Below, in pieces: positions 1 through 64,000 of a stretch of DNA of 64,000 nucleotides (positions are counted from its first letter, which is position 1; every line of letters starts with the position of its first letter). Position numbers and translations under genes: made by a program. Below the pieces are notes generated by a model. The model was not told where the DNA came from and did not search any database. It worked only from the letters and a program-made list of their open reading frames with translations. This DNA comes from Candidatus Cloacimonadales bacterium (lineage in GTDB: Bacteria > Cloacimonadota > Cloacimonadia > Cloacimonadales > JAIOQZ01): positions 1,440,001 through 1,504,000 of the forward strand of contig CAXXTU010000002.1 of NCBI GenBank assembly GCA_963662655.2, given 5' to 3'.

Positions 1-1073
1 ATCGTCTCGATCGTCTCGTACTTGTTGTCCAGCTCGAGGGCCGTGTCGTAGGACAGACGGACGTAATCGACCGCCTTGTCGATCTGCCTCAAGTGCTGGC
101 ACACAACGGCGAGATTGTTCAATAGAGGCACCGTCTCGCGTTTCAATCCGGCCTGAAGATACACGCCCAAGGCTTTCTCGTAGGTTTCGCGAGCCTTTTC
201 GTTATCCCCGCGCTGCATGTAAACAAGCCCGATGTTGTTGAGCGAAGAAGCGTATCCGCCCTTACCGCCCATCTTCTCGTAGACTTCTGCGGCTTTCTGG
301 TAGCAATCCATGGCCAGATCGATCGTGTTGCTGTCCATATAAACGTTGCCCAACGTAAGCAGGTTTCCACCAAGGGTTTGCTGCAGACCGTACTTCTCGG
401 AGATATCGCGCGCCTTGCTCAGGCTGTCGATGGCCATATCATTGTCACCCTGGCGGTTGCAGATATTACCCAGGCGTCCGTAGGTGTCGGCTATTTGCTG
501 AGGCCGCATCACGTCCTGAAATTCTTCGACCAACCGCTGGGCCACTTTCCGGCACTGGACGTAATTGCCCTTCAGCCATTCGTACGACAACTTGAGAATT
601 AAGGTTCTCATCAATTGAGAACGATCATCAGACGACTCATAAAAGTCGAGCGCTCGTTGAATATACGGCTCGGCTTCTTCCTCGCGATCCAGTCGGGTCA
701 ACACGGTACCGATCAGGTAATCGAGCATCGAAGCGAGGTTGATATCGTTCTGCTCTTTCACCTTTGCCGTAATGTCGATGAGGAAGTCGAACGCTTTATC
801 GAACTTCTGATGATTGATGAGGTCCCTGATGCAGATGAATTCGAACCGAATGGCTTGCCTGATGGAGCCATATTCTCTGGCGAGTCGGCAAGATTCCTCG
901 ATATCCTTCATCTCCACCTGTTTGGGGAAATTATTCTGGAATTGCGTACAATTCCCAAGAAGGTCTTCGATGATCTCTTCCCGATGGCTCTGAAGCTCTG
1001 TTTCCGCCAATGCGCTTTCCGCCGTGGACACTAATTCTGCTAGATTCTCATTCATTGAATCAATATCTTTCAT
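1..1073 (-). CDS. Tetratricopeptide repeat (TPR) protein, 3'-partial (runs off the window)
   Basis: Read manually; not in the ORF track. ATG at 1073 (MKDIDSMNENLAEL...) stays open to base 1. TPR-like helices such as YASSLNNIGLVYMQRGDNEKARETYEKAL and VPLLNNLAVVCQHLRQIDKAVDY. Confidence 0.8.
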   Translation of the reverse strand, partial: MKDIDSMNENLAELVSTAESALAETELQSHREEIIEDLLGNCTQFQNNFPKQVEMKDIEESCRLAREYGSIRQAIRFEFICIRDLINHQKFDKAFDFLIDITAKVKEQNDINLASMLDYLIGTVLTRLDREEEAEPYIQRALDFYESSDDRSQLMRTLILKLSYEWLKGNYVQCRKVAQRLVEEFQDVMRPQQIADTYGRLGNICNRQGDNDMAIDSLSKARDISEKYGLQQTLGGNLLTLGNVYMDSNTIDLAMDCYQKAAEVYEKMGGKGGYASSLNNIGLVYMQRGDNEKARETYEKALGVYLQAGLKRETVPLLNNLAVVCQHLRQIDKAVDYVRLSYDTALELDNKYETIET

Positions 1074-1256
1074 TGCTGTTATTGGTTGATTTTCATTCAT
1101 TTCGGCCTCTGCAAACATTCCTCTTTACAGAGATATAATCGTCTCCGGTTTTTGTCAATCAATAACGTATCGATTATGGATTCCATCGAACATTTAGCAT
1201 ACAGACTCTCTTATTATTGCCGTAAAATTGTCAGACAAATATGTGTTTTACATGAA

Positions 1257-1682
1257 TCATCTGTATAAGAAATACTTTCTCGAAAAGAAATTCCAGGTGT
1301 AGACAAATGGATTCGTCATGATGTTTGAAATAACGTAGAAAATCCCGAGCTCCGAAGTAAAAATCCAAAGGAACGTTTCATACACGATCAAGCCGAACAG
1401 ATTGATGACCAGAAACGTCACCAGTTCGTACACCCTGCTGTGGTGAACGCAACTATGGAAGACCCATTTGATGCCGATGATGTAGTTGATGATCAGATAC
1501 ACAGTAAACGCGATCGCTCCCGCATAGAGGTAGTGGAAGTGCACTACTTCCTTGAGGATCACCAGCACAACAAGCTCGATGAACCACGTTATCGCTGCCG
1601 TCAGCGCGTAGCGCAACGACTGAACATAGGTGTTCTTCGTCTTCTTCTGAAACAGTTTGTGGAACAGTCTGCGGGGTGAAAT
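1257..1682 (-). CDS. GtrA family membrane protein (lipid-linked sugar flippase-like)
   Basis: Four hydrophobic segments; NYIIGIKWVF and WNFFSRKYFLY match GtrA patterns. The frame stays open upstream of the TTG at 1616 through KTKNTYVQSLRY to an ATT at 1682 preceded by GGAGG; start is uncertain. Confidence 0.8.
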   Translation of the reverse strand: MSPRRLFHKLFQKKTKNTYVQSLRYALTAAITWFIELVVLVILKEVVHFHYLYAGAIAFTVYLIINYIIGIKWVFHSCVHHSRVYELVTFLVINLFGLIVYETFLWIFTSELGIFYVISNIMTNPFVYTWNFFSRKYFLYR

Positions 1683-1697
1683 ACCAGCCTCCAGTAT

Positions 1698-3431
1698 CTA
1701 TAATTCCTGATCCTGCGGGAAATATCTTCGATAGGATTTTTCGCTCAACTTCTCCAGATCGAAGAGCCCAAGCCCGTCAATCGTGTTCGAGAAGTTCTCA
1801 TCAACGCCAAAATCAATAAACGTCATTCCGCCGTAATCGCACAGCCTGAGGTATTCCCTGTAGAGGATGGGGATCGTATAGCCCATGCCTTTCAACGCTA
1901 TCTTCATGTTGGAGAAATCTTCGTTGTAGTCCTCGCCCGATAGAATCTGCCCGGCTTCCTGCTCAGCGGTTTTCGAGAGTTCGAACTGCTTGAAGGCCCG
2001 TCCCAGGTTCTGGTTGTTCCAGTACCACTTGCGGTAGTAGGAGACCATCAACGCTTTCGCGGGTTCGGAATAGGAATCGCTGATGCTGATGCATCCGAAC
2101 ATCCAGCGAATCTCCTTGTTTTGGGTAAGGAAAGCGCCGATTCCCTTCCAGAGGTAATCCAGCGCATGGCTTTTCCAGTATTTATACTGAACGAAGCTGC
2201 GCCCCAGTTCCATCGATTGGGCCAGGAACGGCATGAAATCCTCGTTGAACTCGAACAGGCTCGCGGAATAGAATGCATCCGGGCCCGAGTTCGCCATGAT
2301 CTCGCGGCCATCGCCGATCCGGTAGGATCCCATGATCTCCAGATTCTCGTCGTCCCAAACCACGATGTGCTTGTAGTACGAATCGTACTGATCCGTATCG
2401 AGGCGATCTCCGGTTCCCTCTCCAACCTTGCGGAAGGTAAATTCACGTAGGCGGGATATTTCCCGGATGATGTTTGGGCACTTCTCGCCGTTCACCATGT
2501 AAACTTGCTTCTTCTCCTGCGGCTTGACGAGGAGCTCGGATTGCTGAAGTTCCTGCCGCAGCATGCTCTTCCCAACCGGATGAATGATCGCCTTCACTGT
2601 CTTGAAAACGCCTTTACGTCCCTGTCCCAGACGATAAACATGCTTTTTCAGCAGCTTCGTCACATCGCTGAGGTGCATGTTCGCTGTGTTGAGCGAGCTC
2701 GCGGGGATCGTATCGCCGATCTTGAAGGTGATATTCTGGTTCCGCTTGCGGAAAATCTCGTCGGCCAGCAAGAAGGTCGAGAAATTTCTATGTATCAGTG
2801 AAAACATGTAGAAGCCCACGGAATTGTAGCCTTTTACAAAGACTGGAAGGATGGGGGCGTCGAATTTCTGCGCGAACTGCACGGCTCCCTTCTTCCAGTA
2901 TCCGTCTCGAATCCCCTTCACTCCGAATCGCGAAACTTCCGCTGCCGGGAAAAAGATTACCGCTTCCTCGTTTATCAGCGCTTCGCGAATACGGTTGACT
3001 GAATCCTTCTGGTTCTTCGTGGAGAACACGTCGAACGGAATCGCGAATTCCTGAAGCGGTTCGAGCTGCAGGAGAACATCGTTTAGGACGATTTTAACGT
3101 CCTTGCGTATTTCCCAGATTGTCTTGATCAGGGCAATCCCATCCAGTGCCCCCAGCGGGTGATTGGCAACGATAACGAGCTTGCCTTCCGCCGGAATCTT
3201 CTCGCGATCGCGGCTGGAGATGAGATAAGAGAAATTGAGGTATTCAAAAATGGCTTCGATAAATCGGATGCCCTTGGTTTCCGGATGTTGCTCCAGAAAC
3301 TCATTCGCCTCGCGGACATGAATCACCCGGTTGAGGAAATTGATTACCAGCCTCCTGACAAATGCCGGATAGCCGTTCATAAAGCCATTGCTTTTCTCGA
3401 AGATCGCTTTTTCGAGATCTATTTTCTGCAT
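1698..3431 (-). CDS. Bifunctional PlsC-type acyltransferase + GNAT N-acyltransferase (OlsF-like ornithine lipid synthase)
   Basis: N-terminal ANHPLGALDG (HX4D) and FFPAAEVSR motifs; C-terminal REISRLREFTFRKVGEGTG..D.DQYD..Y.H and ELGRSFV...Y....ALDYLWKGIG of the Acetyltransf_5/OlsB type. Confidence 0.8.
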   Translation of the reverse strand: MQKIDLEKAIFEKSNGFMNGYPAFVRRLVINFLNRVIHVREANEFLEQHPETKGIRFIEAIFEYLNFSYLISSRDREKIPAEGKLVIVANHPLGALDGIALIKTIWEIRKDVKIVLNDVLLQLEPLQEFAIPFDVFSTKNQKDSVNRIREALINEEAVIFFPAAEVSRFGVKGIRDGYWKKGAVQFAQKFDAPILPVFVKGYNSVGFYMFSLIHRNFSTFLLADEIFRKRNQNITFKIGDTIPASSLNTANMHLSDVTKLLKKHVYRLGQGRKGVFKTVKAIIHPVGKSMLRQELQQSELLVKPQEKKQVYMVNGEKCPNIIREISRLREFTFRKVGEGTGDRLDTDQYDSYYKHIVVWDDENLEIMGSYRIGDGREIMANSGPDAFYSASLFEFNEDFMPFLAQSMELGRSFVQYKYWKSHALDYLWKGIGAFLTQNKEIRWMFGCISISDSYSEPAKALMVSYYRKWYWNNQNLGRAFKQFELSKTAEQEAGQILSGEDYNEDFSNMKIALKGMGYTIPILYREYLRLCDYGGMTFIDFGVDENFSNTIDGLGLFDLEKLSEKSYRRYFPQDQEL

Positions 3432-3447
3432 GGGATCTCCTGGTTAG

Positions 3448-4845
3448 CTAAAGGTTCTCGATGTTCTTCAGCGGTCGCGGCGCTGTCGCGGGGGTCACGC
3501 CGTCGCCCGAGAGATATCCCAGGATCGGTTTACCCTTGGGATTGCCATCGTCGTCCAGGCGATAGAACTCGAGCGGAATCCGCACGGCCTTGTCGTCATG
3601 CGCAAGCACGTCCTTGCCTTCAGCGTCAACATCAAACGGGTTGTGTTCGAACCAGCCGATACCGATCGCGGCGGTACCCTGCTCGTCGTTGACTGCCTTA
3701 CGCTTGGAGCCGATGAACTGGCGTTTTTCAAGCGGAACGTTCGGTGAATTGATACTTGAAGTTACCGCGCCGACCTTCTTGCCGTCACGAAAGATAACGC
3801 GATCCGTCACGATGCCTTCGGTAATGATGACGCAGAGCCGCTGATCGTTATCCTGATCCGCAAGCAGCGCTTCCTTGCCGACGAAAGACGCTTTGTTCAT
3901 ATCGATCGCCGCACCGAAAAGCGGAGTGTTGGTCGGCATCCAGTCGGGCCTGTATTCCTGACCCATCAACGGCAAGCCGAACGGACCGGCAGACATTCGG
4001 TTCTCATCGCGACCGCCCAGGCCGACAAGCATACCGCCCATATCGAGTGCGCCTTCGACGATTCGCTTGAACTCGGCCTCACCGACCCTGGTCGGCACAT
4101 AAAGCTCCCAACCCCAGCGGTTGGTGTAGCCAGTGCGACTGATGATATAGCGATCACCGTTGTAATCGAACTCGTTGAAGGAGAAGAAGCCCATGTTCTT
4201 GGCTGGATTATTCCGGTTGCGAAGCGCTTGATTTCCATACAGTTCCGCAATCAGTTTGTAGGAGTATGGCCCCTGGATGTCGATCTTCACCAGATCGTCG
4301 GAGATATCTTCCGCTGTCACCTCTTCGCCATCTTTCTTGTATCGCAGGATGAAATCCGCGTCGGAGACTTTCTCGACCTCGACTCCATGATCGATGCCCT
4401 TTCCGGTGAGATCGTGACCCGCGTTGATAACGATCATCACGCGATCCTCATCCATCCGCATCAGGATCATGTCATCCATCACGCCGCCCTGCTCGTTCAG
4501 CAGAAGCGTGTACTTGCACTGACCGATCTTCATGGAAGCGACGTCAGCCGGCAGTACACGATCCAGAAGAGCGACCGCGTCGGCTCCGCTGAAAACAATC
4601 TGCGCCATGTGATCGATGTTGAAAACCGCGATTTTCTCGATCGATTTCGCCTCTTCGAGCACCGAAGTGAGGTAGTTCACCGCCATATCGTACTCGCCGA
4701 AGTTGCTGCGCTTGATCGGTTCGTATTCCCTGCCAAGGCGAGCAGCCAGCAGCTTCTGGTACCATTCTTCCGCTTCGAAAAGCGCGGTTTTTCTTGGAGT
4801 TTCCGGAAATTTCCTGCCAATTGCCATTTGAGTCTCCTTTATCAT
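3448..4845 (-). CDS. gcvT: Aminomethyltransferase (glycine cleavage T protein family)
   Basis: FNIDHM, YTLLLNEQGGVMDD, IDIQGP, ISRTGYT..WGWEL, GLGGRD and VGAVTS motifs of the GcvT fold. Confidence 0.75.
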   Translation of the reverse strand: MIKETQMAIGRKFPETPRKTALFEAEEWYQKLLAARLGREYEPIKRSNFGEYDMAVNYLTSVLEEAKSIEKIAVFNIDHMAQIVFSGADAVALLDRVLPADVASMKIGQCKYTLLLNEQGGVMDDMILMRMDEDRVMIVINAGHDLTGKGIDHGVEVEKVSDADFILRYKKDGEEVTAEDISDDLVKIDIQGPYSYKLIAELYGNQALRNRNNPAKNMGFFSFNEFDYNGDRYIISRTGYTNRWGWELYVPTRVGEAEFKRIVEGALDMGGMLVGLGGRDENRMSAGPFGLPLMGQEYRPDWMPTNTPLFGAAIDMNKASFVGKEALLADQDNDQRLCVIITEGIVTDRVIFRDGKKVGAVTSSINSPNVPLEKRQFIGSKRKAVNDEQGTAAIGIGWFEHNPFDVDAEGKDVLAHDDKAVRIPLEFYRLDDDGNPKGKPILGYLSGDGVTPATAPRPLKNIENL

Positions 4846-4985
4846 ATTACTTAGTATCTAAAGATTTATAGCCAAACCACATTCGCTCGCAAAACCTCTT
4901 TTTGTAAAGAGAATTATAACGCAAAGTGTTCGGTTCTTTGTAACCTCAAAACATTAAATGAATTATCCCTCAGCGTCCCCGGTTC

Positions 4986-5888
4986 CTACTGCACCAGATG
5001 CACTTCGGGCTTCTTTCTGGCTCGACCCGTCAAGCGCAGAAGCTTGGGAATCTGCAAGCTGAAAATTCCCAGAAGGATCAATCCGCATCCCAGCAGGCTT
5101 CGCGCGCTCATTCTTTCGTCCAGGAGGATCATGCCTCCAACCAACGCAAATACGCTCTCCAGGCTGAAGAGCATCGCCGCGTGCGAAGGAGGTGCATCCC
5201 GCTGCGCCACGATCTGCAAGCTGAAAGCAACGCCAACGGACATCACCCCGCCATAGCCTATCGTCAGCCACGCCTGCCGGATAGCGCTCCAGTGGATTGC
5301 CTCGAACAACAGCGCGACAGCCATGCTCAGCGCTGCGCACGTAAGGAAAGAATAGATAGCCAGCACGATGTGGTTCGCCACCTTGGCTTGATGATCGATG
5401 TATTGTATCTGAATTGCCCATACAAAGGCGCAGATCAGGACAAGCAGTTCGCCGTAGGATATCGAGAAGCTCTCGTTCACGCTCAGGAAATAGAGACCGA
5501 TGACCGCCAGCACAACGCCAGACCAGCCAAAGATGCCGATCTTCTGCTTGAGAATGATACCCAGCATCGGCACGAAAACCACATACAGCCCGGTAATGAA
5601 ACCGGCCTTACCGGCGGTTGTGTAGACAAGCCCCACCTGTTGAAGCGAAACCGCGGCGAAGAGAATCACGCCGAGCGTAATACCGGGGAGCGGCCTGTTC
5701 CAGCCCGTCAGCTTTCTTCCGCGGATACGGGTTATCGCATACAGAACCAGCGCTCCCAGAAAGAAACGAACGCCGTTGAACAGATACGGCCCGACAAACT
5801 CCATCCCTTTCCGCTGGGCAACAAACGATAGTCCCCAAATAACTGACGTTAACAATAAAAGCAAATCAGCTCTCAGCGTGCGACTCAT
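4986..5888 (-). CDS. DMT/EamA family transporter
   Basis: About 10 TM helices; IWGLSFVAQR, GLVYTTAGKAGFITGLYVVFVP and SLESVFA motifs. Start chosen at MSRTLR after GGAG; the ORF extends to 5918. Confidence 0.9.
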   Translation of the reverse strand: MSRTLRADLLLLLTSVIWGLSFVAQRKGMEFVGPYLFNGVRFFLGALVLYAITRIRGRKLTGWNRPLPGITLGVILFAAVSLQQVGLVYTTAGKAGFITGLYVVFVPMLGIILKQKIGIFGWSGVVLAVIGLYFLSVNESFSISYGELLVLICAFVWAIQIQYIDHQAKVANHIVLAIYSFLTCAALSMAVALLFEAIHWSAIRQAWLTIGYGGVMSVGVAFSLQIVAQRDAPPSHAAMLFSLESVFALVGGMILLDERMSARSLLGCGLILLGIFSLQIPKLLRLTGRARKKPEVHLVQ

Positions 5889-6094
5889 CCGCATCTCCAT
5901 ACACCTTGATAACTCCAATTTTCACCGGGATCGTTTGCGTGCAAGATAATTCACCCGATATCTGAAATAAAAATCGAGCATTCTCAGGGCAGGAAATCGC
6001 ATGCCGGATTCTATAGATTTGCACCTGGGAAAATGTCATTCACAAACAATCCGGTAACCTTATATCTCCCATGCAAAAAAACGCGTTTTATTTA

Positions 6095-6123
6095 TTGACA
6101 TCCATGAATGAATTTTGCATTCT
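6095..6123 (+). promoter_or_regulatory. Putative sigma70-type promoter
   Basis: TTGACA-N17-CATTCT in an AT-rich tract 34 nt upstream of the ATG at 6157. Confidence 0.45.
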
Positions 6124-6156
6124 TAATGATGTTCAACAAACAATCGGAGGTGTGAC

Positions 6157-7386
6157 ATGAGAACATTTTTGATCATTACCATTCTCGTTTTCGCAATGAT
6201 CCTCGGCGCACAGGAATCCTGGATGCCGTTCAGCTTCGATACAGGTAATATCTACACATATTTCTTCAACATCGAAACACCTTATTACACCATGGCCGGG
6301 ACAACGAACGGTTTCTACATGACGCCGGAAGATGATCCTTCGTTCATCGAGACAAACCTCCCCGTGAAGGGATTCGCGCCCATCGACGACACCCATTGCT
6401 TCTTCGTCATGGGTGACGGAAGCTGGTCGGATGGCGTCTACCGGTTCAACATGGAGACGCTTCAATACGATGTGGCGATCTATACACCCTGGCCGAACTT
6501 CCTCTACAAGCATCCTGGTGGCGGTGGATATTTCGCAGGGGCCGAGTACGGCCTATACATGTCCAGCGACGGCGTCACCTGGAACGAGCCGACATGGACG
6601 TATCCGTGCTATGACATTACCATCTACAACAATCACATCGACATCGCCGCGGGAAATCATATCCTGCACTCGCCGGACAACGGCGATACCTGGGATGATT
6701 TCGCAACGAGCCAGGTCTTCACCGCGGTGGAATACGATCCTTGGGGAACGCTCTACGGAGCTTTCGGAGGCGTTTCGAATTCCTCAGGACTTTGGTCGTC
6801 CATGAATCACGGGGAAACGTGGTCGCTGGAGTTTTACTCCGATCACATCTCCTGCATCGACTGGAACATGAACAGTGACCTCTTTGTCGGCTGGAATCCA
6901 CCGGAGGACATCGAGTCAGAAGGAATCGGCATCTGGCACCCGGACATCTGGCAAATCGAATGCCTGAACGAAGACTTACCGAACCTGCACATCAACAGCA
7001 TCACCTGCCATCCGCTCATCGACTGCATCAACGTGATCGCCTGCACGGAGAACGGCGTTTACATGAACACATCCTATCCCTTTAGCGCTGAGAAAACCCC
7101 GGATGTCGAAGGGACCTTGAACCTGAGCAACTACCCCAATCCATTCAATCCGCAAACCACCATCCGTTTTTCCCTCGACGAGTCTTCCCATTGCAAGCTG
7201 AGCATCTACAATGTGAAAGGGCAGAAGGTCGCATCGCTCGTCGACGAGCAGCTTGATCGCGGAGAACACACAATCGTATGGGACGGAAGCGATCGTCAGG
7301 GGAAAGCGGTTTCCTCGGGGATTTACTTCTGCAAACTCGTTTCGGGAAATAGAGTTGACAATCGCAAAATGGTTTTGTTAAAATAG
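6157..7386 (+). CDS. Secreted BNR/Asp-box beta-propeller-like protein with FlgD-Ig/T9SS-type C-terminal domain
   Basis: Signal peptide; Asp-box repeats SSDGVTW, SPDNGDTW, SMNHGETW; C-terminal NYPNPFNPQTTIRF...GIYFCKL...KMVLLK; SD GGAGG. Confidence 0.8.
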   Translation: MRTFLIITILVFAMILGAQESWMPFSFDTGNIYTYFFNIETPYYTMAGTTNGFYMTPEDDPSFIETNLPVKGFAPIDDTHCFFVMGDGSWSDGVYRFNMETLQYDVAIYTPWPNFLYKHPGGGGYFAGAEYGLYMSSDGVTWNEPTWTYPCYDITIYNNHIDIAAGNHILHSPDNGDTWDDFATSQVFTAVEYDPWGTLYGAFGGVSNSSGLWSSMNHGETWSLEFYSDHISCIDWNMNSDLFVGWNPPEDIESEGIGIWHPDIWQIECLNEDLPNLHINSITCHPLIDCINVIACTENGVYMNTSYPFSAEKTPDVEGTLNLSNYPNPFNPQTTIRFSLDESSHCKLSIYNVKGQKVASLVDEQLDRGEHTIVWDGSDRQGKAVSSGIYFCKLVSGNRVDNRKMVLLK

Positions 7387-7442
7387 GATTATTCCGTTAG
7401 AGATATACCCCACGCTTTTCAGATCAGTAAATGGAGGTTGTC

Positions 7443-9005
7443 ATGAAATTATACATTGCGATTGTACTTGTGTTGTTCTCGCTGCAACTTGCCGCGGAAA
7501 TGGCATTCTCTCAGATTTGCTCGATTCCAATTGAAAAGGGAGATTTCTCCTATGCGGAGCAGAGACATTTCCACGGCGATGACCGCTTCGTTGTTTATTC
7601 GCAGGATGCCGACAGCATTTATATATCGGTCTACGATTTGGAAGGAAACCCTATGGAAGCGCTGCATTTAGCGATGACAGACGAAACAGATGCACGCAGG
7701 ATGACCTTCTTCGAATACGACGGCCTGCCGCATCTTGCGATTTCACGTGTCGAGATCGGCGAGGTGGAAGATACAGACGAAGGCTGGGAGCGAAGCAACC
7801 AGGTGATTGGTCAGATTTACAACCTCGATACCGGAGCAATTGTTACTTCGAGGATTATCCTTTCGATCCAGAGCAGCTACGCGCACGGGGACGACTTCCA
7901 CTCGAGTAGCATATACACGACGATCCTCGATCAACCCGATTTCTATGCTACAGACGAAGGCGATTCCCATGTCCTGATCCCATTCACAACGAGATGCAGC
8001 TTCAGTCATTGGGTTGGAGGAAGTGCAGGCACCGACGGTGTGCAAGAAAAGACGTACCTGTTTGAATTCACACTGACCGAGGAAGGTATCCAGCCCGAGC
8101 TGATATCCAATGCAGGGTATGATGTCATCACGGGAGACATCCCGGGCTACCCGATGATCAATTCGGGCAGAAGCGTAAGAAAAGAGGAATCGAATGGAGA
8201 GAATCAATCAACCTCCCACACATTCGCATATTCCGATGTTTGCATCCTCGAGGAAGACAATTTTGTATTCGGTTCCGGATTGTTCAACGCCAGGTATATG
8301 CTGCTTTCAGATAACTACCCCGGAGAACCGGCAAGCTTCACCATGCTTTCCGTCGATTACATCATGGAAAACGTCATGGATTACGAAATCGAGTTCACCG
8401 AACGCGATATGAACGGGGAAGTACAGTGGTCGGCAACATCGACATGCTTTGAAACCGACATGCTTCTCGAAGGAAAGTGCGTATCCGGTTGCTTCGATTC
8501 ATACTATGGCGTCCACATGGTCATCTACTTCGCGCCCGGCACCAACCTGTGGGAAACCCGGGATCGCTGGAACGGAAACCTCGAGGACATGGGAATTGCC
8601 GACTTCACGCCGTTCAACATCGAGCGATCCGCCAACCGCGACCTGATCTTCTTCTCTTACGATCACGGGGATGTCGAGATGTGGTATGGCTGGCACACCG
8701 TTTCGGTTGACGACAACGATGCTCTGGAAATCGCACTGAACGTCAGCAACTACCCCAATCCCTTCAATCCCACCACAACGATCCGCTTCACGATTCCAGC
8801 ATCGGGGAACGTGGAGCTTCACGTTTACAACACCCGCGGTCAGTGCGTGAAAACGCTCGTCGACGAGCGACTTGACGCCGGAGCGCATGAAGCGGCATGG
8901 AACGGAGACGACTCCCGCGGAAACATGGTTTCAAGCGGCGTGTATCTTTATCGCATTTGCATCGCGGATAGAAGCGTAACCGGCAAAATGCTGCTATTAA
9001 AGTAA
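7443..9005 (+). CDS. Secreted protein with FlgD-Ig/T9SS-type C-terminal domain
   Basis: Signal peptide MKLYIAIVLVLFSLQLAA after GGAGG; acidic body of unknown function; C-terminal NYPNPFNPTTTIRF...GVYLYRI...KMLLLK. Confidence 0.8.
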   Translation: MKLYIAIVLVLFSLQLAAEMAFSQICSIPIEKGDFSYAEQRHFHGDDRFVVYSQDADSIYISVYDLEGNPMEALHLAMTDETDARRMTFFEYDGLPHLAISRVEIGEVEDTDEGWERSNQVIGQIYNLDTGAIVTSRIILSIQSSYAHGDDFHSSSIYTTILDQPDFYATDEGDSHVLIPFTTRCSFSHWVGGSAGTDGVQEKTYLFEFTLTEEGIQPELISNAGYDVITGDIPGYPMINSGRSVRKEESNGENQSTSHTFAYSDVCILEEDNFVFGSGLFNARYMLLSDNYPGEPASFTMLSVDYIMENVMDYEIEFTERDMNGEVQWSATSTCFETDMLLEGKCVSGCFDSYYGVHMVIYFAPGTNLWETRDRWNGNLEDMGIADFTPFNIERSANRDLIFFSYDHGDVEMWYGWHTVSVDDNDALEIALNVSNYPNPFNPTTTIRFTIPASGNVELHVYNTRGQCVKTLVDERLDAGAHEAAWNGDDSRGNMVSSGVYLYRICIADRSVTGKMLLLK

Positions 9006-9043
9006 TTAAGCTGATAATTGATGATATAAAGGAGCCCAGATTA

Positions 9044-9496
9044 ATGACCTTTTCCAGAACACGTTCGGAAACGTTCGGCAAGGCTGCCGAAGGCCTGAGC
9101 CTGACCGAGAAAGAGAAGAAGAAGCTGAATATTGATCTGATCATTAAAATTATCGACCGCATGGAAGCGCTGTCCGCTGAATGCGAAGACTGCCGGCAGC
9201 TTCTTCCCGTAATCGAGCAGTTGACGATCGAGCTGTCGCTGGTGACCTCTGATAAGGATAGACGGAAATCGTTCAAGAAAGGAGCGAGAAAACTGGAAGA
9301 GCATCTGGTGAACAAACACAAGATCGTTCGTAAAGGGCATTATCCGGGAGTGTTCATGGCGATCGGCGTTGCGCTGGGCGTTTCATTCATGACGGCGCTG
9401 GATTCACCGGCATTTTTAGCTGTCGGAATTGCCATTGGCGTTGCTTTGGGAGGTGGCGCGGAGAAAAAAGCGGAAAAGGAAGGACGCATCCTCTAA
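9044..9496 (+). CDS. Hypothetical membrane protein
   Basis: 150-aa ORF with AAGGAG SD; two Gly-rich C-terminal TM helices (MAIGVALG / IAIGVALG). Confidence 0.7.
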   Translation: MTFSRTRSETFGKAAEGLSLTEKEKKKLNIDLIIKIIDRMEALSAECEDCRQLLPVIEQLTIELSLVTSDKDRRKSFKKGARKLEEHLVNKHKIVRKGHYPGVFMAIGVALGVSFMTALDSPAFLAVGIAIGVALGGGAEKKAEKEGRIL

Positions 9497-9497
9497 T

Positions 9498-9803
9498 TTA
9501 ATCCAGGTCCTCGATGAACAGATCGTCCTCCGGTGTTTCGAGAATCGATGGCGGCTTGGACATGAGCGATTCCCCGCTTTCGGGATCAGTCAGACCTTCA
9601 TCGGGCCGCTTGAAGAGCTTGAAGTTCTCGAAGAGCACCGACATCAGTATCAGCGTGAAAAGCACGGAGCCAACCGCCGTGAAGATATAGGAGAGGATGG
9701 AGTTATACTGGAAGGCGTCGGAAATCTGCAGCAGGATCGCCCCATCACCGAACATGATGTTGAGGATCATCAACGCAAGCAGAAGCAATACGATCAGTTT
9801 CAT
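9498..9803 (-). CDS. Hypothetical membrane protein
   Basis: 101 aa; two hydrophobic segments and an acidic tail; abuts the stop of the neighbouring gene. Confidence 0.6.
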   Translation of the reverse strand: MKLIVLLLLALMILNIMFGDGAILLQISDAFQYNSILSYIFTAVGSVLFTLILMSVLFENFKLFKRPDEGLTDPESGESLMSKPPSILETPEDDLFIEDLD

Positions 9804-9894
9804 CCCAAAATCCTTCCAATGTATTTCGTATCATGCGAATGGCGCGCCACAAACATGAATACTGTTTCTATATCGACAGCCGAACAGGTGAAGT

Positions 9895-11028
9895 TTAACG
9901 AAATTCCGGTGTAAGGTGCGGAATTACGATAAAAAATTCAGTTCCGCTATCTTCGGAAGAGGTAAAGCCGACTTTTCCGGCGAGATATCTTTCCGTAAGA
10001 AGCTTGATGCTATACGTGCCAAACCCGCGCCCGGACTCCTTCGTCGAAAAGGATGGCTGAAAGAGCTGATAGCGTACATTCTCTGGAATCACTTCGGGAT
10101 TGTACACGCTGATGCGTGTCTTGTCCTCGACATCTTTACAACCTATTTTCACAAGCCCGTTCCCGGCTTCCAGCGCGTTTTTCACCATATTGAACATCAC
10201 GCGAACCAATAGCGTCTTATCCGTATAGATGGCAACATCTTCAAAATCGGGCTCGATCATGATCACGCGCTTGTTGAAACGCTGGTAGTTGCGAATGTGC
10301 TTGAGAACCTCGTCGATGAGGCTTTTCGCGTTGAATTTATAAGGCTCCACTTCCAGTTCATCCTGCTCCGCAAGCACGAGCTGGCGCTGAATCTGTATCT
10401 CTTCGATCAATCGTTTGGCTGTAAGTGGTAGAGCGTCTTTTATCTCTTGAAAATAAGGTGTATTCTCATCTTCATCGAAAACCAGATCGATGCCTGATGA
10501 GACCGCGTATGCGGTGTTGAGGACGTCATGGAAGAATATCCTCTCCAGCGCCGTTCTTCTCACCTTCGAGCTATTATCTTCCACACTAAGAATGTTGAGA
10601 TTATATCCATTCACTTCCAGCTTGGAAGAGGTTATCTTCAGGTTGAGCGCGTCGTCGATATCCCCCTTGCGTACCAGGAGCCTGCAATCCTGCGTCGTCG
10701 CAACACCACCGATGCTCGAAACAAGCGTCTTCATCGCTCCGCAATACCGGCAGTACTTCGTCGAACCGCAGTTCATCTGCTCGTTGATGACATGCTGGCA
10801 ACCGAACAGCTCGCCGAAATATTTACCAATGACCCTTTCGCGATCCTTTAAATCGATTTGATCGAGCAAAGCTTGATTCGCATACACAACCAAACGATCC
10901 TGATCGATGATCACAACGGGGATCGGCATCGCGTCGAGTGATACGCACAGAATTTCGTTGGAACAAATCGCCCGGTATTTCTCCATGATTTCGGTTCCTT
11001 CCGTTTGCTCTTTTTCAACTGTTTGCAC
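9895..11028 (-). CDS. PAS-domain sensor histidine kinase
   Basis: PAS-like N-terminus with a Cys cluster (FGC...CGSTKYCRYCG); H-box FFHDVLN; N-box NMVKNALEA; G-box STKESGRGFGTYS. Confidence 0.9.
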   Translation of the reverse strand: MQTVEKEQTEGTEIMEKYRAICSNEILCVSLDAMPIPVVIIDQDRLVVYANQALLDQIDLKDRERVIGKYFGELFGCQHVINEQMNCGSTKYCRYCGAMKTLVSSIGGVATTQDCRLLVRKGDIDDALNLKITSSKLEVNGYNLNILSVEDNSSKVRRTALERIFFHDVLNTAYAVSSGIDLVFDEDENTPYFQEIKDALPLTAKRLIEEIQIQRQLVLAEQDELEVEPYKFNAKSLIDEVLKHIRNYQRFNKRVIMIEPDFEDVAIYTDKTLLVRVMFNMVKNALEAGNGLVKIGCKDVEDKTRISVYNPEVIPENVRYQLFQPSFSTKESGRGFGTYSIKLLTERYLAGKVGFTSSEDSGTEFFIVIPHLTPEFR

Positions 11029-11040
11029 TGAGTGGCTCCA

Positions 11041-12027
11041 TTATTCCTTTATCTCGGCGATCAGCTTTTGGATCACGTCGCGAGCTCGTAAGCCTTCAGC
11101 CTCTGCGGTGAAAGAGATTACCATACGGTGCTGTAGAACGATCTCCGCTACGCGAATCACATCCTCAACCGACGGAGAGGGGCGGTTCTGCAAGGCTGCC
11201 CTTGTTTTGGCAGCCAGAATCAGGTACTGCGAAGCGCGAGGCCCAGCACCCCAATTGACCCATCTCTGAATGAATTCGGGGGCGTCCTCCGACTTCGGTC
11301 GGGTAGCGCGAGCCAACCGCACAGCGAAATTCAGGACGTGGTCGCTTACCGGCAGAATGCGGACGGCTTTCTGAATCTCGCGAATCTCCGCACCGTTCAT
11401 CACCGGCTTAACTTCTTTCATCTCGATCGAAGTTGTCGATCGAACGATCTCTTTCTCTTCCTCGAGGCTTGGATAATCGATGTTGATATTGAACATGAAA
11501 CGGTCCAACTGCGCCTCGGGAAGCGGGTAGGTTCCTTCCTGCTCGATGGGATTCTGGGTTGCCAGAACCAGAAACGGTTTCTCCAGCGCGAACGTCTGGT
11601 TTCCGGCCGTCACCTGATACTCCTGCATCGCCTGGAGGAGGGCTGCCTGCGTTTTGGGCGGCGTACGGTTGATTTCATCGGCCAGAATGATGTTCGCGAA
11701 AATCGGTCCCTTTATATATTCGAAATATCGCTTGCCGTCCGCTTTGTTTTCCGCGAGAATATCCGTTCCCGTGATATCGGAAGGCATCAAATCCGGCGTA
11801 AACTGGATGCGGTTGAACTTCAGATCGAGAATCCTTGCCAGCGTTGAGACCATCAGGGTCTTCGCCAGTCCCGGAACGCCCTCGATGAGACAGTGACCAC
11901 CCGCAAACAGGGCAATGAGTATTTCCTCGACAATGCGCTGCTGACCGACGATGACTTCGCCGATTTCGTTTTCTACTTTCTTTCGGGCATCCGCGAGCTT
12001 TTCCAACAACTTCACATGATTATCCAT
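11041..12027 (-). CDS. MoxR family AAA+ ATPase
   Basis: EGVPGLAKT, RIQFTPDLMPSDITG, ADEINRTPPKTQAALL and ATQNPIEQEGTYPLPEAQLDRF. Confidence 0.95.
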   Translation of the reverse strand: MDNHVKLLEKLADARKKVENEIGEVIVGQQRIVEEILIALFAGGHCLIEGVPGLAKTLMVSTLARILDLKFNRIQFTPDLMPSDITGTDILAENKADGKRYFEYIKGPIFANIILADEINRTPPKTQAALLQAMQEYQVTAGNQTFALEKPFLVLATQNPIEQEGTYPLPEAQLDRFMFNINIDYPSLEEEKEIVRSTTSIEMKEVKPVMNGAEIREIQKAVRILPVSDHVLNFAVRLARATRPKSEDAPEFIQRWVNWGAGPRASQYLILAAKTRAALQNRPSPSVEDVIRVAEIVLQHRMVISFTAEAEGLRARDVIQKLIAEIKE

Positions 12028-12158
12028 AATAAAATTATACCTTTCCTTTGCGCTAGCCGCAACTAATAAAATTTTCCGATTGAAATGCCGTTATTCCGAT
12101 CGATGAGAAATCGGAAAATCTTTCAGGAGAACAATTTCTACCACTATTGAAGCACATG

Positions 12159-13019
12159 CTATTGACGTTTCAAAGTGGAAACTGTATGATTATCTTTCAA
12201 ATATAAAACATATCGGTGGTGCGCCCAGAAGCGTTTGACAATCCACGGAGCCAAACGTTCGAACCAGGCGTACCGAAGCATTTTCTCTTCAAACAAGGGA
12301 TCCTTTCCCGAGAAAAAATCGAGAATAGTAATCGGTTCCGGTTTCTCTTCCTTCACCAGGAAGCCAAGCCCGAACTTCTGCAGAAACTTCGCCTTGGGCA
12401 TCCCGATATCGGGCCAGGGTGGGCAATCGATGAAATTCCTGTCAACCGGCGTCCATCCAAGCTTTTTCATAATGGGATCGAACGTCCGGGGCTTGATGTG
12501 ATCTTCCTTCAGATAACGCTTCAGGTCGTCCTTGCCGCCGTACTTCTGGCTCAGGTATCCCACGCCCCAGCGATTGGGTACGCACAGCATGACAGCCTTG
12601 GCCGTCACGCGAGAAATTTCGGCCAAGAACGCTTCTATATCCTCAACGAACCAAAGGGCGGAGAAGTTCCATGAAACATCGAATGCGCCATCCTCGAAAG
12701 GGAGTTTTGAATAATGCATCGTCTCGCAGACCTCAACATCGAGATCGAGATTCTTCCATACTCCGCGAATAAGTTCCGCGCGCTCGGAATCGTGATCCAC
12801 GATCGTGATGTCGAATCCGGCTCTGGCAAGCGCCATGCTGTTGATCCCCGAGGTTCCGGTAAATCCGAACGAAGGCGCTTCGAGCACCCGTTTCGCGCGG
12901 ACATTCCGGCAGATGCTCTCGATCTTGTGATTGAGAATCACGCGCTCATAGGAAGAGCCCAGGCCTTCATCGGGATCGGTGAAATATTTTTTCCAGAGAT
13001 GCAGAATGGGGATTGCCAT
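12159..13019 (-). CDS. Class I SAM-dependent methyltransferase family protein
   Basis: VLEAP motif I region, ITIVD, LPFEDGAFDVSWN and LCVPN; last gene of the GGGPS operon. Confidence 0.75.
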   Translation of the reverse strand: MAIPILHLWKKYFTDPDEGLGSSYERVILNHKIESICRNVRAKRVLEAPSFGFTGTSGINSMALARAGFDITIVDHDSERAELIRGVWKNLDLDVEVCETMHYSKLPFEDGAFDVSWNFSALWFVEDIEAFLAEISRVTAKAVMLCVPNRWGVGYLSQKYGGKDDLKRYLKEDHIKPRTFDPIMKKLGWTPVDRNFIDCPPWPDIGMPKAKFLQKFGLGFLVKEEKPEPITILDFFSGKDPLFEEKMLRYAWFERLAPWIVKRFWAHHRYVLYLKDNHTVSTLKRQ

Positions 13020-13021
13020 GA

Positions 13022-13999
13022 TCAGCCTTTCTTGTAAAATTCGATAACGCTTTTAATCCCAACCAGCGTCTTGGCGTGCTTCACGTTGAATACCTGAAAA
13101 GTCCTTTCCACATCGTAGAACCATGAGCACGAGATCAGGCGAAAACGCGCAAGCCAGAGATCGCTTTTAAACAACAGTGCAATCCGCTCGCCCAGCTCAA
13201 ACCACCTCTTCGAGATCAGGCGATTTCTCGGGTACGGCTTCCCGTGCAGCCGCTCGCTGATCTCGTCCACAAGCTCCAGCAACGAGACAGGATGGCGATC
13301 GGCCACGATGAAGGCGGATCCGGGGGTCATTTCCGTATCCAGGGTCTTGACGAACACGTCTGCCAGGACGTTCACGTCCGTCAGGTGAATACGCACGCTG
13401 CGCTTGGGCAGGAAGAGAAGCTTCTTGTCCACCAGCTTTGTGAGCGTGTATGGAAAACCGTAGTCGCCCGGGCCATAGGTGATGGAGGGGCGGACGATAT
13501 AGCCGTCCAGACCTTCGAGAGCCATTTTCTGAACGAGCGCTTCCGCCTCGATTTTCGTATAGTGGTAGTACCCGTCGTTTTGCCTTTCGGTCTGATCGTT
13601 GGCAGGCAATTCGTTGGGAATCGCGCCGAAAACGCCGACCGACGAGCAGAAAACGAAGCGAGCTTTGGTTCGAAAAGCCGCGTCGATCAACTGCTCGGTT
13701 GCCAGGACGTTGGCAGCGTAATATTTCTTCTTGGGGAAATTTCTGCCTCCGCGAATGGCCCCGATATGCAGAATCGCGTCGAATGTACTATCCTGAAGGA
13801 ACTTCTTCAGCGCCGGGATATCGGAAAGGTCGATTTCGACGATCTCCATGTGCCCTTTCAAAGCTTCCAGACGCTTCGCCGATGTTCCGGGCCTGACGAT
13901 CCCGACAAGATCGAGCTTGCGGGGAAACAGCCTGGTGGCAACCTGTCGTCCGACAAAGCCGGTTGCGCCGGTTATCAAAACACGATTTATCTTTTCCAT
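13022..13999 (-). CDS. NAD-dependent epimerase/dehydratase (extended SDR)
   Basis: ITGATGFVG, FCSSVGVFG, YHYTK (YxxxK) and RPSITYGPGD. Confidence 0.9.
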   Translation of the reverse strand: MEKINRVLITGATGFVGRQVATRLFPRKLDLVGIVRPGTSAKRLEALKGHMEIVEIDLSDIPALKKFLQDSTFDAILHIGAIRGGRNFPKKKYYAANVLATEQLIDAAFRTKARFVFCSSVGVFGAIPNELPANDQTERQNDGYYHYTKIEAEALVQKMALEGLDGYIVRPSITYGPGDYGFPYTLTKLVDKKLLFLPKRSVRIHLTDVNVLADVFVKTLDTEMTPGSAFIVADRHPVSLLELVDEISERLHGKPYPRNRLISKRWFELGERIALLFKSDLWLARFRLISCSWFYDVERTFQVFNVKHAKTLVGIKSVIEFYKKG

Positions 14000-14784
14000 A
14001 AGAAATCCAGCATTTTCTTGAATGAGCTTCGGTTGTCGTCCTCGTTGATCTCGGCAGTGCTCAGGTAGAAGTAATCGATCTCCTCGTTGTTGAGCATCTT
14101 GCGAGGATTGATCCTGGTCAGAAGCTCCGCGGTGTATTCATCGTAGCGTTCCGTGATCAACTCGACAGCCTGCTGCATGGAGTTCGTTTCCGACCGACCG
14201 TGATGATCGGAAGCCAAGAAATGGGCGTAACCCTGTTCAATCAGCGCCCACGCAGTACGCTCGACGTTGTTTCCGTATCCGCCCAGCAAACTTCCGGCGT
14301 TGATTTGCATGTAAACGTTCCGGTAGAGGAGGTCTTCCGCCATGGGGATGTTATTCTGTATATTCATGTAGCGCTCGGGATGCGCGAGAATCGGCTTGTA
14401 GCCGTTGCGGACGAGGTCGTATAGCGCTTGAATGAAAAACTGCGGGAATCCGTTCATGCTGGACTCGACCAGCACGTATTTCGTGTCGCCCATCAGGAGG
14501 CGATCTTCTTTGATCTCTTTCAGGATATCGCTCTCCAGCATAATTTCGGAGCCCAGGTGAAACTGCATTTCGATGCCTGCGTCATTGACGGCTTTCTTGA
14601 GCTCGGGAAGGAGCGCTTCCAGTTTCGAGCGGGGATTTACATAGCTTCCACGCATGTAGTGCGGTGTGAGAACAATCTCGGTAATTCCTGCATCGGCAGC
14701 CGCTTTCACTGCCGCCACGGATACTTCGAGATCGGGAGAACCATCGTCGATACCCGGAGCGATATGGGTATGGATATCAATCAT
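13987..14784 (-). CDS. CpsB/CapC (YwqE-like) PHP-family tyrosine-protein phosphatase
   Basis: MIDIHTHIAPGIDDGS, LTPHY, ILAHPERY and ASDHH; the ATG overlaps the GGGPS stop (ATGA). Confidence 0.9.
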   Translation of the reverse strand: MIDIHTHIAPGIDDGSPDLEVSVAAVKAAADAGITEIVLTPHYMRGSYVNPRSKLEALLPELKKAVNDAGIEMQFHLGSEIMLESDILKEIKEDRLLMGDTKYVLVESSMNGFPQFFIQALYDLVRNGYKPILAHPERYMNIQNNIPMAEDLLYRNVYMQINAGSLLGGYGNNVERTAWALIEQGYAHFLASDHHGRSETNSMQQAVELITERYDEYTAELLTRINPRKMLNNEEIDYFYLSTAEINEDDNRSSFKKMLDFLWKR

Positions 14785-15533
14785 CGCCAAACACCATGGA
14801 TCGCGTCGGCGAATTCGCGCACCAGGCTCATATCTTTGCGATCCTCGATGACCGTTCCCGTCACGATATAATCTGCGCCTGCCTCGGCGAGCTTGATCGC
14901 TGTTTGCGGGTCTCTGATTCCGCCACCGATGATGATCGGCAGTTCCACCGCTTCCCTGACGGCCTTGATCATGTCCGCCTCGATCGGCTGCTGCGCGCCG
15001 CTACCTGCGTCCATGTATATGACCTTCATCCCGAGATACTGCGCCGCTAGCGCATGCGCTACCGCGATATCCGGTTTGCTTCTTGGAATTGGTATGCTAT
15101 GACTCATGTACTGCACGGAGGTTAGCTTGCCCGATTCGATCACCATGTATCCTGTTCCGATCACTTCCAGGTTGCACGAGCGGATCAGCGGCGCTGCCCG
15201 GACTTGCTCTCCGATCAGCATCTGTGGATTTCTGCTCGATATCATGCTCAGGAGCAAGAGCGCGTCGGCGTGCTTCGATACGAAATTGAAGATCCCCGGG
15301 AATATCAGAACGGGGATATCGACCGCCCGTCGGATTTTCTTCAGCGACTCCTCGAAATTGTCGTGGATCATCAGGCTGCCGCCCACTAGAAGTGCGTCCG
15401 CGCCGCTTTCAGCGCAGTTTACCGCAAGCTCGACCGTCTGTTTCACGTCGAATCGATCGGGGTCGATCAGGCAGAAGTATCCTGCGCGTTCCTGTGAATG
15501 CTTTACCAGTCTGTTATATATTTTCTTCTTCAC
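14781..15533 (-). CDS. Geranylgeranylglyceryl phosphate (GGGP) synthase, group II-like
   Basis: LIDPD, LVGGS, PVLIFPG, LSMISSRNPQMLIGEQV, YMDAGSGA and IGGGIR..AGAD..VTG motifs of the GGGPS/PcrB TIM barrel. Confidence 0.9.
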   Translation of the reverse strand: MKKKIYNRLVKHSQERAGYFCLIDPDRFDVKQTVELAVNCAESGADALLVGGSLMIHDNFEESLKKIRRAVDIPVLIFPGIFNFVSKHADALLLLSMISSRNPQMLIGEQVRAAPLIRSCNLEVIGTGYMVIESGKLTSVQYMSHSIPIPRSKPDIAVAHALAAQYLGMKVIYMDAGSGAQQPIEADMIKAVREAVELPIIIGGGIRDPQTAIKLAEAGADYIVTGTVIEDRKDMSLVREFADAIHGVWR

Positions 15534-15707
15534 ATCTGTCTCCTGTGAGTACTACGTACATCATTTCCATTAATAACCTTATATGTCCATATCCCGTTTC
15601 AGGGTTTGTTTGTCAATCTACTTCTGCTGCAATCTACTATTTAGCTTTGCACTCAGAGACTTCCGGCACCAAACGAGCAGCAATCCCCGAGATGTAAGCC
15701 CGAACCA

Positions 15708-15829
15708 GCGGCGGGGCGGCGTGTGCGCTCCGCGCACTTACCCATTTGGAAACAGCTTCCGATCCGGAATCTGTTTTCAAATGGGCAGAAGCCTCGCCGA
15801 AGGCGATGGCTTCAACGCCGCCCCGCCGC
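15708..15829 (+). repeat. Four-way-junction structured element, copy 1 (candidate ncRNA motif or non-autonomous REP/MITE-like element)
   Basis: Perfect 15-bp closing stem 15708-15722/15815-15829 enclosing three hairpins (15723-15737, 15741-15785, 15788-15813). Same architecture as 21017-21207. Confidence 0.7.
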
Positions 15830-15962
15830 GGCAAGCGCGTAAACCAACGCTGGATAAGCGGGGTCGTGGAGCCACCGTCATCCCGGGTGAACACCTGGTC
15901 ATTGAAGAAACGCATTGACACCCAGACCGCACTCCGTGTAGTTTTCATTCTGGGTAAATGAA

Positions 15963-16738
15963 ATGATACCAAAAAAGAAATGGGGCCAGAACTTCCTCAA
16001 CGATCCGAACATCGCGCGCAAGATCGCGGCGATGGCGGAGCTCGATCCTGCAGATCATGTGTGGGAGATCGGGCCGGGCAAAGGCATACTGACGCAGGCG
16101 ATTCTTTCGCATTGCGAGAATCTGACAGCATTCGAGATCGATCCTGAGTTGCAGGAGTACCTGCCGGGCATCTTCTCCGGGCATGAGCAATTCCGGATTG
16201 TCGCTGGGGATATCCTGCGGGTCGATTGGACGCAATACTTGCATCCGCAGACGGTTGTGATATCCAATCTCCCCTACCAGATCACATCACCGTTTTTGTT
16301 CCGTCTGGCAGAGCATTATACGCAAGTCAAGCGATCCGTCCTCATGATCCAGAAAGAGGTCGCAGACCGCATCGTCGCGAAGCCGAACACGAAGGAATAT
16401 GGGATTCTCAGCGTAAAATTGAACCTCGTTTTTACCATTGAGCGGTTGTTCAACGTCGAACCGCATCTCTTCTACCCGCCGCCCAAGGTACGCTCCAGCG
16501 TTATCAGGCTCCGACCACGCCACGACGCGCCGGTTATTGACGATATGGCCCTCATGTACCGCTTGATCGATACCTGCTTCCACTCGCGCAGAAAAACGCT
16601 GCGCAACAACCTGAAAAACATGGTCAGCGATGAGATGCTCCCCTGATCGAAGAAACCACAGACCTTTCCCGAAGAGGAGAATCGCTTGCAGAAGAAGATT
16701 TTATACGTCTGTATCGCGTTATTGCCGATAATCGGTAG
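15963..16738 (+). CDS. rsmA: 16S rRNA m6,2A1518/1519 dimethyltransferase, apparently frameshifted near the C-terminus
   Basis: KKWGQNFL, EIGPGKG, SNLPYQIT, MIQKEVA and PPPKVRS. Frame 0 stops at 16646; the -1 frame continues LIEETTDLSRRGESLAEEDFIRLY to TAG 16738, which is the usual KsgA C-terminus. Confidence 0.9.
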
Positions 16739-18455
16739 CCTCTTCTCTTCGGAAATCGAATTCAACACCCAAGCCGAAAGCTATCGCAAGACCTTCGAGT
16801 GGTCCAACGCGCTGAGCTACAGATACAATTTTCTCAACAATTGGCAAACATACTACCAGGGAGAATTCCAGTCGGAAAACGACGACACCTTCGATCGCGA
16901 TAACTCGATGGCGCTTTTTACCTGGGGCGTGACAAGAAACGCAGGCTGGCTCAGACCCTCGATCCTGTTCGACAGCCGCCTCTCCAAAGAGGAAGGATCG
17001 CTTGAGGCCGGAGACTACAGACTGGAAGAAAATCGCTACGGAGCAGGACTCATGCTGGGCGTTTACCCAATCGAGTCCATTGCCCTGTCCAGCAAGCTCC
17101 GCTACTTGAAACTGGAGGAAGAGTACAACCAGTACGGCGACAAGCTCGACGAGAACAACGACGGTTACGAAAGCGACAACTTACTGTCCTTCGCCCAGGA
17201 TTTTGGCTGGCACAATTTCCAGCTCGATTCCCACTACCGGCTCAATCAGGTGACCAATGACGAGGATCGAAATTACTCCCTGAACACCCGATGGGACATG
17301 ACGCTCCCCAATCAATCCCTGACCGCACAGGTCAGCTGGGACGGCGTCCAGGACGAAATCAACAAGCTCTCGTCGACAACCGATACACAGAAGAGAGATA
17401 TTTTCTCCGGGGACGTCGACTACCGGTTCTCGATATTCTCCATCGAACAGATTAAACTCGGCACGGATTACAGGCAGGTGAAAAATCGTTTCGACCAGAT
17501 TACAACGAAGAATTACGATGAGACCAACAAGTCCTTGCGCCTGGGATTCACATACCCTATGAGCCGTTTCAGATTCGAGATCAACTCGATGCGGGAGCTC
17601 AACGAAAAGGATTACCAGTCGGGAATCAATACACTGGACACCGATTACCGCGAATTCGAAGCCACGATTCACTATTCGATCACGGAACGGGACTCCATGG
17701 TCTTCTATCGCTCCATTAACCTGCGACAGACCGATGCGCCAAAGGCGAGTATACGTACAGACAACGACCGGCTTCAGGAGCGCATGAATATAGGTATGTA
17801 CTATTATCTCTACGATCGCGTTCACACATCGACCCTGTTCTACGTCCTGCGTACGGAACAGGTTTACCTTTACCGCGAAATGTCGGGAAACAATCGCGTT
17901 ACCACCAGCTACAACCTGCAACCGGAGATATCCATCGCATACGGCAACCGGTTCCAGGTCAGACAGTTCTACGCCATCCGGGCCGATTACGAGGATTATG
18001 AGTGGTCGGAGCTCCATACAGACCATTTCTATCGTCGCCTGGAAGCCGGCGTACAATTCATTTACGATGAATCCCCTGACATGCAAGTAGCATCCGAGAA
18101 CAAATGGGGACATCTCCACTTGAATCGAACGGTTGAGCATCCATTCACAGCAATCCTGGGATACGAATACGAGAACTCCGCTTCCGGAGACAAGGAAGAC
18201 GATTACTACAACATCACGCTCGAACGTGAGAATCACGAGATATCCCTCGAAATGATCGAGACGTGGGACTTCTTCTCGCTACGATCATTATCGATCATAT
18301 CCTGGTCGACTTTTACCGAAATCCAGCAACGTATCGAGCTTGACTTCTTCCTTTCGGACTTTTCTTACGCCTCCTTCAGTATCCATCCAGTATCAAGGGA
18401 TTTCGAGGAACCTGAATGGAAATTAAACTTTGACATCTCCATGGCATTACAGTAA
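16686..18455 (+). CDS. Putative outer-membrane beta-barrel protein
   Basis: Signal peptide after GAGGAG SD; 589 aa of alternating Tyr/Phe-rich amphipathic strands. Confidence 0.6.
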   Translation: MQKKILYVCIALLPIIGSLFSSEIEFNTQAESYRKTFEWSNALSYRYNFLNNWQTYYQGEFQSENDDTFDRDNSMALFTWGVTRNAGWLRPSILFDSRLSKEEGSLEAGDYRLEENRYGAGLMLGVYPIESIALSSKLRYLKLEEEYNQYGDKLDENNDGYESDNLLSFAQDFGWHNFQLDSHYRLNQVTNDEDRNYSLNTRWDMTLPNQSLTAQVSWDGVQDEINKLSSTTDTQKRDIFSGDVDYRFSIFSIEQIKLGTDYRQVKNRFDQITTKNYDETNKSLRLGFTYPMSRFRFEINSMRELNEKDYQSGINTLDTDYREFEATIHYSITERDSMVFYRSINLRQTDAPKASIRTDNDRLQERMNIGMYYYLYDRVHTSTLFYVLRTEQVYLYREMSGNNRVTTSYNLQPEISIAYGNRFQVRQFYAIRADYEDYEWSELHTDHFYRRLEAGVQFIYDESPDMQVASENKWGHLHLNRTVEHPFTAILGYEYENSASGDKEDDYYNITLERENHEISLEMIETWDFFSLRSLSIISWSTFTEIQQRIELDFFLSDFSYASFSIHPVSRDFEEPEWKLNFDISMALQ

Positions 18456-18481
18456 TTTCACTAATATAGACGGAGTGAAAA

Positions 18482-19690
18482 ATGAAGTTCAATCTGAATA
18501 ATTTCCTGATTGCTGTTTCCATGGCGCTCGACTTTGTCGAGATGGATATCCTTGGCGCAACCGCGGACCACACCAGAAGAGTCGCCTATATTTCGCTTCG
18601 AATAGCTGAAGCGCTCGACATGACGCCAGAAGAAAAGTTCGACTTATGCTCCTTTGCCATCCTACACGACAACGGACTCAGCGAGGAAGTTCTATATTCA
18701 ACGCTGGAGATCGACAAGATCGATCGCCTGGGTAAAATGGAAGGCTATAAAGAGCACTGCAACATCGGCGAACGAAACATTGTCGATTACCCGTTTCTCA
18801 CCGAAAACCGGGATATTGTCCGCTACCATCATGAGGGCTTCAGCGGGAAAGGCTTCTTCGGCCTGGCTGAAGACGAGATTCCGCTCATGGCGCAGATTAT
18901 CGGATTGGCTGATTACGTGGACAATCGCTTCCATTTCGAGATACCCCCGCTTGAACATCGGCGAAAAATCATCCAATACATCGAAAGTCAGAAAGGGCGA
19001 CGTTTCTCCAGGGAGATGGTCGAATTGTTTCTCGATGTCAGCAGCAAAACCAGTTTCTGGTTCGATCTTAAGCGGCCGTTCATTTACCACGAACTCCCAA
19101 AGCTGGTTCCTCAAATCGAGTGTGATTATGATTGCGAGGAAGTGTTGAAAATCACTAGCGTCTTTTCCAGAATCATCGATTCGAAGTCAAAATTTACAGC
19201 AAGGCACTCGACCGGGCTGATCGAGAAAGCCAAAATCATGACCGAGTTCTACGGATTCGAGGCAGAGAAGAGGGGTCGGTTTGCCATAGCAGCCAGCCTG
19301 CATGATTTGGGGAAACTCGCGATCCCCAACAATATCCTCGATAAGCGGCATTCCCTCACTCTTGACGATTTCGAGATCATCAAGGCGCACACGTATTACA
19401 CGCGACAGGCCCTGCAGGAGATCACCTGTTTCGAAGACATTACCGAGTGGGCCTCGAACCATCATGAGAAGTTGAATGGGATGGGGTATCCGTACGGATT
19501 CAAGGCAGAAAGGCTTTCCTTCGAGGATCGTTTGATGAGTTGTCTGGATATATATCAGGCGCTTTCCGAGCAACGCCCCTATCGAAATCCATCTCCGCAC
19601 GAGCAGGTGATGGTGCTCATGCGGAAGATGGTAAAAAACGGTTATATCGACGGTGATATCGTTGAAGACCTCAACCGTGTCTTTGCTTGA
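18482..19690 (+). CDS. Tandem HD/HD-GYP domain phosphohydrolase (putative cyclic dinucleotide phosphodiesterase)
   Basis: Two HD modules: ILHDNG...HHEGFSGKG and SLHDLGK...HHEKLNGMGYP...RPYR. Confidence 0.9.
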   Translation: MKFNLNNFLIAVSMALDFVEMDILGATADHTRRVAYISLRIAEALDMTPEEKFDLCSFAILHDNGLSEEVLYSTLEIDKIDRLGKMEGYKEHCNIGERNIVDYPFLTENRDIVRYHHEGFSGKGFFGLAEDEIPLMAQIIGLADYVDNRFHFEIPPLEHRRKIIQYIESQKGRRFSREMVELFLDVSSKTSFWFDLKRPFIYHELPKLVPQIECDYDCEEVLKITSVFSRIIDSKSKFTARHSTGLIEKAKIMTEFYGFEAEKRGRFAIAASLHDLGKLAIPNNILDKRHSLTLDDFEIIKAHTYYTRQALQEITCFEDITEWASNHHEKLNGMGYPYGFKAERLSFEDRLMSCLDIYQALSEQRPYRNPSPHEQVMVLMRKMVKNGYIDGDIVEDLNRVFA

Positions 19691-20026
19691 TTAATGCCCG
19701 CAGGATATCGTCGGATCGTCTTTCAGTACGCCAGTGATGTACTGCTCAATGATTTCATCGAGTTCGACTTCACCAACACCGCACACAACCTTGATTCCGT
19801 TCTGCGCAAACAATTCCTTTGCTCTGGAACCCATGTTACCTGCGATGATGATATCCACGTTTTGTTCCCCGAGGAACTGCGGCAAGAGACCCGGCTGATG
19901 CGGCGGTGACGGAAGAACCTTTTTCTCTACGACTTCGTTGTTCTCGATTGTATAAAGCGTGAAATGCGGAGCGTGGCCGAAGTGGCCGCTCATTTGTCCG
20001 TTATCTGTAGGTATTGCGATCAACAT
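19691..20026 (-). CDS. NifB/NifX family Fe-Mo cofactor-binding-like protein
   Basis: SGHFGHAPHF, PPHQPGLLP and IIAGNMG; downstream of mrp. Confidence 0.9.
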   Translation of the reverse strand: MLIAIPTDNGQMSGHFGHAPHFTLYTIENNEVVEKKVLPSPPHQPGLLPQFLGEQNVDIIIAGNMGSRAKELFAQNGIKVVCGVGEVELDEIIEQYITGVLKDDPTISCGH

Positions 20027-20029
20027 AGA

Positions 20030-20845
20030 TTATCCCTCCACTTTTTCGATGATCTTGTGGGTTATATCCTGCATGATCCCGGCAGCTTTCATCTTGCCGA
20101 AATCGTATATGTACGGGCGACCGGAGTCGCTAGACTTTGCGATATTGGTATCGATCGGGATTCTTCCGAGGATATCCACGCCGAAATCATCGGCGGCTTT
20201 CTGGGTCCCTTCGCCTTCGAAGATGCTGATTTCCTTGCCGCAGTGGGGGCAAAGGAACGTCCCCATGTTTTCCACGATGCCCAGTACCGGAACCGTCATT
20301 CTATGCGAGAAATTGATGGTCTTACGTGCGTCGAGGAAAGCAACGTCCTGCGGGGTAGAAACGATCACCGAGCCATCCACCTTGCCAAGCAGTTGCACGA
20401 TCGAAAGCGGTTCGTCACCGGTTCCAGGAGGACAATCTGCGATCAGGTAGTCGATTTCCGGCCAGGCAATTTCTTCCAGGAACTGGCGGATTGCGCCCAT
20501 CTTGAGCGGTCCACGCCAGATGATCGGTTCATCCGCATCCGGGAGCATGGAAGCGATGGTTACGGCATGAAGGTTTTCGTGAACGCGAATCGGCATTGGC
20601 TCGCCGTTCTCGTCGACTTCGAGTCTGCGACCTTCGATCCCAAGCATTTTCGCAAGCGATGGGCCGTGCAGGTCTGTGTCGATCAGACCGACTCTTCTGC
20701 CGGCAAGCGCGAGACCGTATGCCAGGTTGACCGCCATGGTGCTCTTCCCCACGCCGCCTTTTCCGCTTAGGACTACGATTTTATATTTGATGCGCTTCAG
20801 ATTGGCCTGAAGCTTCTCATCGGAAGGCTTCTTTGCGTTTTGCAT
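20030..20845 (-). CDS. mrp: Mrp/NBP35 (ApbC) Fe-S cluster carrier ATPase
   Basis: SGKGGVGKST, IIWRGP, DCPPGTGDEP and ENMGTFLCPHC. Confidence 0.95.
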   Translation of the reverse strand: MQNAKKPSDEKLQANLKRIKYKIVVLSGKGGVGKSTMAVNLAYGLALAGRRVGLIDTDLHGPSLAKMLGIEGRRLEVDENGEPMPIRVHENLHAVTIASMLPDADEPIIWRGPLKMGAIRQFLEEIAWPEIDYLIADCPPGTGDEPLSIVQLLGKVDGSVIVSTPQDVAFLDARKTINFSHRMTVPVLGIVENMGTFLCPHCGKEISIFEGEGTQKAADDFGVDILGRIPIDTNIAKSSDSGRPYIYDFGKMKAAGIMQDITHKIIEKVEG

Positions 20846-21016
20846 TGTCTAATTCCTCCAATTATTGGCTGTTATCTTTACGGAACGAAAAACATACGGT
20901 TGCGTTTCTTTGTCAACCAGTATTCATCTTGTTTAACACGAAATACTTCCCAATGGATTCCCGCAGAATACTGCACATATGTTCATAACGCACGTTTCGG
21001 TCGCTCTTCTTTTCGT

Positions 21017-21207
21017 GAGCAGCCCACGTCCGCGGGGCAGCGCAGAAGCTCATACGCCACGGGCCTGTTCCGAAGACGAGTCACTGAGGATGAGGAACAG
21101 GCCCGTGGCTTTGGATGAGCTTCTTCCCCTCACCGATTGCAAAATTGCAATCGGTGAGGGGGTGTGCTTTGCACACGCGCTGCCCCGCCGGACTTCTCTT
21201 GCTGCCC
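21017..21207 (-). repeat. Four-way-junction structured element, copy 2 (inverted relative to copy 1)
   Basis: Closing stem 21032-21043/21177-21188 (extendable) enclosing hairpins 21044-21124, 21126-21161 and 21162-21176. On the minus strand it has the same order and junction bases as copy 1. Confidence 0.7.
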
Positions 21208-21581
21208 GGGTCTTCATCGGGTGAGAAAAAAAAATTTCCACAAATTTCTGACACCAGAAATATTCGCAAGAGCGATCAATCATGTGTTATCGCGACAGTT
21301 AGTAATACCAAGGAGATAAACACATTTTATTAAAATTGAATCGCATTCACTTATGAATTGCATCTTACTTGACACAATGTGATAATGAAATTTTATTAGC
21401 AATAATTGCAATATGGAAATTTACGTTTTTAAGAAAATTCATTCATGTGGGCAGAGTCAACGGAGAAAATAGGGTAATTACTAAGGTTTTTTATTGACAG
21501 AAAGAAAATATCTGAGCAATATCACGGATGTGGTTATATTCTATGTAAGAGTACAAAAGTGCTCAGCGAGGATCAAGCATA

Positions 21582-22928
21582 ATGTTAAAGGAATTTAGGT
21601 ACCAGGGTGTAAAAAGAGACACGAAGAAAATCGTTCGCGGAACGATCTACGAAGCGAATCTGAATACCGCCCGGAAGAAGATCAATCAGCTTGCTCTGGA
21701 ACACAACTTTGGCGTACAGAAGGTAGAGCAGAAGAAATCCTTTTTATACAAAGCGATAACCTCACAGGGGAAGAAGGTCAAAGGAGAACAGGACGCGTTC
21801 ACAAAGGACGAACTGCAGAATGCCCTTGCCAGCCTCGGATATAAAAACATCGCCGTCGAACCGAATCTACTGAACATCAGAATGAAACCGCCTTTTGGCG
21901 ACATCGTCATGTTCATTTCCATCACGGCGGACATGCTGAACGAGAACATGAAGTTCGACGAGATATTGAAGATTCACTCGACAGACGTCCAGAACAAGAC
22001 CCTCCGAAACGCGGTCAAAGGCATTTCTCGCGACCTCAGGCAGGGGCAGGACGGCATGAGCGTCTTCCAGAAGTACGCCGACGTCTTTGGCAAATTCACG
22101 TCCTACATGCTCGGACTTGCCTCAAAATCAGGTAACATGGCGGAAATCTACAAGAGCACCGCCGAGTACCTCACGCGCCAGGCGGATTTCCAGAAGAACC
22201 TCCGCCAAGCGCTGGTTATGCCCATCGTGACCTTCATTGCGATCCTCGGTGCGATCGGATACTACGTCGGAAAGCTGTTCCCGGAAATCACGGAGATGTT
22301 CATTCGCTTCAAGATGGAACTCCCCCCCATGACCGCCGCAACGATGGAGCTCAGCTACTTCCTGCAAGACAACTGGTGGTGGCTGGTTATCTTGTTCACT
22401 GCTCCAATTGCCCTCGTGCTGTGGTGGTTCTCGACTCCCAAGGGACGCCTCTGGCGAGATAAGTTTATCATCAAGCTCCCCGTTGTCGGCGAGCTGATTC
22501 ATAAGATGAATATCGAGATTTTCTTCCGCGTGTTCTCCATCGTGTACAGCGGATCGGGCAACAATATCGAGGTGCTCCAAATTGCAGCGGAAGCATGCGG
22601 AAACGCGCACATGGAAAAGCAAATCAAGGAGATAACCATACCTCGAATGCTTAAGGAAGGCGCCGGCCTAATCGATGCCATCGAGGCGTCCGAAGTGTTT
22701 ACCGATACCGCCATCACTCGCTTGAACGCAGGGTCCGCCACTGGTTCGGTGAAGAACGCATCCTTCCAGATTGCAGCCTATTACGAAAAAGAAACCAAGT
22801 ACAAATTTCAGACAATCCTGCAAACGATCGACGTTCTAACAGCATTATTTATCCTTGTGGTCATGACTGGACTCATCGTGGTTTCTTCCGAAAGCGCGTT
22901 CATGCGTCCACCAACACCCGGTGCATAG
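21582..22928 (+). CDS. pilC: Type IV pilus / T2SS inner membrane platform protein (PilC/GspF)
   Basis: Two T2SSF-like domains with three TM segments; ELPPMT and KLPVVG motifs; directly upstream of a PilB ATPase. Confidence 0.85.
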   Translation: MLKEFRYQGVKRDTKKIVRGTIYEANLNTARKKINQLALEHNFGVQKVEQKKSFLYKAITSQGKKVKGEQDAFTKDELQNALASLGYKNIAVEPNLLNIRMKPPFGDIVMFISITADMLNENMKFDEILKIHSTDVQNKTLRNAVKGISRDLRQGQDGMSVFQKYADVFGKFTSYMLGLASKSGNMAEIYKSTAEYLTRQADFQKNLRQALVMPIVTFIAILGAIGYYVGKLFPEITEMFIRFKMELPPMTAATMELSYFLQDNWWWLVILFTAPIALVLWWFSTPKGRLWRDKFIIKLPVVGELIHKMNIEIFFRVFSIVYSGSGNNIEVLQIAAEACGNAHMEKQIKEITIPRMLKEGAGLIDAIEASEVFTDTAITRLNAGSATGSVKNASFQIAAYYEKETKYKFQTILQTIDVLTALFILVVMTGLIVVSSESAFMRPPTPGA

Positions 22929-22931
22929 CCT

Positions 22932-24707
22932 ATGAAAGAAAATCAATTTTTAGGGAAATTACTCGTTCTCAAGAATATCATAACAGAAGAGATTCTTAAC
23001 GCAGCAAGAGTAAAGCTCGATAAACCGGACAACACCCAGTCGCTGGAAGAAATCCTCATCGAGCATTATCAGGTCGATCGGGACAGGCTCTACACGGAAG
23101 TGGCAAAGCTCTACGCGATTTCCAAGATGAACATCCAGCCGGAGAAACTCTCGGAAGACGACATCGAGGAAATCACGCAACTCCTGGACACACTCCCGAA
23201 GGATGTGAAAATCGAAGCGCTGCAGAAGAAGATTATCCCGTATAAAATCCAGAAGAAACGAATCGAAACGCTGATCATCCTCGCCTCGAATCCCACGGAC
23301 AGCTTCGCGAAGGAGATCGCTTCCTACTCCAAGGTCAAGCGCTACGAAATCGTCTACACGCCTTTCGACGAAATCAAACGGCTGATCGACATCGTCCAGA
23401 AAGACGAAAACGAATTCCTGGACCTCCTCGGCAACGAGGAAGGCACGATCGATATTAACGCCATCGAAGAATCAAAGAAGACCGACGATGACGAATTGAT
23501 CAATCAGGAAATCAATAAGGGCGCGCTGGTCTACCTCTTCGAAGCAGCTCTGGTGGAAGCGGTAAAAAACAAGGTAAGCGATATCCACATCATCCCCTTC
23601 GATGTCAAAACCACCGACATCATGTTCCGTATCGACGGCAAGCTGACGCTGTGGAAACGCAAGGAGAACATCAATCCACAAGCCTTCCAGGCTGTGGTGA
23701 AAGACCGCTCGCTCGGCGTGGATCGTTTCAAGATCGACGAGGCTCAGGACGGGTTCATCCAGCGTGAAATCGACGCCTACACCATCCGTTTCCGCGTCTC
23801 GATCCTGCCCATCGTCTCCCGAGAAATGGAACGCCACTTCGAAAGTATCGTTATTCGTATTCTCGACGACCGCAACGTCATCGACAACATCGACGACCTG
23901 GGTTTCCTCCCGCAATCGAGGCGTGACTTCGAAAAAGCCGTCGCCAAACCTCAGGGCATGGTCATCATCACTGGGCCCACCGGCTCGGGTAAAAGTACCA
24001 CGCTCCTCGCGACCCTCTATCACGTGATGACGCCGGAGCGTAACGCACTGACCGTCGAAGAGCCCGTCGAGTACGTCGTCAAAGGCGCACGCCAGATCAA
24101 GATCAGTCACAAATGTACCTTCGATCTCGCACTCCGCGCGATTCTTCGTCACGACCCCGATATCGTCATGGTTGGCGAGATCCGCGACAAGAAGACTGCC
24201 GAGATAGGGATCAAGCTCGCCAACACGGGGCACCTTACATTCGCGACGCTTCATACCAACGACGCGCCCAGCGCGATCTCCCGTATGTATAAAATGCAGA
24301 TCGAAACCTTCCTGATGGCCAACGCGATCAACATCATCGTGGCGCAGCGCCTGGTCCGTAAACTCTGCAAAGTCTGCAAACGACCCGTGCCCAAAGAAAA
24401 AGCAAAGGTCTACGAAGAATACGGAATTACCATCGAAGAGATACTCGAAGGGAAAATCTTCGAGCCAGTCGGTTGCGACCTGTGCAGAGGTACCGGATTC
24501 AAGGGAAGAGCCGGTATCCATGAGACTCTTTTCTTCTCGCCGGAAATCCAGCAGGCGATCCTGGAAGCAAAATCGGATATCGATGAAAACCACATTCGCC
24601 GAATCGCCGAGAAACAGGGAATGCTTTCGTTGAGGCAATCGGGCATCGAGCTTGTCCGTAAGGGCATTGCCGACCTGAATGACGTTCTGTCAACAACCAC
24701 CGAATAG
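22932..24707 (+). CDS. pilB: Type IV pilus assembly ATPase (PilB/GspE)
   Basis: SDIHI, GPTGSGKSTTL, LRHDPDIVMVGEIRD, TGHLTFATLHTNDA and CxxC...CxxC Zn motif. Confidence 0.9.
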   Translation: MKENQFLGKLLVLKNIITEEILNAARVKLDKPDNTQSLEEILIEHYQVDRDRLYTEVAKLYAISKMNIQPEKLSEDDIEEITQLLDTLPKDVKIEALQKKIIPYKIQKKRIETLIILASNPTDSFAKEIASYSKVKRYEIVYTPFDEIKRLIDIVQKDENEFLDLLGNEEGTIDINAIEESKKTDDDELINQEINKGALVYLFEAALVEAVKNKVSDIHIIPFDVKTTDIMFRIDGKLTLWKRKENINPQAFQAVVKDRSLGVDRFKIDEAQDGFIQREIDAYTIRFRVSILPIVSREMERHFESIVIRILDDRNVIDNIDDLGFLPQSRRDFEKAVAKPQGMVIITGPTGSGKSTTLLATLYHVMTPERNALTVEEPVEYVVKGARQIKISHKCTFDLALRAILRHDPDIVMVGEIRDKKTAEIGIKLANTGHLTFATLHTNDAPSAISRMYKMQIETFLMANAINIIVAQRLVRKLCKVCKRPVPKEKAKVYEEYGITIEEILEGKIFEPVGCDLCRGTGFKGRAGIHETLFFSPEIQQAILEAKSDIDENHIRRIAEKQGMLSLRQSGIELVRKGIADLNDVLSTTTE

Positions 24708-24715
24708 GAGTTTGT

Positions 24716-25111
24716 ATGGGAAGCCAGTACATATACGTCATCATCGCGATCTTCCTTTTTATGAATCTTGTTGTAACGCTCAACAACCATAAAAAGGCAA
24801 CCGCGGAATCGATGATCAACAATCAGGTTCAAAATGACGCGATTGCGCTTGCCCAATCCATTATTGAACGTGGCTGGTCGGTCAAATTCGATGACCTGGA
24901 AGACGAATTCGATAACCCGGGCAAATGGCAGAAATTTACTTTCGGGGCTGGCGACCTCTACGTGCAGACAACGGTCGATTACGCGGCATTCGACAGTAAC
25001 GGCTATACTTCAACAACGTCGAAAACGAGCTACAAACTGCTATGGGTCATCGTGAGCGATGAAAGCAGATCGTTCACAATTGAACTGCAGCACGTGTTTA
25101 CCGAACTGTAG
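24716..25111 (+). CDS. Minor pilin-like protein (PilV-like)
   Basis: N-terminal hydrophobic helix followed by AIALAQSIIE; located in the pil operon. Confidence 0.55.
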   Translation: MGSQYIYVIIAIFLFMNLVVTLNNHKKATAESMINNQVQNDAIALAQSIIERGWSVKFDDLEDEFDNPGKWQKFTFGAGDLYVQTTVDYAAFDSNGYTSTTSKTSYKLLWVIVSDESRSFTIELQHVFTEL

Positions 25112-25125
25112 GTCGGAGGCGAACG

Positions 25126-25707
25126 ATGCAAACAACACTTGAAATCATCGGCGCATTCATACTGACATTGATGCTGATTTCACTCGTCTTTAAAATGCAG
25201 ATCAATGCGTATGAATCGAACATCGAAGCAACCATGACGTATCGACAGCAATCGTATGCGGAAGTGCTCAAAGAAGTTCTGAGAAACAACATCAAGAACG
25301 TAGGAAAAAGCTTCTCAAGCATCGATCAAGCCATTCAAACCGCGACCGGAAGTAAACTCGAATTTCTCGCGGACATGGATACCGATGGCGTTATCGATAC
25401 CGTAAGCATTTACTCAACGAAATGGATCACAAAAGATCCGACACCCGACCTTGACGACATGCAGATCGTTTTCAAAGTGAACAAAACAATGATTAACACT
25501 GGGTTCTACGGAGTGACAGAGTTTAAATTCAAGTATTACGATAATCATTACGAAGAAACAGCGAATCTTGAAGATATTCAATTTATCTCGTATCAGTTTG
25601 AAATGGAAAGCAGTGAAGCCTTCGGGGCCAACGCAGAAAAAACCGGAGAACGGGCTGTGGCCATTGGCGAAGGCGTTGTTTTTCTCAAGTGTATCTGGGA
25701 CTGGTAA
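25126..25707 (+). CDS. Minor pilin-like protein (PilW-like)
   Basis: MQTTLEIIGAFIL helix, IKNVG, LEFLADMDTDG and FKFKYYD strands typical of PilW-like proteins. Confidence 0.6.
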   Translation: MQTTLEIIGAFILTLMLISLVFKMQINAYESNIEATMTYRQQSYAEVLKEVLRNNIKNVGKSFSSIDQAIQTATGSKLEFLADMDTDGVIDTVSIYSTKWITKDPTPDLDDMQIVFKVNKTMINTGFYGVTEFKFKYYDNHYEETANLEDIQFISYQFEMESSEAFGANAEKTGERAVAIGEGVVFLKCIWDW

Positions 25708-25725
25708 GAGTCCGGGGAGGAAACT

Positions 25726-27054
25726 GTGGGACGTTATGCAATCTATGTAGTAGCCGCGCTATTCTTATCGATTACCTATATGATGATTAGCGCTAAAGGC
25801 CCTGAGGAATCCGCGTTAAAAGAAACGATCGAGCTGTACAATAAACGTATGGCTCTCAATATTGCGAATAGCTATGCTTATCAGAAGCTCGACCTGATCC
25901 GTTCCGCTGCCTTCAAGGACACCCCCGAGTACATGGCAAGCATCAGTGAAGAGCATAAAATTAAAAGACCGCTTCGGGGCGATATCGATGTAGTGGTTGA
26001 AAGGGACGATGCTACGGGCGAGATCGTCATTACCGCAACAACGAACATAGAAGACCAAAGCGTTACCGTCGTTGTCCGAGACTGGGAACTGCCCTATTCG
26101 TACTACGCCTACTTCGTGAATCGTTTTACGGGAGGCTGGTACGGAAACGGAGAAGATTTCTGGGGACCCGTCCACTGCAACGGCGAATTCAGAGTCGACC
26201 GCGACAGATGGCACAGCGGCGTCTTCTATCCCGGCCCCATTTTCCACGGAAACCTTACGACCTACAACGGATTGTATGTCCAGGGAAGCGGCCATTACCA
26301 TGACGATGATGACATTCCATCCGCGCATTACTCGGGCCTGACAGGCGACAACAACGATCTCTCGCACCGCAAGATACCGTTCAACTCGTCAGCGCTCTCG
26401 ATCGACTACTCGAAGGTGACGGGCCCACCGCTCGATATCGAAACGTTATTCAGCACGAAACCCGGCGATGTCCACATTTTCATGTACGACGATGGTTCGA
26501 TCAAGTTCGTCAGCGACGATGGGACCAAGACGGTGACGATGGACGTGGCGGACATCACCAGCCATGTCATTGTCGCCAAAAGAGATATCCATATCCAGGG
26601 AACATTGGACGGTAACCTGAGCATCGAGACGTCCAAAACGCTGTTCATCGATGGCGATTTGATCTATAAGGACGCGACCAAAGACGTAAACGGCAATCCG
26701 GTTGTCCCTGAAGATTCCGACGACATGCTTGGCCTGATAGCCGACGACATTATCATTCCGGCCGACAACCATTACGATCCGGGTGGAGAATGGCCCGGAT
26801 GCATGACGATGGCGAATATCGTAACGCCAAATGACGTCACAATCAAGAACTGGGGCGGCAAGTATTACGGCTTCTGGACAACGTTCGGGAGTCGCTTGCA
26901 GTCAGAGCCGGTTGTAACCTGGAACGGTAACCTAACAAAGCCAAAGGGATTCAAAGAAAGAATCGTTTACGATAGCAGGTTCAGAACGAAATCACCTCCC
27001 GGTATCCCCGATACGGGAGAGCGACGCGTTACGCAATGGACCGAATCTGACTAA
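25726..27054 (+). CDS. PilX-like minor pilin / tip protein
   Basis: MGRYAIYVV hydrophobic N-terminus, ALNIANS, GPVHCNG, LGLIA and YDSRF...PPG C-terminal pattern. Confidence 0.6.
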   Translation: MGRYAIYVVAALFLSITYMMISAKGPEESALKETIELYNKRMALNIANSYAYQKLDLIRSAAFKDTPEYMASISEEHKIKRPLRGDIDVVVERDDATGEIVITATTNIEDQSVTVVVRDWELPYSYYAYFVNRFTGGWYGNGEDFWGPVHCNGEFRVDRDRWHSGVFYPGPIFHGNLTTYNGLYVQGSGHYHDDDDIPSAHYSGLTGDNNDLSHRKIPFNSSALSIDYSKVTGPPLDIETLFSTKPGDVHIFMYDDGSIKFVSDDGTKTVTMDVADITSHVIVAKRDIHIQGTLDGNLSIETSKTLFIDGDLIYKDATKDVNGNPVVPEDSDDMLGLIADDIIIPADNHYDPGGEWPGCMTMANIVTPNDVTIKNWGGKYYGFWTTFGSRLQSEPVVTWNGNLTKPKGFKERIVYDSRFRTKSPPGIPDTGERRVTQWTESD

Positions 27055-27069
27055 GGAGAATAGATTTTT

Positions 27070-28608
27070 ATGAAGCCAAGAATTCTGATTATCGATGACG
27101 AACCTGAAATTCGCGAACTTTACCGGAACTTTCTCGAGACCGAAGAATATGAGATACACGAAGCGCAAAACGGCCAGGAAGCCTTTCGAATGGCGGGAGA
27201 AAAAAGCTTCGACTTATACATAACAGACATTATGATGCCCGAGATGAACGGCGTCGACTTCATGAAAGTTCTCAAGATGATCGATCCCGACGCCGTCGTG
27301 ATCATCGTTACGGGCTACGACGATATGGAATACACGCGGGAGGCGCTGAATTACGGCGCTTTCCGTTTCCTCACCAAGCCCATCAACATGAAGGAGTTCC
27401 TCCAGGTTGTCGAACTCGGCTTGATTGAGAGACGCCAGTTGTTCCGCACAACAAACAACGAGAAGCTCAAACGCCTGAAAGACAAGCTGAACTCAAACCC
27501 CGACTTGCAGGAGAAAGTGTTCAACAAGCTGGAAGATTTTCTTCTCTACATCGAGCAGCAGGGCGCATCCTATATCGAAATGGGCGGCCATGGCTCGAAG
27601 GGACGTATATGGGCAAAAATCAAGAACCGTTTCTTGCCGTTCGAGGTCGAGCGCAGCTTCAATCAGGATGAGATCAACATCATGATTCTGAGCATCCTCA
27701 GCAAGGAAGAGCTAGATATGATGCTCAAAAACAAGTTCCTGAAATTCAACCATGAGTTCCAGGCGGATGATGTCCTGTATCGCTACCGCGTAAAGGCATA
27801 TTTCGAGCTCAACGAAATGGTTGTTTGTATCAAGCCCACACGGCGTGAAGTGATGCCGATGGAGAAACTCGCGCTTCCTTCAGCTTTCTTGAATCGAGTT
27901 TCCATGCGCAACGATAACGCCGGACTCGTCATTTTCACCGGCCCTACCGGCTCCGGCAAGAGCACCATGATCGACGCGCTGGTAAACTACAACAACGAGA
28001 ACGGTAACGGCAGCATATTCATCCTCTCCGATTCGATCGAGTACTACCATGACTCGATGAAGAGCCTCGTGAGGCAGCAGGAGATTCACAGCGACGTCAA
28101 CAGCCTTGTGGAAGGCTTGAAAAGCTGTCTGGATTACAATCCCGATCTGGTTGTCATCGAAGATATTCGGTACGCTGACGTAGCGGAAACTGTCTTCAAG
28201 CTGGTCGACTCCGGCAGCATGGTGTATGCCACCATGCGCAGCAAGTCAACCACGGAAGCGATCCAGAAGATACTCAACCTCTTCCCGGCCGGCGAGCAAG
28301 ATCAGTTGCGGGTATCGCTTTCAGGAGCGCTCAATTCGATTGTCTCCGTTCAACTCGTGCCCGGAACCAAGCAGCCGATGGTTCTTGCCAAGGAGGTGTT
28401 CATGAATACCTCGCAGACCAAGCAGGCCATCCAGAACAACAACATCAACGAACTCTATACATTGATCATGCAGGGACAAAAGAGCGGCATGCAGACCATG
28501 GAGCAAGACCTCTACGCCCTGTCCCGTAAGGGGCTGATCACCACGGAAGTCGCGCTCGAAAGCGCGCATAACCGCCAGCAGCTCCGTGAAATGCTTCAAT
28601 ACCGGTAG
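27070..28608 (+). CDS. Response-regulator receiver domain fused to a PilT/PilU-like ATPase (degenerate catalytic motifs)
   Basis: Intact REC domain (IIDD, TDIMMP, FLTKP) followed by GPTGSGKST and a PilT-like C-terminus (GMQTMEQDL). Confidence 0.85.
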   Translation: MKPRILIIDDEPEIRELYRNFLETEEYEIHEAQNGQEAFRMAGEKSFDLYITDIMMPEMNGVDFMKVLKMIDPDAVVIIVTGYDDMEYTREALNYGAFRFLTKPINMKEFLQVVELGLIERRQLFRTTNNEKLKRLKDKLNSNPDLQEKVFNKLEDFLLYIEQQGASYIEMGGHGSKGRIWAKIKNRFLPFEVERSFNQDEINIMILSILSKEELDMMLKNKFLKFNHEFQADDVLYRYRVKAYFELNEMVVCIKPTRREVMPMEKLALPSAFLNRVSMRNDNAGLVIFTGPTGSGKSTMIDALVNYNNENGNGSIFILSDSIEYYHDSMKSLVRQQEIHSDVNSLVEGLKSCLDYNPDLVVIEDIRYADVAETVFKLVDSGSMVYATMRSKSTTEAIQKILNLFPAGEQDQLRVSLSGALNSIVSVQLVPGTKQPMVLAKEVFMNTSQTKQAIQNNNINELYTLIMQGQKSGMQTMEQDLYALSRKGLITTEVALESAHNRQQLREMLQYR

Positions 28609-28622
28609 GGGATTTGCGGACA

Positions 28623-29345
28623 ATGAAAGCAATCATCCTCGCTGCCGGTTACGGCAATCGCATCCATCCCGTTACCAAAGGGCTGCCAAAGAGCATGCTC
28701 CGCATGGGGAACCACTCCCTGCTGCACCACATGATCCGGGCATGCCAGCGAATCGGGATAACCCAGTTCGTCTTCGTCCTGGGATACGAGCAGGAGATGA
28801 TGGTGCAGCACATCGCCGAAGCGCTCGAATCCTACACTATCGTTCATAATGCCGATTACCGGAGCACGAACACGCTCTATTCACTCTGGCTTGCCAGGGA
28901 GCATTTCGATGAAGACTTCATCTATTTCAACGCCGATATCCTCTTCGATCCCAAAATGCTCGATCTCATCAAGGAGGATCACGGGTATCCCGAGCTCCTC
29001 CTCGAAACCAAGCGTTGCGCCGAAGAAGAAGTGAAGATGATCGTCGACGATCAAATGATTATTCTGGAGATCGGAAAGAAACTGGACCCGGCAGACTGCG
29101 CGGGGGAGTTCATCGGCATCGGGAAATTCACGCGAAACGTCCTGCCAGACTTTGCCGAGTGCCTGCAACAGGGCGTCGACGAGAAGCAGGAGCGGAATTA
29201 CTTCGAGTGGGCGGTTAACCTTCTGGCGAAGAAGCATCGCCTTGTCGCGATTCCCACGCAGGATTTCGCCTGCATCGAGATCGATTTCCCTGAGGACTAC
29301 GAGCGCGCCGTAAACGAAATTCTGCCTCGCATAACCGATTCGTAG
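28623..29345 (+). CDS. Phosphocholine cytidylyltransferase (LicC)-like nucleotidyltransferase
   Basis: AIILAAGYGNR...PK, TNTLYSL, EEEVK, GEFIGI and EIDFPED. Confidence 0.8.
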   Translation: MKAIILAAGYGNRIHPVTKGLPKSMLRMGNHSLLHHMIRACQRIGITQFVFVLGYEQEMMVQHIAEALESYTIVHNADYRSTNTLYSLWLAREHFDEDFIYFNADILFDPKMLDLIKEDHGYPELLLETKRCAEEEVKMIVDDQMIILEIGKKLDPADCAGEFIGIGKFTRNVLPDFAECLQQGVDEKQERNYFEWAVNLLAKKHRLVAIPTQDFACIEIDFPEDYERAVNEILPRITDS

Positions 29346-29348
29346 TCC

Positions 29349-30977
29349 ATGAACCTCTCCCTCATCGCGATCAACAGCCGGTTCACGCACTCGTGCCCGG
29401 CTCTATACTACTTGAAAGCAGCGGTTAGACACCTGCCCGTCCACGTAACGCTTCAGGAATTCACCATCCATCAGCAAGCAGTCGAGATGCTTGCGAAAAT
29501 CAAACACGCCCAGCCGGACGTTGTGGCCTGCTCGATTTACATCTGGAGCGCTGCGATCTTCAGAGAGCTGATCCCCGCGATTCAAGCCGTTCTGCCGGAT
29601 ACGCGGATGATACTGGGCGGACCGGAGGTCAGCGGGAATCCCGGATACTGGAGAACGCTCGCAGGTGACGATGCTTTCATCGTCACGGGATTCGGCGAAA
29701 GACCTTTCCGCGAGCTTGTGGAATCCCTATCTTCCGATGAGGCGAATCCGGCAAACATGAGCAAGAACCTCTTCGATCCAGAGCCCGACTTCGCGTCGCT
29801 GCCCTTCCTCTATTCGGAAAACGACATACAGGAGCTCAAGGGAAAATACATCTATTACGAAGCCAGCAGGGGCTGCCCGTTCCAATGCGCGTACTGCGTC
29901 TCCTCGCATCACAATCTGCAAAAGCGCGGTTTGGAAAAGGTTTTACCGGAACTGGCACGGTTTGCCGAGTATCAACCGTCCATCGTGAAGCTGGTCGATC
30001 GCTCCTTCAACGCGGACCCGGATTACGCGTACGCAATATGGGAATACCTGATCGAGTTGAACCCGCAAACCCGTTTCCACTTCGAAGTCTACCCCGCGCT
30101 ACTGCGCGAGAAGGATATCCGGCTCCTCGCAACCGCCCCCGATCACCTGTTCCAGTTCGAGATCGGCATCCAGTCGACCCACGACGAAATCCTGCGCGGC
30201 GTGAAGCGCTACGAATCCTGGGAGAAAGTACATCCGCTACTGGAGAGATTGATCGCCCCTGGCAACATCCACATCCATCTCGATATGCTCTGCGGCTTGC
30301 CGTTTCAAACCACCACACATATCCGAACGAGTTTCAACCGGATTTTCCAGCTTCGGGCCGACCACTTCCAGATGGGATTCCTTAAGGTACTTCCAGGTAC
30401 GAATGTTTTTGAGGATGAGAGCGATTTCGCGTGCTTCCGCGAGGCCCCGTACCACATTCTCAAGACCCGTTGGCTCTCGTTCGACGAGATATCCCAGCTC
30501 CTTCGCATTGCCCGATTACTCGACCTCTTTTGGAATAGCGAGAACTTCCAGACGACCGTCGGGGAACTGGTTTCCAGAGCTTCATCCCCGTTCGATTTCT
30601 TTGTCGAGCTCCTTGATTGGTGGGATCGGCAAAACATCTCCCTGCAAAGCGCTACATGGCAGGTGATGGGCAAGTATCTCGCGGCGTACATCGACGACGA
30701 TCCCTACCTCATCGATTGCCTGCGTTGGGACTGGTGCAAGATCGCCAACAGCCACTGGTTTCCCGAGTATTTACGCGCCCGGGAACTCGACAAGCGAGCG
30801 ATCATAGAAAAATTACATCGATTTTACAAAGAAATCCCTTTACAACAACTGAAGAAAGCTGTCATTTTCGAACCTGAAACTGAGGATTTCCGTCTGCGCG
30901 TGATGGACGGAAGAAGGTATGCCTGTTTTATTCCCGGAAGTACAGGTAAAATAACACGATTCCTCGATGACGAATGA
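29349..30977 (+). CDS. B12-binding radical SAM protein (DUF4080 type)
   Basis: N-terminal B12-binding-like region (SIYIW..LGGPEVS); YYEASRGCPFQCAYC (CxxxCxxC); FEIGIQS. Confidence 0.9.
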   Translation: MNLSLIAINSRFTHSCPALYYLKAAVRHLPVHVTLQEFTIHQQAVEMLAKIKHAQPDVVACSIYIWSAAIFRELIPAIQAVLPDTRMILGGPEVSGNPGYWRTLAGDDAFIVTGFGERPFRELVESLSSDEANPANMSKNLFDPEPDFASLPFLYSENDIQELKGKYIYYEASRGCPFQCAYCVSSHHNLQKRGLEKVLPELARFAEYQPSIVKLVDRSFNADPDYAYAIWEYLIELNPQTRFHFEVYPALLREKDIRLLATAPDHLFQFEIGIQSTHDEILRGVKRYESWEKVHPLLERLIAPGNIHIHLDMLCGLPFQTTTHIRTSFNRIFQLRADHFQMGFLKVLPGTNVFEDESDFACFREAPYHILKTRWLSFDEISQLLRIARLLDLFWNSENFQTTVGELVSRASSPFDFFVELLDWWDRQNISLQSATWQVMGKYLAAYIDDDPYLIDCLRWDWCKIANSHWFPEYLRARELDKRAIIEKLHRFYKEIPLQQLKKAVIFEPETEDFRLRVMDGRRYACFIPGSTGKITRFLDDE

Positions 30978-30983
30978 GGTACT

Positions 30984-31658
30984 ATGACCAAAGAAATAAC
31001 GTTTGCCGAAGAACTCCTGCTTCTTGCGATCAACGACGAGAAGGGCTCCTTCGTGGAGATGCCCTCCATGGCGCTGGAATACGCCCTTGCCGGAGCGATC
31101 CTGATGGACCTCGCTTTCCTGAACCGCATCGACACCGATCTGGAATTGCTGGAGGTTATCGATACAACGCCGACGCAGGATCGCGTTCTGGATGCGGTGC
31201 TTTCGAAGCTGACCAATCGCGAGAAGAGTGCCAAATGCTGGGTTCAGGAAATCGCCTGCAACTACGAGAATCTTAAGGATGTTCTACTGGATCGGCTGGT
31301 GGAGCGTGGCATACTGAAGCTCGAACACCACAAAATCCTCTGGGTGTTCTCCACGAGGCGCTACCCCATGATCGACAGTTCCCAGGAGACCGAAGTCCGC
31401 ACACGCATTCGTCATATCATCCTCACCGACGAAATCCCCGATCCCCGCGACGTGGTGATCATCAGCCTTGTCCAGGCCTGCGACCTGGTGGACGAGATAT
31501 TCGAGCCGAGTGAGCGCAAACAAGCCTATAAGCGCATCGTGCAAATCTCGAAGATGGACTTGATCGGCCAGGCAGTCAATCGGTCGGTGAAGGAGCTGAG
31601 CGAAATGCTTACCTCCACAACCTCCGCCGTCTCCGCCGTCAATCCGATCCGCGTATAG
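30984..31658 (+). CDS. GPP34 (GOLPH3/Vps74) family protein
   Basis: TFAEELLLLA, LAGAILMDL, LVERGIL and WVFSTRRYP. Confidence 0.85.
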   Translation: MTKEITFAEELLLLAINDEKGSFVEMPSMALEYALAGAILMDLAFLNRIDTDLELLEVIDTTPTQDRVLDAVLSKLTNREKSAKCWVQEIACNYENLKDVLLDRLVERGILKLEHHKILWVFSTRRYPMIDSSQETEVRTRIRHIILTDEIPDPRDVVIISLVQACDLVDEIFEPSERKQAYKRIVQISKMDLIGQAVNRSVKELSEMLTSTTSAVSAVNPIRV

Positions 31659-31764
31659 CACTTTGAACGAGCGCTATAGTTTCTCCTTCCTTCCACGAAT
31701 TCTTCTTGACTATTTTTAATCATATATATTACTCTTGAGCATATTGTATTTCATGGAGGGATTT

Positions 31765-33467
31765 ATGAAAGCTCAGTTCTTTATTTTGATCCTGATTCTG
31801 TTTCTCTCTCAACTCAACCTCTTCGCGGACGGCATCCAGCCGGACGGAGAGGGCACCGAAAACAATCCATACCTGGTAGCCTCGCTGGACAATCTTCTCT
31901 GGATCAGCACCAATCAAGATTGCTGGGCCTCTCATTTCTCGCAGACAGCGGACATCGATGCCTCCGAGACGCAAGCATGGAACGACTCGCTGGGATTCTC
32001 CCCGATCGGAAGTATCGCTCTTCCCTTTTCCGGAGTCTATGATGGAAACGACTACACCATCAGCGTATTATCGATTCATCGAACGGGTAGCCCGTACATT
32101 GGCATGTTCGGTGTTTGTACGAGCGATGCCGTGCTTACAAATATAGTCATTGAACAAGCCACCGTAGAAGGAAGCGGTTATGTTGGTATCCTTTGTGGCT
32201 CGAATGAAGGTATTGTTACAGCCTGCATGTGCTCGGGAATCTGCGATAGCAACGACGACCATATTGGAGGAATGGTTGGAATGAATAGCGGTGGCGAGAT
32301 TATTAACTGCGAGATGACAGGGCGGATTCGTTGTGCGTTTTTTTCTTTTCACGTGGGCGGACTTGTGGGCTCCAATACGGATAATGGAGTCATTCGGTAT
32401 TGCTCCACCAATGTCGAAGTAACAAGCCCCAACGCTGTAGGAGGCTTAGTAGGCTTCAACGATACAGGTGGATTGATTGAGGGTTGCGTTACCCGGGGAT
32501 CCATCGACGAAGGATACCCGGCAGGTGGCTTGGTCGGAGAAAACAGAACGATTATTCGCAATTGTATCAGCTATACCTCCGTAAATTCCACTTACAATTG
32601 GGCAGGAGGTTTGGTCGGGTGCAACTATGAAAACGCAGCTATCGAGAAGTGTCAGAGTTTTGGGAACGTTCATAGCACAGGTGTATGCGTCGGGGGACTG
32701 ATTGGAATGAATGCTAGTTGCTCCGTTATATCTGAGTGCAGTAGTTCCGGGACAGTTGATGGCAATGTATGGGTTGGCGGATTGATCGGATACACCGACG
32801 CGGATATCATCAATTGCTACAGCCGTGGTCAGGTATCTGGAGAAACCTATGTCGGTGGCCTGGTGGGAACGATAGACACATTATGTACCGTCTCCAACTG
32901 CTACAGCACGGGTGCGGTTACCGGAGATTCGCTTGTAGGCGGACTCGTGGGACAATCGCTTACGGGAACGGTGCAAAACTCCTACTGGAATACGGAAGCA
33001 TCCGGCCAGGACACCTCCGCAGGTGGTGAAGGCCGAACAACAGAGCAGATGACCACACCGCCTTACGCCATGACCTATCTGGACTGGGATTTCGAGGACG
33101 TATGGGCCGATGACGACCTCAACGTCAACGGCGGATTTCCCGTACTGGTAAACACGCCCGTATCGAATGGCGAGGAGACGAGCAGCGCGCCGTCACCCAT
33201 TTCGCTGAAGGTCTTCCCGAATCCGTTCAACCCGAGCACATCGGTGAGCTTCTCTCTCGCGCAGCCCTCGCAGGTGGCAATCGACGTTTTCAACATCCGT
33301 GGGCAGAAGGTGCGCAGGGTGGTCAATCAAAGTTCGAAGCGGGTAATCATCAATTGAGCTGGAACGGCAGAAACGATGGCGGAAAAACGGTCGCCAGCGG
33401 AATCTATCTGATCCGGCTTGAAACAGGGAAAGATGCGCGCACAACGAAGGCGTTATTGCTGAAATAA
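31765..33467 (+). CDS. Secreted GLUG-repeat protein with FlgD-Ig/T9SS-type C-terminal domain; frameshift near 33330
   Basis: Signal peptide; GEGTENNPY; many VGGLVG repeats; FPNPFNPSTSVSF. The annotated frame stops at 33357, but the alternative frame gives FEAGNHQLSWNG...SGIYLIRL...KALLLK* ending at 33467. Confidence 0.85.
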
Positions 33468-33512
33468 CCTGATTGCGCTCTTAGAAAATGCCTCTATCGG
33501 AAAATCGTTTAA

Positions 33513-34295
33513 CTAATCCCGATAGCAGCATTTACTGGCATCTTTCTTCGAGCACTGACGGATACAACGGCGACACTGAATGCAGTTCGGGCTCTCGATA
33601 GTCTCCAGATACCCGATATCGATTTGCATCGGGCAGTAGTTCATGCAGTTGAAGCAGTTCAGACTCGTCTGAATATTGCGGTAAATCTTGAGTCGCTTGA
33701 TTCCGAAGAATTTTCCCAGGTATTCCATCACGTTCATCAGCGCACCGAACGGGCACAGATAGCGGCAGAAAAAGCGCTCGATGTACAATCCGCCAATCAG
33801 AAGAGCAATCAGCGTTATAACTCCGGGAATCGCTATGCGCAACGGTTGCGAGAACGTCAGCACGGGGCAGAATCCGAAATACAAACGATGCAATCCGAAG
33901 AACGCGGCCACGATCGTGAACGCCAGAACAAGGTATTTGATCAGCGTAAGGTAGCGATGGAGCCAGTAGGGGATCGGGTGCTTGAATTTGGACTTGTTTC
34001 TTCTCAAGCAGAACAGAAGCTCTTGTATCGTTCCAAACGGACACGCATACCCGCAGAACGCCCTCCCCAGAAACAGCGATGCGACGGTGAATATCAGTCC
34101 CATTATGAGCGCAGCCGGGAAAAAGAGGATATGCACCTTGGGGTTCAAGCCGAACACGCCGAAGCAAACCTGGGAGTATGGGCAAAACTCGTGCGCCACC
34201 CCGTCCGTGACACCAAATGCCAGCAGGGCGATCTTGATCGTTATCAGTAGCAGAAAAACAATCTGCGTAATCTTGCGAATCTTCATCCATTTCAT
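33513..34295 (-). CDS. Membrane 4Fe-4S binding protein (NapH/MauN/YccM-like polyferredoxin)
   Basis: GRAFCGYACPFG, RFFCRYLCPFG, C-terminal CxxCxxxCP and CxxCxxCxxxC; several TM helices. Confidence 0.85.
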   Translation of the reverse strand: MKWMKIRKITQIVFLLLITIKIALLAFGVTDGVAHEFCPYSQVCFGVFGLNPKVHILFFPAALIMGLIFTVASLFLGRAFCGYACPFGTIQELLFCLRRNKSKFKHPIPYWLHRYLTLIKYLVLAFTIVAAFFGLHRLYFGFCPVLTFSQPLRIAIPGVITLIALLIGGLYIERFFCRYLCPFGALMNVMEYLGKFFGIKRLKIYRNIQTSLNCFNCMNYCPMQIDIGYLETIESPNCIQCRRCIRQCSKKDASKCCYRD

Positions 34296-34464
34296 AGTTA
34301 TACCTGTCCGGAAAAAAAACAAATCTCGTCTTCGAGTCAAGTATTTTCGGAGCCGGTATTTTCATGCCTGTGAATCGCATTCGTTTTCCCGGTAAATACG
34401 TTGCCAAATTTCTGAAGCGCCATTAATCTGGATTTGAAAGAATATGCAACTTCGGGAGGAGTCC

Positions 34465-36000
34465 ATGAAAAGATTTATCTGCATCCTGATTGGTTTGATG
34501 ATCGTTGCTTCGATGATCGCCATCGAGAAATACAAGGTTCCCGGATCCGTGGAGAGTTTGCTTGCCGACACAAGCATCGGGGCGATGGAACTGTACAACC
34601 GTCTTATAACTTTCAACCAGTTTCCCGACTGGGCAATCCGGGACGACATCGTCAGCCTGACATATCCTGTAAGCGATACGACGAACGCACCGTTTCATGT
34701 AAGAGTTCCCGCCTCTTACAGTCCTAGCCGGCCTGCGCCCGTTATCATTTACCTGCATGGCGGGGTAGGCGTTCCGTACTTCTACGAAGACTTCGAGAAA
34801 GAACTGAACGACTTCGGGTACATGGTAAACCCCTACAGCAAGGAATATATCATTGTGTACCCGCAATCGAAAAACGATTGCGAATGGTGGGACCCTGCAG
34901 GGCAGGATTTGATCATGGGAATCCTGTACTACCTGAAGAGCCAGCTCAATATCGACGATGATCGCATCTACCTGACGGGGGAATCGGACGGGGGCTCGGG
35001 ATCCTATCACATGGCCCTGACGATGCCATCCGCGTTCGGGGCGTTCATCCCCATCATCGGCATGATGACCGTGGGGAGCTACGAGACGCTTTCCGGCGTC
35101 TATCCCATCAACCTGACAAATCGCTCCCTGTATGCCTCCAACGCTGATCAGGATCGCCTCTATCCAGCCGCGGAGATGAGGAAAATGGTGCAACTCGCGC
35201 TGGATGCCGGGGTCAATATCACCTATAAAGAGTTCAACGGGTATGGTCATGACAGCAGCTTCATGGAGAAAGACCCCCGCTTCGCGTTCGAGTTCATGCA
35301 GCGTCATACGCGCGATCCGCTCGCGCCGCATATCTCCTGGGAAGCCGAGACAGCGGATTACGGTTCCTGCGACTGGATATCCATCGCGAGAATCGATACC
35401 TCAATGACCGCTCAGCCGTGGCACGTCACCTTCCAGGACAGCATTCAAAACCACCGACTGACCATCGGTTTCCACATCGACATGGATTACAAGGGCGAAG
35501 GCGTCCGCGTCAGCGCGATCGTCGACGGTGAAACCGTAGCCAACGCAATCGGACTTCAGGCGGGAGATATCATCGTCTCGTTCGACCACAAGAACGTCGA
35601 GAAGAACGATGACATCGAACACTACAAGAGCGAAACGGACTTCGGCAACCCGATCTCGCTGACAGTGATGCGAGGAAGCACAGAACTGACGCTCGAGGGC
35701 ACGCTCCCCGAGGCGAGCTATTTCAACGCCTTTTTCTATCCGAAGAAATCAGCGCGCGTGGATGCCGATTTCTACGCGAACTGCTTCGATATCAAGTCCT
35801 CCCGCGTGAAGGCGTTGAAAATCCGCATCCATCCAGACATGGTGAACATGCTCGATCCGGTGAAAGTCATTGTAAATGGGCATGAAGTCTTCAACGGCAT
35901 GGTTGAAGCCGATCGGGATTACATCAAGAATCAGTTCAGGGATAATTTAGATCGTAAAGCGCTATGGGTTAACGAGCTATACATCCCTGTGCATGAATAG
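34465..36000 (+). CDS. Secreted alpha/beta-hydrolase (esterase/peptidase-like) with PDZ domain
   Basis: Signal peptide; IIYLHGG; GESDGG nucleophile elbow; YGH; PDZ-like GLQAGDIIVSFD. Confidence 0.8.
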   Translation: MKRFICILIGLMIVASMIAIEKYKVPGSVESLLADTSIGAMELYNRLITFNQFPDWAIRDDIVSLTYPVSDTTNAPFHVRVPASYSPSRPAPVIIYLHGGVGVPYFYEDFEKELNDFGYMVNPYSKEYIIVYPQSKNDCEWWDPAGQDLIMGILYYLKSQLNIDDDRIYLTGESDGGSGSYHMALTMPSAFGAFIPIIGMMTVGSYETLSGVYPINLTNRSLYASNADQDRLYPAAEMRKMVQLALDAGVNITYKEFNGYGHDSSFMEKDPRFAFEFMQRHTRDPLAPHISWEAETADYGSCDWISIARIDTSMTAQPWHVTFQDSIQNHRLTIGFHIDMDYKGEGVRVSAIVDGETVANAIGLQAGDIIVSFDHKNVEKNDDIEHYKSETDFGNPISLTVMRGSTELTLEGTLPEASYFNAFFYPKKSARVDADFYANCFDIKSSRVKALKIRIHPDMVNMLDPVKVIVNGHEVFNGMVEADRDYIKNQFRDNLDRKALWVNELYIPVHE

Positions 36001-36060
36001 GCAGAAAAATCCTTTGCTTTGCGCAACTGTTTTCCTATCTTGTTCCGCAAGGAGTTGAAT

Positions 36061-36741
36061 ATGAAAAAGGACCTCATAATCGTTATCGGAGCTTACGGAA
36101 GCGGAAAAAGCGAATACTCGGTAAACCTCGCTTTCGAGAATCGGGACAATGATGTCGCATTGGTCGATCTCGATGTTGTGAATCCCTACTTCCGCAGCCG
36201 GGAAGTCCGAGACGAGTTCAAAGAGTACGGTATAGAAGTCGTAGGACCGGAAGGAAGCTATACGCATGCGGATCTCCCGATGATTTCCCCGCGGGTCAGG
36301 GGCGCGATCCAGCAGGAAGATAAATACGTTATTCTCGATGTGGGCGGCGACCCGAACGGAAGCCGGGCACTGGCAAGGTTCAAGCAGGAGATCATCGAGC
36401 GCGGCTATCACATGAAGCTTGTCATCAACACGCGGCGACCCTTCACTTCGAACGTGGAAGAAATACTCGGAATGGCCTCCATGCTTGAGTTTACCTCGGG
36501 CCTCACCGTCAACGAGTTCGTTTGCAACACGAACCTGATGGAATTCACCACCGGCGAAGTCATCCGCGAAGGCGTTGAACTGGTTCGGGAGGCTGCGAAA
36601 TTGAAGGAAGTGGAATTCAAAGAATACCTGGTGCTGGAGAAATATAAGGAGCTGATTCCCGAGCGTATCGGAGAAGAGCAACGCCACCTTCTCAAGTACT
36701 ACCTGAGAAAACCCTGGGAGCATTACGAGTCGGCGAAGTAG
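36061..36741 (+). CDS. P-loop ATP-binding protein of unknown function
   Basis: GAYGSGKSE, DLDVVNPYFRSRE, DVGGD and NTRRPFT. Confidence 0.8.
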   Translation: MKKDLIIVIGAYGSGKSEYSVNLAFENRDNDVALVDLDVVNPYFRSREVRDEFKEYGIEVVGPEGSYTHADLPMISPRVRGAIQQEDKYVILDVGGDPNGSRALARFKQEIIERGYHMKLVINTRRPFTSNVEEILGMASMLEFTSGLTVNEFVCNTNLMEFTTGEVIREGVELVREAAKLKEVEFKEYLVLEKYKELIPERIGEEQRHLLKYYLRKPWEHYESAK

Positions 36742-36785
36742 TTTCTTACGAATAGTAGTCTCGATTGAGATTCTGTGACGCTTTG

Positions 36786-36808
36786 GAGGGTGATAACGGA
36801 TCACCCTC
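36786..36808. terminator. Hairpin between convergent genes (possible terminator)
   Basis: GAGGGTGAT-aacgg-ATCACCCTC, a perfect 9-bp stem; no clear U-tract. Confidence 0.35.
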
Positions 36809-36900
36809 TGATGGGCCTTTAACTCGGAAACTGTTTCCTCTTTGCTTTTGATTCCAATTCTAACAAGCGTATCCGGGATCCACGAAGAACAAACGCGAAG

Positions 36901-38079
36901 TTAAATCAGGCCCACCTCTTTACCAACCTTGTAGAACTTGTCCAGCGCGAAATCGAGCTGCTTCCGGGTATGCGTCGCCATGAAACTGCACCGGATGAGG
37001 GTGTCGTTGGGCGCGACGGCAGGCGGAATCACAGGATTGATAAAAACGCCTTCCTCGTCGAGTCGCTTCCAGAGATGGAAAGCCGTCATCATTTCGCCCA
37101 CGTGCAGCGGGATCACCGGTGTGTTGGAGTATCCTGTATCGTAGCCCATCTCCTTGAAAGATTTGAGCATGTAGTTGGTGTTTTCCCAGAGCTTCTCGAT
37201 GCGTTCGGGCTCGCTCTTGATGATATTGAGAGCGGCCAGCACCGACGCAGCGGAAGCAGGCGGTAAAGAAGCGCTGAAGATGAGCGCACGTGAGAAGTGC
37301 TTCAGGTAATGTATGATATCTTCGTCCGCGGCGATGAAGCCTCCGACGGAAGCCAGCGACTTGCTGAACGTGCCCATGATAACCTCGGTATCGTCCACCG
37401 CGTCGAAATAGCGCGCGCAGCCTGCACCGCTTTCGTGCAGAACGCCCAGCGAATGTGCCTCGTCGATCATGAGCCCGAAATTGTACTTCTTCTTGAGCTC
37501 GAGAATCCGCGGGATATCGGCGATGTCTCCCTCCATGCTGAAAACGCCGTCGACCACGATGAGCGAATTTGCGCCCTCGGTCTTCTGAAGCGTCTTTTCG
37601 AGACTCTCGATATCGTTGTGGTTATAGCGCAGCATCTTCCCCATGGAGAGCCTGCACCCGTCGATAATGGAAGCGTGATCGAGCTTGTCCGTTACAATGT
37701 ACTCACCCTTGTTCACCAGTGCAGAGATGCAGCCTACATTCGCCTGATAACCCGTGGCGAAAACCAGCGCGGCATCCTTTCCCACAAATTCCGCCAGCTT
37801 CTGCTCGAGCTCGATGTGAATATCGAGTGTGCCGTTGAGAAACCGCGAACCGGCGCAACCGGAGCCGTACTTGTCGATGGCGTCCTGCGCGGCTTTCTTC
37901 ACTTTGGGGTGGGTGGTCAGGCCGAGGTAGCTGTTGGAGCCCATCATCAGCATCTTCTTGCCGTTGACGAGCACCTCGGTCTCCTGCTCCGTCGAAATAA
38001 CGCGGAAATAAGGGTAATAGCCCAACGCCATGACTTCCCGGGCTTTCTGGAAACTGTAACACTTTGAAACAATACTCAT
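36901..38079 (-). CDS. spt: PLP-dependent alpha-oxoamine synthase, serine palmitoyltransferase-like
   Basis: YPYFR, GSNSYLGL, GCAGSRFLNGTLDIH, DHASIIDG, DEAHSLG, GTFSKSLAS and FSAS; most like Bacteroidota SPTs as I recall them. BioF or Kbl is not excluded. Confidence 0.7.
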   Translation of the reverse strand: MSIVSKCYSFQKAREVMALGYYPYFRVISTEQETEVLVNGKKMLMMGSNSYLGLTTHPKVKKAAQDAIDKYGSGCAGSRFLNGTLDIHIELEQKLAEFVGKDAALVFATGYQANVGCISALVNKGEYIVTDKLDHASIIDGCRLSMGKMLRYNHNDIESLEKTLQKTEGANSLIVVDGVFSMEGDIADIPRILELKKKYNFGLMIDEAHSLGVLHESGAGCARYFDAVDDTEVIMGTFSKSLASVGGFIAADEDIIHYLKHFSRALIFSASLPPASAASVLAALNIIKSEPERIEKLWENTNYMLKSFKEMGYDTGYSNTPVIPLHVGEMMTAFHLWKRLDEEGVFINPVIPPAVAPNDTLIRCSFMATHTRKQLDFALDKFYKVGKEVGLI

Positions 38080-38093
38080 AGCAAATCCATTTG

Positions 38094-39161
38094 TTAGATG
38101 ATTTCAAACTCTTTCAGGTTTCTATACATGACCGTTATCAGTCCCCGCAGTAAGAAGAGAACCGGCACCGACAAAAACATTCCCAAAATTCCAAAGAGGT
38201 ACCCGCCGGCGATGACTGTCAACATTATTACTAACGGATGCATCTCCGTTTTGTTGCCGATAACAATGGGATAAATCAAGTTGTTGTCCAGCGCTTGCAC
38301 CAACGCCATGCCTCCACCGACCCACAAAAGCATGATCGGATTCTGACCGGAGATCAGCACGGACGACATCGCCAGCAGCGCTCCAATCCACGGCCCGAAG
38401 TACGGGATCGCGTTGGCGAATCCGGCGATAAGGCCGATCAGAAGCGAATACTGCACGCCCAGGGCCGTCAGGACGATCGTCGCGAGTATTCCCACGATGA
38501 TCACTTCGATCAGCAGCGCGCGGATGTACGTGCCGATGATCTCGTCGATCTTCTCGACCAGGATGATCGTCATCTCGAAATAGCGGTTGGGAATAACGCT
38601 CAGAAACCAGCTTTTGATCGATTCCTCGTCCTTCAGCATGAAGAAGCCCACGATCGGTATGGCGACAATGAACGACATCAGCGTTATAAACACGCGTACC
38701 AGATCGCCCAGGTTGGAAAGGATGCCGGTAAACTGCTTCTCGAAGAACCCGGTGATCTTCTCCTGCACCTGATCCATGGGAATGCCCAGCTTGGTCTCGA
38801 GCTGCCCGAAGAACAGATCGATCCGGTCAAAAATCTGGAAACGGGCCAGCGCTGCTCCGTCCTTCTGCATGAATTCCTTGTACGATGTCCAGATATCCTG
38901 CGCCTGCTCGATGATCATCGGAATCAGGAACCAGATACCGGCGAATATCAGCAGCATGAATGCGGAATAAACGATGATGATCGATAAAAGGCGGTGTACC
39001 TTCCAGCGCTCAAGCATGGTCGTAAGGGGCTTCAACAGATAGGCGAAAACCACTCCCGCCACGAGGTAAGAGAAAATCCGGGAGTAGAACAGCAGAGCCA
39101 GGATTCCGACAATCCCCAGCAGACCGTAGAAGACGATCCGGACTACTTTATTCTTTTTCAT
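38094..39161 (-). CDS. AI-2E family transporter (PerM-like)
   Basis: AYLLKP, IPYFGP, DNNLIYP and HPLVIM..GILGMFLSVP; multiple TM helices. Confidence 0.9.
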   Translation of the reverse strand: MKKNKVVRIVFYGLLGIVGILALLFYSRIFSYLVAGVVFAYLLKPLTTMLERWKVHRLLSIIIVYSAFMLLIFAGIWFLIPMIIEQAQDIWTSYKEFMQKDGAALARFQIFDRIDLFFGQLETKLGIPMDQVQEKITGFFEKQFTGILSNLGDLVRVFITLMSFIVAIPIVGFFMLKDEESIKSWFLSVIPNRYFEMTIILVEKIDEIIGTYIRALLIEVIIVGILATIVLTALGVQYSLLIGLIAGFANAIPYFGPWIGALLAMSSVLISGQNPIMLLWVGGGMALVQALDNNLIYPIVIGNKTEMHPLVIMLTVIAGGYLFGILGMFLSVPVLFLLRGLITVMYRNLKEFEII

Positions 39162-39651
39162 CGGTAAAACCACGCAGCTTCTTGTTGGTCTCCACAATGT
39201 TGTCGCTCAGGCGTTTCCCGAGTTCATATACGATCTTCACTCCGATGCGGGGGAATTTGTGGATGAAATCCTGGAAATCGATCTTCGAGACAGCAAAGAG
39301 AATCGTCGGCTGCGACGCGATCGCCGTCGCCGTGCGGTTGGTATCGATGAAGAGCCCGATCTCGCCGAAAAAAGATTTTTCCGGCAGCTCCGCCAGCTTG
39401 ATCGGTTCCGCGTCGCCCTCTTCCAGAACGATGTCGATATTGCCCTGCCTCACGATGTAAAGAACGGCGTGGGGGTATCCTTCGCGGAAAACGACTTCCC
39501 CGGGTTTGTATTCCCGTTGGTGAAGAAGCCTTGAAAATGTTTTAAGCTCAAAGTAATCCAGTTGTTTGAGAAATGCAATCTGTCGAAGGAACTTGGCTTC
39601 GAGCGTCTTGCCGTCCCTGTCCTTCGTTTTGAAGAGGCCAAACAAACCCAT
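39148..39651 (-). CDS. Cyclic nucleotide-binding domain protein
   Basis: VFREG, LYIVRQG, FFGEIGL and RTATA; no HTH. Confidence 0.9.
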   Translation of the reverse strand: MGLFGLFKTKDRDGKTLEAKFLRQIAFLKQLDYFELKTFSRLLHQREYKPGEVVFREGYPHAVLYIVRQGNIDIVLEEGDAEPIKLAELPEKSFFGEIGLFIDTNRTATAIASQPTILFAVSKIDFQDFIHKFPRIGVKIVYELGKRLSDNIVETNKKLRGFTDEKE

Positions 39652-39662
39652 GATCGCTCCTT

Positions 39663-40262
39663 TTAGAGGATGAGGTCAAGTGAATGGGCAACGCCGAGTG
39701 TGAGGGATGTAACCACAACACCGGCGATGATAACTCCTATAAAAATACACAGAATCGATTTCCAGAACTTGAGTCCAAGCAGGTACGCGGCAAACGAGCC
39801 TGTCCAGGCGCCGGTCACGGGCAGAGGGATCGCAACGAACAGAATCAATCCCAGCTCCTCGTACTTCTCCACGACAGCGCTCCGTTTACGCGTCCTGGCA
39901 AACATCCATTCCAGGAATCGCTTCGACCACGCATACCGAAAACCGATCTTCGTGATCCAGTCCAGAAAAATCAAGAGGAAAAATATCGGAACCATATTCC
40001 CCACCACGCTCAGCAGGAAAACCTTCCACCACACCAGATCGAAGAACTCGCATCCGATGGGGATAGCGCCCCTGAGCTCGAAGATGGGTAAGAACGATAT
40101 GAGCAGCACAATAACCTCGGAAGACAACCCGGCGCTCTCGAGTCGGGTAACGAAACGCTGCTTCCAACCCGTTTCCTCAGCATGGTCCTCGGGAACATTT
40201 TCTTCTGCCACAAGCGTAGTACATACAACCAGTAACAATATGATCGATATTAGTCTTGCCAA
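39663..40262 (-). CDS. Putative small multidrug export family membrane protein (COG2426)
   Basis: LPIFELRGAIP and FVAIPLPVTGAWTG; start set at the TTG after AGGAG. Confidence 0.85.
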   Translation of the reverse strand: MARLISIILLLVVCTTLVAEENVPEDHAEETGWKQRFVTRLESAGLSSEVIVLLISFLPIFELRGAIPIGCEFFDLVWWKVFLLSVVGNMVPIFFLLIFLDWITKIGFRYAWSKRFLEWMFARTRKRSAVVEKYEELGLILFVAIPLPVTGAWTGSFAAYLLGLKFWKSILCIFIGVIIAGVVVTSLTLGVAHSLDLIL

Positions 40263-40903
40263 CCTTCTTCTCCTAAAAGCGGAACAAACGCACATCCGCC
40301 CCATTTTTCCTGCGTGAATTCATCGCCTTCGCGTGTAATCCGTATCAATTCCTGCACATAACGTGATCCTGCAGGGATGACCAGCTTACCGCCGTCCGCG
40401 AGCTGATCGAGCAGAGGCTGCGGGATCTTTGGCGCAGCAGCGGAGACGATGATACGGTCGAACTCCTTAACGGGCGGATAAGCCTTCTCCCAACCCATGG
40501 TGCCGTCGCCCACGCGGAAATGGATATTCTGATATCCTAATCCATTCAGCGTGCGTTTCGCACGGCGCATCAGCGCGTCGATTCGCTCCACGGTGAAAAC
40601 CTCGGGGACCAGCTCCGCCAGCAGGGCAGTCTGGTAACCGCTTCCGGTTCCAATCTCGAGAACGCGATTATCCGCTTCGAGTTCCAGCAGATTCATCATC
40701 AGCGCAACGATGTACGGCTGGGAAATTGTCTGTCCCTCACCGATCGCCAGCGGATGATCGGCGTAGGAGTGCATCTTGAAATCGTCCGGGACGAAATCTT
40801 CCCGCGCCACCTTCATGAATGCAGCGAGAATCCGTGGATTGTGGATACCTCTTGCCTCGAGGTTATCCCGCACCATGATCAGACGTTGGTCTTCAAACTT
40901 CAT
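40250..40903 (-). CDS. pcm: Protein-L-isoaspartate O-methyltransferase
   Basis: GQTISQPYIVA, VLEIGTGSGYQ and FVPL; follows surE. Confidence 0.95.
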   Translation of the reverse strand: MKFEDQRLIMVRDNLEARGIHNPRILAAFMKVAREDFVPDDFKMHSYADHPLAIGEGQTISQPYIVALMMNLLELEADNRVLEIGTGSGYQTALLAELVPEVFTVERIDALMRRAKRTLNGLGYQNIHFRVGDGTMGWEKAYPPVKEFDRIIVSAAAPKIPQPLLDQLADGGKLVIPAGSRYVQELIRITREGDEFTQEKWGGCAFVPLLGEEGWQD

Positions 40904-41678
40904 CCGATTCCCCGCTTCCGCCGATGAAATCCAGTCCTTCGATCCACCGATTCACCGGTTTCGCGGCGGAATCGCACATGAAATCCGGGTAAAGGGGCGT
41001 AATCGAGACATATCCTGCGTGAACGCATGCGAAATCGGTGCCTTCCTCGCGTGACCAGTGCTGGATATCGCCGCCAACGAGGTAGGACTTCTCGCCTTCA
41101 TCGTCGATCACCTCTCTGACGAAGTTGCGATAGTGACGATGTCCCGGGCGCGTGAGACGAATGCCTCTGACCTCTTCCCGTGGCAGGTTCGGTACATTGA
41201 TATTCAAAATACTGGACTCGCCGACCTGATCGGCGATGCCTCGATCGAGTAGCTCTGCGACATACCACGCAGCCGTTTCGAAGCGCTGGTCCCTGTAATC
41301 CTGAATGGATACGGCCAACGCCTTCCAGCCGAGAAACATCGCCTCCAGCGCAGCCGCAACCGTACCCGAATACAGGATGTCCTCGCCCATGTTCTGGCCG
41401 GAATTGATGCCGGATATAACGATGTCGGGATTGCCTTCGACAAGCTTCTGCTGCGCCATGAAAACGCAATCCACCGGCGTACCGGTTACCGCGTAACGAT
41501 TCGGCTGTGAACTCTTTACATACAAAGGCTTTCTGATCGTAATCGAATGGGATGACGCACTGCGTTCATGATGCGGAGCGACAACCGTCACGCGATGGCC
41601 GCGTCTTTCAAGCTCCTCCGCCAGCACGTTGATCCCGATCGCGTCGATCCCGTCGTCATTGGTTAACAATATATTCAC
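40893..41678 (-). CDS. surE: 5'/3'-nucleotidase SurE
   Basis: ILLTNDDG, GTPVDCV and SGINSGQNMG..YSGTVAAA. Confidence 0.95.
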   Translation of the reverse strand: MNILLTNDDGIDAIGINVLAEELERRGHRVTVVAPHHERSASSHSITIRKPLYVKSSQPNRYAVTGTPVDCVFMAQQKLVEGNPDIVISGINSGQNMGEDILYSGTVAAALEAMFLGWKALAVSIQDYRDQRFETAAWYVAELLDRGIADQVGESSILNINVPNLPREEVRGIRLTRPGHRHYRNFVREVIDDEGEKSYLVGGDIQHWSREEGTDFACVHAGYVSITPLYPDFMCDSAAKPVNRWIEGLDFIGGSGESDEV

Positions 41679-41695
41679 AATATCCTCTCACTTCT

Positions 41696-41995
41696 TTAAA
41701 ACAAATTGTTGGTTGCCCATAAGCCAATGCCAATCACGAAAGCGGCGACAGCCACAACGCTGATTATCCAGATGTATCGATCCAGAATGCGCTTGAATGT
41801 CTTCGGGCGGAAATCGTCGAAGCTCGATTTATTCAATAAGCGATAACCCTTCTGCGTTGGATGAATCCACTTTACTTTACCATATTTCGTTACGAACGGC
41901 AGCAGGCCCTTTTTCAGGAGATATTGTTTGTTCTCTTCCGTAATATCCGTTACTTCGTCTGGATCAATGAATCGATCCCTTCTTTGTTCCTTCAT
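41696..41995 (-). CDS. Hypothetical protein with a C-terminal TM helix
   Basis: 99-aa ORF inside the minus-strand operon, overlapping the upstream GT2 gene. Confidence 0.65.
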   Translation of the reverse strand: MKEQRRDRFIDPDEVTDITEENKQYLLKKGLLPFVTKYGKVKWIHPTQKGYRLLNKSSFDDFRPKTFKRILDRYIWIISVVAVAAFVIGIGLWATNNLF

Positions 41996-42677
41996 GTATC
42001 ACAACTCCAATAAAATTCATGATGTCTCTCAGGTGCCGGATGTTGCTCGGCTGATCATTGTAAATCGTTCCAATGGGCACGTGCGCTATAACACCGTCTT
42101 TGCGTGCGTATTCGAAGATTACCTCCGACTCGAATTGGTAGCGATCGGTGCGCAACACGCATTGCTTCAAATGCTCGAGGCGATACAAGCGGTAGCCGCT
42201 CTGGGAATCGCAAACCCTCTGCCTGCACATGAGCGACACGATTACGCTCGTGATCGTATTGCTGGCAATCCGCGCAATCGGCATGGTACCGAAACGGAAG
42301 TCCCGCTTTCCGATTACCAGATCCGCTTCGGTCCTGTTCTGCACCGCAATGAACCGCACCATCTGGTCCGGATGGTGCTGCATGTCACTGTCCAAAGTCA
42401 TTGCGAATTCGAATCCCTGCTGCATCGCAAGATTGAAGCCAGCCTTCAGAGCCGCTCCTTTCCCGCGATTCACCTTCATCTCATGCACTTGTACGCCGTG
42501 ATCCTGGCAAATCTCGACAGAATCGTCTTCCGAACCGTCATCAACGCAGATGACCTGTTTCGCGTCCACGAAGGCCAGCACTCCCCAGAGTAGCTCGGGC
42601 AGCGTAGCGGCGGCATTGAATACCGGTATGACGATTGCCGTGTTGTCCCAACAGGCCCAAGGATTGCTCTGGCTCAC
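41964..42677 (-). CDS. Glycosyltransferase family 2 (DPM1-like)
   Basis: IVIPVFN, VDDGSED, NRGKG, LDSDMQH and DSQSGYR. Confidence 0.9.
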   Translation of the reverse strand: MSQSNPWACWDNTAIVIPVFNAAATLPELLWGVLAFVDAKQVICVDDGSEDDSVEICQDHGVQVHEMKVNRGKGAALKAGFNLAMQQGFEFAMTLDSDMQHHPDQMVRFIAVQNRTEADLVIGKRDFRFGTMPIARIASNTITSVIVSLMCRQRVCDSQSGYRLYRLEHLKQCVLRTDRYQFESEVIFEYARKDGVIAHVPIGTIYNDQPSNIRHLRDIMNFIGVVIHEGTKKGSIH

Positions 42678-42688
42678 ACAAGTTCCTC

Positions 42689-44077
42689 TTATTTCCGCTT
42701 CGATTTCCAGATGGTTCCGTCTTTCGTATCGAGCAACTCGATTCCGATATCGGCCAGATCGTTGCGAATCCTGTCCGCCATCGTGTAATTCTTTTCCTTC
42801 TTGAACAGCACCCGGTATTCAATCATCATCTCGACCAGCTTCCCCGAGAGATCGTCCTTCGCGAGCTTCTTCTCCAGGTCGGAGAAGAAGCCCAACACGC
42901 TTCCGATCTCCACCAAAGCGTGGGCGTATTCGTTTCGAATGTCCGAGGGGATTTCAAGGCTCTTTATCTTTCGTGTAAGCTCAAAGAGAATCGCAATGGC
43001 TTTGGCGGTGTTGAAATCGTCGTCCATCGCCTCTTTGAACTCGTCATAGTACTTCTGTGCGTATTTGCCGAACTTCCCGCCAGGATTTTGTATCTTCAGG
43101 AAGTCGATGAACTCCAGCGCATCGTAGAAATTCGCTACGCCGCTCTTGCTCTCCTCGAGCAGCTCGGGAGAGTAGTCGATCGGGCTCCTGTAGTGCTTGG
43201 AGAGGAAAAACAGCCGGACAACTTCCGGATCGAATTTTTCCAGCACATCGCGCGTCGTGAAGAAATTACCCAGACTCTTGGACATCTTCTCGCCGGACAT
43301 GTTCAGAAAGCCGCCGTGCATCCAGTAGTTCGCCAGAGGCTTGCCGTTTTGCGCGTAGGCCTGTGCCTGCTCGTTCTCGTGATGCGGGAACACCAGGTCG
43401 ATGGCGCCACCGTGGATGTCGAAGGTCTCGCCCAGAAGATCGCGGGACATCACCACACACTCCGTGTGCCACCCCGGGCGGCCTTCGCCCCAGGGACTGT
43501 TCCACGTCGGCTCACCGGGCTTCGAACGCTTCCAGAGCGTAAAATCAAGCGGATTCTTCTTCTGCTTGTTCTCCTGAATGCGCGCCCCCACCATCTGATC
43601 GTCGATGTTCTTCCCCGAAAGGCTCCCGTAGTTGTCGAGCTTATCCACCGAGAAGTAGACATCGCCGTCGGCTTCGTACGCAAAGCCATTTTTCTCCAGT
43701 TCGCGAATGAAACCGATCATCTTGCCGATGTACTCGGTTGCCTTGGGCGCGTACGTGGTCGGGCGTAAACCCAGCTTCGCGGTATCTTCGAAGAAAGCCT
43801 TCGTGTAGCGCTCAGCTACATCGGAAGCAGGGACGTTCTCGGTGATGGACTGGTTGATGATCTTGTCGTCGATGTCTGTGATATTCTGCACGAAAGTCAC
43901 TTCGTATCCGGCATATTCCAGATAGCGGCGGACGACATCGAAGAACATGAATGTTCGCGCGTTACCGATGTGGAAATAATTATATACTGTGGGACCGCAG
44001 GCGTAAAGCTTCACTTTCCCGGGTTCCACCGGTTTGAATTCTTCTTTCTGCCTTGTCTGCGTGTTGTAGATTTTCAT
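42689..44077 (-). CDS. cysS: Cysteine--tRNA ligase
   Basis: CGPTVY, HIGN, GRPGWHTEC, FPHHENE and KMSKS. Confidence 0.98.
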   Translation of the reverse strand: MKIYNTQTRQKEEFKPVEPGKVKLYACGPTVYNYFHIGNARTFMFFDVVRRYLEYAGYEVTFVQNITDIDDKIINQSITENVPASDVAERYTKAFFEDTAKLGLRPTTYAPKATEYIGKMIGFIRELEKNGFAYEADGDVYFSVDKLDNYGSLSGKNIDDQMVGARIQENKQKKNPLDFTLWKRSKPGEPTWNSPWGEGRPGWHTECVVMSRDLLGETFDIHGGAIDLVFPHHENEQAQAYAQNGKPLANYWMHGGFLNMSGEKMSKSLGNFFTTRDVLEKFDPEVVRLFFLSKHYRSPIDYSPELLEESKSGVANFYDALEFIDFLKIQNPGGKFGKYAQKYYDEFKEAMDDDFNTAKAIAILFELTRKIKSLEIPSDIRNEYAHALVEIGSVLGFFSDLEKKLAKDDLSGKLVEMMIEYRVLFKKEKNYTMADRIRNDLADIGIELLDTKDGTIWKSKRK

Positions 44078-44616
44078 TTATCCTCCAGAGACAGGATCGT
44101 AATCACCGTCTCCCCCATTTTTTTCTCATAAATTCTATGCTCGAACCACTCGTCGGAGATGGGCTCATCGAAGGCGTGCTCCACCAGGATCCGGCCATAA
44201 GGCTTCAGCAAACTCCGCTCGAAGATAATCCGCAGAGTGCGGTTCACCATATCCTTGCGGTAAGGCGGATCCATGAGGATCAGGTCATATTGATTCTCCG
44301 TCTCCTCCAGAAACGACGCAACCTTCTTCTTCTTTACGTGCGTAGCTTCTTGACATCCGAGCTTCTCGATGTTCTTCCAGATCGCTTGCACCGCTTTCTG
44401 ACTCGAATCCACGAAGTTAGCTTCCAGCGTCCCTCTGCTCAAGGCCTCGAGTCCCAGCGCTCCGCTTCCGGCGTAGAGATCGAGAACGACGTCGTCATCG
44501 TAGAGATCGAGGACTCCGAACATGACTTCCTTCACGAAGTCAGTGGTCGGCCTCGTGCGATCGCCAGGCACCGAGAACAGATGGAACCCCTTGTACTTGC
44601 CGGTTATAATCCGCAT
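44074..44616 (-). CDS. rsmD: 16S rRNA m2G966 methyltransferase
   Basis: MRIITG, TRPTTD, LDLYAGSGALGLEALSRG and DPPY. Confidence 0.95.
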   Translation of the reverse strand: MRIITGKYKGFHLFSVPGDRTRPTTDFVKEVMFGVLDLYDDDVVLDLYAGSGALGLEALSRGTLEANFVDSSQKAVQAIWKNIEKLGCQEATHVKKKKVASFLEETENQYDLILMDPPYRKDMVNRTLRIIFERSLLKPYGRILVEHAFDEPISDEWFEHRIYEKKMGETVITILSLEDK

Positions 44617-44681
44617 CGCTCCCCCTTTCTCACTCCGGTGTCATTTAAAATACCAGTAAATGATCCTGCGGCAGTCACCCG

Positions 44682-44843
44682 TTACGAGCGTCGCGAATAC
44701 TTCTTACTGCCGAATTTTATCTCAAGCTGCTCCGGCCTCGGTTCGAAGTTCGGGCAGGTCAGCAATATCACTTCGATCGACTGCTTGCACTTGTTCAAGC
44801 ACTTCGCGCACAGTTTGTTGATTTCTTTATTCTTCGTTTCCAT
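44682..44843 (-). CDS. Small Cys-rich (putative metal-binding) protein, 53 aa
   Basis: Read manually: METKNKEINKLCAKCLNKCKQSIEVILLTCPNFEPRPEQLEIKFGSKKYSRRS*. Fills the gap in the operon and overlaps the upstream gene's end. Confidence 0.7.
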   Translation of the reverse strand: METKNKEINKLCAKCLNKCKQSIEVILLTCPNFEPRPEQLEIKFGSKKYSRRS

Positions 44844-45378
44844 GAAAAATCTTCAGTAAGTCTCCCAATGTTATTTCCTGCAATTTCCTGTTTCCACCCA
44901 GAATCTTCACGGTTCGATCGGCGAAATCGGCAATCCGCATCGACATCACGCCTCCCGTAATTTCAGGAATCGATGGCGCTGCAACCGGTTCCGGAGATTC
45001 CTCTTCCTCGTAAGAACCCTCCAGAAAAGCCTTCCTCGCCTGCGGGGCAAGCTCCTCGTCCGATTCGACAGCCAGCTCCTCGTCGTCTTCATTTTGTTGA
45101 CGCATGGATTCCTGTAATCTCTCGAAGCGATCCTGCGGAATAATCTTCAGTCTTTTCCGCTCGTCGGCGGAGAAAATCTCCGTAATGCGGGAATTATAGT
45201 GCAGCTTCTCGTCGCTCAGGATTTTTTCCTGAACCGATTCGAGCTTCTCCAGTATCTCTTCATCGCCTCGCTCGGCATGCAGCTTTCGATACACGGCCAG
45301 CGCGTCGAAAAGCTGGTTTTGCGATTCATACAACTGTGCAAGCGTCAACGTGGGCGCCAATGACTTGGATGGAGCCAT
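44827..45378 (-). CDS. Hypothetical protein with a TPR-like N-terminal helix pair
   Basis: TLTLAQLYESQNQLFDALAVYRKL followed by an acidic linker. Confidence 0.7.
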   Translation of the reverse strand: MAPSKSLAPTLTLAQLYESQNQLFDALAVYRKLHAERGDEEILEKLESVQEKILSDEKLHYNSRITEIFSADERKRLKIIPQDRFERLQESMRQQNEDDEELAVESDEELAPQARKAFLEGSYEEEESPEPVAAPSIPEITGGVMSMRIADFADRTVKILGGNRKLQEITLGDLLKIFHGNEE

Positions 45379-45379
45379 A

Positions 45380-45985
45380 TCAATCTCCCAGGTAAATTTG
45401 AGGTTTTATTTTCTGCAACGTCTTCTCGCCGATTCCTTCCACATCCAGCAGGTCGTCAATCGAAGAAAAACCGCCATGTTCTTCTCGGTAGCGTATAATC
45501 CGGGCGGCAAGTACCTTGCCGACCCCCGGAAGCGTCATGATCTCTTCCATGCTCGCATGATTGAGATCGATCCTTTCGCCTTCAGCAACGGCAGAAAAAC
45601 CCAGTAAAGAATCTTCGCGAGCGGTTTCGTTGTCAAGGGGTATCAGGTACGGAAGCATTCGTTCGTACAGTTTTTCACCAATTCCGCGGACTTTCATCAG
45701 GTCCTTACGGCACGTAAAGCCCGTCTGCGTAGCATAGGCGACAATCGCCTGCGCCTTCTTCTCGCCGATTCCCGGAATCGACATCAGATCAGCCATCATT
45801 GGATTCCTCAAATCGATCCGCAGGTCGCTCTGATGCAGCCGGACTTTCAGAGAGTCCACCTGTACCCGGTTATCGCCGGTTTCCCCCGCGAAGAATCGAG
45901 CTGTCATTCCCAGAAGGGCAAATCCCATGAGAAACAGCAGCACGCGCTGTTCCCCGGGCGTGAAGAGCTTGCTCAATGGATTCAT
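45380..45985 (-). CDS. comEA: ComEA family DNA-binding protein with two helix-hairpin-helix domains
   Basis: N-terminal TM segment; IDL..SIPGIGEKKAQAIV and IDLNHAS..LPGVG..A.RII.YRE..G.F....DL..V.GIGEK. Confidence 0.85.
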   Translation of the reverse strand: MNPLSKLFTPGEQRVLLFLMGFALLGMTARFFAGETGDNRVQVDSLKVRLHQSDLRIDLRNPMMADLMSIPGIGEKKAQAIVAYATQTGFTCRKDLMKVRGIGEKLYERMLPYLIPLDNETAREDSLLGFSAVAEGERIDLNHASMEEIMTLPGVGKVLAARIIRYREEHGGFSSIDDLLDVEGIGEKTLQKIKPQIYLGD

Positions 45986-45986
45986 T

Positions 45987-46379
45987 TCATTCCTTCACGC
46001 GAACGAACACGGCAGAAGCCTTCGCATGGATTCTCCCGTTCGTATCGGCAAGTTTCGCGCTGCATTCAAGGATACGGCCTTTATCGTTATCGATGATGCC
46101 GCTTACGATGTATTCGTTTTGCGTGTGGACCGGCTTCTTGTATTCCAGATTCATGCGCCCGGTAACGGCCATTCCGCCCTTCGCCAGGCATATCTTCGCC
46201 ATCGCTTCGTCCAAAAGGGCCGCAACCATTCCCCCGTGAACCACGCCCGGATAACCGGCGAATTTCTCGGGGATGTTCACCTGCGCCACAGCACGGTCGT
46301 CCGGATACGTGAACACAAGCTGAAGTCCGTCCGGATTATCCTTCCCGCAAATGAAGCAACGATTGTAGTTTTCGCTCAT
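45987..46379 (-). CDS. PaaI family (hotdog) thioesterase
   Basis: CFICGKDNPDGL and GYPGVVHGG...LLDE. Confidence 0.9.
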   Translation of the reverse strand: MSENYNRCFICGKDNPDGLQLVFTYPDDRAVAQVNIPEKFAGYPGVVHGGMVAALLDEAMAKICLAKGGMAVTGRMNLEYKKPVHTQNEYIVSGIIDNDKGRILECSAKLADTNGRIHAKASAVFVRVKE

Positions 46380-46472
46380 AGTATCTCCCAAAATCCCATA
46401 AAATCTTACTGTCGTCGCCCTTTTCATTGACATCCGGGCCGCTCACGGTTTTCTCAACCTCCGGAGGAAACA

Positions 46473-46712
46473 ATGCGACCGATTGAACGACATATTCTCT
46501 CAAAAATCGACGACAAAGGCATCACTTTCGACCGTGTTGAAGAAATCATCGACGGTACAACCAGACAGGAGCTCAAGAAAAGTTTCCCGGACGATTCGAT
46601 CTTCCAGTCTCCGCGGTATTTCGCGAAAATCATCCTGGATGGGCTGCTGAGGCGCGGAGCGGTCGAGAAGAAAGACGGGAAATTCTTCAAGCCGTCACCC
46701 AAGAAAGATTAG
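46473..46712 (+). CDS. Small hypothetical protein (possible winged-helix)
   Basis: GGAGG SD; upstream TTGACA; LDGLLRRGAVEKKDGKF resembles a wHTH wing. Confidence 0.6.
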   Translation: MRPIERHILSKIDDKGITFDRVEEIIDGTTRQELKKSFPDDSIFQSPRYFAKIILDGLLRRGAVEKKDGKFFKPSPKKD

Positions 46713-47257
46713 CCCATGATCTCCTGATCGTACTTCGTCATCGCATCGATCGACAACTGAAGAAAATCCGCCAATTCGAACCCGATATCGCTGCAAGTCG
46801 CAATCTGCTCCCGGTTCGCGCCGGCGGCAAAGCTCTTCGATTTATATTTCTTCTTCAGGGATTTCAGTTTGACTTCCGCAATCGTCCGCTCGGGCTGCAT
46901 CAGCGCTGCCGCCGTAATCAGGCCGGTGATCGGATCCGCGGCGTACAGGCTCTTGTCCAGAAGCGATTCGAGAGGCGCGTGATCCGCGTGCGCCTTCACC
47001 GCGTGTACGACATCGCCGGGAAGCCCTTCCTTCTCCAGCATTTCTGCGCCCATCACGCTGTGGCTGTCCGGATCGTCCATCGTGAATTCGTAATCGATGT
47101 CATGCAGCAATCCCGTGACAAACCACTTCTCCCCGTCTTCGTTAAAATGCTTCGCCAGCGCTTCCATCACCGCACCGACCGCCAGGCTATGCTTGCGGAG
47201 GTTCTCGTTTTGGAGGTTCCTGTAAAGAAACTCGAATGCCTTTTCACGATCCATCAT
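46709..47257 (-). CDS. HDIG domain metal-dependent phosphohydrolase
   Basis: KHSLAV, GLLHDIDYE, AADPITGLI and KSFAAGANRE. Confidence 0.9.
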   Translation of the reverse strand: MMDREKAFEFLYRNLQNENLRKHSLAVGAVMEALAKHFNEDGEKWFVTGLLHDIDYEFTMDDPDSHSVMGAEMLEKEGLPGDVVHAVKAHADHAPLESLLDKSLYAADPITGLITAAALMQPERTIAEVKLKSLKKKYKSKSFAAGANREQIATCSDIGFELADFLQLSIDAMTKYDQEIMG

Positions 47258-48074
47258 ATCGATTGTCCTTATAATCCCACTGCCGGAGCGCCTCGTAGCA
47301 GGTTACAGCGAACGAGGTGGCGACATTGAGAGAGTTTTTCCATCCATTTACTGGAATCTGCACGATGCGGTCAACCATTTTCAGCAAATCCTCTTCAATT
47401 CCAAGCGCTTCGTTGCCCACGAGGATCGCGCAGGGACGCGGGAAATCGAATTCGTGGATCGAAGGCGCTTGCTGCACGGTTTCCAGGGCAATCACCGGAA
47501 TACCCAGGGACTGCAACTCGCGTATCAACGCCTTTGCATCCTCGCGATACTCCCAGGCAACATGCCCGGCCGTTTCCATCGAGGTTTTACTCACCTTCGC
47601 GTTCTCAGGAGTCGCCGTGTATCCGCAGAGATAAAGTTTTTCGATCCCGACACATTCCGCAACACGGATTAACGCGCCAACGTTGAAGGCCGACCGCAGA
47701 TTATTCACGATCCCAAGCAGGGGAATCTGCCTTGCCTCCCCCGATCCGTCGCCTTTGGCGATTGTGATGTCCATATCCTTCGGCTCGTGACCCAGCTTGC
47801 GCAAAATGGGAATCGCGATGCCTTGATACGTTCGCACATCCGCCCGGTCTTCATGCAATTCCGCGTGATCGACGAGTCTAACGATATCAGAGACGACTGC
47901 TACGAAATCACCATCGTCTCCGATATCCTTCGCAAACTGCCCGAGACCGGCAAGGTTATCGCGGCGCGAGGCAACATCGGGCCATTCCTCTTCAATCTTC
48001 AGCAGATAGTCCCGCAGGATTTTCCGTTTCTTGTTCCGGTCGAAACCGGCGATCTTCTTTTTGGAGTACTTCAT
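47244..48074 (-). CDS. TrmH/SpoU family RNA methyltransferase with an N-terminal extension
   Basis: NLRSAFNVGA..R, GNEALGI and IPVNGWKNSLNVA. Confidence 0.9.
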   Translation of the reverse strand: MKYSKKKIAGFDRNKKRKILRDYLLKIEEEWPDVASRRDNLAGLGQFAKDIGDDGDFVAVVSDIVRLVDHAELHEDRADVRTYQGIAIPILRKLGHEPKDMDITIAKGDGSGEARQIPLLGIVNNLRSAFNVGALIRVAECVGIEKLYLCGYTATPENAKVSKTSMETAGHVAWEYREDAKALIRELQSLGIPVIALETVQQAPSIHEFDFPRPCAILVGNEALGIEEDLLKMVDRIVQIPVNGWKNSLNVATSFAVTCYEALRQWDYKDNRYDGS

Positions 48075-48198
48075 ACGAACAAGTTCAATCGCAGCATTAT
48101 GAGAGTCAATTCATTTTTATGTTGCAATTGTATCGATAGGATGGATGATTGGTTCTCGGGTTATACGAGATGACCAGGATGATTTTCCGGAGGTAATC

Positions 48199-48594
48199 AT
48201 GAAATCGGAATACAAGCGCAAGATTTTCGGTTACGAGTGCGACATTTACGGCCATTTGAACAACGCGAATTATCTTCACGTCTTTGAAGAAGCTCGCTCC
48301 AAGGCAATTGCGGACCTGGGCGTATCGGTTTCCGAATTGTTTGAAATGAACGTCCATATCTACATCACTGATGTCCGTATTCAGTTTCTGCGCGGCGTTC
48401 CGCTAGAGGACACCATAACCGTCCTAACCTCCCCCGTGAAGGCCAACCGCCTGAAATCCACGTGGCACCAGGAAATCTACGATCAGGCCGGGAACCTGTG
48501 CAGCATCGGAGAGATCGTTGCCGTTTTCGCCCGAGACGGAAAGCCGTACCGGATTTCCCAGGACCTCATGGAGAGGTTGGGCATCGAGGGATAG
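48199..48594 (+). CDS. Acyl-CoA thioesterase (YbgC/4HBT family)
   Basis: ECDIYGHLNNANY..FEEAR; GGAGG SD. Confidence 0.9.
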   Translation: MKSEYKRKIFGYECDIYGHLNNANYLHVFEEARSKAIADLGVSVSELFEMNVHIYITDVRIQFLRGVPLEDTITVLTSPVKANRLKSTWHQEIYDQAGNLCSIGEIVAVFARDGKPYRISQDLMERLGIEG

Positions 48595-48796
48595 CCCTCA
48601 CGCTTCGAACACAATAGAGCCCAACCCCTAATTCGCCTTTCACATAAAGCCGCGTTAACTCCCTGATACATTGGGTGTTGTTACAAAGTATGGGCCCTCC
48701 GACTTTATTGAAACAGGAATGTACTAACAAATCCTCGAAGTTTTCTGTAAGATTTTGTGAATGAGTTTTACTTCATTGATATGGAAAAAATCGTTA

Positions 48797-48915
48797 GCCC
48801 TTCGACTCAATAGGTGATCCAGGTTATCACTTCGTGAAACCTACAGATCAAGGGTGACAAACAATAATTTCCCATATAATTAACCATCGTGTCATCCTGA
48901 GCGGAGTCGAGGGGC
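48797..48915. repeat. REP-like inverted repeat pair with an interrupted left arm
   Basis: Right arm TGTCATCCTGAGCGGAGTCGAGGGGC (48890-48915). The left arm is its inverse, split as GCCCTTCGACTC...TCAAGGGTGACA by a ~39-nt palindromic insert. Confidence 0.6.
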
Positions 48916-48981
48916 ACACGGTGGATAACGTCGTCAAACAATCACGGACCAAGGTAATACAGACTAAGCGCGTTAATTTCA

Positions 48982-49010
48982 TTGACATTTTATTGAATTG
49001 AATTCATTCT
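48982..49010 (+). promoter_or_regulatory. Putative sigma70-type promoter
   Basis: TTGACA-N17-CATTCT just upstream of the CBS gene; identical hexamers to the promoter at 6095. Confidence 0.45.
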
Positions 49011-49027
49011 GTGATCGGAGGTCCGTT

Positions 49028-49465
49028 ATGAAGATCAAGAGATTATTGATGGAACAGCCAAAAGAAGTCATTTCGATTCAGAAAAACGACACGATCAAAA
49101 ACGCCTTGGGCGTGATGAATCAGAAAAGAATTGGAGCGCTGATGGTCAAGGATGGCGAGAAGATCGTCGGCATCATGACCGAACGCGACATTCTGCGCAA
49201 TATTCACAAACTTCAGTGCTTCCGTGAAGACGAGAAAGTCGAAAGCATCATGACCCCAAGCGGCACATTCGTGCAGGGGGACGCGTCCGACGACATGCAG
49301 AAGGTCATGCAAACGATGACGGAGCGAAAGGTACGCCACCTGCCCATCTTCGATGGAGAAGAGATGATCGGCCTCGTCTCGATCGGAGACGTAATCCACT
49401 CCCTTCTACAGGCAGCCGAGCATGAGAACAACCTTCTGAAAGAGTATATCAGCAATCCATATTGA
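49028..49465 (+). CDS. CBS domain pair protein
   Basis: IGALMV..VGIMTERDI and VRHLPI..GLVSIGDV. Confidence 0.92.
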   Translation: MKIKRLLMEQPKEVISIQKNDTIKNALGVMNQKRIGALMVKDGEKIVGIMTERDILRNIHKLQCFREDEKVESIMTPSGTFVQGDASDDMQKVMQTMTERKVRHLPIFDGEEMIGLVSIGDVIHSLLQAAEHENNLLKEYISNPY

Positions 49466-49482
49466 AAAATTTTCACCCCTAT

Positions 49483-49530
49483 GCGGAGTCCTTCCTGAGT
49501 GAGGGGCCAGGTGGGATTCCGTTTTTTTCT
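49483..49530 (+). terminator. Probable intrinsic terminator
   Basis: GCGGAGTCCTTCCTG...CAGGTGGGATTCCG stem followed by T7, 18 nt after the CBS stop. Confidence 0.6.
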
Positions 49531-49650
49531 ACTGTTTGATTGACAATTTTCTACAGGCAATGCTATCAAGTTTATTCTGTGTCTTCAGGATAGAAGCCAT
49601 GACAGTTGCGTTTACCGGATAGATAACTCATTACAATAAAGGAGATTCGT

Positions 49651-50880
49651 ATGGCCAAGCAAACGGTTATTAAAGCAAGTGTGCTTTTCGATGGAAAAGC
49701 GAAAGTCGAGAATCGGTGGATCACGGTGGAAGGAACGGTAATTGTCGATGTCACGTCCAAAGAGAAGCCTCACGACTATGAAGGCGTGGTTACCCCGGGA
49801 TTCATCGACGCGCATTCTCACATCGGCATGGATCGCGAAGGCGAGCCGTATCAGGAAGCGGAAGCTAACGACCACTCGAGCCAGTTTCTGCCGTTGATCA
49901 ACCCCATTGACAGCATCTATTACGACGACCGGGCCTTCAAGGATGCCGTCGATTTCGGCATCCTCTATAGCTGTCTGGTTCCCGGAAGCGGTAACCTTCT
50001 GGGCGGCAAGGCGATGGTCATCCGAAACTTCGTCGAGAATCGCAAGGACGCGATGGTCAAGCACTACGGCTACAAGATGGCGCTGGGGTTCAATCCACGC
50101 TCAACCACCGATTGGAAAGGCGAGCGTCCCAACACCCGCATGGGCGTTTACATGATGCTGGAAAAGAAATTCGACGAAATCCTGCGCAAGAAAGAAAAGA
50201 CCGAACTCGCTCGCGACAAGAAGCTTAAAGAACTGGAACTGAAGCAGAAGGAAAAAAAGCTGAACAAAAAGGAGATCGAAGAGGAAAAGGCAATTATCCA
50301 GCGCGAGTATGAACTCGAGTTCTCGGCGGAAGAACTCGCGATTCTGGAACTCCTCTCCGGCGAAAAGGTCGCCAAGGTGCACGTCCACAAGGACGACGAC
50401 GTGCTCTACCTGATTTACCTGGTGAAGAAGTACGGACTCAAGGCTACAGCTGACCACACCGCCGACGTGTTCCACAAGGAGATATTCGACGAGCTCGCGA
50501 AAGCGGATATACCTGTTGTGTACGGGCCGATGGGAACCGTGGGCTACAAGGTCGAGCTGAAGCATTCGTATTACCAGAACGCGGAGCTCCTGATGAAGTC
50601 GAAAGCCTTCTACGGCCTGATGACGGATCACAGTGTGATTCACACCATCTGCCTGCGCGATACGCTCAAATACTTCCTCATCCACGGCATGAGCGAGGAA
50701 GAAGCCATCTCGATGATCACCTGGAAGAACGCTAAAATCCTTGGAATCGACGACTCGCTTGGTACGATCGAGCCGGGCAAGCTGGCCAGCCTGATCGTCT
50801 GGGACAAGAATCCGCTTCACCTCGGGGCGTTCCCCGTGATGGTGATGGCTGAAGGTAAGATTATACGCAAGAGGAAATAA
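49651..50880 (+). CDS. Amidohydrolase family protein
   Basis: PGFIDAHSHIG, KMALGFNP, TDH and GTIEPGKLASL. Confidence 0.9.
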   Translation: MAKQTVIKASVLFDGKAKVENRWITVEGTVIVDVTSKEKPHDYEGVVTPGFIDAHSHIGMDREGEPYQEAEANDHSSQFLPLINPIDSIYYDDRAFKDAVDFGILYSCLVPGSGNLLGGKAMVIRNFVENRKDAMVKHYGYKMALGFNPRSTTDWKGERPNTRMGVYMMLEKKFDEILRKKEKTELARDKKLKELELKQKEKKLNKKEIEEEKAIIQREYELEFSAEELAILELLSGEKVAKVHVHKDDDVLYLIYLVKKYGLKATADHTADVFHKEIFDELAKADIPVVYGPMGTVGYKVELKHSYYQNAELLMKSKAFYGLMTDHSVIHTICLRDTLKYFLIHGMSEEEAISMITWKNAKILGIDDSLGTIEPGKLASLIVWDKNPLHLGAFPVMVMAEGKIIRKRK

Positions 50881-50886
50881 GGCTAC

Positions 50887-52230
50887 ATGAATTTCAGCAG
50901 CGAAGAGAACATCTTCTCGGTGTCCGAGATCAACAGGCATTTGAAGAACGTTATCGAGACGAACATCCCCGACCTGTTCGTGGAAGGGGAGATCGCCAAT
51001 TTCACGCGTCACTTCTCGGGGCATATCTATCTTTCATTGAAGGATGAGAACGCCACTCTTCGCTGCGTCTTTTTCAAGACCTGGAACAGCTACCTCGATT
51101 TCTCGCCCAAGAACGGCGACAAGGTTATCTGTACGGGCAAGCTGACGGTTTACGAAAAGAGCGGCAACTACCAGATGAATATCACGCGGATGTATCCCAC
51201 GGGCATGGGCGATCTCCAAATCCGCTTCGAAGAGCTCAAGCGACGCTTGCAGGAAGATGGACTCTTCGACCAGGCCCACAAAAAGGTTTTGCCGCGATAT
51301 CCGGAAACGATCGGCGTTATCACTTCCGCCACCGGCGCGGCGATCGAGGATATCCGCAACGTGATCTCCCGTAGATGGGGCTGCGAAATCCGGCTGTATC
51401 CTGCCTTGGTGCAAGGCAATGGCGCACCCAAAAGCCTGATCGGAGGAATCGAATACTTCACGCGCAATCCGGTCGATGTGATCGTGATCGGACGCGGCGG
51501 AGGTTCGCAGGAGGACCTCTTCGTCTTCAACGACGAGATGCTCGCGCGAACGATCTACGACTGCCCCGTCCCAATCATTTCCGCTGTGGGTCACGAGATC
51601 GATTTCACCATCTGCGATTTCGTTGCCGACCTGCGCGCGCCAACCCCCTCGGCCGCGGCGGAGCTCGCCGTTCCCGATCGCAACGAGGTATTGGGATTCG
51701 TCTCCTCGCACGCACGTCACATCGAAATGCAGCTTCAGAACCACCTCAATCGCCTGCACCGGACGGTGGAAACGCTGCAATACAACATCGAGAGGAACAG
51801 CCCGTACGCAAGGTTACAGGCCCATCAGCAGCAGCTTGACGAAGCGACATACCGCCTGCTACAGACCATTCGCCTGATCGATCGCAAAAAGCTCCAGACC
51901 GAGCGCATTCAGCAGCGATTTTTCAGCGCGGTATCGTCCCTGACCGCAGATTATTGCAAAGACTGCCGCTATCGATTGAAAACCGCCGGACGGAAACTGT
52001 CCGACACCACGGAGCGCATCCTCGAGCGAAAGCAGAATCATCTCGCCACGCAATCAGCGCTTCTGGAGGATCTATCGCCCAAAGTGGTGATCAAACGCGG
52101 GTATTCCATCACGCGAAAAGCGGGGCAGATTATCCGATCCGCAAAACACGCGCAGAAAAACGACAAGCTGGAAGTAGAATTGCACGACGGCAGTCTGAAT
52201 TGTACAGTCGATGATGTAATATTGAGGTAG
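50887..52230 (+). CDS. xseA: Exodeoxyribonuclease VII large subunit
   Basis: VEGEIANF..SGH.Y.SLKD, GRGGGS.EDL, SAVGHEID and RAPTPSAAAE. Confidence 0.95.
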   Translation: MNFSSEENIFSVSEINRHLKNVIETNIPDLFVEGEIANFTRHFSGHIYLSLKDENATLRCVFFKTWNSYLDFSPKNGDKVICTGKLTVYEKSGNYQMNITRMYPTGMGDLQIRFEELKRRLQEDGLFDQAHKKVLPRYPETIGVITSATGAAIEDIRNVISRRWGCEIRLYPALVQGNGAPKSLIGGIEYFTRNPVDVIVIGRGGGSQEDLFVFNDEMLARTIYDCPVPIISAVGHEIDFTICDFVADLRAPTPSAAAELAVPDRNEVLGFVSSHARHIEMQLQNHLNRLHRTVETLQYNIERNSPYARLQAHQQQLDEATYRLLQTIRLIDRKKLQTERIQQRFFSAVSSLTADYCKDCRYRLKTAGRKLSDTTERILERKQNHLATQSALLEDLSPKVVIKRGYSITRKAGQIIRSAKHAQKNDKLEVELHDGSLNCTVDDVILR

Positions 52231-52231
52231 G

Positions 52232-53458
52232 TTACGCGATCCCGTCGATCTTGAGTTCTCCGTACTTCCCATCGTAGCCCGGAGGATCGAACCGGAAATT
52301 TCCCTTCTGCACCTGAAGAATAGCCTGAAGCGCTGTTTCAGGAATTACATCCTGCAACCTTTCCGTAACCGCCCCGGAAGTCCACAGTTCAATCTCGGAT
52401 CGATAGCATGCCATAATCGCGTCAAACATCGCCCGAACCTTTCGCGATGAAATGCTTTTCACACCCATCGCGGCAGCCAGAACCTCCACAAGCGGTATCA
52501 GGTGCAAACTCATGCGCGGAAGCGGAATCAACGATGCGTCCTGCAACGCGAGGCAGCGATGATACACGCCCTGATGCATACGCTTCCCGCAGTGCGTACA
52601 GCGGTAATCGGTGGGTGGGCAATCGTAATAAATCGAGTGCGGGACATCCGCGTTGAGTTTGTCGTGACCTGTCATGAAATAGCGCCCCTCCGCGGGATTG
52701 AACTCGGCGGTAAGCGCAACCCGGTTCTCACGCAACGCGTGAATGATCCCCGGGTAATCGTGGGAATCCGAATCGAGAATTGTGAATTCGCGTCCGATCC
52801 GGTTCAAGGCGGCGCTGTGGCAATCGCTGTTCGAGATCATGGTCAATCCGTGGAAATCGGGAATCGTCCCCAGCATCTCGGGATCGGCGCTCAGACCGGT
52901 CTCGATGACACGGATGCGCGAGGTGAAGTCTCCGTAGAATTCCCTTATTGACGAGAGCCCGTTGCGGCTGCCCATGATGCCGTCGGGCGTCATCACGTGG
53001 GCGGGGATGATCTCCACCAGGGGATCGATTTCGGCGATCTCGAAGAGCCTCTCCTGCAATTCACCCTGATTCTCCGTAACGATGAAGGGTCTGCCGATGG
53101 TGTTCTTGTCCCCGTGCTTCGCCATCAAACGCTGCAACGATTCGATCGCCCGGTAGTCCGGGAAAAGGATTACGTGATGCGCGACAGTTCGCTTAGCGTA
53201 ACCGGGAAGTTGGGTGGAAAAAATCACCTCGGTTTGCAAGAGGAATCGGGAGGAATCGCCTTCCAGCGCGAAGAGGCCGTTTTCCTCCTCGCGCAGAAGG
53301 TCGTATAATTCTTTGGTTCGTGGCGGATAAAGGCAATCCCCGGTCCCGAAGACATCGATGCCCTTACGCTTCATCGTACCGGCGACGTCCTCGAGGCGTA
53401 TCTGCCCCACTCCGCCTGCGTATCCCGAGTGAGAATGCAGATCGACTGCGATCTTCAT
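52232..53458 (-). CDS. Endonuclease Q family protein (PHP domain + Zn finger)
   Basis: DLHSHS, GTGD, GRP, IPAH, ETGLSAD, SNSDCHS, GRE, CxxCG and PGYDGKYG. Confidence 0.85.
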   Translation of the reverse strand: MKIAVDLHSHSGYAGGVGQIRLEDVAGTMKRKGIDVFGTGDCLYPPRTKELYDLLREEENGLFALEGDSSRFLLQTEVIFSTQLPGYAKRTVAHHVILFPDYRAIESLQRLMAKHGDKNTIGRPFIVTENQGELQERLFEIAEIDPLVEIIPAHVMTPDGIMGSRNGLSSIREFYGDFTSRIRVIETGLSADPEMLGTIPDFHGLTMISNSDCHSAALNRIGREFTILDSDSHDYPGIIHALRENRVALTAEFNPAEGRYFMTGHDKLNADVPHSIYYDCPPTDYRCTHCGKRMHQGVYHRCLALQDASLIPLPRMSLHLIPLVEVLAAAMGVKSISSRKVRAMFDAIMACYRSEIELWTSGAVTERLQDVIPETALQAILQVQKGNFRFDPPGYDGKYGELKIDGIA

Positions 53459-53481
53459 GGAATTCTCGAAAGCCTTTCGCG

Positions 53482-55200
53482 TTATCTCAGCTTCTTCAGC
53501 TCGTCACGCACGAAGTCAACCAGACTCGCGATGTATTCCTCGCTGAAATCGAACTTGATTCCCGCTGCCTCGTAAAGCTCGTCTACCGGCTTCGTGTAAA
53601 GCAGACTCAGGAAATTCTCGTACTGCTCGACGGCCTTTTCAGGATTCTCGCGGTAGTTGCGATAAATCGAGAGCGCTCCGAGCTGTGCGATACCGTATTC
53701 GATGTAGTAGAACGGGGTCTCGAAGATATGAAGCTGGCGCTTCCAGAGGTTCCTCTGATACGCCTCGAATCCGTCCCAATTGACGATGGAATCGTAACGT
53801 TTGCGCAGCTCCATAAAGTAATCCGAACGCTGCTCGGGCGTGTGATCCGGGTTCAGGTAAATCCACTGCTGGAACGCGTCGACAACCATGCACCATGGCA
53901 GGAATGTAAGCGTGCCTTCCAGTTGCTCACGCTTGGCTTTCTTGAGGTCTTCCTCGTCGCTGTAAAACTCGTCCCAGTAGTCCATCGAGAGTAGCTCCAT
54001 CGCCATGGATGCGAGCTCGGCAACTTCGCTTGGATGCTCGCGGTATGTATCAAGGCGCGTGTTGGACATCTTGGAGGCGTGCAACGCATGCCCCGCCTCG
54101 TGAAGAAGCGTGCTCACATCGTCCTGCAATCCCACAGAGTTCATGAAGATAAACGATGCGCCCCACTCGTTGAACGGATAGTTGTATCCCCCTGGAGCCT
54201 TGCCCTTGCGGTTGTCCAGATCGAGGAAACCGGTGTTTTTCATCAGTTGCAATTGCCTGCCGAATTCCGGCTTGATCTTGCTGAGGATGCGGATCGATTT
54301 TTCAGTAAGCTCGTTGGTATCCTTGTAAGGCTTGAGGATTTTTCCATCCAGGTCCACGGCGGTATCCCATGGGCGCAGTTCGTCCAAGCCTAGCTTTTCC
54401 TTCCGTTCCTCGTCAAGCTCCTTGATGAACGGCATAACCTGCTTCTCCACCGACTCGTGGAAGCGGAAAAGGTCTTCAGGAGTATATGAGAACCGCTTGT
54501 TCGAGCGATGTACGTAATCGCGGAAGTTGTCGAATCCGGCGTTTTTCGCGATCTGCACGCGGATATCCTTCATCTTGTCGAAAAGCTCGTCGAAGGCTTC
54601 GCTCTTCTCGGCGATCTTCTTGTGAATGATGTGGAAAACCTCTTCCCGTACTTTTCGGTCCTGCTTCTTCAGATAGACGGACAACTGCCGGAGCGTATGC
54701 TCCTTGCCGTCGTACTCGGCGGTTATTCCACCGATCATCGAGCCGTACTGATTTGCAATCTCACGCACCTGCTGGGCCAGCGGCGTGTTCTCTTCCCGGA
54801 ACAGCTCGATGTCCACAGCGATAAGCTGGTTGAGGTGATCGTATTTCGCGTGGTCCAGATCGTTGCGATACGGGCTGTCGTAGAATTTCCGCATCAATTC
54901 GAACGCCGGTTTCTTCATATTGCTGACGATGTCCGCATAAAAGCTGTTGAAGGCTTTCTCTTTCTCCTTGTCATCCGCGTAGCAGGACATGTCGATGTAG
55001 CGCCGCGCCATTTCGTCGCCGGTGATGAAATACAATTCGCTGAACCTCTCCATGAATTCGATCAATCTGTCAGCCGATTGAATCTCCATTTCCAGCAGCT
55101 TCTTGTATTCCGCTTCAATTTGATCCCAATTGGTAGGATTGAAGTTTTCCGAGAAATACTTACGGGGATTTCTGGTCAGTTTTTCATTCGTGAGTGCCAT
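53482..55200 (-). CDS. pepF: M3 family oligoendopeptidase F
   Basis: RKGKAPGGY, HEAGH zinc motif, AELASMAMEL and PFYYIEY. Confidence 0.92.
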   Translation of the reverse strand: MALTNEKLTRNPRKYFSENFNPTNWDQIEAEYKKLLEMEIQSADRLIEFMERFSELYFITGDEMARRYIDMSCYADDKEKEKAFNSFYADIVSNMKKPAFELMRKFYDSPYRNDLDHAKYDHLNQLIAVDIELFREENTPLAQQVREIANQYGSMIGGITAEYDGKEHTLRQLSVYLKKQDRKVREEVFHIIHKKIAEKSEAFDELFDKMKDIRVQIAKNAGFDNFRDYVHRSNKRFSYTPEDLFRFHESVEKQVMPFIKELDEERKEKLGLDELRPWDTAVDLDGKILKPYKDTNELTEKSIRILSKIKPEFGRQLQLMKNTGFLDLDNRKGKAPGGYNYPFNEWGASFIFMNSVGLQDDVSTLLHEAGHALHASKMSNTRLDTYREHPSEVAELASMAMELLSMDYWDEFYSDEEDLKKAKREQLEGTLTFLPWCMVVDAFQQWIYLNPDHTPEQRSDYFMELRKRYDSIVNWDGFEAYQRNLWKRQLHIFETPFYYIEYGIAQLGALSIYRNYRENPEKAVEQYENFLSLLYTKPVDELYEAAGIKFDFSEEYIASLVDFVRDELKKLR

Positions 55201-55224
55201 TATTTATATCTCCTTTCATTTCTA

Positions 55225-57336
55225 CTATTTAAAAGCTATCAACAAGGAATCTTCATACATTTCGAGCGGTGTAATCAACACTTCGAGATCAATTTTCCTC
55301 CCTGTTTTTGTAATACCGCTTGCAGGAAACCATTGATCCTCTTTCCCCTGCAAGAATGCAATCAGACCCTTTCGTATACCTGAAATCATTTCAATTGTAA
55401 CGAACTGGGTTAGCTCCGCTGCTATTTCATCGCAATGCTCCACCTCGAACAAATCCAGGCACGCTTTATTCGCTTCGAGGATCAGCATCCTGCTCATACT
55501 GTTCTGAACCACGTAATCGTCCGGCTCGAACACAACATCCATGCCGGTAATGATCCCATTCAGATAATTCCTTATTTTAAGCGCCGTCACAGGATCTTTC
55601 ACAATCAGCATCGGGGTCGGGTTCTTCTTGAAAAGCAGCCGGTTGAAACCATACTGCTCATCGAGCTTTTCCGTGCAATAACGATACTCGCTGATATCGA
55701 AGGTGCTCAGGAAAACTCGAACGGGTACTCCCTCTTCGTTTATCTGCACAATGATGTTGCTCGAAACCCAGATATATTTATCGAATTTCGATTTGAGGCG
55801 GTACGCGATCGTGTTGGAGATGATTGGCGCTTTGGAACCTTGCGCTTCGAACAGGTAGTTGCGTAAGAGACTCCTGTCGTCTGGATGCACGATTTCGATG
55901 AGATCCTGTTCCTGCATCGAGTAGATTTCATCATAGGTAAAACCATAGTGTTGAACGCAGTGGTGATTGGCGAATTCGATCTTCTTCTCGATGAAATTGT
56001 AGCATACAATCGACAGGTTCGTGAGGTGCATCAAGATATCCGATATCCCGCCATGCTTGAAATTTATATCGTCAAACAAATGAACGTAGTTTGTTATATC
56101 GGTAACGATTGCGAGAACGCCGGTGGGATTGCCATGTACGTCCCTGAGTGTTGTCGGTGATATCGTGAGCCACATGCGATCGCCATTCTTCTTGACGATG
56201 GCGAGCTCATACTTCTTGTCGCCGCGATCGGGGCGTTCCTGCCTCACGCGTTTGACCTTGCTGGACTGAAGGGGCTCAAAGAAATCCCAAATCTTACTCC
56301 CGATGAAATCATCCTCCGAAAAGCCGGTCATATCGCACAGCTTCCGGTTCACCATGGAGAATCGCTCGTCCTGATCGATGATCACGAGTCCTTCGTTCAT
56401 GTTCTCCATGAGAAGCTTGTAGTTCTGCATGGTCTCGTTGAGCTGGCGCTTGGCGTTGTGGTGATCCAGAAAACTGCCGATCCAGCTTGTAAAAACGTTT
56501 AGCGCTTCGAAGGACAGTTTCGCATCGAGCGAACAATCCGTGCGAAACATGATAGAGCCGATCAAGCGGTCATTGCTGTATAGAGGAAGTAAATGGGAGG
56601 TCGTTTTGAGGTTGTTGAACTTGAAAATCTTCGAATGTACTTGTCCCTCCGTGAAATTCTCGGGGAGACTCTCATTCGAGATTTTATCGGGAAAACTCAC
56701 GTCCGCAGGCCTTTCCTTCCAGGAAGCCACGAGCCGCATGTCATTGTAGCTGGCCAGGCTGTAGATCGCGCCGCCGTTTATCTTGTTGAGGCGACAGATC
56801 GCTTCGAGAATCTCGATCATGATCTTCTCGGTACTGCTGATATTTTTTACCGCGTCGAGTATCTCGTACTGGATTTTCAGGATGTTCTCGGCGTTGTCGA
56901 AATCGATTGCGGAAATTTTGCTTGCGATTCCATCGAGATTTTCGATCATCGGTAAGTCCCGATTCGCCTTTCCGATATGAAGATCGCTGGAAGTCGTATT
57001 GCCCAGATCGAATAAAGTGATGATCCCGAGATCGTTGTTCTCGATCCAAATGCATGAAACGATAAATGTGCGCTTTGACTTGCTTTCGTTCGTCGAAGGA
57101 TACTGGAACGTGAAATTTGTCTGATCCTTCTGGAGAAGCTTCGACATCATGTCGATGCCAACGATTCGGTCGAGAGAATCACCGATGAGCGAAGCTCTCT
57201 TACGTTTGAAATGCCGGTTGAAGATATCGTTGCAGTAGACGACCTGTCCACCCGGATTCTGCACGAGCACGGCCGGCTCCTTTATCTCCTGAATGACTTT
57301 CTGATAGTGTTGTAACTCCGTTTCATTCAACTGCAT
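55225..57336 (-). CDS. Multi-PAS/GAF-like sensor protein with no recognisable output domain
   Basis: PAS motifs (MENMNEGLVIID..N..C.MTG; IVHPDDR...YRL..K...WV) and a GAF-like segment; no H-box, GGDEF or HD. Confidence 0.75.
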   Translation of the reverse strand: MQLNETELQHYQKVIQEIKEPAVLVQNPGGQVVYCNDIFNRHFKRKRASLIGDSLDRIVGIDMMSKLLQKDQTNFTFQYPSTNESKSKRTFIVSCIWIENNDLGIITLFDLGNTTSSDLHIGKANRDLPMIENLDGIASKISAIDFDNAENILKIQYEILDAVKNISSTEKIMIEILEAICRLNKINGGAIYSLASYNDMRLVASWKERPADVSFPDKISNESLPENFTEGQVHSKIFKFNNLKTTSHLLPLYSNDRLIGSIMFRTDCSLDAKLSFEALNVFTSWIGSFLDHHNAKRQLNETMQNYKLLMENMNEGLVIIDQDERFSMVNRKLCDMTGFSEDDFIGSKIWDFFEPLQSSKVKRVRQERPDRGDKKYELAIVKKNGDRMWLTISPTTLRDVHGNPTGVLAIVTDITNYVHLFDDINFKHGGISDILMHLTNLSIVCYNFIEKKIEFANHHCVQHYGFTYDEIYSMQEQDLIEIVHPDDRSLLRNYLFEAQGSKAPIISNTIAYRLKSKFDKYIWVSSNIIVQINEEGVPVRVFLSTFDISEYRYCTEKLDEQYGFNRLLFKKNPTPMLIVKDPVTALKIRNYLNGIITGMDVVFEPDDYVVQNSMSRMLILEANKACLDLFEVEHCDEIAAELTQFVTIEMISGIRKGLIAFLQGKEDQWFPASGITKTGRKIDLEVLITPLEMYEDSLLIAFK

Positions 57337-58290
57337 CTACTCACCCGATATTTCCTTTGGAGCGTTCACAATTGTTTTGATCGATACGTCGCTTGAATTC
57401 GACCGTTTACGGAACAGGCTCACCAGCAACTCTCCGATCAGTCCGATCGAGAAGAATTGCATGCCCAGCATGATCATCAGGAGCCCCAGAAGCAAGAGAG
57501 GTCTGTCCGAAAGGGGCTGTCCAAAACCGAACTTGAGAACGGTGAGATAGGCCTCGATGAGAAATCCGACGACCATCATCGCCGTACCCCATCCGCCGAA
57601 GAAATAGAGAGGGCTGCGATTGTAGTTCGTGATCAGCCTGACGGTGACGAGATCGAGGAAACCTCTCATATAGCGCTCGACGCCGTACTTGGTCTTCCCG
57701 AATTTGCGTGGGCGGTGATCCACGGGGATTTCCGTCACCCGATAGCCTTTCGCATTGGCGAGAACCGGAATATAGCGATGCAGCTCGCCGTACACGTCGA
57801 TCTCTTTGACGATTTCCTTCCGGTACGCCTTGAATCCGCAATTGTAGTCATGCAGATGAAGCTTGAAAACGGAGGAGGTCACTTTGTTGAAGAAGCGGGA
57901 AAGCACCTTCTTCTCCAGCGGGTCGTTACGCTTCTTTTTCCATCCGGATACCAGGTCGTAGCCCTCGTCGAGCTTCTGAAGGAACTTGCCGATCTCGGCG
58001 GGGTTATCCTGTAGATCAGCATCCAGCGTGAATACGATATCTCCGTCAGCGTACTGAAAACCCTGCCTGAGCGCCGCTGACTTCCCAAAGTTTCTGCGAA
58101 GCCTGATGACGATCACGTTCTCGTTGTCCGAAGCGAGCCGATACATCTTCTCGTAGCTGCCGTCCGTGCTTCCGTCATCGACGAAAATGATTTGCTTCTC
58201 GTAATCCGGCGTGTTCTGGACGATCTCGTCGAAGAGCATTACAATGGTTTCTTCTTCGTTGTATACGGGTATCACAAACGAGAGTTTCAT
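57337..58290 (-). CDS. GT2 polyprenyl-phosphate glycosyltransferase (ArnC/GtrB/DPM-like)
   Basis: MKLSFVIPVYNEE, VDDGSTD, RNFGKS, DADLQD, HDYNCGFKAYR and two C-terminal TMs; true start at ATG 58290. Confidence 0.9.
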   Translation of the reverse strand: MKLSFVIPVYNEEETIVMLFDEIVQNTPDYEKQIIFVDDGSTDGSYEKMYRLASDNENVIVIRLRRNFGKSAALRQGFQYADGDIVFTLDADLQDNPAEIGKFLQKLDEGYDLVSGWKKKRNDPLEKKVLSRFFNKVTSSVFKLHLHDYNCGFKAYRKEIVKEIDVYGELHRYIPVLANAKGYRVTEIPVDHRPRKFGKTKYGVERYMRGFLDLVTVRLITNYNRSPLYFFGGWGTAMMVVGFLIEAYLTVLKFGFGQPLSDRPLLLLGLLMIMLGMQFFSIGLIGELLVSLFRKRSNSSDVSIKTIVNAPKEISGE

Positions 58291-58295
58291 AACTA

Positions 58296-58898
58296 TTACC
58301 CCGGTATGAAAATATTGGCCACTGCCATGACGATGGCAGTGAAAACAGGTATCTTGATGTTGTCGTCCATTGGAATCCTCGAAGCTTCGGCCACGGTTGT
58401 CGCCAGCGCTCCGACAAAACAGAGCACCGGGTGAATCCTGAACAGCAGCCCATACGTGAAGGTGCTGATGAAGCAAGCCAGACTTCCCTCAAGACTCTTG
58501 TTGGTGCCTTTGATCTTCCGCTTCCCCAACAGGATTCCGACGATCGCGGCGAAGGTATCGCCGATCGCCAGCGAAGATATGGCGAAGAACGCTATTTTAT
58601 CTCCGGGAAAGAAAGCGAAGCAAACCAGCGACGAAACCAGCAGGTACGTAGCGCCGGTGAAATTATTCATCTCGTGCTTGCGCAGGATGATCCCGAAGAG
58701 GTGATAAAAAATCCTTCGATAGGTGCGATTCTCGAGCCGCAATATCTCGATCGTCATCGCAACCAGCGTCAGAGGCAGGAGAACCAGGAACATCCACATC
58801 CGGTTCTCGTGAAGTATGTATAGATAGGACAGGGGAATCACAAGTGAGCTGATATGAATCGCCTTACGAAACGCCTCTTTCCAATTACGTGATTCCAT
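58296..58898 (-). CDS. Phytol/dolichol (polyprenol) kinase family membrane protein
   Basis: RKAIH, GATY, GDTFAAIVG..G...KSLEGS and DDN motifs of the SEC59/VTE5/DGK1 superfamily. Confidence 0.85.
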   Translation of the reverse strand: MESRNWKEAFRKAIHISSLVIPLSYLYILHENRMWMFLVLLPLTLVAMTIEILRLENRTYRRIFYHLFGIILRKHEMNNFTGATYLLVSSLVCFAFFPGDKIAFFAISSLAIGDTFAAIVGILLGKRKIKGTNKSLEGSLACFISTFTYGLLFRIHPVLCFVGALATTVAEASRIPMDDNIKIPVFTAIVMAVANIFIPG

Positions 58899-58913
58899 GG
58901 TCCGCTATCGATG

Positions 58914-60110
58914 TCACACGTTCAGCTTGCTAACCACGAAGTCTTTCGCAAGCTGCGCCACCAGGACGGGGTCCGTTTTAATCGCCTGGAAGAAAATCTC
59001 CCGAAGTGTCAGGTTCTCCCGCGGCATCTTCTTGCAGGTGGCGATCAGCCGATTGAGATTCTCGTCGCCGAAGAAGAGGAACTTCTCCTTAAACTTGTGC
59101 ATCAGGCGATGGTTCGCCCCCAGTTTCTGATCCCACCGCTTCTTGTAATTCATCAGGAACTTGCGACTGAAGTCCTGCTTCTGCACGGCTTCGGCTGCCA
59201 CCTCGCCGGCTTTCGCGCCGCCGTACATCGCGGTAATGATGCCGCCGCCCGTCATAGGATTGACCTGCCTTGCGGCGTCCCCGACCAGCATGATTCTCTC
59301 GGCGGCCATGTCCTTCAAAGGCTGGCCCGTAGGTATTCCGCCGCAAACGATCGCGTTGATCGCCCCGTTGGGATATCTCTTCTTCACGAAGTTGTCCAGA
59401 TAGTGAACCGGCCCGTGCTCAGAAATCCGGTTACCGGAAAGCCCGAGTCCCACGTTTGCCGATGTCTTGGACTTCGGGAATATCCATGTATATCCGCCGG
59501 GAGCCATTTGGTCGCCGAAGTAAAATTCGCAGTAGTTCTGATCCGCGTCGATGTTCGTTAGCGTGTATTGTACCGAGGTCTCGATGTCGCTCATATCGCA
59601 CGCGGTCTTGATGCCGGCCCAGCGCCCAACGCGCGATTCGACGCCGTCGGCTCCGATCACGATATCGCACTTCACCACATGCTCGTTACCCAGATGGCGA
59701 AAACGCACACCGCAGATTTGATCGTTGTCGAACTCCAGCCCGATCGCGTCCGCCTTCGTGAGCATCATCGCTCCCTCGGCGCATGCGAGATTGCAGAGCT
59801 CGCGATCGAAGATGCGTCGCTCGAGAATGTAGCCGGTGCCGATGTTCTCGAGTTGCAGCATGTTCCCATCCGGTGCGAAAATGCGTGCTGAATCGATTTT
59901 CGCCGCGATCCATTTCGGATTCGGCTCGATAAACGGCGCAAGTCCGCGATGCGAGACGCCTTCCGCGCAACGCACGGGAATGCCGGGCTCGCGGTCGCGT
60001 TCCAGGATCAGAACCTTCGCTCCGCCTTTCGCGGCGTATCTCGCCGCAGTGCTTCCCGCGGGTCCCGCACCAACGACAACGACATCGTACTTTGCTTTGA
60101 GATCGATCAT
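58914..60110 (-). CDS. Geranylgeranyl reductase / digeranylgeranylglycerophospholipid reductase family flavoprotein
   Basis: GAGPAGS, CAEG, GADG, PGGYTWIFPK (PxxYxWxFP GGR signature) and GDAA..VNP.TGGGI. Confidence 0.88.
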   Translation of the reverse strand: MIDLKAKYDVVVVGAGPAGSTAARYAAKGGAKVLILERDREPGIPVRCAEGVSHRGLAPFIEPNPKWIAAKIDSARIFAPDGNMLQLENIGTGYILERRIFDRELCNLACAEGAMMLTKADAIGLEFDNDQICGVRFRHLGNEHVVKCDIVIGADGVESRVGRWAGIKTACDMSDIETSVQYTLTNIDADQNYCEFYFGDQMAPGGYTWIFPKSKTSANVGLGLSGNRISEHGPVHYLDNFVKKRYPNGAINAIVCGGIPTGQPLKDMAAERIMLVGDAARQVNPMTGGGIITAMYGGAKAGEVAAEAVQKQDFSRKFLMNYKKRWDQKLGANHRLMHKFKEKFLFFGDENLNRLIATCKKMPRENLTLREIFFQAIKTDPVLVAQLAKDFVVSKLNV

Positions 60111-60280
60111 TCAGCGCCTCCCGAAATCGCTCTGAAGGGGCATATCTTCTCGCATTTACCACAGGAAATGCACTTCTCCTGGTCCAGAATCACCTTGAAC
60201 TCTGTCACGCGTATCGCGTCAACCGGACAGACGGCAACACAGGTGCCGCACAATCCACAAATCTCATGATCGATCTTCAT
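60107..60280 (-). CDS. 2[4Fe-4S] ferredoxin, 57 aa
   Basis: Read manually: MKIDHEICGLCGTCVAVCPVDAI...KCISCGKCEKICPFRAISGGAE*. GGAG SD; its TGA overlaps the GGR ATG. Confidence 0.92.
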   Translation of the reverse strand: MKIDHEICGLCGTCVAVCPVDAIRVTEFKVILDQEKCISCGKCEKICPFRAISGGAE

Positions 60281-60298
60281 ATATTCTCCAAAATCTGT

Positions 60299-61843
60299 TT
60301 ATTCAATGCATAATTTATAGTCTAAAATCACCATGTTGCCATCGTTGCGAAGCTGGATAACGATATCGTACTCGATGTAGGGGTCCAACGCGTTCTTGCC
60401 GGAGAACAACAGCCCCGTCTGATCCATGAATTCCCTCGTCATGCGTTTGACGAGGAAAATCGGCTCGAGGTTCCCCTGTCCGAAAGGCTGGAACTCGTTG
60501 AGCTTCTCGAACATCTGCTCATTGATATCGAACGGCCTGAGCACCGCGTCAATCTCGATCTTCTGCGCGTCTTCAATCTCCGTTATACGGTCGCGGAGAA
60601 ATCCCCCGAAACACTCCTCGAACTCCGGCAGCCGGTCTTCCTCCAGCGTGAATCCCGCCGCGCGAGCGTGTCCGCCGTACTGGACGAGGATATCGCTGCA
60701 GTGATTGAAAGAATCGATCAGGTTGATCGCATCCGTACTGCGCGCCTCGCCGACCACCAATCCTTTTTTCTTCTTCAGGAATATGACGGGAATCTTGAAT
60801 CGGCTGGTAACGATCGATGCCGCGAGTCCATACAGAGCGAACGGGATTTTATCCGATTCGTCGAAGTAGATGAAATAATACCCCGTCGGCTCGATCTGGG
60901 AAACGATATCGATCACCGCGTTGATCTTCCGCTCGTATTCGCTTTTCTCCATGAACAAGCGCTTCAGTTGATCGCGCTTTTCCACCGGATTTGCCAAAAG
61001 AAGCCTCATCCCGCGATTTTCGCCATCCAACATGCGCCCGCTCGAAAGGATCTTGTACGCAAACGCGATGAAATTCATCTTTGAGCGATTGTCTTCCGGC
61101 GTGTAGTAGTACTGACTCAGGAATTGAGCCGTGTCATCGAATACCGCCCGCCAGGAGCGCAATACCTCCAGACAGATGATACGATTCACCCCGTCCAGAG
61201 GGGCTTTGTCAGCGACGGTTCCCACCATGGTCCAAAAGAGGTAACTCGGATCCGGCTTCACGCCGCATATCTTCGATATGTGACGGATCAGGAGCCAGGT
61301 TACACCCACACCGGCAAGCATCGGATAAGGATACTGGCAATCCGCTTGCTTGGGATTGACGATCGCGTATGCTTTGGGGAGCTCGTCCTGCACAAGATGA
61401 TGATCGGTGATGATGGTCTCGATGCCCAGCTCGTTCAGCGCTTGAACGCCCTCGAAAGAAGAGGAGCAGCCATCCACCGTGATCACGAGATTGACCCCCA
61501 GGTCTCTCGCCTTCTGGACAAAACCCTCCTGAATGCCGTGGTGATCGACCAGCCGGTTCGGCACATGATAGAAATGATTCTGCGAACCGAGCTTCTCCAG
61601 ATAATCGAACAATATATAGGTGCTGGTGATCCCATCCGGATCGTCGTCACCGTAGATGATAATGCACTCTTTGTCGCGGATCGCCTGAATGATTCTCTGT
61701 GCGGCCTTCTCGATGTCCTTCATCAGGGCATCGTCCGGTAAATCCTCCAGCGTGACATTGAAGCTTGTATCATCGTAACCACGTTTTGCAATGATTTGTT
61801 CAACCGGCGACTTACCGTCGGCGTCTTTCCATATCCATTTCAT
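60299..61843 (-). CDS. recJ: RecJ-like DHH/DHHA1 single-stranded DNA exonuclease
   Basis: IYGDDDPDG, ITVD, TDHH, NPK, GTVAD, ARS, GGHARAAG and PFGQGN. Confidence 0.8.
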   Translation of the reverse strand: MKWIWKDADGKSPVEQIIAKRGYDDTSFNVTLEDLPDDALMKDIEKAAQRIIQAIRDKECIIIYGDDDPDGITSTYILFDYLEKLGSQNHFYHVPNRLVDHHGIQEGFVQKARDLGVNLVITVDGCSSSFEGVQALNELGIETIITDHHLVQDELPKAYAIVNPKQADCQYPYPMLAGVGVTWLLIRHISKICGVKPDPSYLFWTMVGTVADKAPLDGVNRIICLEVLRSWRAVFDDTAQFLSQYYYTPEDNRSKMNFIAFAYKILSSGRMLDGENRGMRLLLANPVEKRDQLKRLFMEKSEYERKINAVIDIVSQIEPTGYYFIYFDESDKIPFALYGLAASIVTSRFKIPVIFLKKKKGLVVGEARSTDAINLIDSFNHCSDILVQYGGHARAAGFTLEEDRLPEFEECFGGFLRDRITEIEDAQKIEIDAVLRPFDINEQMFEKLNEFQPFGQGNLEPIFLVKRMTREFMDQTGLLFSGKNALDPYIEYDIVIQLRNDGNMVILDYKLCIE

Positions 61844-61856
61844 TAAGCCTTTACTT

Positions 61857-63077
61857 TCAATCGGGTTGTGGAATATCTCTATGTTCTATACTTTTTTTGC
61901 GTTTCTTGAAAATGTCGAATCCTTTTGTACCGATGGTGAACATCAGGGTGTTCTCTTCCACGCCATGCTTGCTTTTGTCGCCGCGCATCGTGTACTGCAC
62001 ACCGAAATGAATCTCTTTACCCGGCGATTTGAACGGCACGGAGAAGCCGCCGCTTACGCTCGTTTCGGTCACACGGGAATCGTTCACCTCGAAAGGAAGC
62101 TGACGGTAGCTGACGCCCACACGCAGCGGCAATCGCTGATACCAGCCGCCACGGTCGTAAATCGGATCGTAGGCGATACCCAGCGATACCTTGGCCGAAT
62201 TCAGGTTCTCGACATCGTTGTCCGTCTTGTCCCACATTTCGTAATGGACGTCGGTGGAGAATTTGAACTTCTGCAGATAACGCCATGTCAGGCTCAGGCT
62301 ATAACGCTCGGGGAGTTCGAAACTTCCATCCGCGAGCTCGTCCTGATAAGGGTCGAATACATAGTTGAACTCCGTGTCGCCCTCCAGCTTGATCTTCGGC
62401 GAGTACGCCAAACCGAGCGACATGTTGCTGAAGCGCTTGCTCAGTCCCAGTGACCACCCGTAGCTATGGAAAAAATGGTTCGTCTCGTACTTCGCGTCCA
62501 CGAAGTCCGAATCGTCATAATCCGACTCGACATAACGCGAGCGCTGTCCGGTGTAATAATTCAGACCCGCGCCTATGTTTACCCAATCCGTATGCAACGC
62601 GTATATCAGATCGATGCGGTAAATATTCGATTCGATGCGGTTGGTTTCGTTCACGGTAAGCGTATCACCGTTGAACATGGATGTCTTGTCGACATCGTTC
62701 GTGAAGTTCCCGGCTGCCACCGTGTTGAAATTGAGCGCGAGATGGTGGTTCTTGAACGGTACCGCAACCGAGAAATACGGCAGGAAGAGTCCGTCGTCGC
62801 GGAATGTCTTGCCGTTTTTGTCCTTGTAGTTCATGTAGCCGAACGAAACGCCTGTCGAAAAAACGACGCTGCTGCAAGTGGTTGCAAGCGACGGATTGCC
62901 GAATCCGGTGTTGAACCTGTAGAGATCGGAGTAACCGGTCTCCCCCATTCCAATGGAGTATGTGTCAACGTTGTAGTATTGCTCTGCGAAACCATAGGTG
63001 GAAAAAATAGAATTTGCGCCAAGCAGTCCAAATGCTATTATCAAGCCGACCAGAATGCAATATCTTTTTCCTGTCAT
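61857..63077 (-). CDS. Outer-membrane beta-barrel protein (FadL/OmpP1-like)
   Basis: Signal peptide; SIGMG...NPS motif; aromatic amphipathic strands. Confidence 0.65.
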   Translation of the reverse strand: MTGKRYCILVGLIIAFGLLGANSIFSTYGFAEQYYNVDTYSIGMGETGYSDLYRFNTGFGNPSLATTCSSVVFSTGVSFGYMNYKDKNGKTFRDDGLFLPYFSVAVPFKNHHLALNFNTVAAGNFTNDVDKTSMFNGDTLTVNETNRIESNIYRIDLIYALHTDWVNIGAGLNYYTGQRSRYVESDYDDSDFVDAKYETNHFFHSYGWSLGLSKRFSNMSLGLAYSPKIKLEGDTEFNYVFDPYQDELADGSFELPERYSLSLTWRYLQKFKFSTDVHYEMWDKTDNDVENLNSAKVSLGIAYDPIYDRGGWYQRLPLRVGVSYRQLPFEVNDSRVTETSVSGGFSVPFKSPGKEIHFGVQYTMRGDKSKHGVEENTLMFTIGTKGFDIFKKRKKSIEHRDIPQPD

Positions 63078-63351
63078 CGATCCTTTCCTTTCAGTTTACC
63101 TCAAATGTTCAAAAAACTATTCTTCTATCTCATTGTCAAACTTTCTTTCGTGCTAATTTCGATACAGCCGCGTCCGCGTATCGCACGTCTTCCTTGCCGC
63201 CGTTTTTTTAGCTCTGCTTTTTTTCTTAACAAAATAATTGGTTGACATGACAAACCGTGTTGACGTAGTGCAGACATAGATATTAATGCCTTGGTGTCTG
63301 CCTTGTAGACGGTAGAGACATCCGGGATGCAGAAAAGGATTCGAGGAGAAC

Positions 63352-64000
63352 ATGAAGAAAATCTCGCCTTATATGTATATCCTTCCGGCTGCGATCATCG
63401 TGATCCTGTTCCGTTTGATTCCAATCATCATTTCCTTCTTCATCAGCTTTTTCGAGTGGAAAGTAGATGGAATCGGCTCATTCATCGGCCTGCAAAACTA
63501 CCTGAACATCTTCTCCGATCAGGAGTTCTGGCAGTCGATGGTCAACACATTCTACCTGGTGGTTTTCGTCGTGCCGTCCACGCTGATCCTCTCGCTCATC
63601 TTCGCTGTGCTGCTGAATCACATCACTGCGCTCCGGGCGTTCTTCAGAACCATCTATTTCATTCCGACCGTTACTTCGCTCGTCGCGGTATCGATCGTCT
63701 GGAAAATCATATACAACCAGCAGAGCGGTTTGATGAACTTCGTCCTGGGCAAAATCGGGATCGCGCCGCTGGGCTGGCTTTCCGAGAGCACCGGCATCTT
63801 CCAGATGATCTTCGATAACTTCAACGTTCAACTTCCCACAGTGTTTCAGGGACCTTCGCTAGCGCTTTTCGCGATCATCATCCTATCCGTATGGCGCTCA
63901 CTGGGTTACAACACGATTATCTATCTTGCGGGATTGCAAAATATCCCCAATGTATACTACGAAGCGGCCTCCATAGACGGGGCCAGTAAGCTCAGGCAAT
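63352..64000 (+). CDS. Carbohydrate ABC transporter permease, 3'-partial
   Basis: Read manually: MKKISPYMYILPA..., FIGLQNY, FRTIYFIP and EAA motif LAGLQNIP..YYEAASIDGA; GAGGAG SD. Confidence 0.92.
   Translation, partial: MKKISPYMYILPAAIIVILFRLIPIIISFFISFFEWKVDGIGSFIGLQNYLNIFSDQEFWQSMVNTFYLVVFVVPSTLILSLIFAVLLNHITALRAFFRTIYFIPTVTSLVAVSIVWKIIYNQQSGLMNFVLGKIGIAPLGWLSESTGIFQMIFDNFNVQLPTVFQGPSLALFAIIILSVWRSLGYNTIIYLAGLQNIPNVYYEAASIDGASKLRQ

Follow-up and report, generated by a model that had tools for sequence, protein, structure and literature searches.

A family of intergenic repeats predicted to fold as four-way junctions in Candidatus Cloacimonadales, best read as orphan REPIN-like elements

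Introduction

What is known of REPs and REPINs largely concerns simple hairpins associated with a RAYT. In integron attC sites and retron ncRNAs, structure is conserved over sequence, and variable hairpins are enclosed by an inverted repeat. A REP is recognized by a GTAG or GTGG tetranucleotide 0–2 nt 5′ of its hairpin (PMC6006769). In REPINs, compensatory changes preserve both the pairing and the length of the spacer, and RAYT has been proposed to act on a 'clover' fold (PMC3116915). REPINs and GTAG REPs are extragenic, occur in many copies and in either orientation, and expand in particular lineages (PMC3116915, PMC6006769, PMC3733652). The mobile bcr1 of the Bacillus cereus group measures about 155 bp, occupies non-conserved positions, folds like a cruciform with compensatory changes and two side stem-loops, is transcribed, and is flanked by 5-bp direct repeats (PMC3184786). 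The hairpins of the phage G4 origin, ssiA and the N4 promoters, which carry the heptamer GCGNAGC, each form a single site at which primase or RNA polymerase functions (PMC13037366).

Here we describe a repeat family first noticed as two copies in a window of 64,000 nucleotides (the whole stretch of DNA analysed) from a Candidatus Cloacimonadales bacterium. The genome carrying both copies, G000, is 98.95% complete. The original prediction had proposed an element conserved in structure rather than in sequence, either a new structured RNA motif or a REP/MITE-like non-autonomous element mobilised as a single strand, and had favoured a stand-alone element over a riboswitch; the strand on which it described the element is called the reader's strand below.

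Results

Both window copies lie where they had been placed and fold as described, with z = −11.7 for copy 1 and −13.4 for copy 2, and 0 of 200 shuffles were as stable. The unequal lengths of the fourth arm (26 and 81 nt), the two TTGACA boxes and the names of the flanking genes were all confirmed (Table 1). Other details hold for this pair and do not extend to the family: the CCC start of the third arm is present in both copies and in only 2/75 overall, the upstream GCAGCAA occurs in no other copy (2/75), and the setting between divergent genes, true of both, applies to only 20/75. The mismatches regarded as informative (G-U/G-T) are present at both positions, but 21018/21206 of copy 2 falls in an outer helix, since the conserved core of that copy is 21032–21188. 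A Logan contig spans both copies with 0 differing letters and 1 gap, and the run may be the source sample. The most plausible cause of the single joint in the Logan sequencing data is that other copies map to the inverted repeats. No RNA run was listed among the sequencing runs that contain the sequence.

Table 1. Positions in the window of the two copies, their parts and their neighbours
Feature	Position	Strand	Remark
Copy 1, whole core, short class, 122 nt	15708..15829	+	CM 84.6 bits (copy was in the model's training set)
Copy 1, P1 5′ arm	15708..15722	+	pairs with 15815–15829
Copy 1, P2 (6 bp, 3-nt loop)	15723..15737	+
Copy 1, P3, long variable hairpin, 45 nt	15741..15785	+
Copy 1, P4, short class, 26 nt, GAA triloop	15788..15813	+
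Copy 1, P1 3′ arm	15815..15829	+
Degenerate left flank common to the family	15680..15707	+	limits approximate
Copy 2, whole core, long class, 157 nt	21032..21188	-	64.6 bits with CM built on short copies
Copy 2, P1	21188–21177 with 21043–21032	-
Copy 2, P2	21176–21162	-
Copy 2, P3	21161–21126	-
Copy 2, P4	21124–21044	-
Copy 2 plus outer helices	21017..21207	-	outer helices lie beyond the family core
TTGACA box facing away from copy 1, to rsmA	15915..15920	+	conserved in three congeners without the element here
TTGACA box facing away from copy 2, to mrp	20911..20916	-	conserved in three congeners without the element here
Geranylgeranylglyceryl phosphate synthase	14781..15533	-	host gene, not element
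rsmA	15963..16646	+	host gene
Mrp/ApbC-type Fe-S carrier	20030..20845	-	host gene
PilC/GspF-family protein	21582..22928	+	host gene; pilC match under curated cut-off

The genome-wide search called for by the original prediction found further homologs. G000 holds at least 75 full copies, gene-less and intergenic, of which 75 were taken into analysis, and relatives hold others; the contig scan covered 94 of about 170 stretches. A four-way junction, composed of a closing stem (P1) and three hairpins (P2, P3 and P4), is predicted in 75/75 copies as against 79/900 letter-shuffled cores. The element spans 105–200 nt. P1 is a terminal inverted repeat of 11–24 bp, P2 is fixed at 6 bp with a 3-nt loop, arm lengths fall into discrete classes rather than a continuum, and 50/75 junctions leave 0–2 bases unpaired. 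The conserved sequences are those of P1, P2 and the P4 base; P3 and the P4 tip vary but remain paired and of retained length. Both sides have changed in 37 of 48 pairs, a figure inflated by kinship among the copies and equalled in 0 of 500 shuffles. Conservation of structure over sequence, as originally claimed, is thus upheld by the fold of every copy and by the covarying arms. In every class the sequence of P2 is different from that of P4, and the two are not inverted copies of each other.

On the left, conserved sequence runs about 30 nt past P1; it is degenerate and seen only beside elements, and the flank consensus without an element, as an empty site, is not above background. An outer inverted repeat in the flanks is weak (6/74 versus 0.8), with no pairing directly adjoining P1. 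Degenerate forms include one copy reduced to P1 alone as well as truncated copies. An autonomous copy carrying an ORF within one of its arms was considered and rejected, as each of the two unclosed left halves is a copy truncated ahead of an ordinary gene. Rfam gave 0 matches at the gathering score for the window and 8 further copies, only weak eukaryotic-type matches being returned. No paper describing the family was found in a literature search made mostly within open-access main texts.

The loops are of the DNA type, since the GCGNAGC mini-hairpin occupies the first hairpin (P2) in 60/75 copies, lying in 55 of these on the strand complementary to the reader's. This heptamer is described as far more stable in the form of DNA than of RNA (PMC13037366). 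Triloops close 71/75 P2 hairpins and 10/58 terminator hairpins of the same genome. In copy 1 the mini-hairpin lies on the minus strand of P2 with GTAA at its 5′ foot, the position of GTAG in related REPs. The strand polarity that had been proposed is real but points two ways: the G-T, G-A and G-G mismatches favour the reader's strand by 53 to 20, whereas the GNA cap stands on the opposite strand in 55/75.

An element acting as RNA, such as a structured 3′-UTR or a small RNA that stabilises or terminates transcripts, is quite unlikely. Such a reading could draw on the excess of G-T (32) over A-C (15) on the reader's strand (P = 0.019), on the better folding of that strand in 51/75 copies, and on the transcription of bcr1, its nearest published shape (PMC3184786). 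No terminator was detected before the element on 57/79 sides where a gene points at it, and therefore many copies are probably read through. However, genes point in from the sense side 43 times and from the antisense side 36 times, 20/75 copies lie between divergent genes, and the mismatch polarity is expected equally of single-stranded DNA. P2 has no G-U cell in 28 sequences although three of its pairs covary, UUCG loops are absent, GNRA-type loops appear in 4/33 short P4 arms (1 on the other strand) and in no P2 or P3, and Rfam has no match. With G-U pairs also rare in the third arm (34/1358 pairs), DNA-type loops and either orientation to the neighbours, the structured-RNA side of the original prediction is less supported.

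No called gene is overlapped by 71/75 copies, and the other 4 overlap calls of a rough gene finder. All four orientations of the neighbouring genes occur (24/20/19/12), which rules out a riboswitch, and the neighbours are unrelated; the preference for a stand-alone element was in this respect sound. A cis-regulatory RNA was likewise rejected, there being no fixed sense-strand position 5′ of functionally related genes. No two copies lie within 4 kb of each other (0 observed, 4.1 expected, P = 0.015). Replichore bias is absent (35/72), the 8 pairs less than 6.5 kb apart are no more similar than distant pairs and so show no local hopping, and enrichment next to secreted proteins that have a C-terminal domain in common gave P = 0.076. 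The congeners' genes are non-adjacent at 9/10 examined copies as against 7/13 element-free boundaries, a difference that is not significant, with 3 of 7 retrieved regions searched and the element-free boundaries judged by eye; a reading as rearrangement hotspots was dropped on this ground.

The family has spread between sites, as follows from empty and filled orthologous sites and from a 91%-identical copy across species at unrelated loci. Empty sites had been named as something to look for, and both states were found among congeners: the mrp/pilC site is element-free in 3/3 of them, and the queD site is filled in G001 and G003 and empty in G000 and G002. The G002 copy shares 90.8% identity over 120 nt with a G000 copy at an unrelated locus, and the closest pairs from unrelated sites have the core in common and not the flanks. 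One copy was detected in each of the congeners G001, G002 and G003, so copy number within the genus runs from 1 to more than 75, and the pattern was not found in 228/232 genomes across the phylum. In the covariance-model search of 61 genomes, absences are soft because at most 59 candidates were scored per genome and the long copy of G003 was missed. Outside the phylum, three Clostridia genomes (MAGs G061–G063) have the same P1 and P2 closing a four-way junction, and the element stands in opposite orientations at one locus. The copies of G061, a possibly incomplete genome, are young (mean identity 86%). Viral contigs, phages and plasmids held no full match.

G001 and G003 share about 74–77% identity in neighbouring genes and carry their lone copy at the same locus in the same orientation. 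Its inner P1, P2 stem and P4 base are conserved, and P3 and the P4 tip have been replaced. One copy kept in place with rewritten arms in two congeners hints at a host function. Such retention is not predicted for a purely selfish relic. The element might be a DNA structure maintained by the host: a cross resembling a Holliday junction that is extruded in the gaps between transcription units, is bound by a host protein of the nucleoid, topoisomerase or junction-binding kind, and has spread in some lineages as useful or tolerated. This we regard as rather unlikely. The lone copy has no second copy to convert from, and the tight junctions and the spacing of copies would suit such a role; against it, the element is dispensable, with queD empty in two genomes, its distribution over the phylum and genus is uneven to the degree given above, and no binding protein was found.

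A mover was not detected. Y1 transposase is absent from G000 and the three Clostridia MAGs, with no remnant by tblastn, and the Y1 genes of the congeners are flanked by other repeats, not by the four-way-junction element. The linked RAYT or stand-alone intact GIY-YIG gene that had been suggested was found in neither form in G000, whose GIY-YIG matches are one 613-aa UvrC-sized frame and one interrupted frame. TnpB is missing from 5 genomes and IS110 from G000; Y2 gave 0 matches in 9 genomes, a result without weight since the control was silent too; tyrosine recombinases are present in all 5 genomes checked and are uninformative. A four-helix-bundle gene was rejected as mover, being near no copy and absent from G061–G063. 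G000 has a single, interrupted reverse transcriptase, about 10 kb from the nearest copy, and G061–G063 have none. A retron ncRNA was discarded as well, for want of an adjacent reverse transcriptase gene and because the short-class P4 is too small for msd.

Also quite improbable is a bcr1-like MITE of the classical type, for which the mover would be a non-HUH transposase, DDE or other. P1 would serve as the terminal inverted repeats; it bounds the identity between closest copies, and one copy has collapsed to it alone. Flanking direct repeats, however, show no excess over shuffled partners in three search windows, a comparison limited by the age of the copies and by empty sites that do not align. 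Moreover, G000 has two multi-copy IS families whose ends are unlike P1, conserved sequence continues past P1 on the left, and no IS110 or TnpB match was obtained in this genome. Compared by description only, the element resembles bcr1 in size, mobility, fold and position, and differs in showing no duplication signal, in holding three hairpins within its closing stem and in its GNA-capped loops.

Multi-copy REPs of two unrelated genomes read as a P1 arm and P2 followed by the reverse complement of GTAG, a match of the approximately 16 nt demanded by the search pattern in which only the tag and a RAYT neighbour are independent parts. In one of those genomes, 39 nt separate a GTAG REP of the same stem from the start of a RAYT (NF047646, 193.5 bits). 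The REP adjoining the RAYT lacks the GC tail, and the matched REPs lack GNA loops. A RAYT flanked by the repeat is found in none of G000 and G061–G063; a RAYT beside a P2-type hairpin occurs only in the unrelated genome. The GTAG/GTGG guide stands at the P2 foot in 0/75 copies and at any foot tested in 1/75; the P2 foot reads GTTA, GTAA or GTCA in 18/75.

Discussion

The REP/MITE-like, stand-alone element of the original prediction is supported: the family is extragenic, multi-copy and palindromic, and its stem matches GTAG-tagged REPs. With REPINs and GTAG REPs it further has in common either orientation and lineage-specific expansion, and with REPINs conserved ends around a variable spacer that holds length and pairing by compensatory changes; P2 has the stem of the RAYT-adjacent GTAG REP. 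Unlike REPINs, it has no GTAG/GTGG guide and no RAYT in the genome, and it is 105–200 nt long and closed by a GC-rich stem. Because its two end hairpins are unrelated to each other, the branched fold is the only one open to it. Although the G4 origin, ssiA and N4 promoters share its heptamer, which caps P2, the element is a dispersed chromosomal repeat. It lies outside cassette arrays, unlike integron attC sites, and, unlike retrons, it is found in genomes (G000 and the three Clostridia MAGs) that contain no intact reverse transcriptase.

The best reading is an orphan, clover-locked, REPIN-like element. We lean towards a likely origin in a GTAG-type REP doublet (REPIN), with copying as folded single-stranded DNA likely carried out by a RAYT-type HUH transposase that G000 has since lost. 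When DNA is unwound by a replication fork, transcription or supercoiling, each strand would fold into P1 with P2–P4. P2 would be the old REP hairpin and P4 the diverged partner end, locking the element in the 'clover' proposed for REPIN transposition. A protein may read P1, P2 and the P4 base, whose sequences would thereby be fixed, whereas P3 and the P4 tip would need only pairing and length. The mirrored changes in the arms could arise by selection on pairing, aided by template switching, and copies would survive in intergenic gaps in either orientation. The missing guide, the undetected mover, the lack of replichore bias and the failure of P2 and P4 to be inverted copies speak against this reading, as does the fact that neither an exact insertion boundary nor an excision was seen. 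G061, with young copies and no Y1 match, speaks against it too, though this genome may be incomplete.

Imperfect inverted repeats are perfected by template switching in bacteria too. The process has been described in yeast (PMC3820800), and, together with the truncated copies, it would fit a neutral relic whose pairing is kept by palindrome self-repair alone. We consider this highly improbable. Self-repair leaves unexplained the fixed sequences of P1, P2 and the P4 base, the constant geometry of P2, the GNA caps, the discrete arm lengths and the recurrence of the core in another phylum. It is largely refuted as a full account, though it may still contribute to arm symmetry.

REPIN-like descent might also be carried further, in a version that we hold doubtful. 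REP descendants would have escaped their transposase and become a chromosomal Holliday-junction mimic, with a fixed core read by a host or other protein and freely rewritten arms whose helical length is set. They would pass from phylum to phylum, as between this genus and gut Clostridia, and selection would retain them even where one copy is left.

In this family, the incorporation of a REP end into a strict four-way junction, with neither guide tag nor transposase, can be traced. Such an orphan element has expanded 75-fold in one species, is common to another phylum and persists as a lone conserved copy in congeners. The covariance model and the filled and empty sites are ready substrates. 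Through the family, two questions become testable: whether the unit of recognition is the branched 'clover' fold, and what mobilises or preserves orphan palindromic repeats.

Architecture of the family

The two four-way-junction elements originally predicted are present in the window, each with three hairpins (P2, P3 and P4) enclosed by a closing stem (P1), and they fold far better than shuffled sequences. Both are unchanged in one public contig, whose run is possibly the source of the assembly. Close to the rsmA end, a public contig has one base more at window position 16639, where the window frame stops at 227 aa; the window may contain an assembly slip here. Rfam gave zero matches at the gathering score for the window and eight other copies.

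Copies in the 3.81-Mb genome (G000) were collected with a search whose sole requirements were a GC-rich closing stem and a 6-bp hairpin. Seventy-five full copies were analysed, two of them forming a single segmental duplication; further finds outside this set are one more full copy, two left halves and a copy reduced to P1 alone. A four-way junction is predicted for 75 of 75 copies; of 900 shuffled cores, 79 gave one. In 71/75 copies, P2 consists of 6 bp capped by a 3-nt loop. P3 measures 17–28 nt (9 copies) or 36–56 nt (66), P4 measures 16–32 nt (33) or 64–95 nt (42), and short P3 and short P4 are never combined in one of the 75 copies. In G000, 7/41 long P4 arms share a short motif at their apex, with a GAA loop.

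The view that structure is conserved over sequence is borne out. P3 contains 1324 Watson-Crick pairs out of 1358, and both-side changes occur at 37 of 48 pairs among 28 short copies, where kinship inflates the shuffle test. Across 14 pairs of related copies, which are not independent, 33 of 794 base pairs have both partners replaced with pairing retained, 47 have one partner replaced and 8 are broken on both sides; 134 of 416 unpaired positions differ. Two sequences proposed as shared features, GCAGCAA upstream and CCC at the start of P3, are each found in 2/75 copies.

Structure of DNA or RNA

The proposed one-strand polarity holds for mismatches and fails for the P2 loop. G-T, G-A and G-G mismatches prefer the strand originally read as the structured one, 53 versus 20, while the GCGNAGC mini-hairpin of P2 (the GNA cap, with a free middle base) occurs in 60/75 copies, 55 of them on the opposite strand. 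GCGNAGC is described in parts of PMC13037366 as an extra-stable DNA mini-hairpin, the related RNA hairpins being much weaker. Among terminator hairpins of the same genome, 10/58 have triloops and the GCGNAGC type is absent. Because the loop and mismatch signals lie on opposite strands, we infer that structure of both DNA strands fits better than one RNA.

Judged from rough gene calls, 71/75 copies overlap no gene, and neighbouring genes are convergent (24), divergent (20), tandem sense (19) or tandem antisense (12). The position between divergent genes is true of both window copies and not of the family as a whole. Since all these orientations occur beside ordinary-looking host genes, a riboswitch is excluded, in keeping with the stand-alone element first envisaged. 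Genes point at the element on 79 sides; on 57 of them no terminator was detected, and sense and antisense are about equal in number; this context is compatible with transcription of the copies.

On contig C2 of G000, copy-to-copy distances below 4 kb number 0 versus 4.1 expected, gaps of 4–6 kb (a range chosen post hoc) number 9 versus 2.7 expected, that between the two window copies included, and near pairs are no more alike than others. One copy follows a tyrosine recombinase gene of XerC/D size at a distance of 28 nt, probably by chance.

Distribution within and beyond the phylum

The P1–P2 pattern occurs at 56 places in G000, once in each of three congeners (G001, G002 and G003), and is absent from the remaining 228 genomes searched in the phylum. 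In all three congeners the mrp/pilC gap that houses copy 2 in the window contains no element and retains both promoters, an empty orthologous site of the kind sought; the genes flanking copy 1 are not adjacent in these genomes. No duplication of target sequence was detected, and the empty spacers are too diverged to give ends. Transfer between species is suggested by the G002 copy, which shares 90.8% identity with one copy of G000 but lies in surroundings that G000 does not match. The lone copies detected in G001 and G003 lie in the same divergent gap beside queD in the same orientation, keeping the inner P1, P2 and the base of P4 with both long arms replaced; the gap lacks the element in G000 and G002. 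This retention cuts against pure selfishness.

In a species collection, at least 94 pattern matches were listed and then scored with a covariance model. Among the matches listed, 14 loci reached E < 0.001, all in three related Clostridia genomes, where the pattern matches 28, 5 and 3 times; 8/33 metagenome matches are of the Clostridia type. These copies have P1, P2 and triloops in common with G000 and differ in P3 and P4, and their P2 loops are purine-N-A in 26/29, here on the strand originally read as the structured one. At one locus the element stands in opposite orientations in related genomes, and in G061, one of the three, it serves as a building block of BIME-like mosaics. At five Clostridia loci (L174, L177, L180, L232 and L246) P1 runs on into perfect, terminator-like arms of 13–20 bp, different in every copy; orthologous sites of L174 that lack the element show a hairpin at that place, as if the element had been inserted into a hairpin loop.

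Search for a mover

A linked RAYT/TnpA(Y1) gene, as first suggested for checking, was not found: Y1 transposases are missing from G000 and from all three Clostridia genomes, and tblastn gave no remnant. IS110 and TnpB are absent from G000, whose only reverse transcriptase gene is AT-rich and interrupted by one TGA. The two multi-copy IS families of G000 have about 13 and 8 copies; the IS ends of this genome differ from P1. RAYT-type genes of the congeners are accompanied by other short repeats and not by this element. Since no mover was found, the mechanism of spread can only be inferred, with about an even chance of being right.

G000 also has related prophage-like regions, repeated at 90–99% identity, and a second intergenic repeat family at some 25 sites besides the tabulated one. 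The latter is common to all three congeners, often in tandem arrays, with GNA-type triloops in a small hairpin.

Coordinates of the element copies and of other features
Feature	Genome or locus	Position
Copy 1, GGGPS/rsmA gap	window	15708..15829 (+)
Copy 2 core, mrp/pilC gap	window	21032..21188 (-)
Copy collapsed to P1	G000:C2	100900-100960
Left half	G000:C2	1165282-1165417
Left half	G000:C2	3617690-3617751
Copy near tyrosine recombinase gene	G000:C2	1848598-1848712
Reverse transcriptase	L011	1141-2700 (G000:C2:981049-982608)
Second repeat family	L284	1040-1185 (G000:C2:1963040-1963184)
Prophage-like region	G000:C1	11442-20980
Prophage-like regions	G000:C2	1-9964, 477009-509268, 2731829-2758730, 3289755-3322274
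RAYT-type gene directly beside GGGPS gene (flanks copy 1)	L173 (G001)	1441-2022
RAYT-type gene directly beside GGGPS gene	L170 (G002)	1435-2010
RAYT-type gene directly beside GGGPS gene	G003, matching site	

Relation to REP sequences

In two unrelated genomes among the matches listed, the P1 arm and P2 lead straight into the reverse complement of GTAG, the tag of known REPs, and these units form doublets or tandem copies. In one of the two, a GTAG REP that has this stem lies 39 nt from the start of a RAYT gene. Stem and tail were imposed by the search pattern; the GTAG tag and the RAYT gene are independent of it. In G000 the foot of P2 reads GTTA, GTAA or GTCA in 18/75 copies, on the GNA-cap strand, and GTAG in 0/75.

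According to portions of PMC3116915, REPIN spacers keep length and pairing through compensatory change, and a supplementary figure legend there puts forward a clover fold as RAYT substrate. The element likewise keeps arm length and pairing in a clover-like branched fold. Given this likeness, the match of the P1 arm and P2 to GTAG REPs, and the RAYT gene near a REP of like stem, the element likely descends from a REPIN-like ancestor whose two ends diverged, and would now be locked as a clover. Unlike REPs, it has neither the GTAG tag nor a cognate RAYT; because these two defining features are lacking, it is not classed as a REP.

Searches of open-access main texts yielded no published description of the family, the closest published shape being bcr1, as far as portrayed in parts of PMC3184786. 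The element is a real variant of REP/REPIN-like DNA, apparently undescribed, and there is a fair chance that it serves a host function. To what is known of such DNA, this case adds a core found across phyla, a link to REP/RAYT, a loop test, and a single orthologous copy whose arms have been rewritten.
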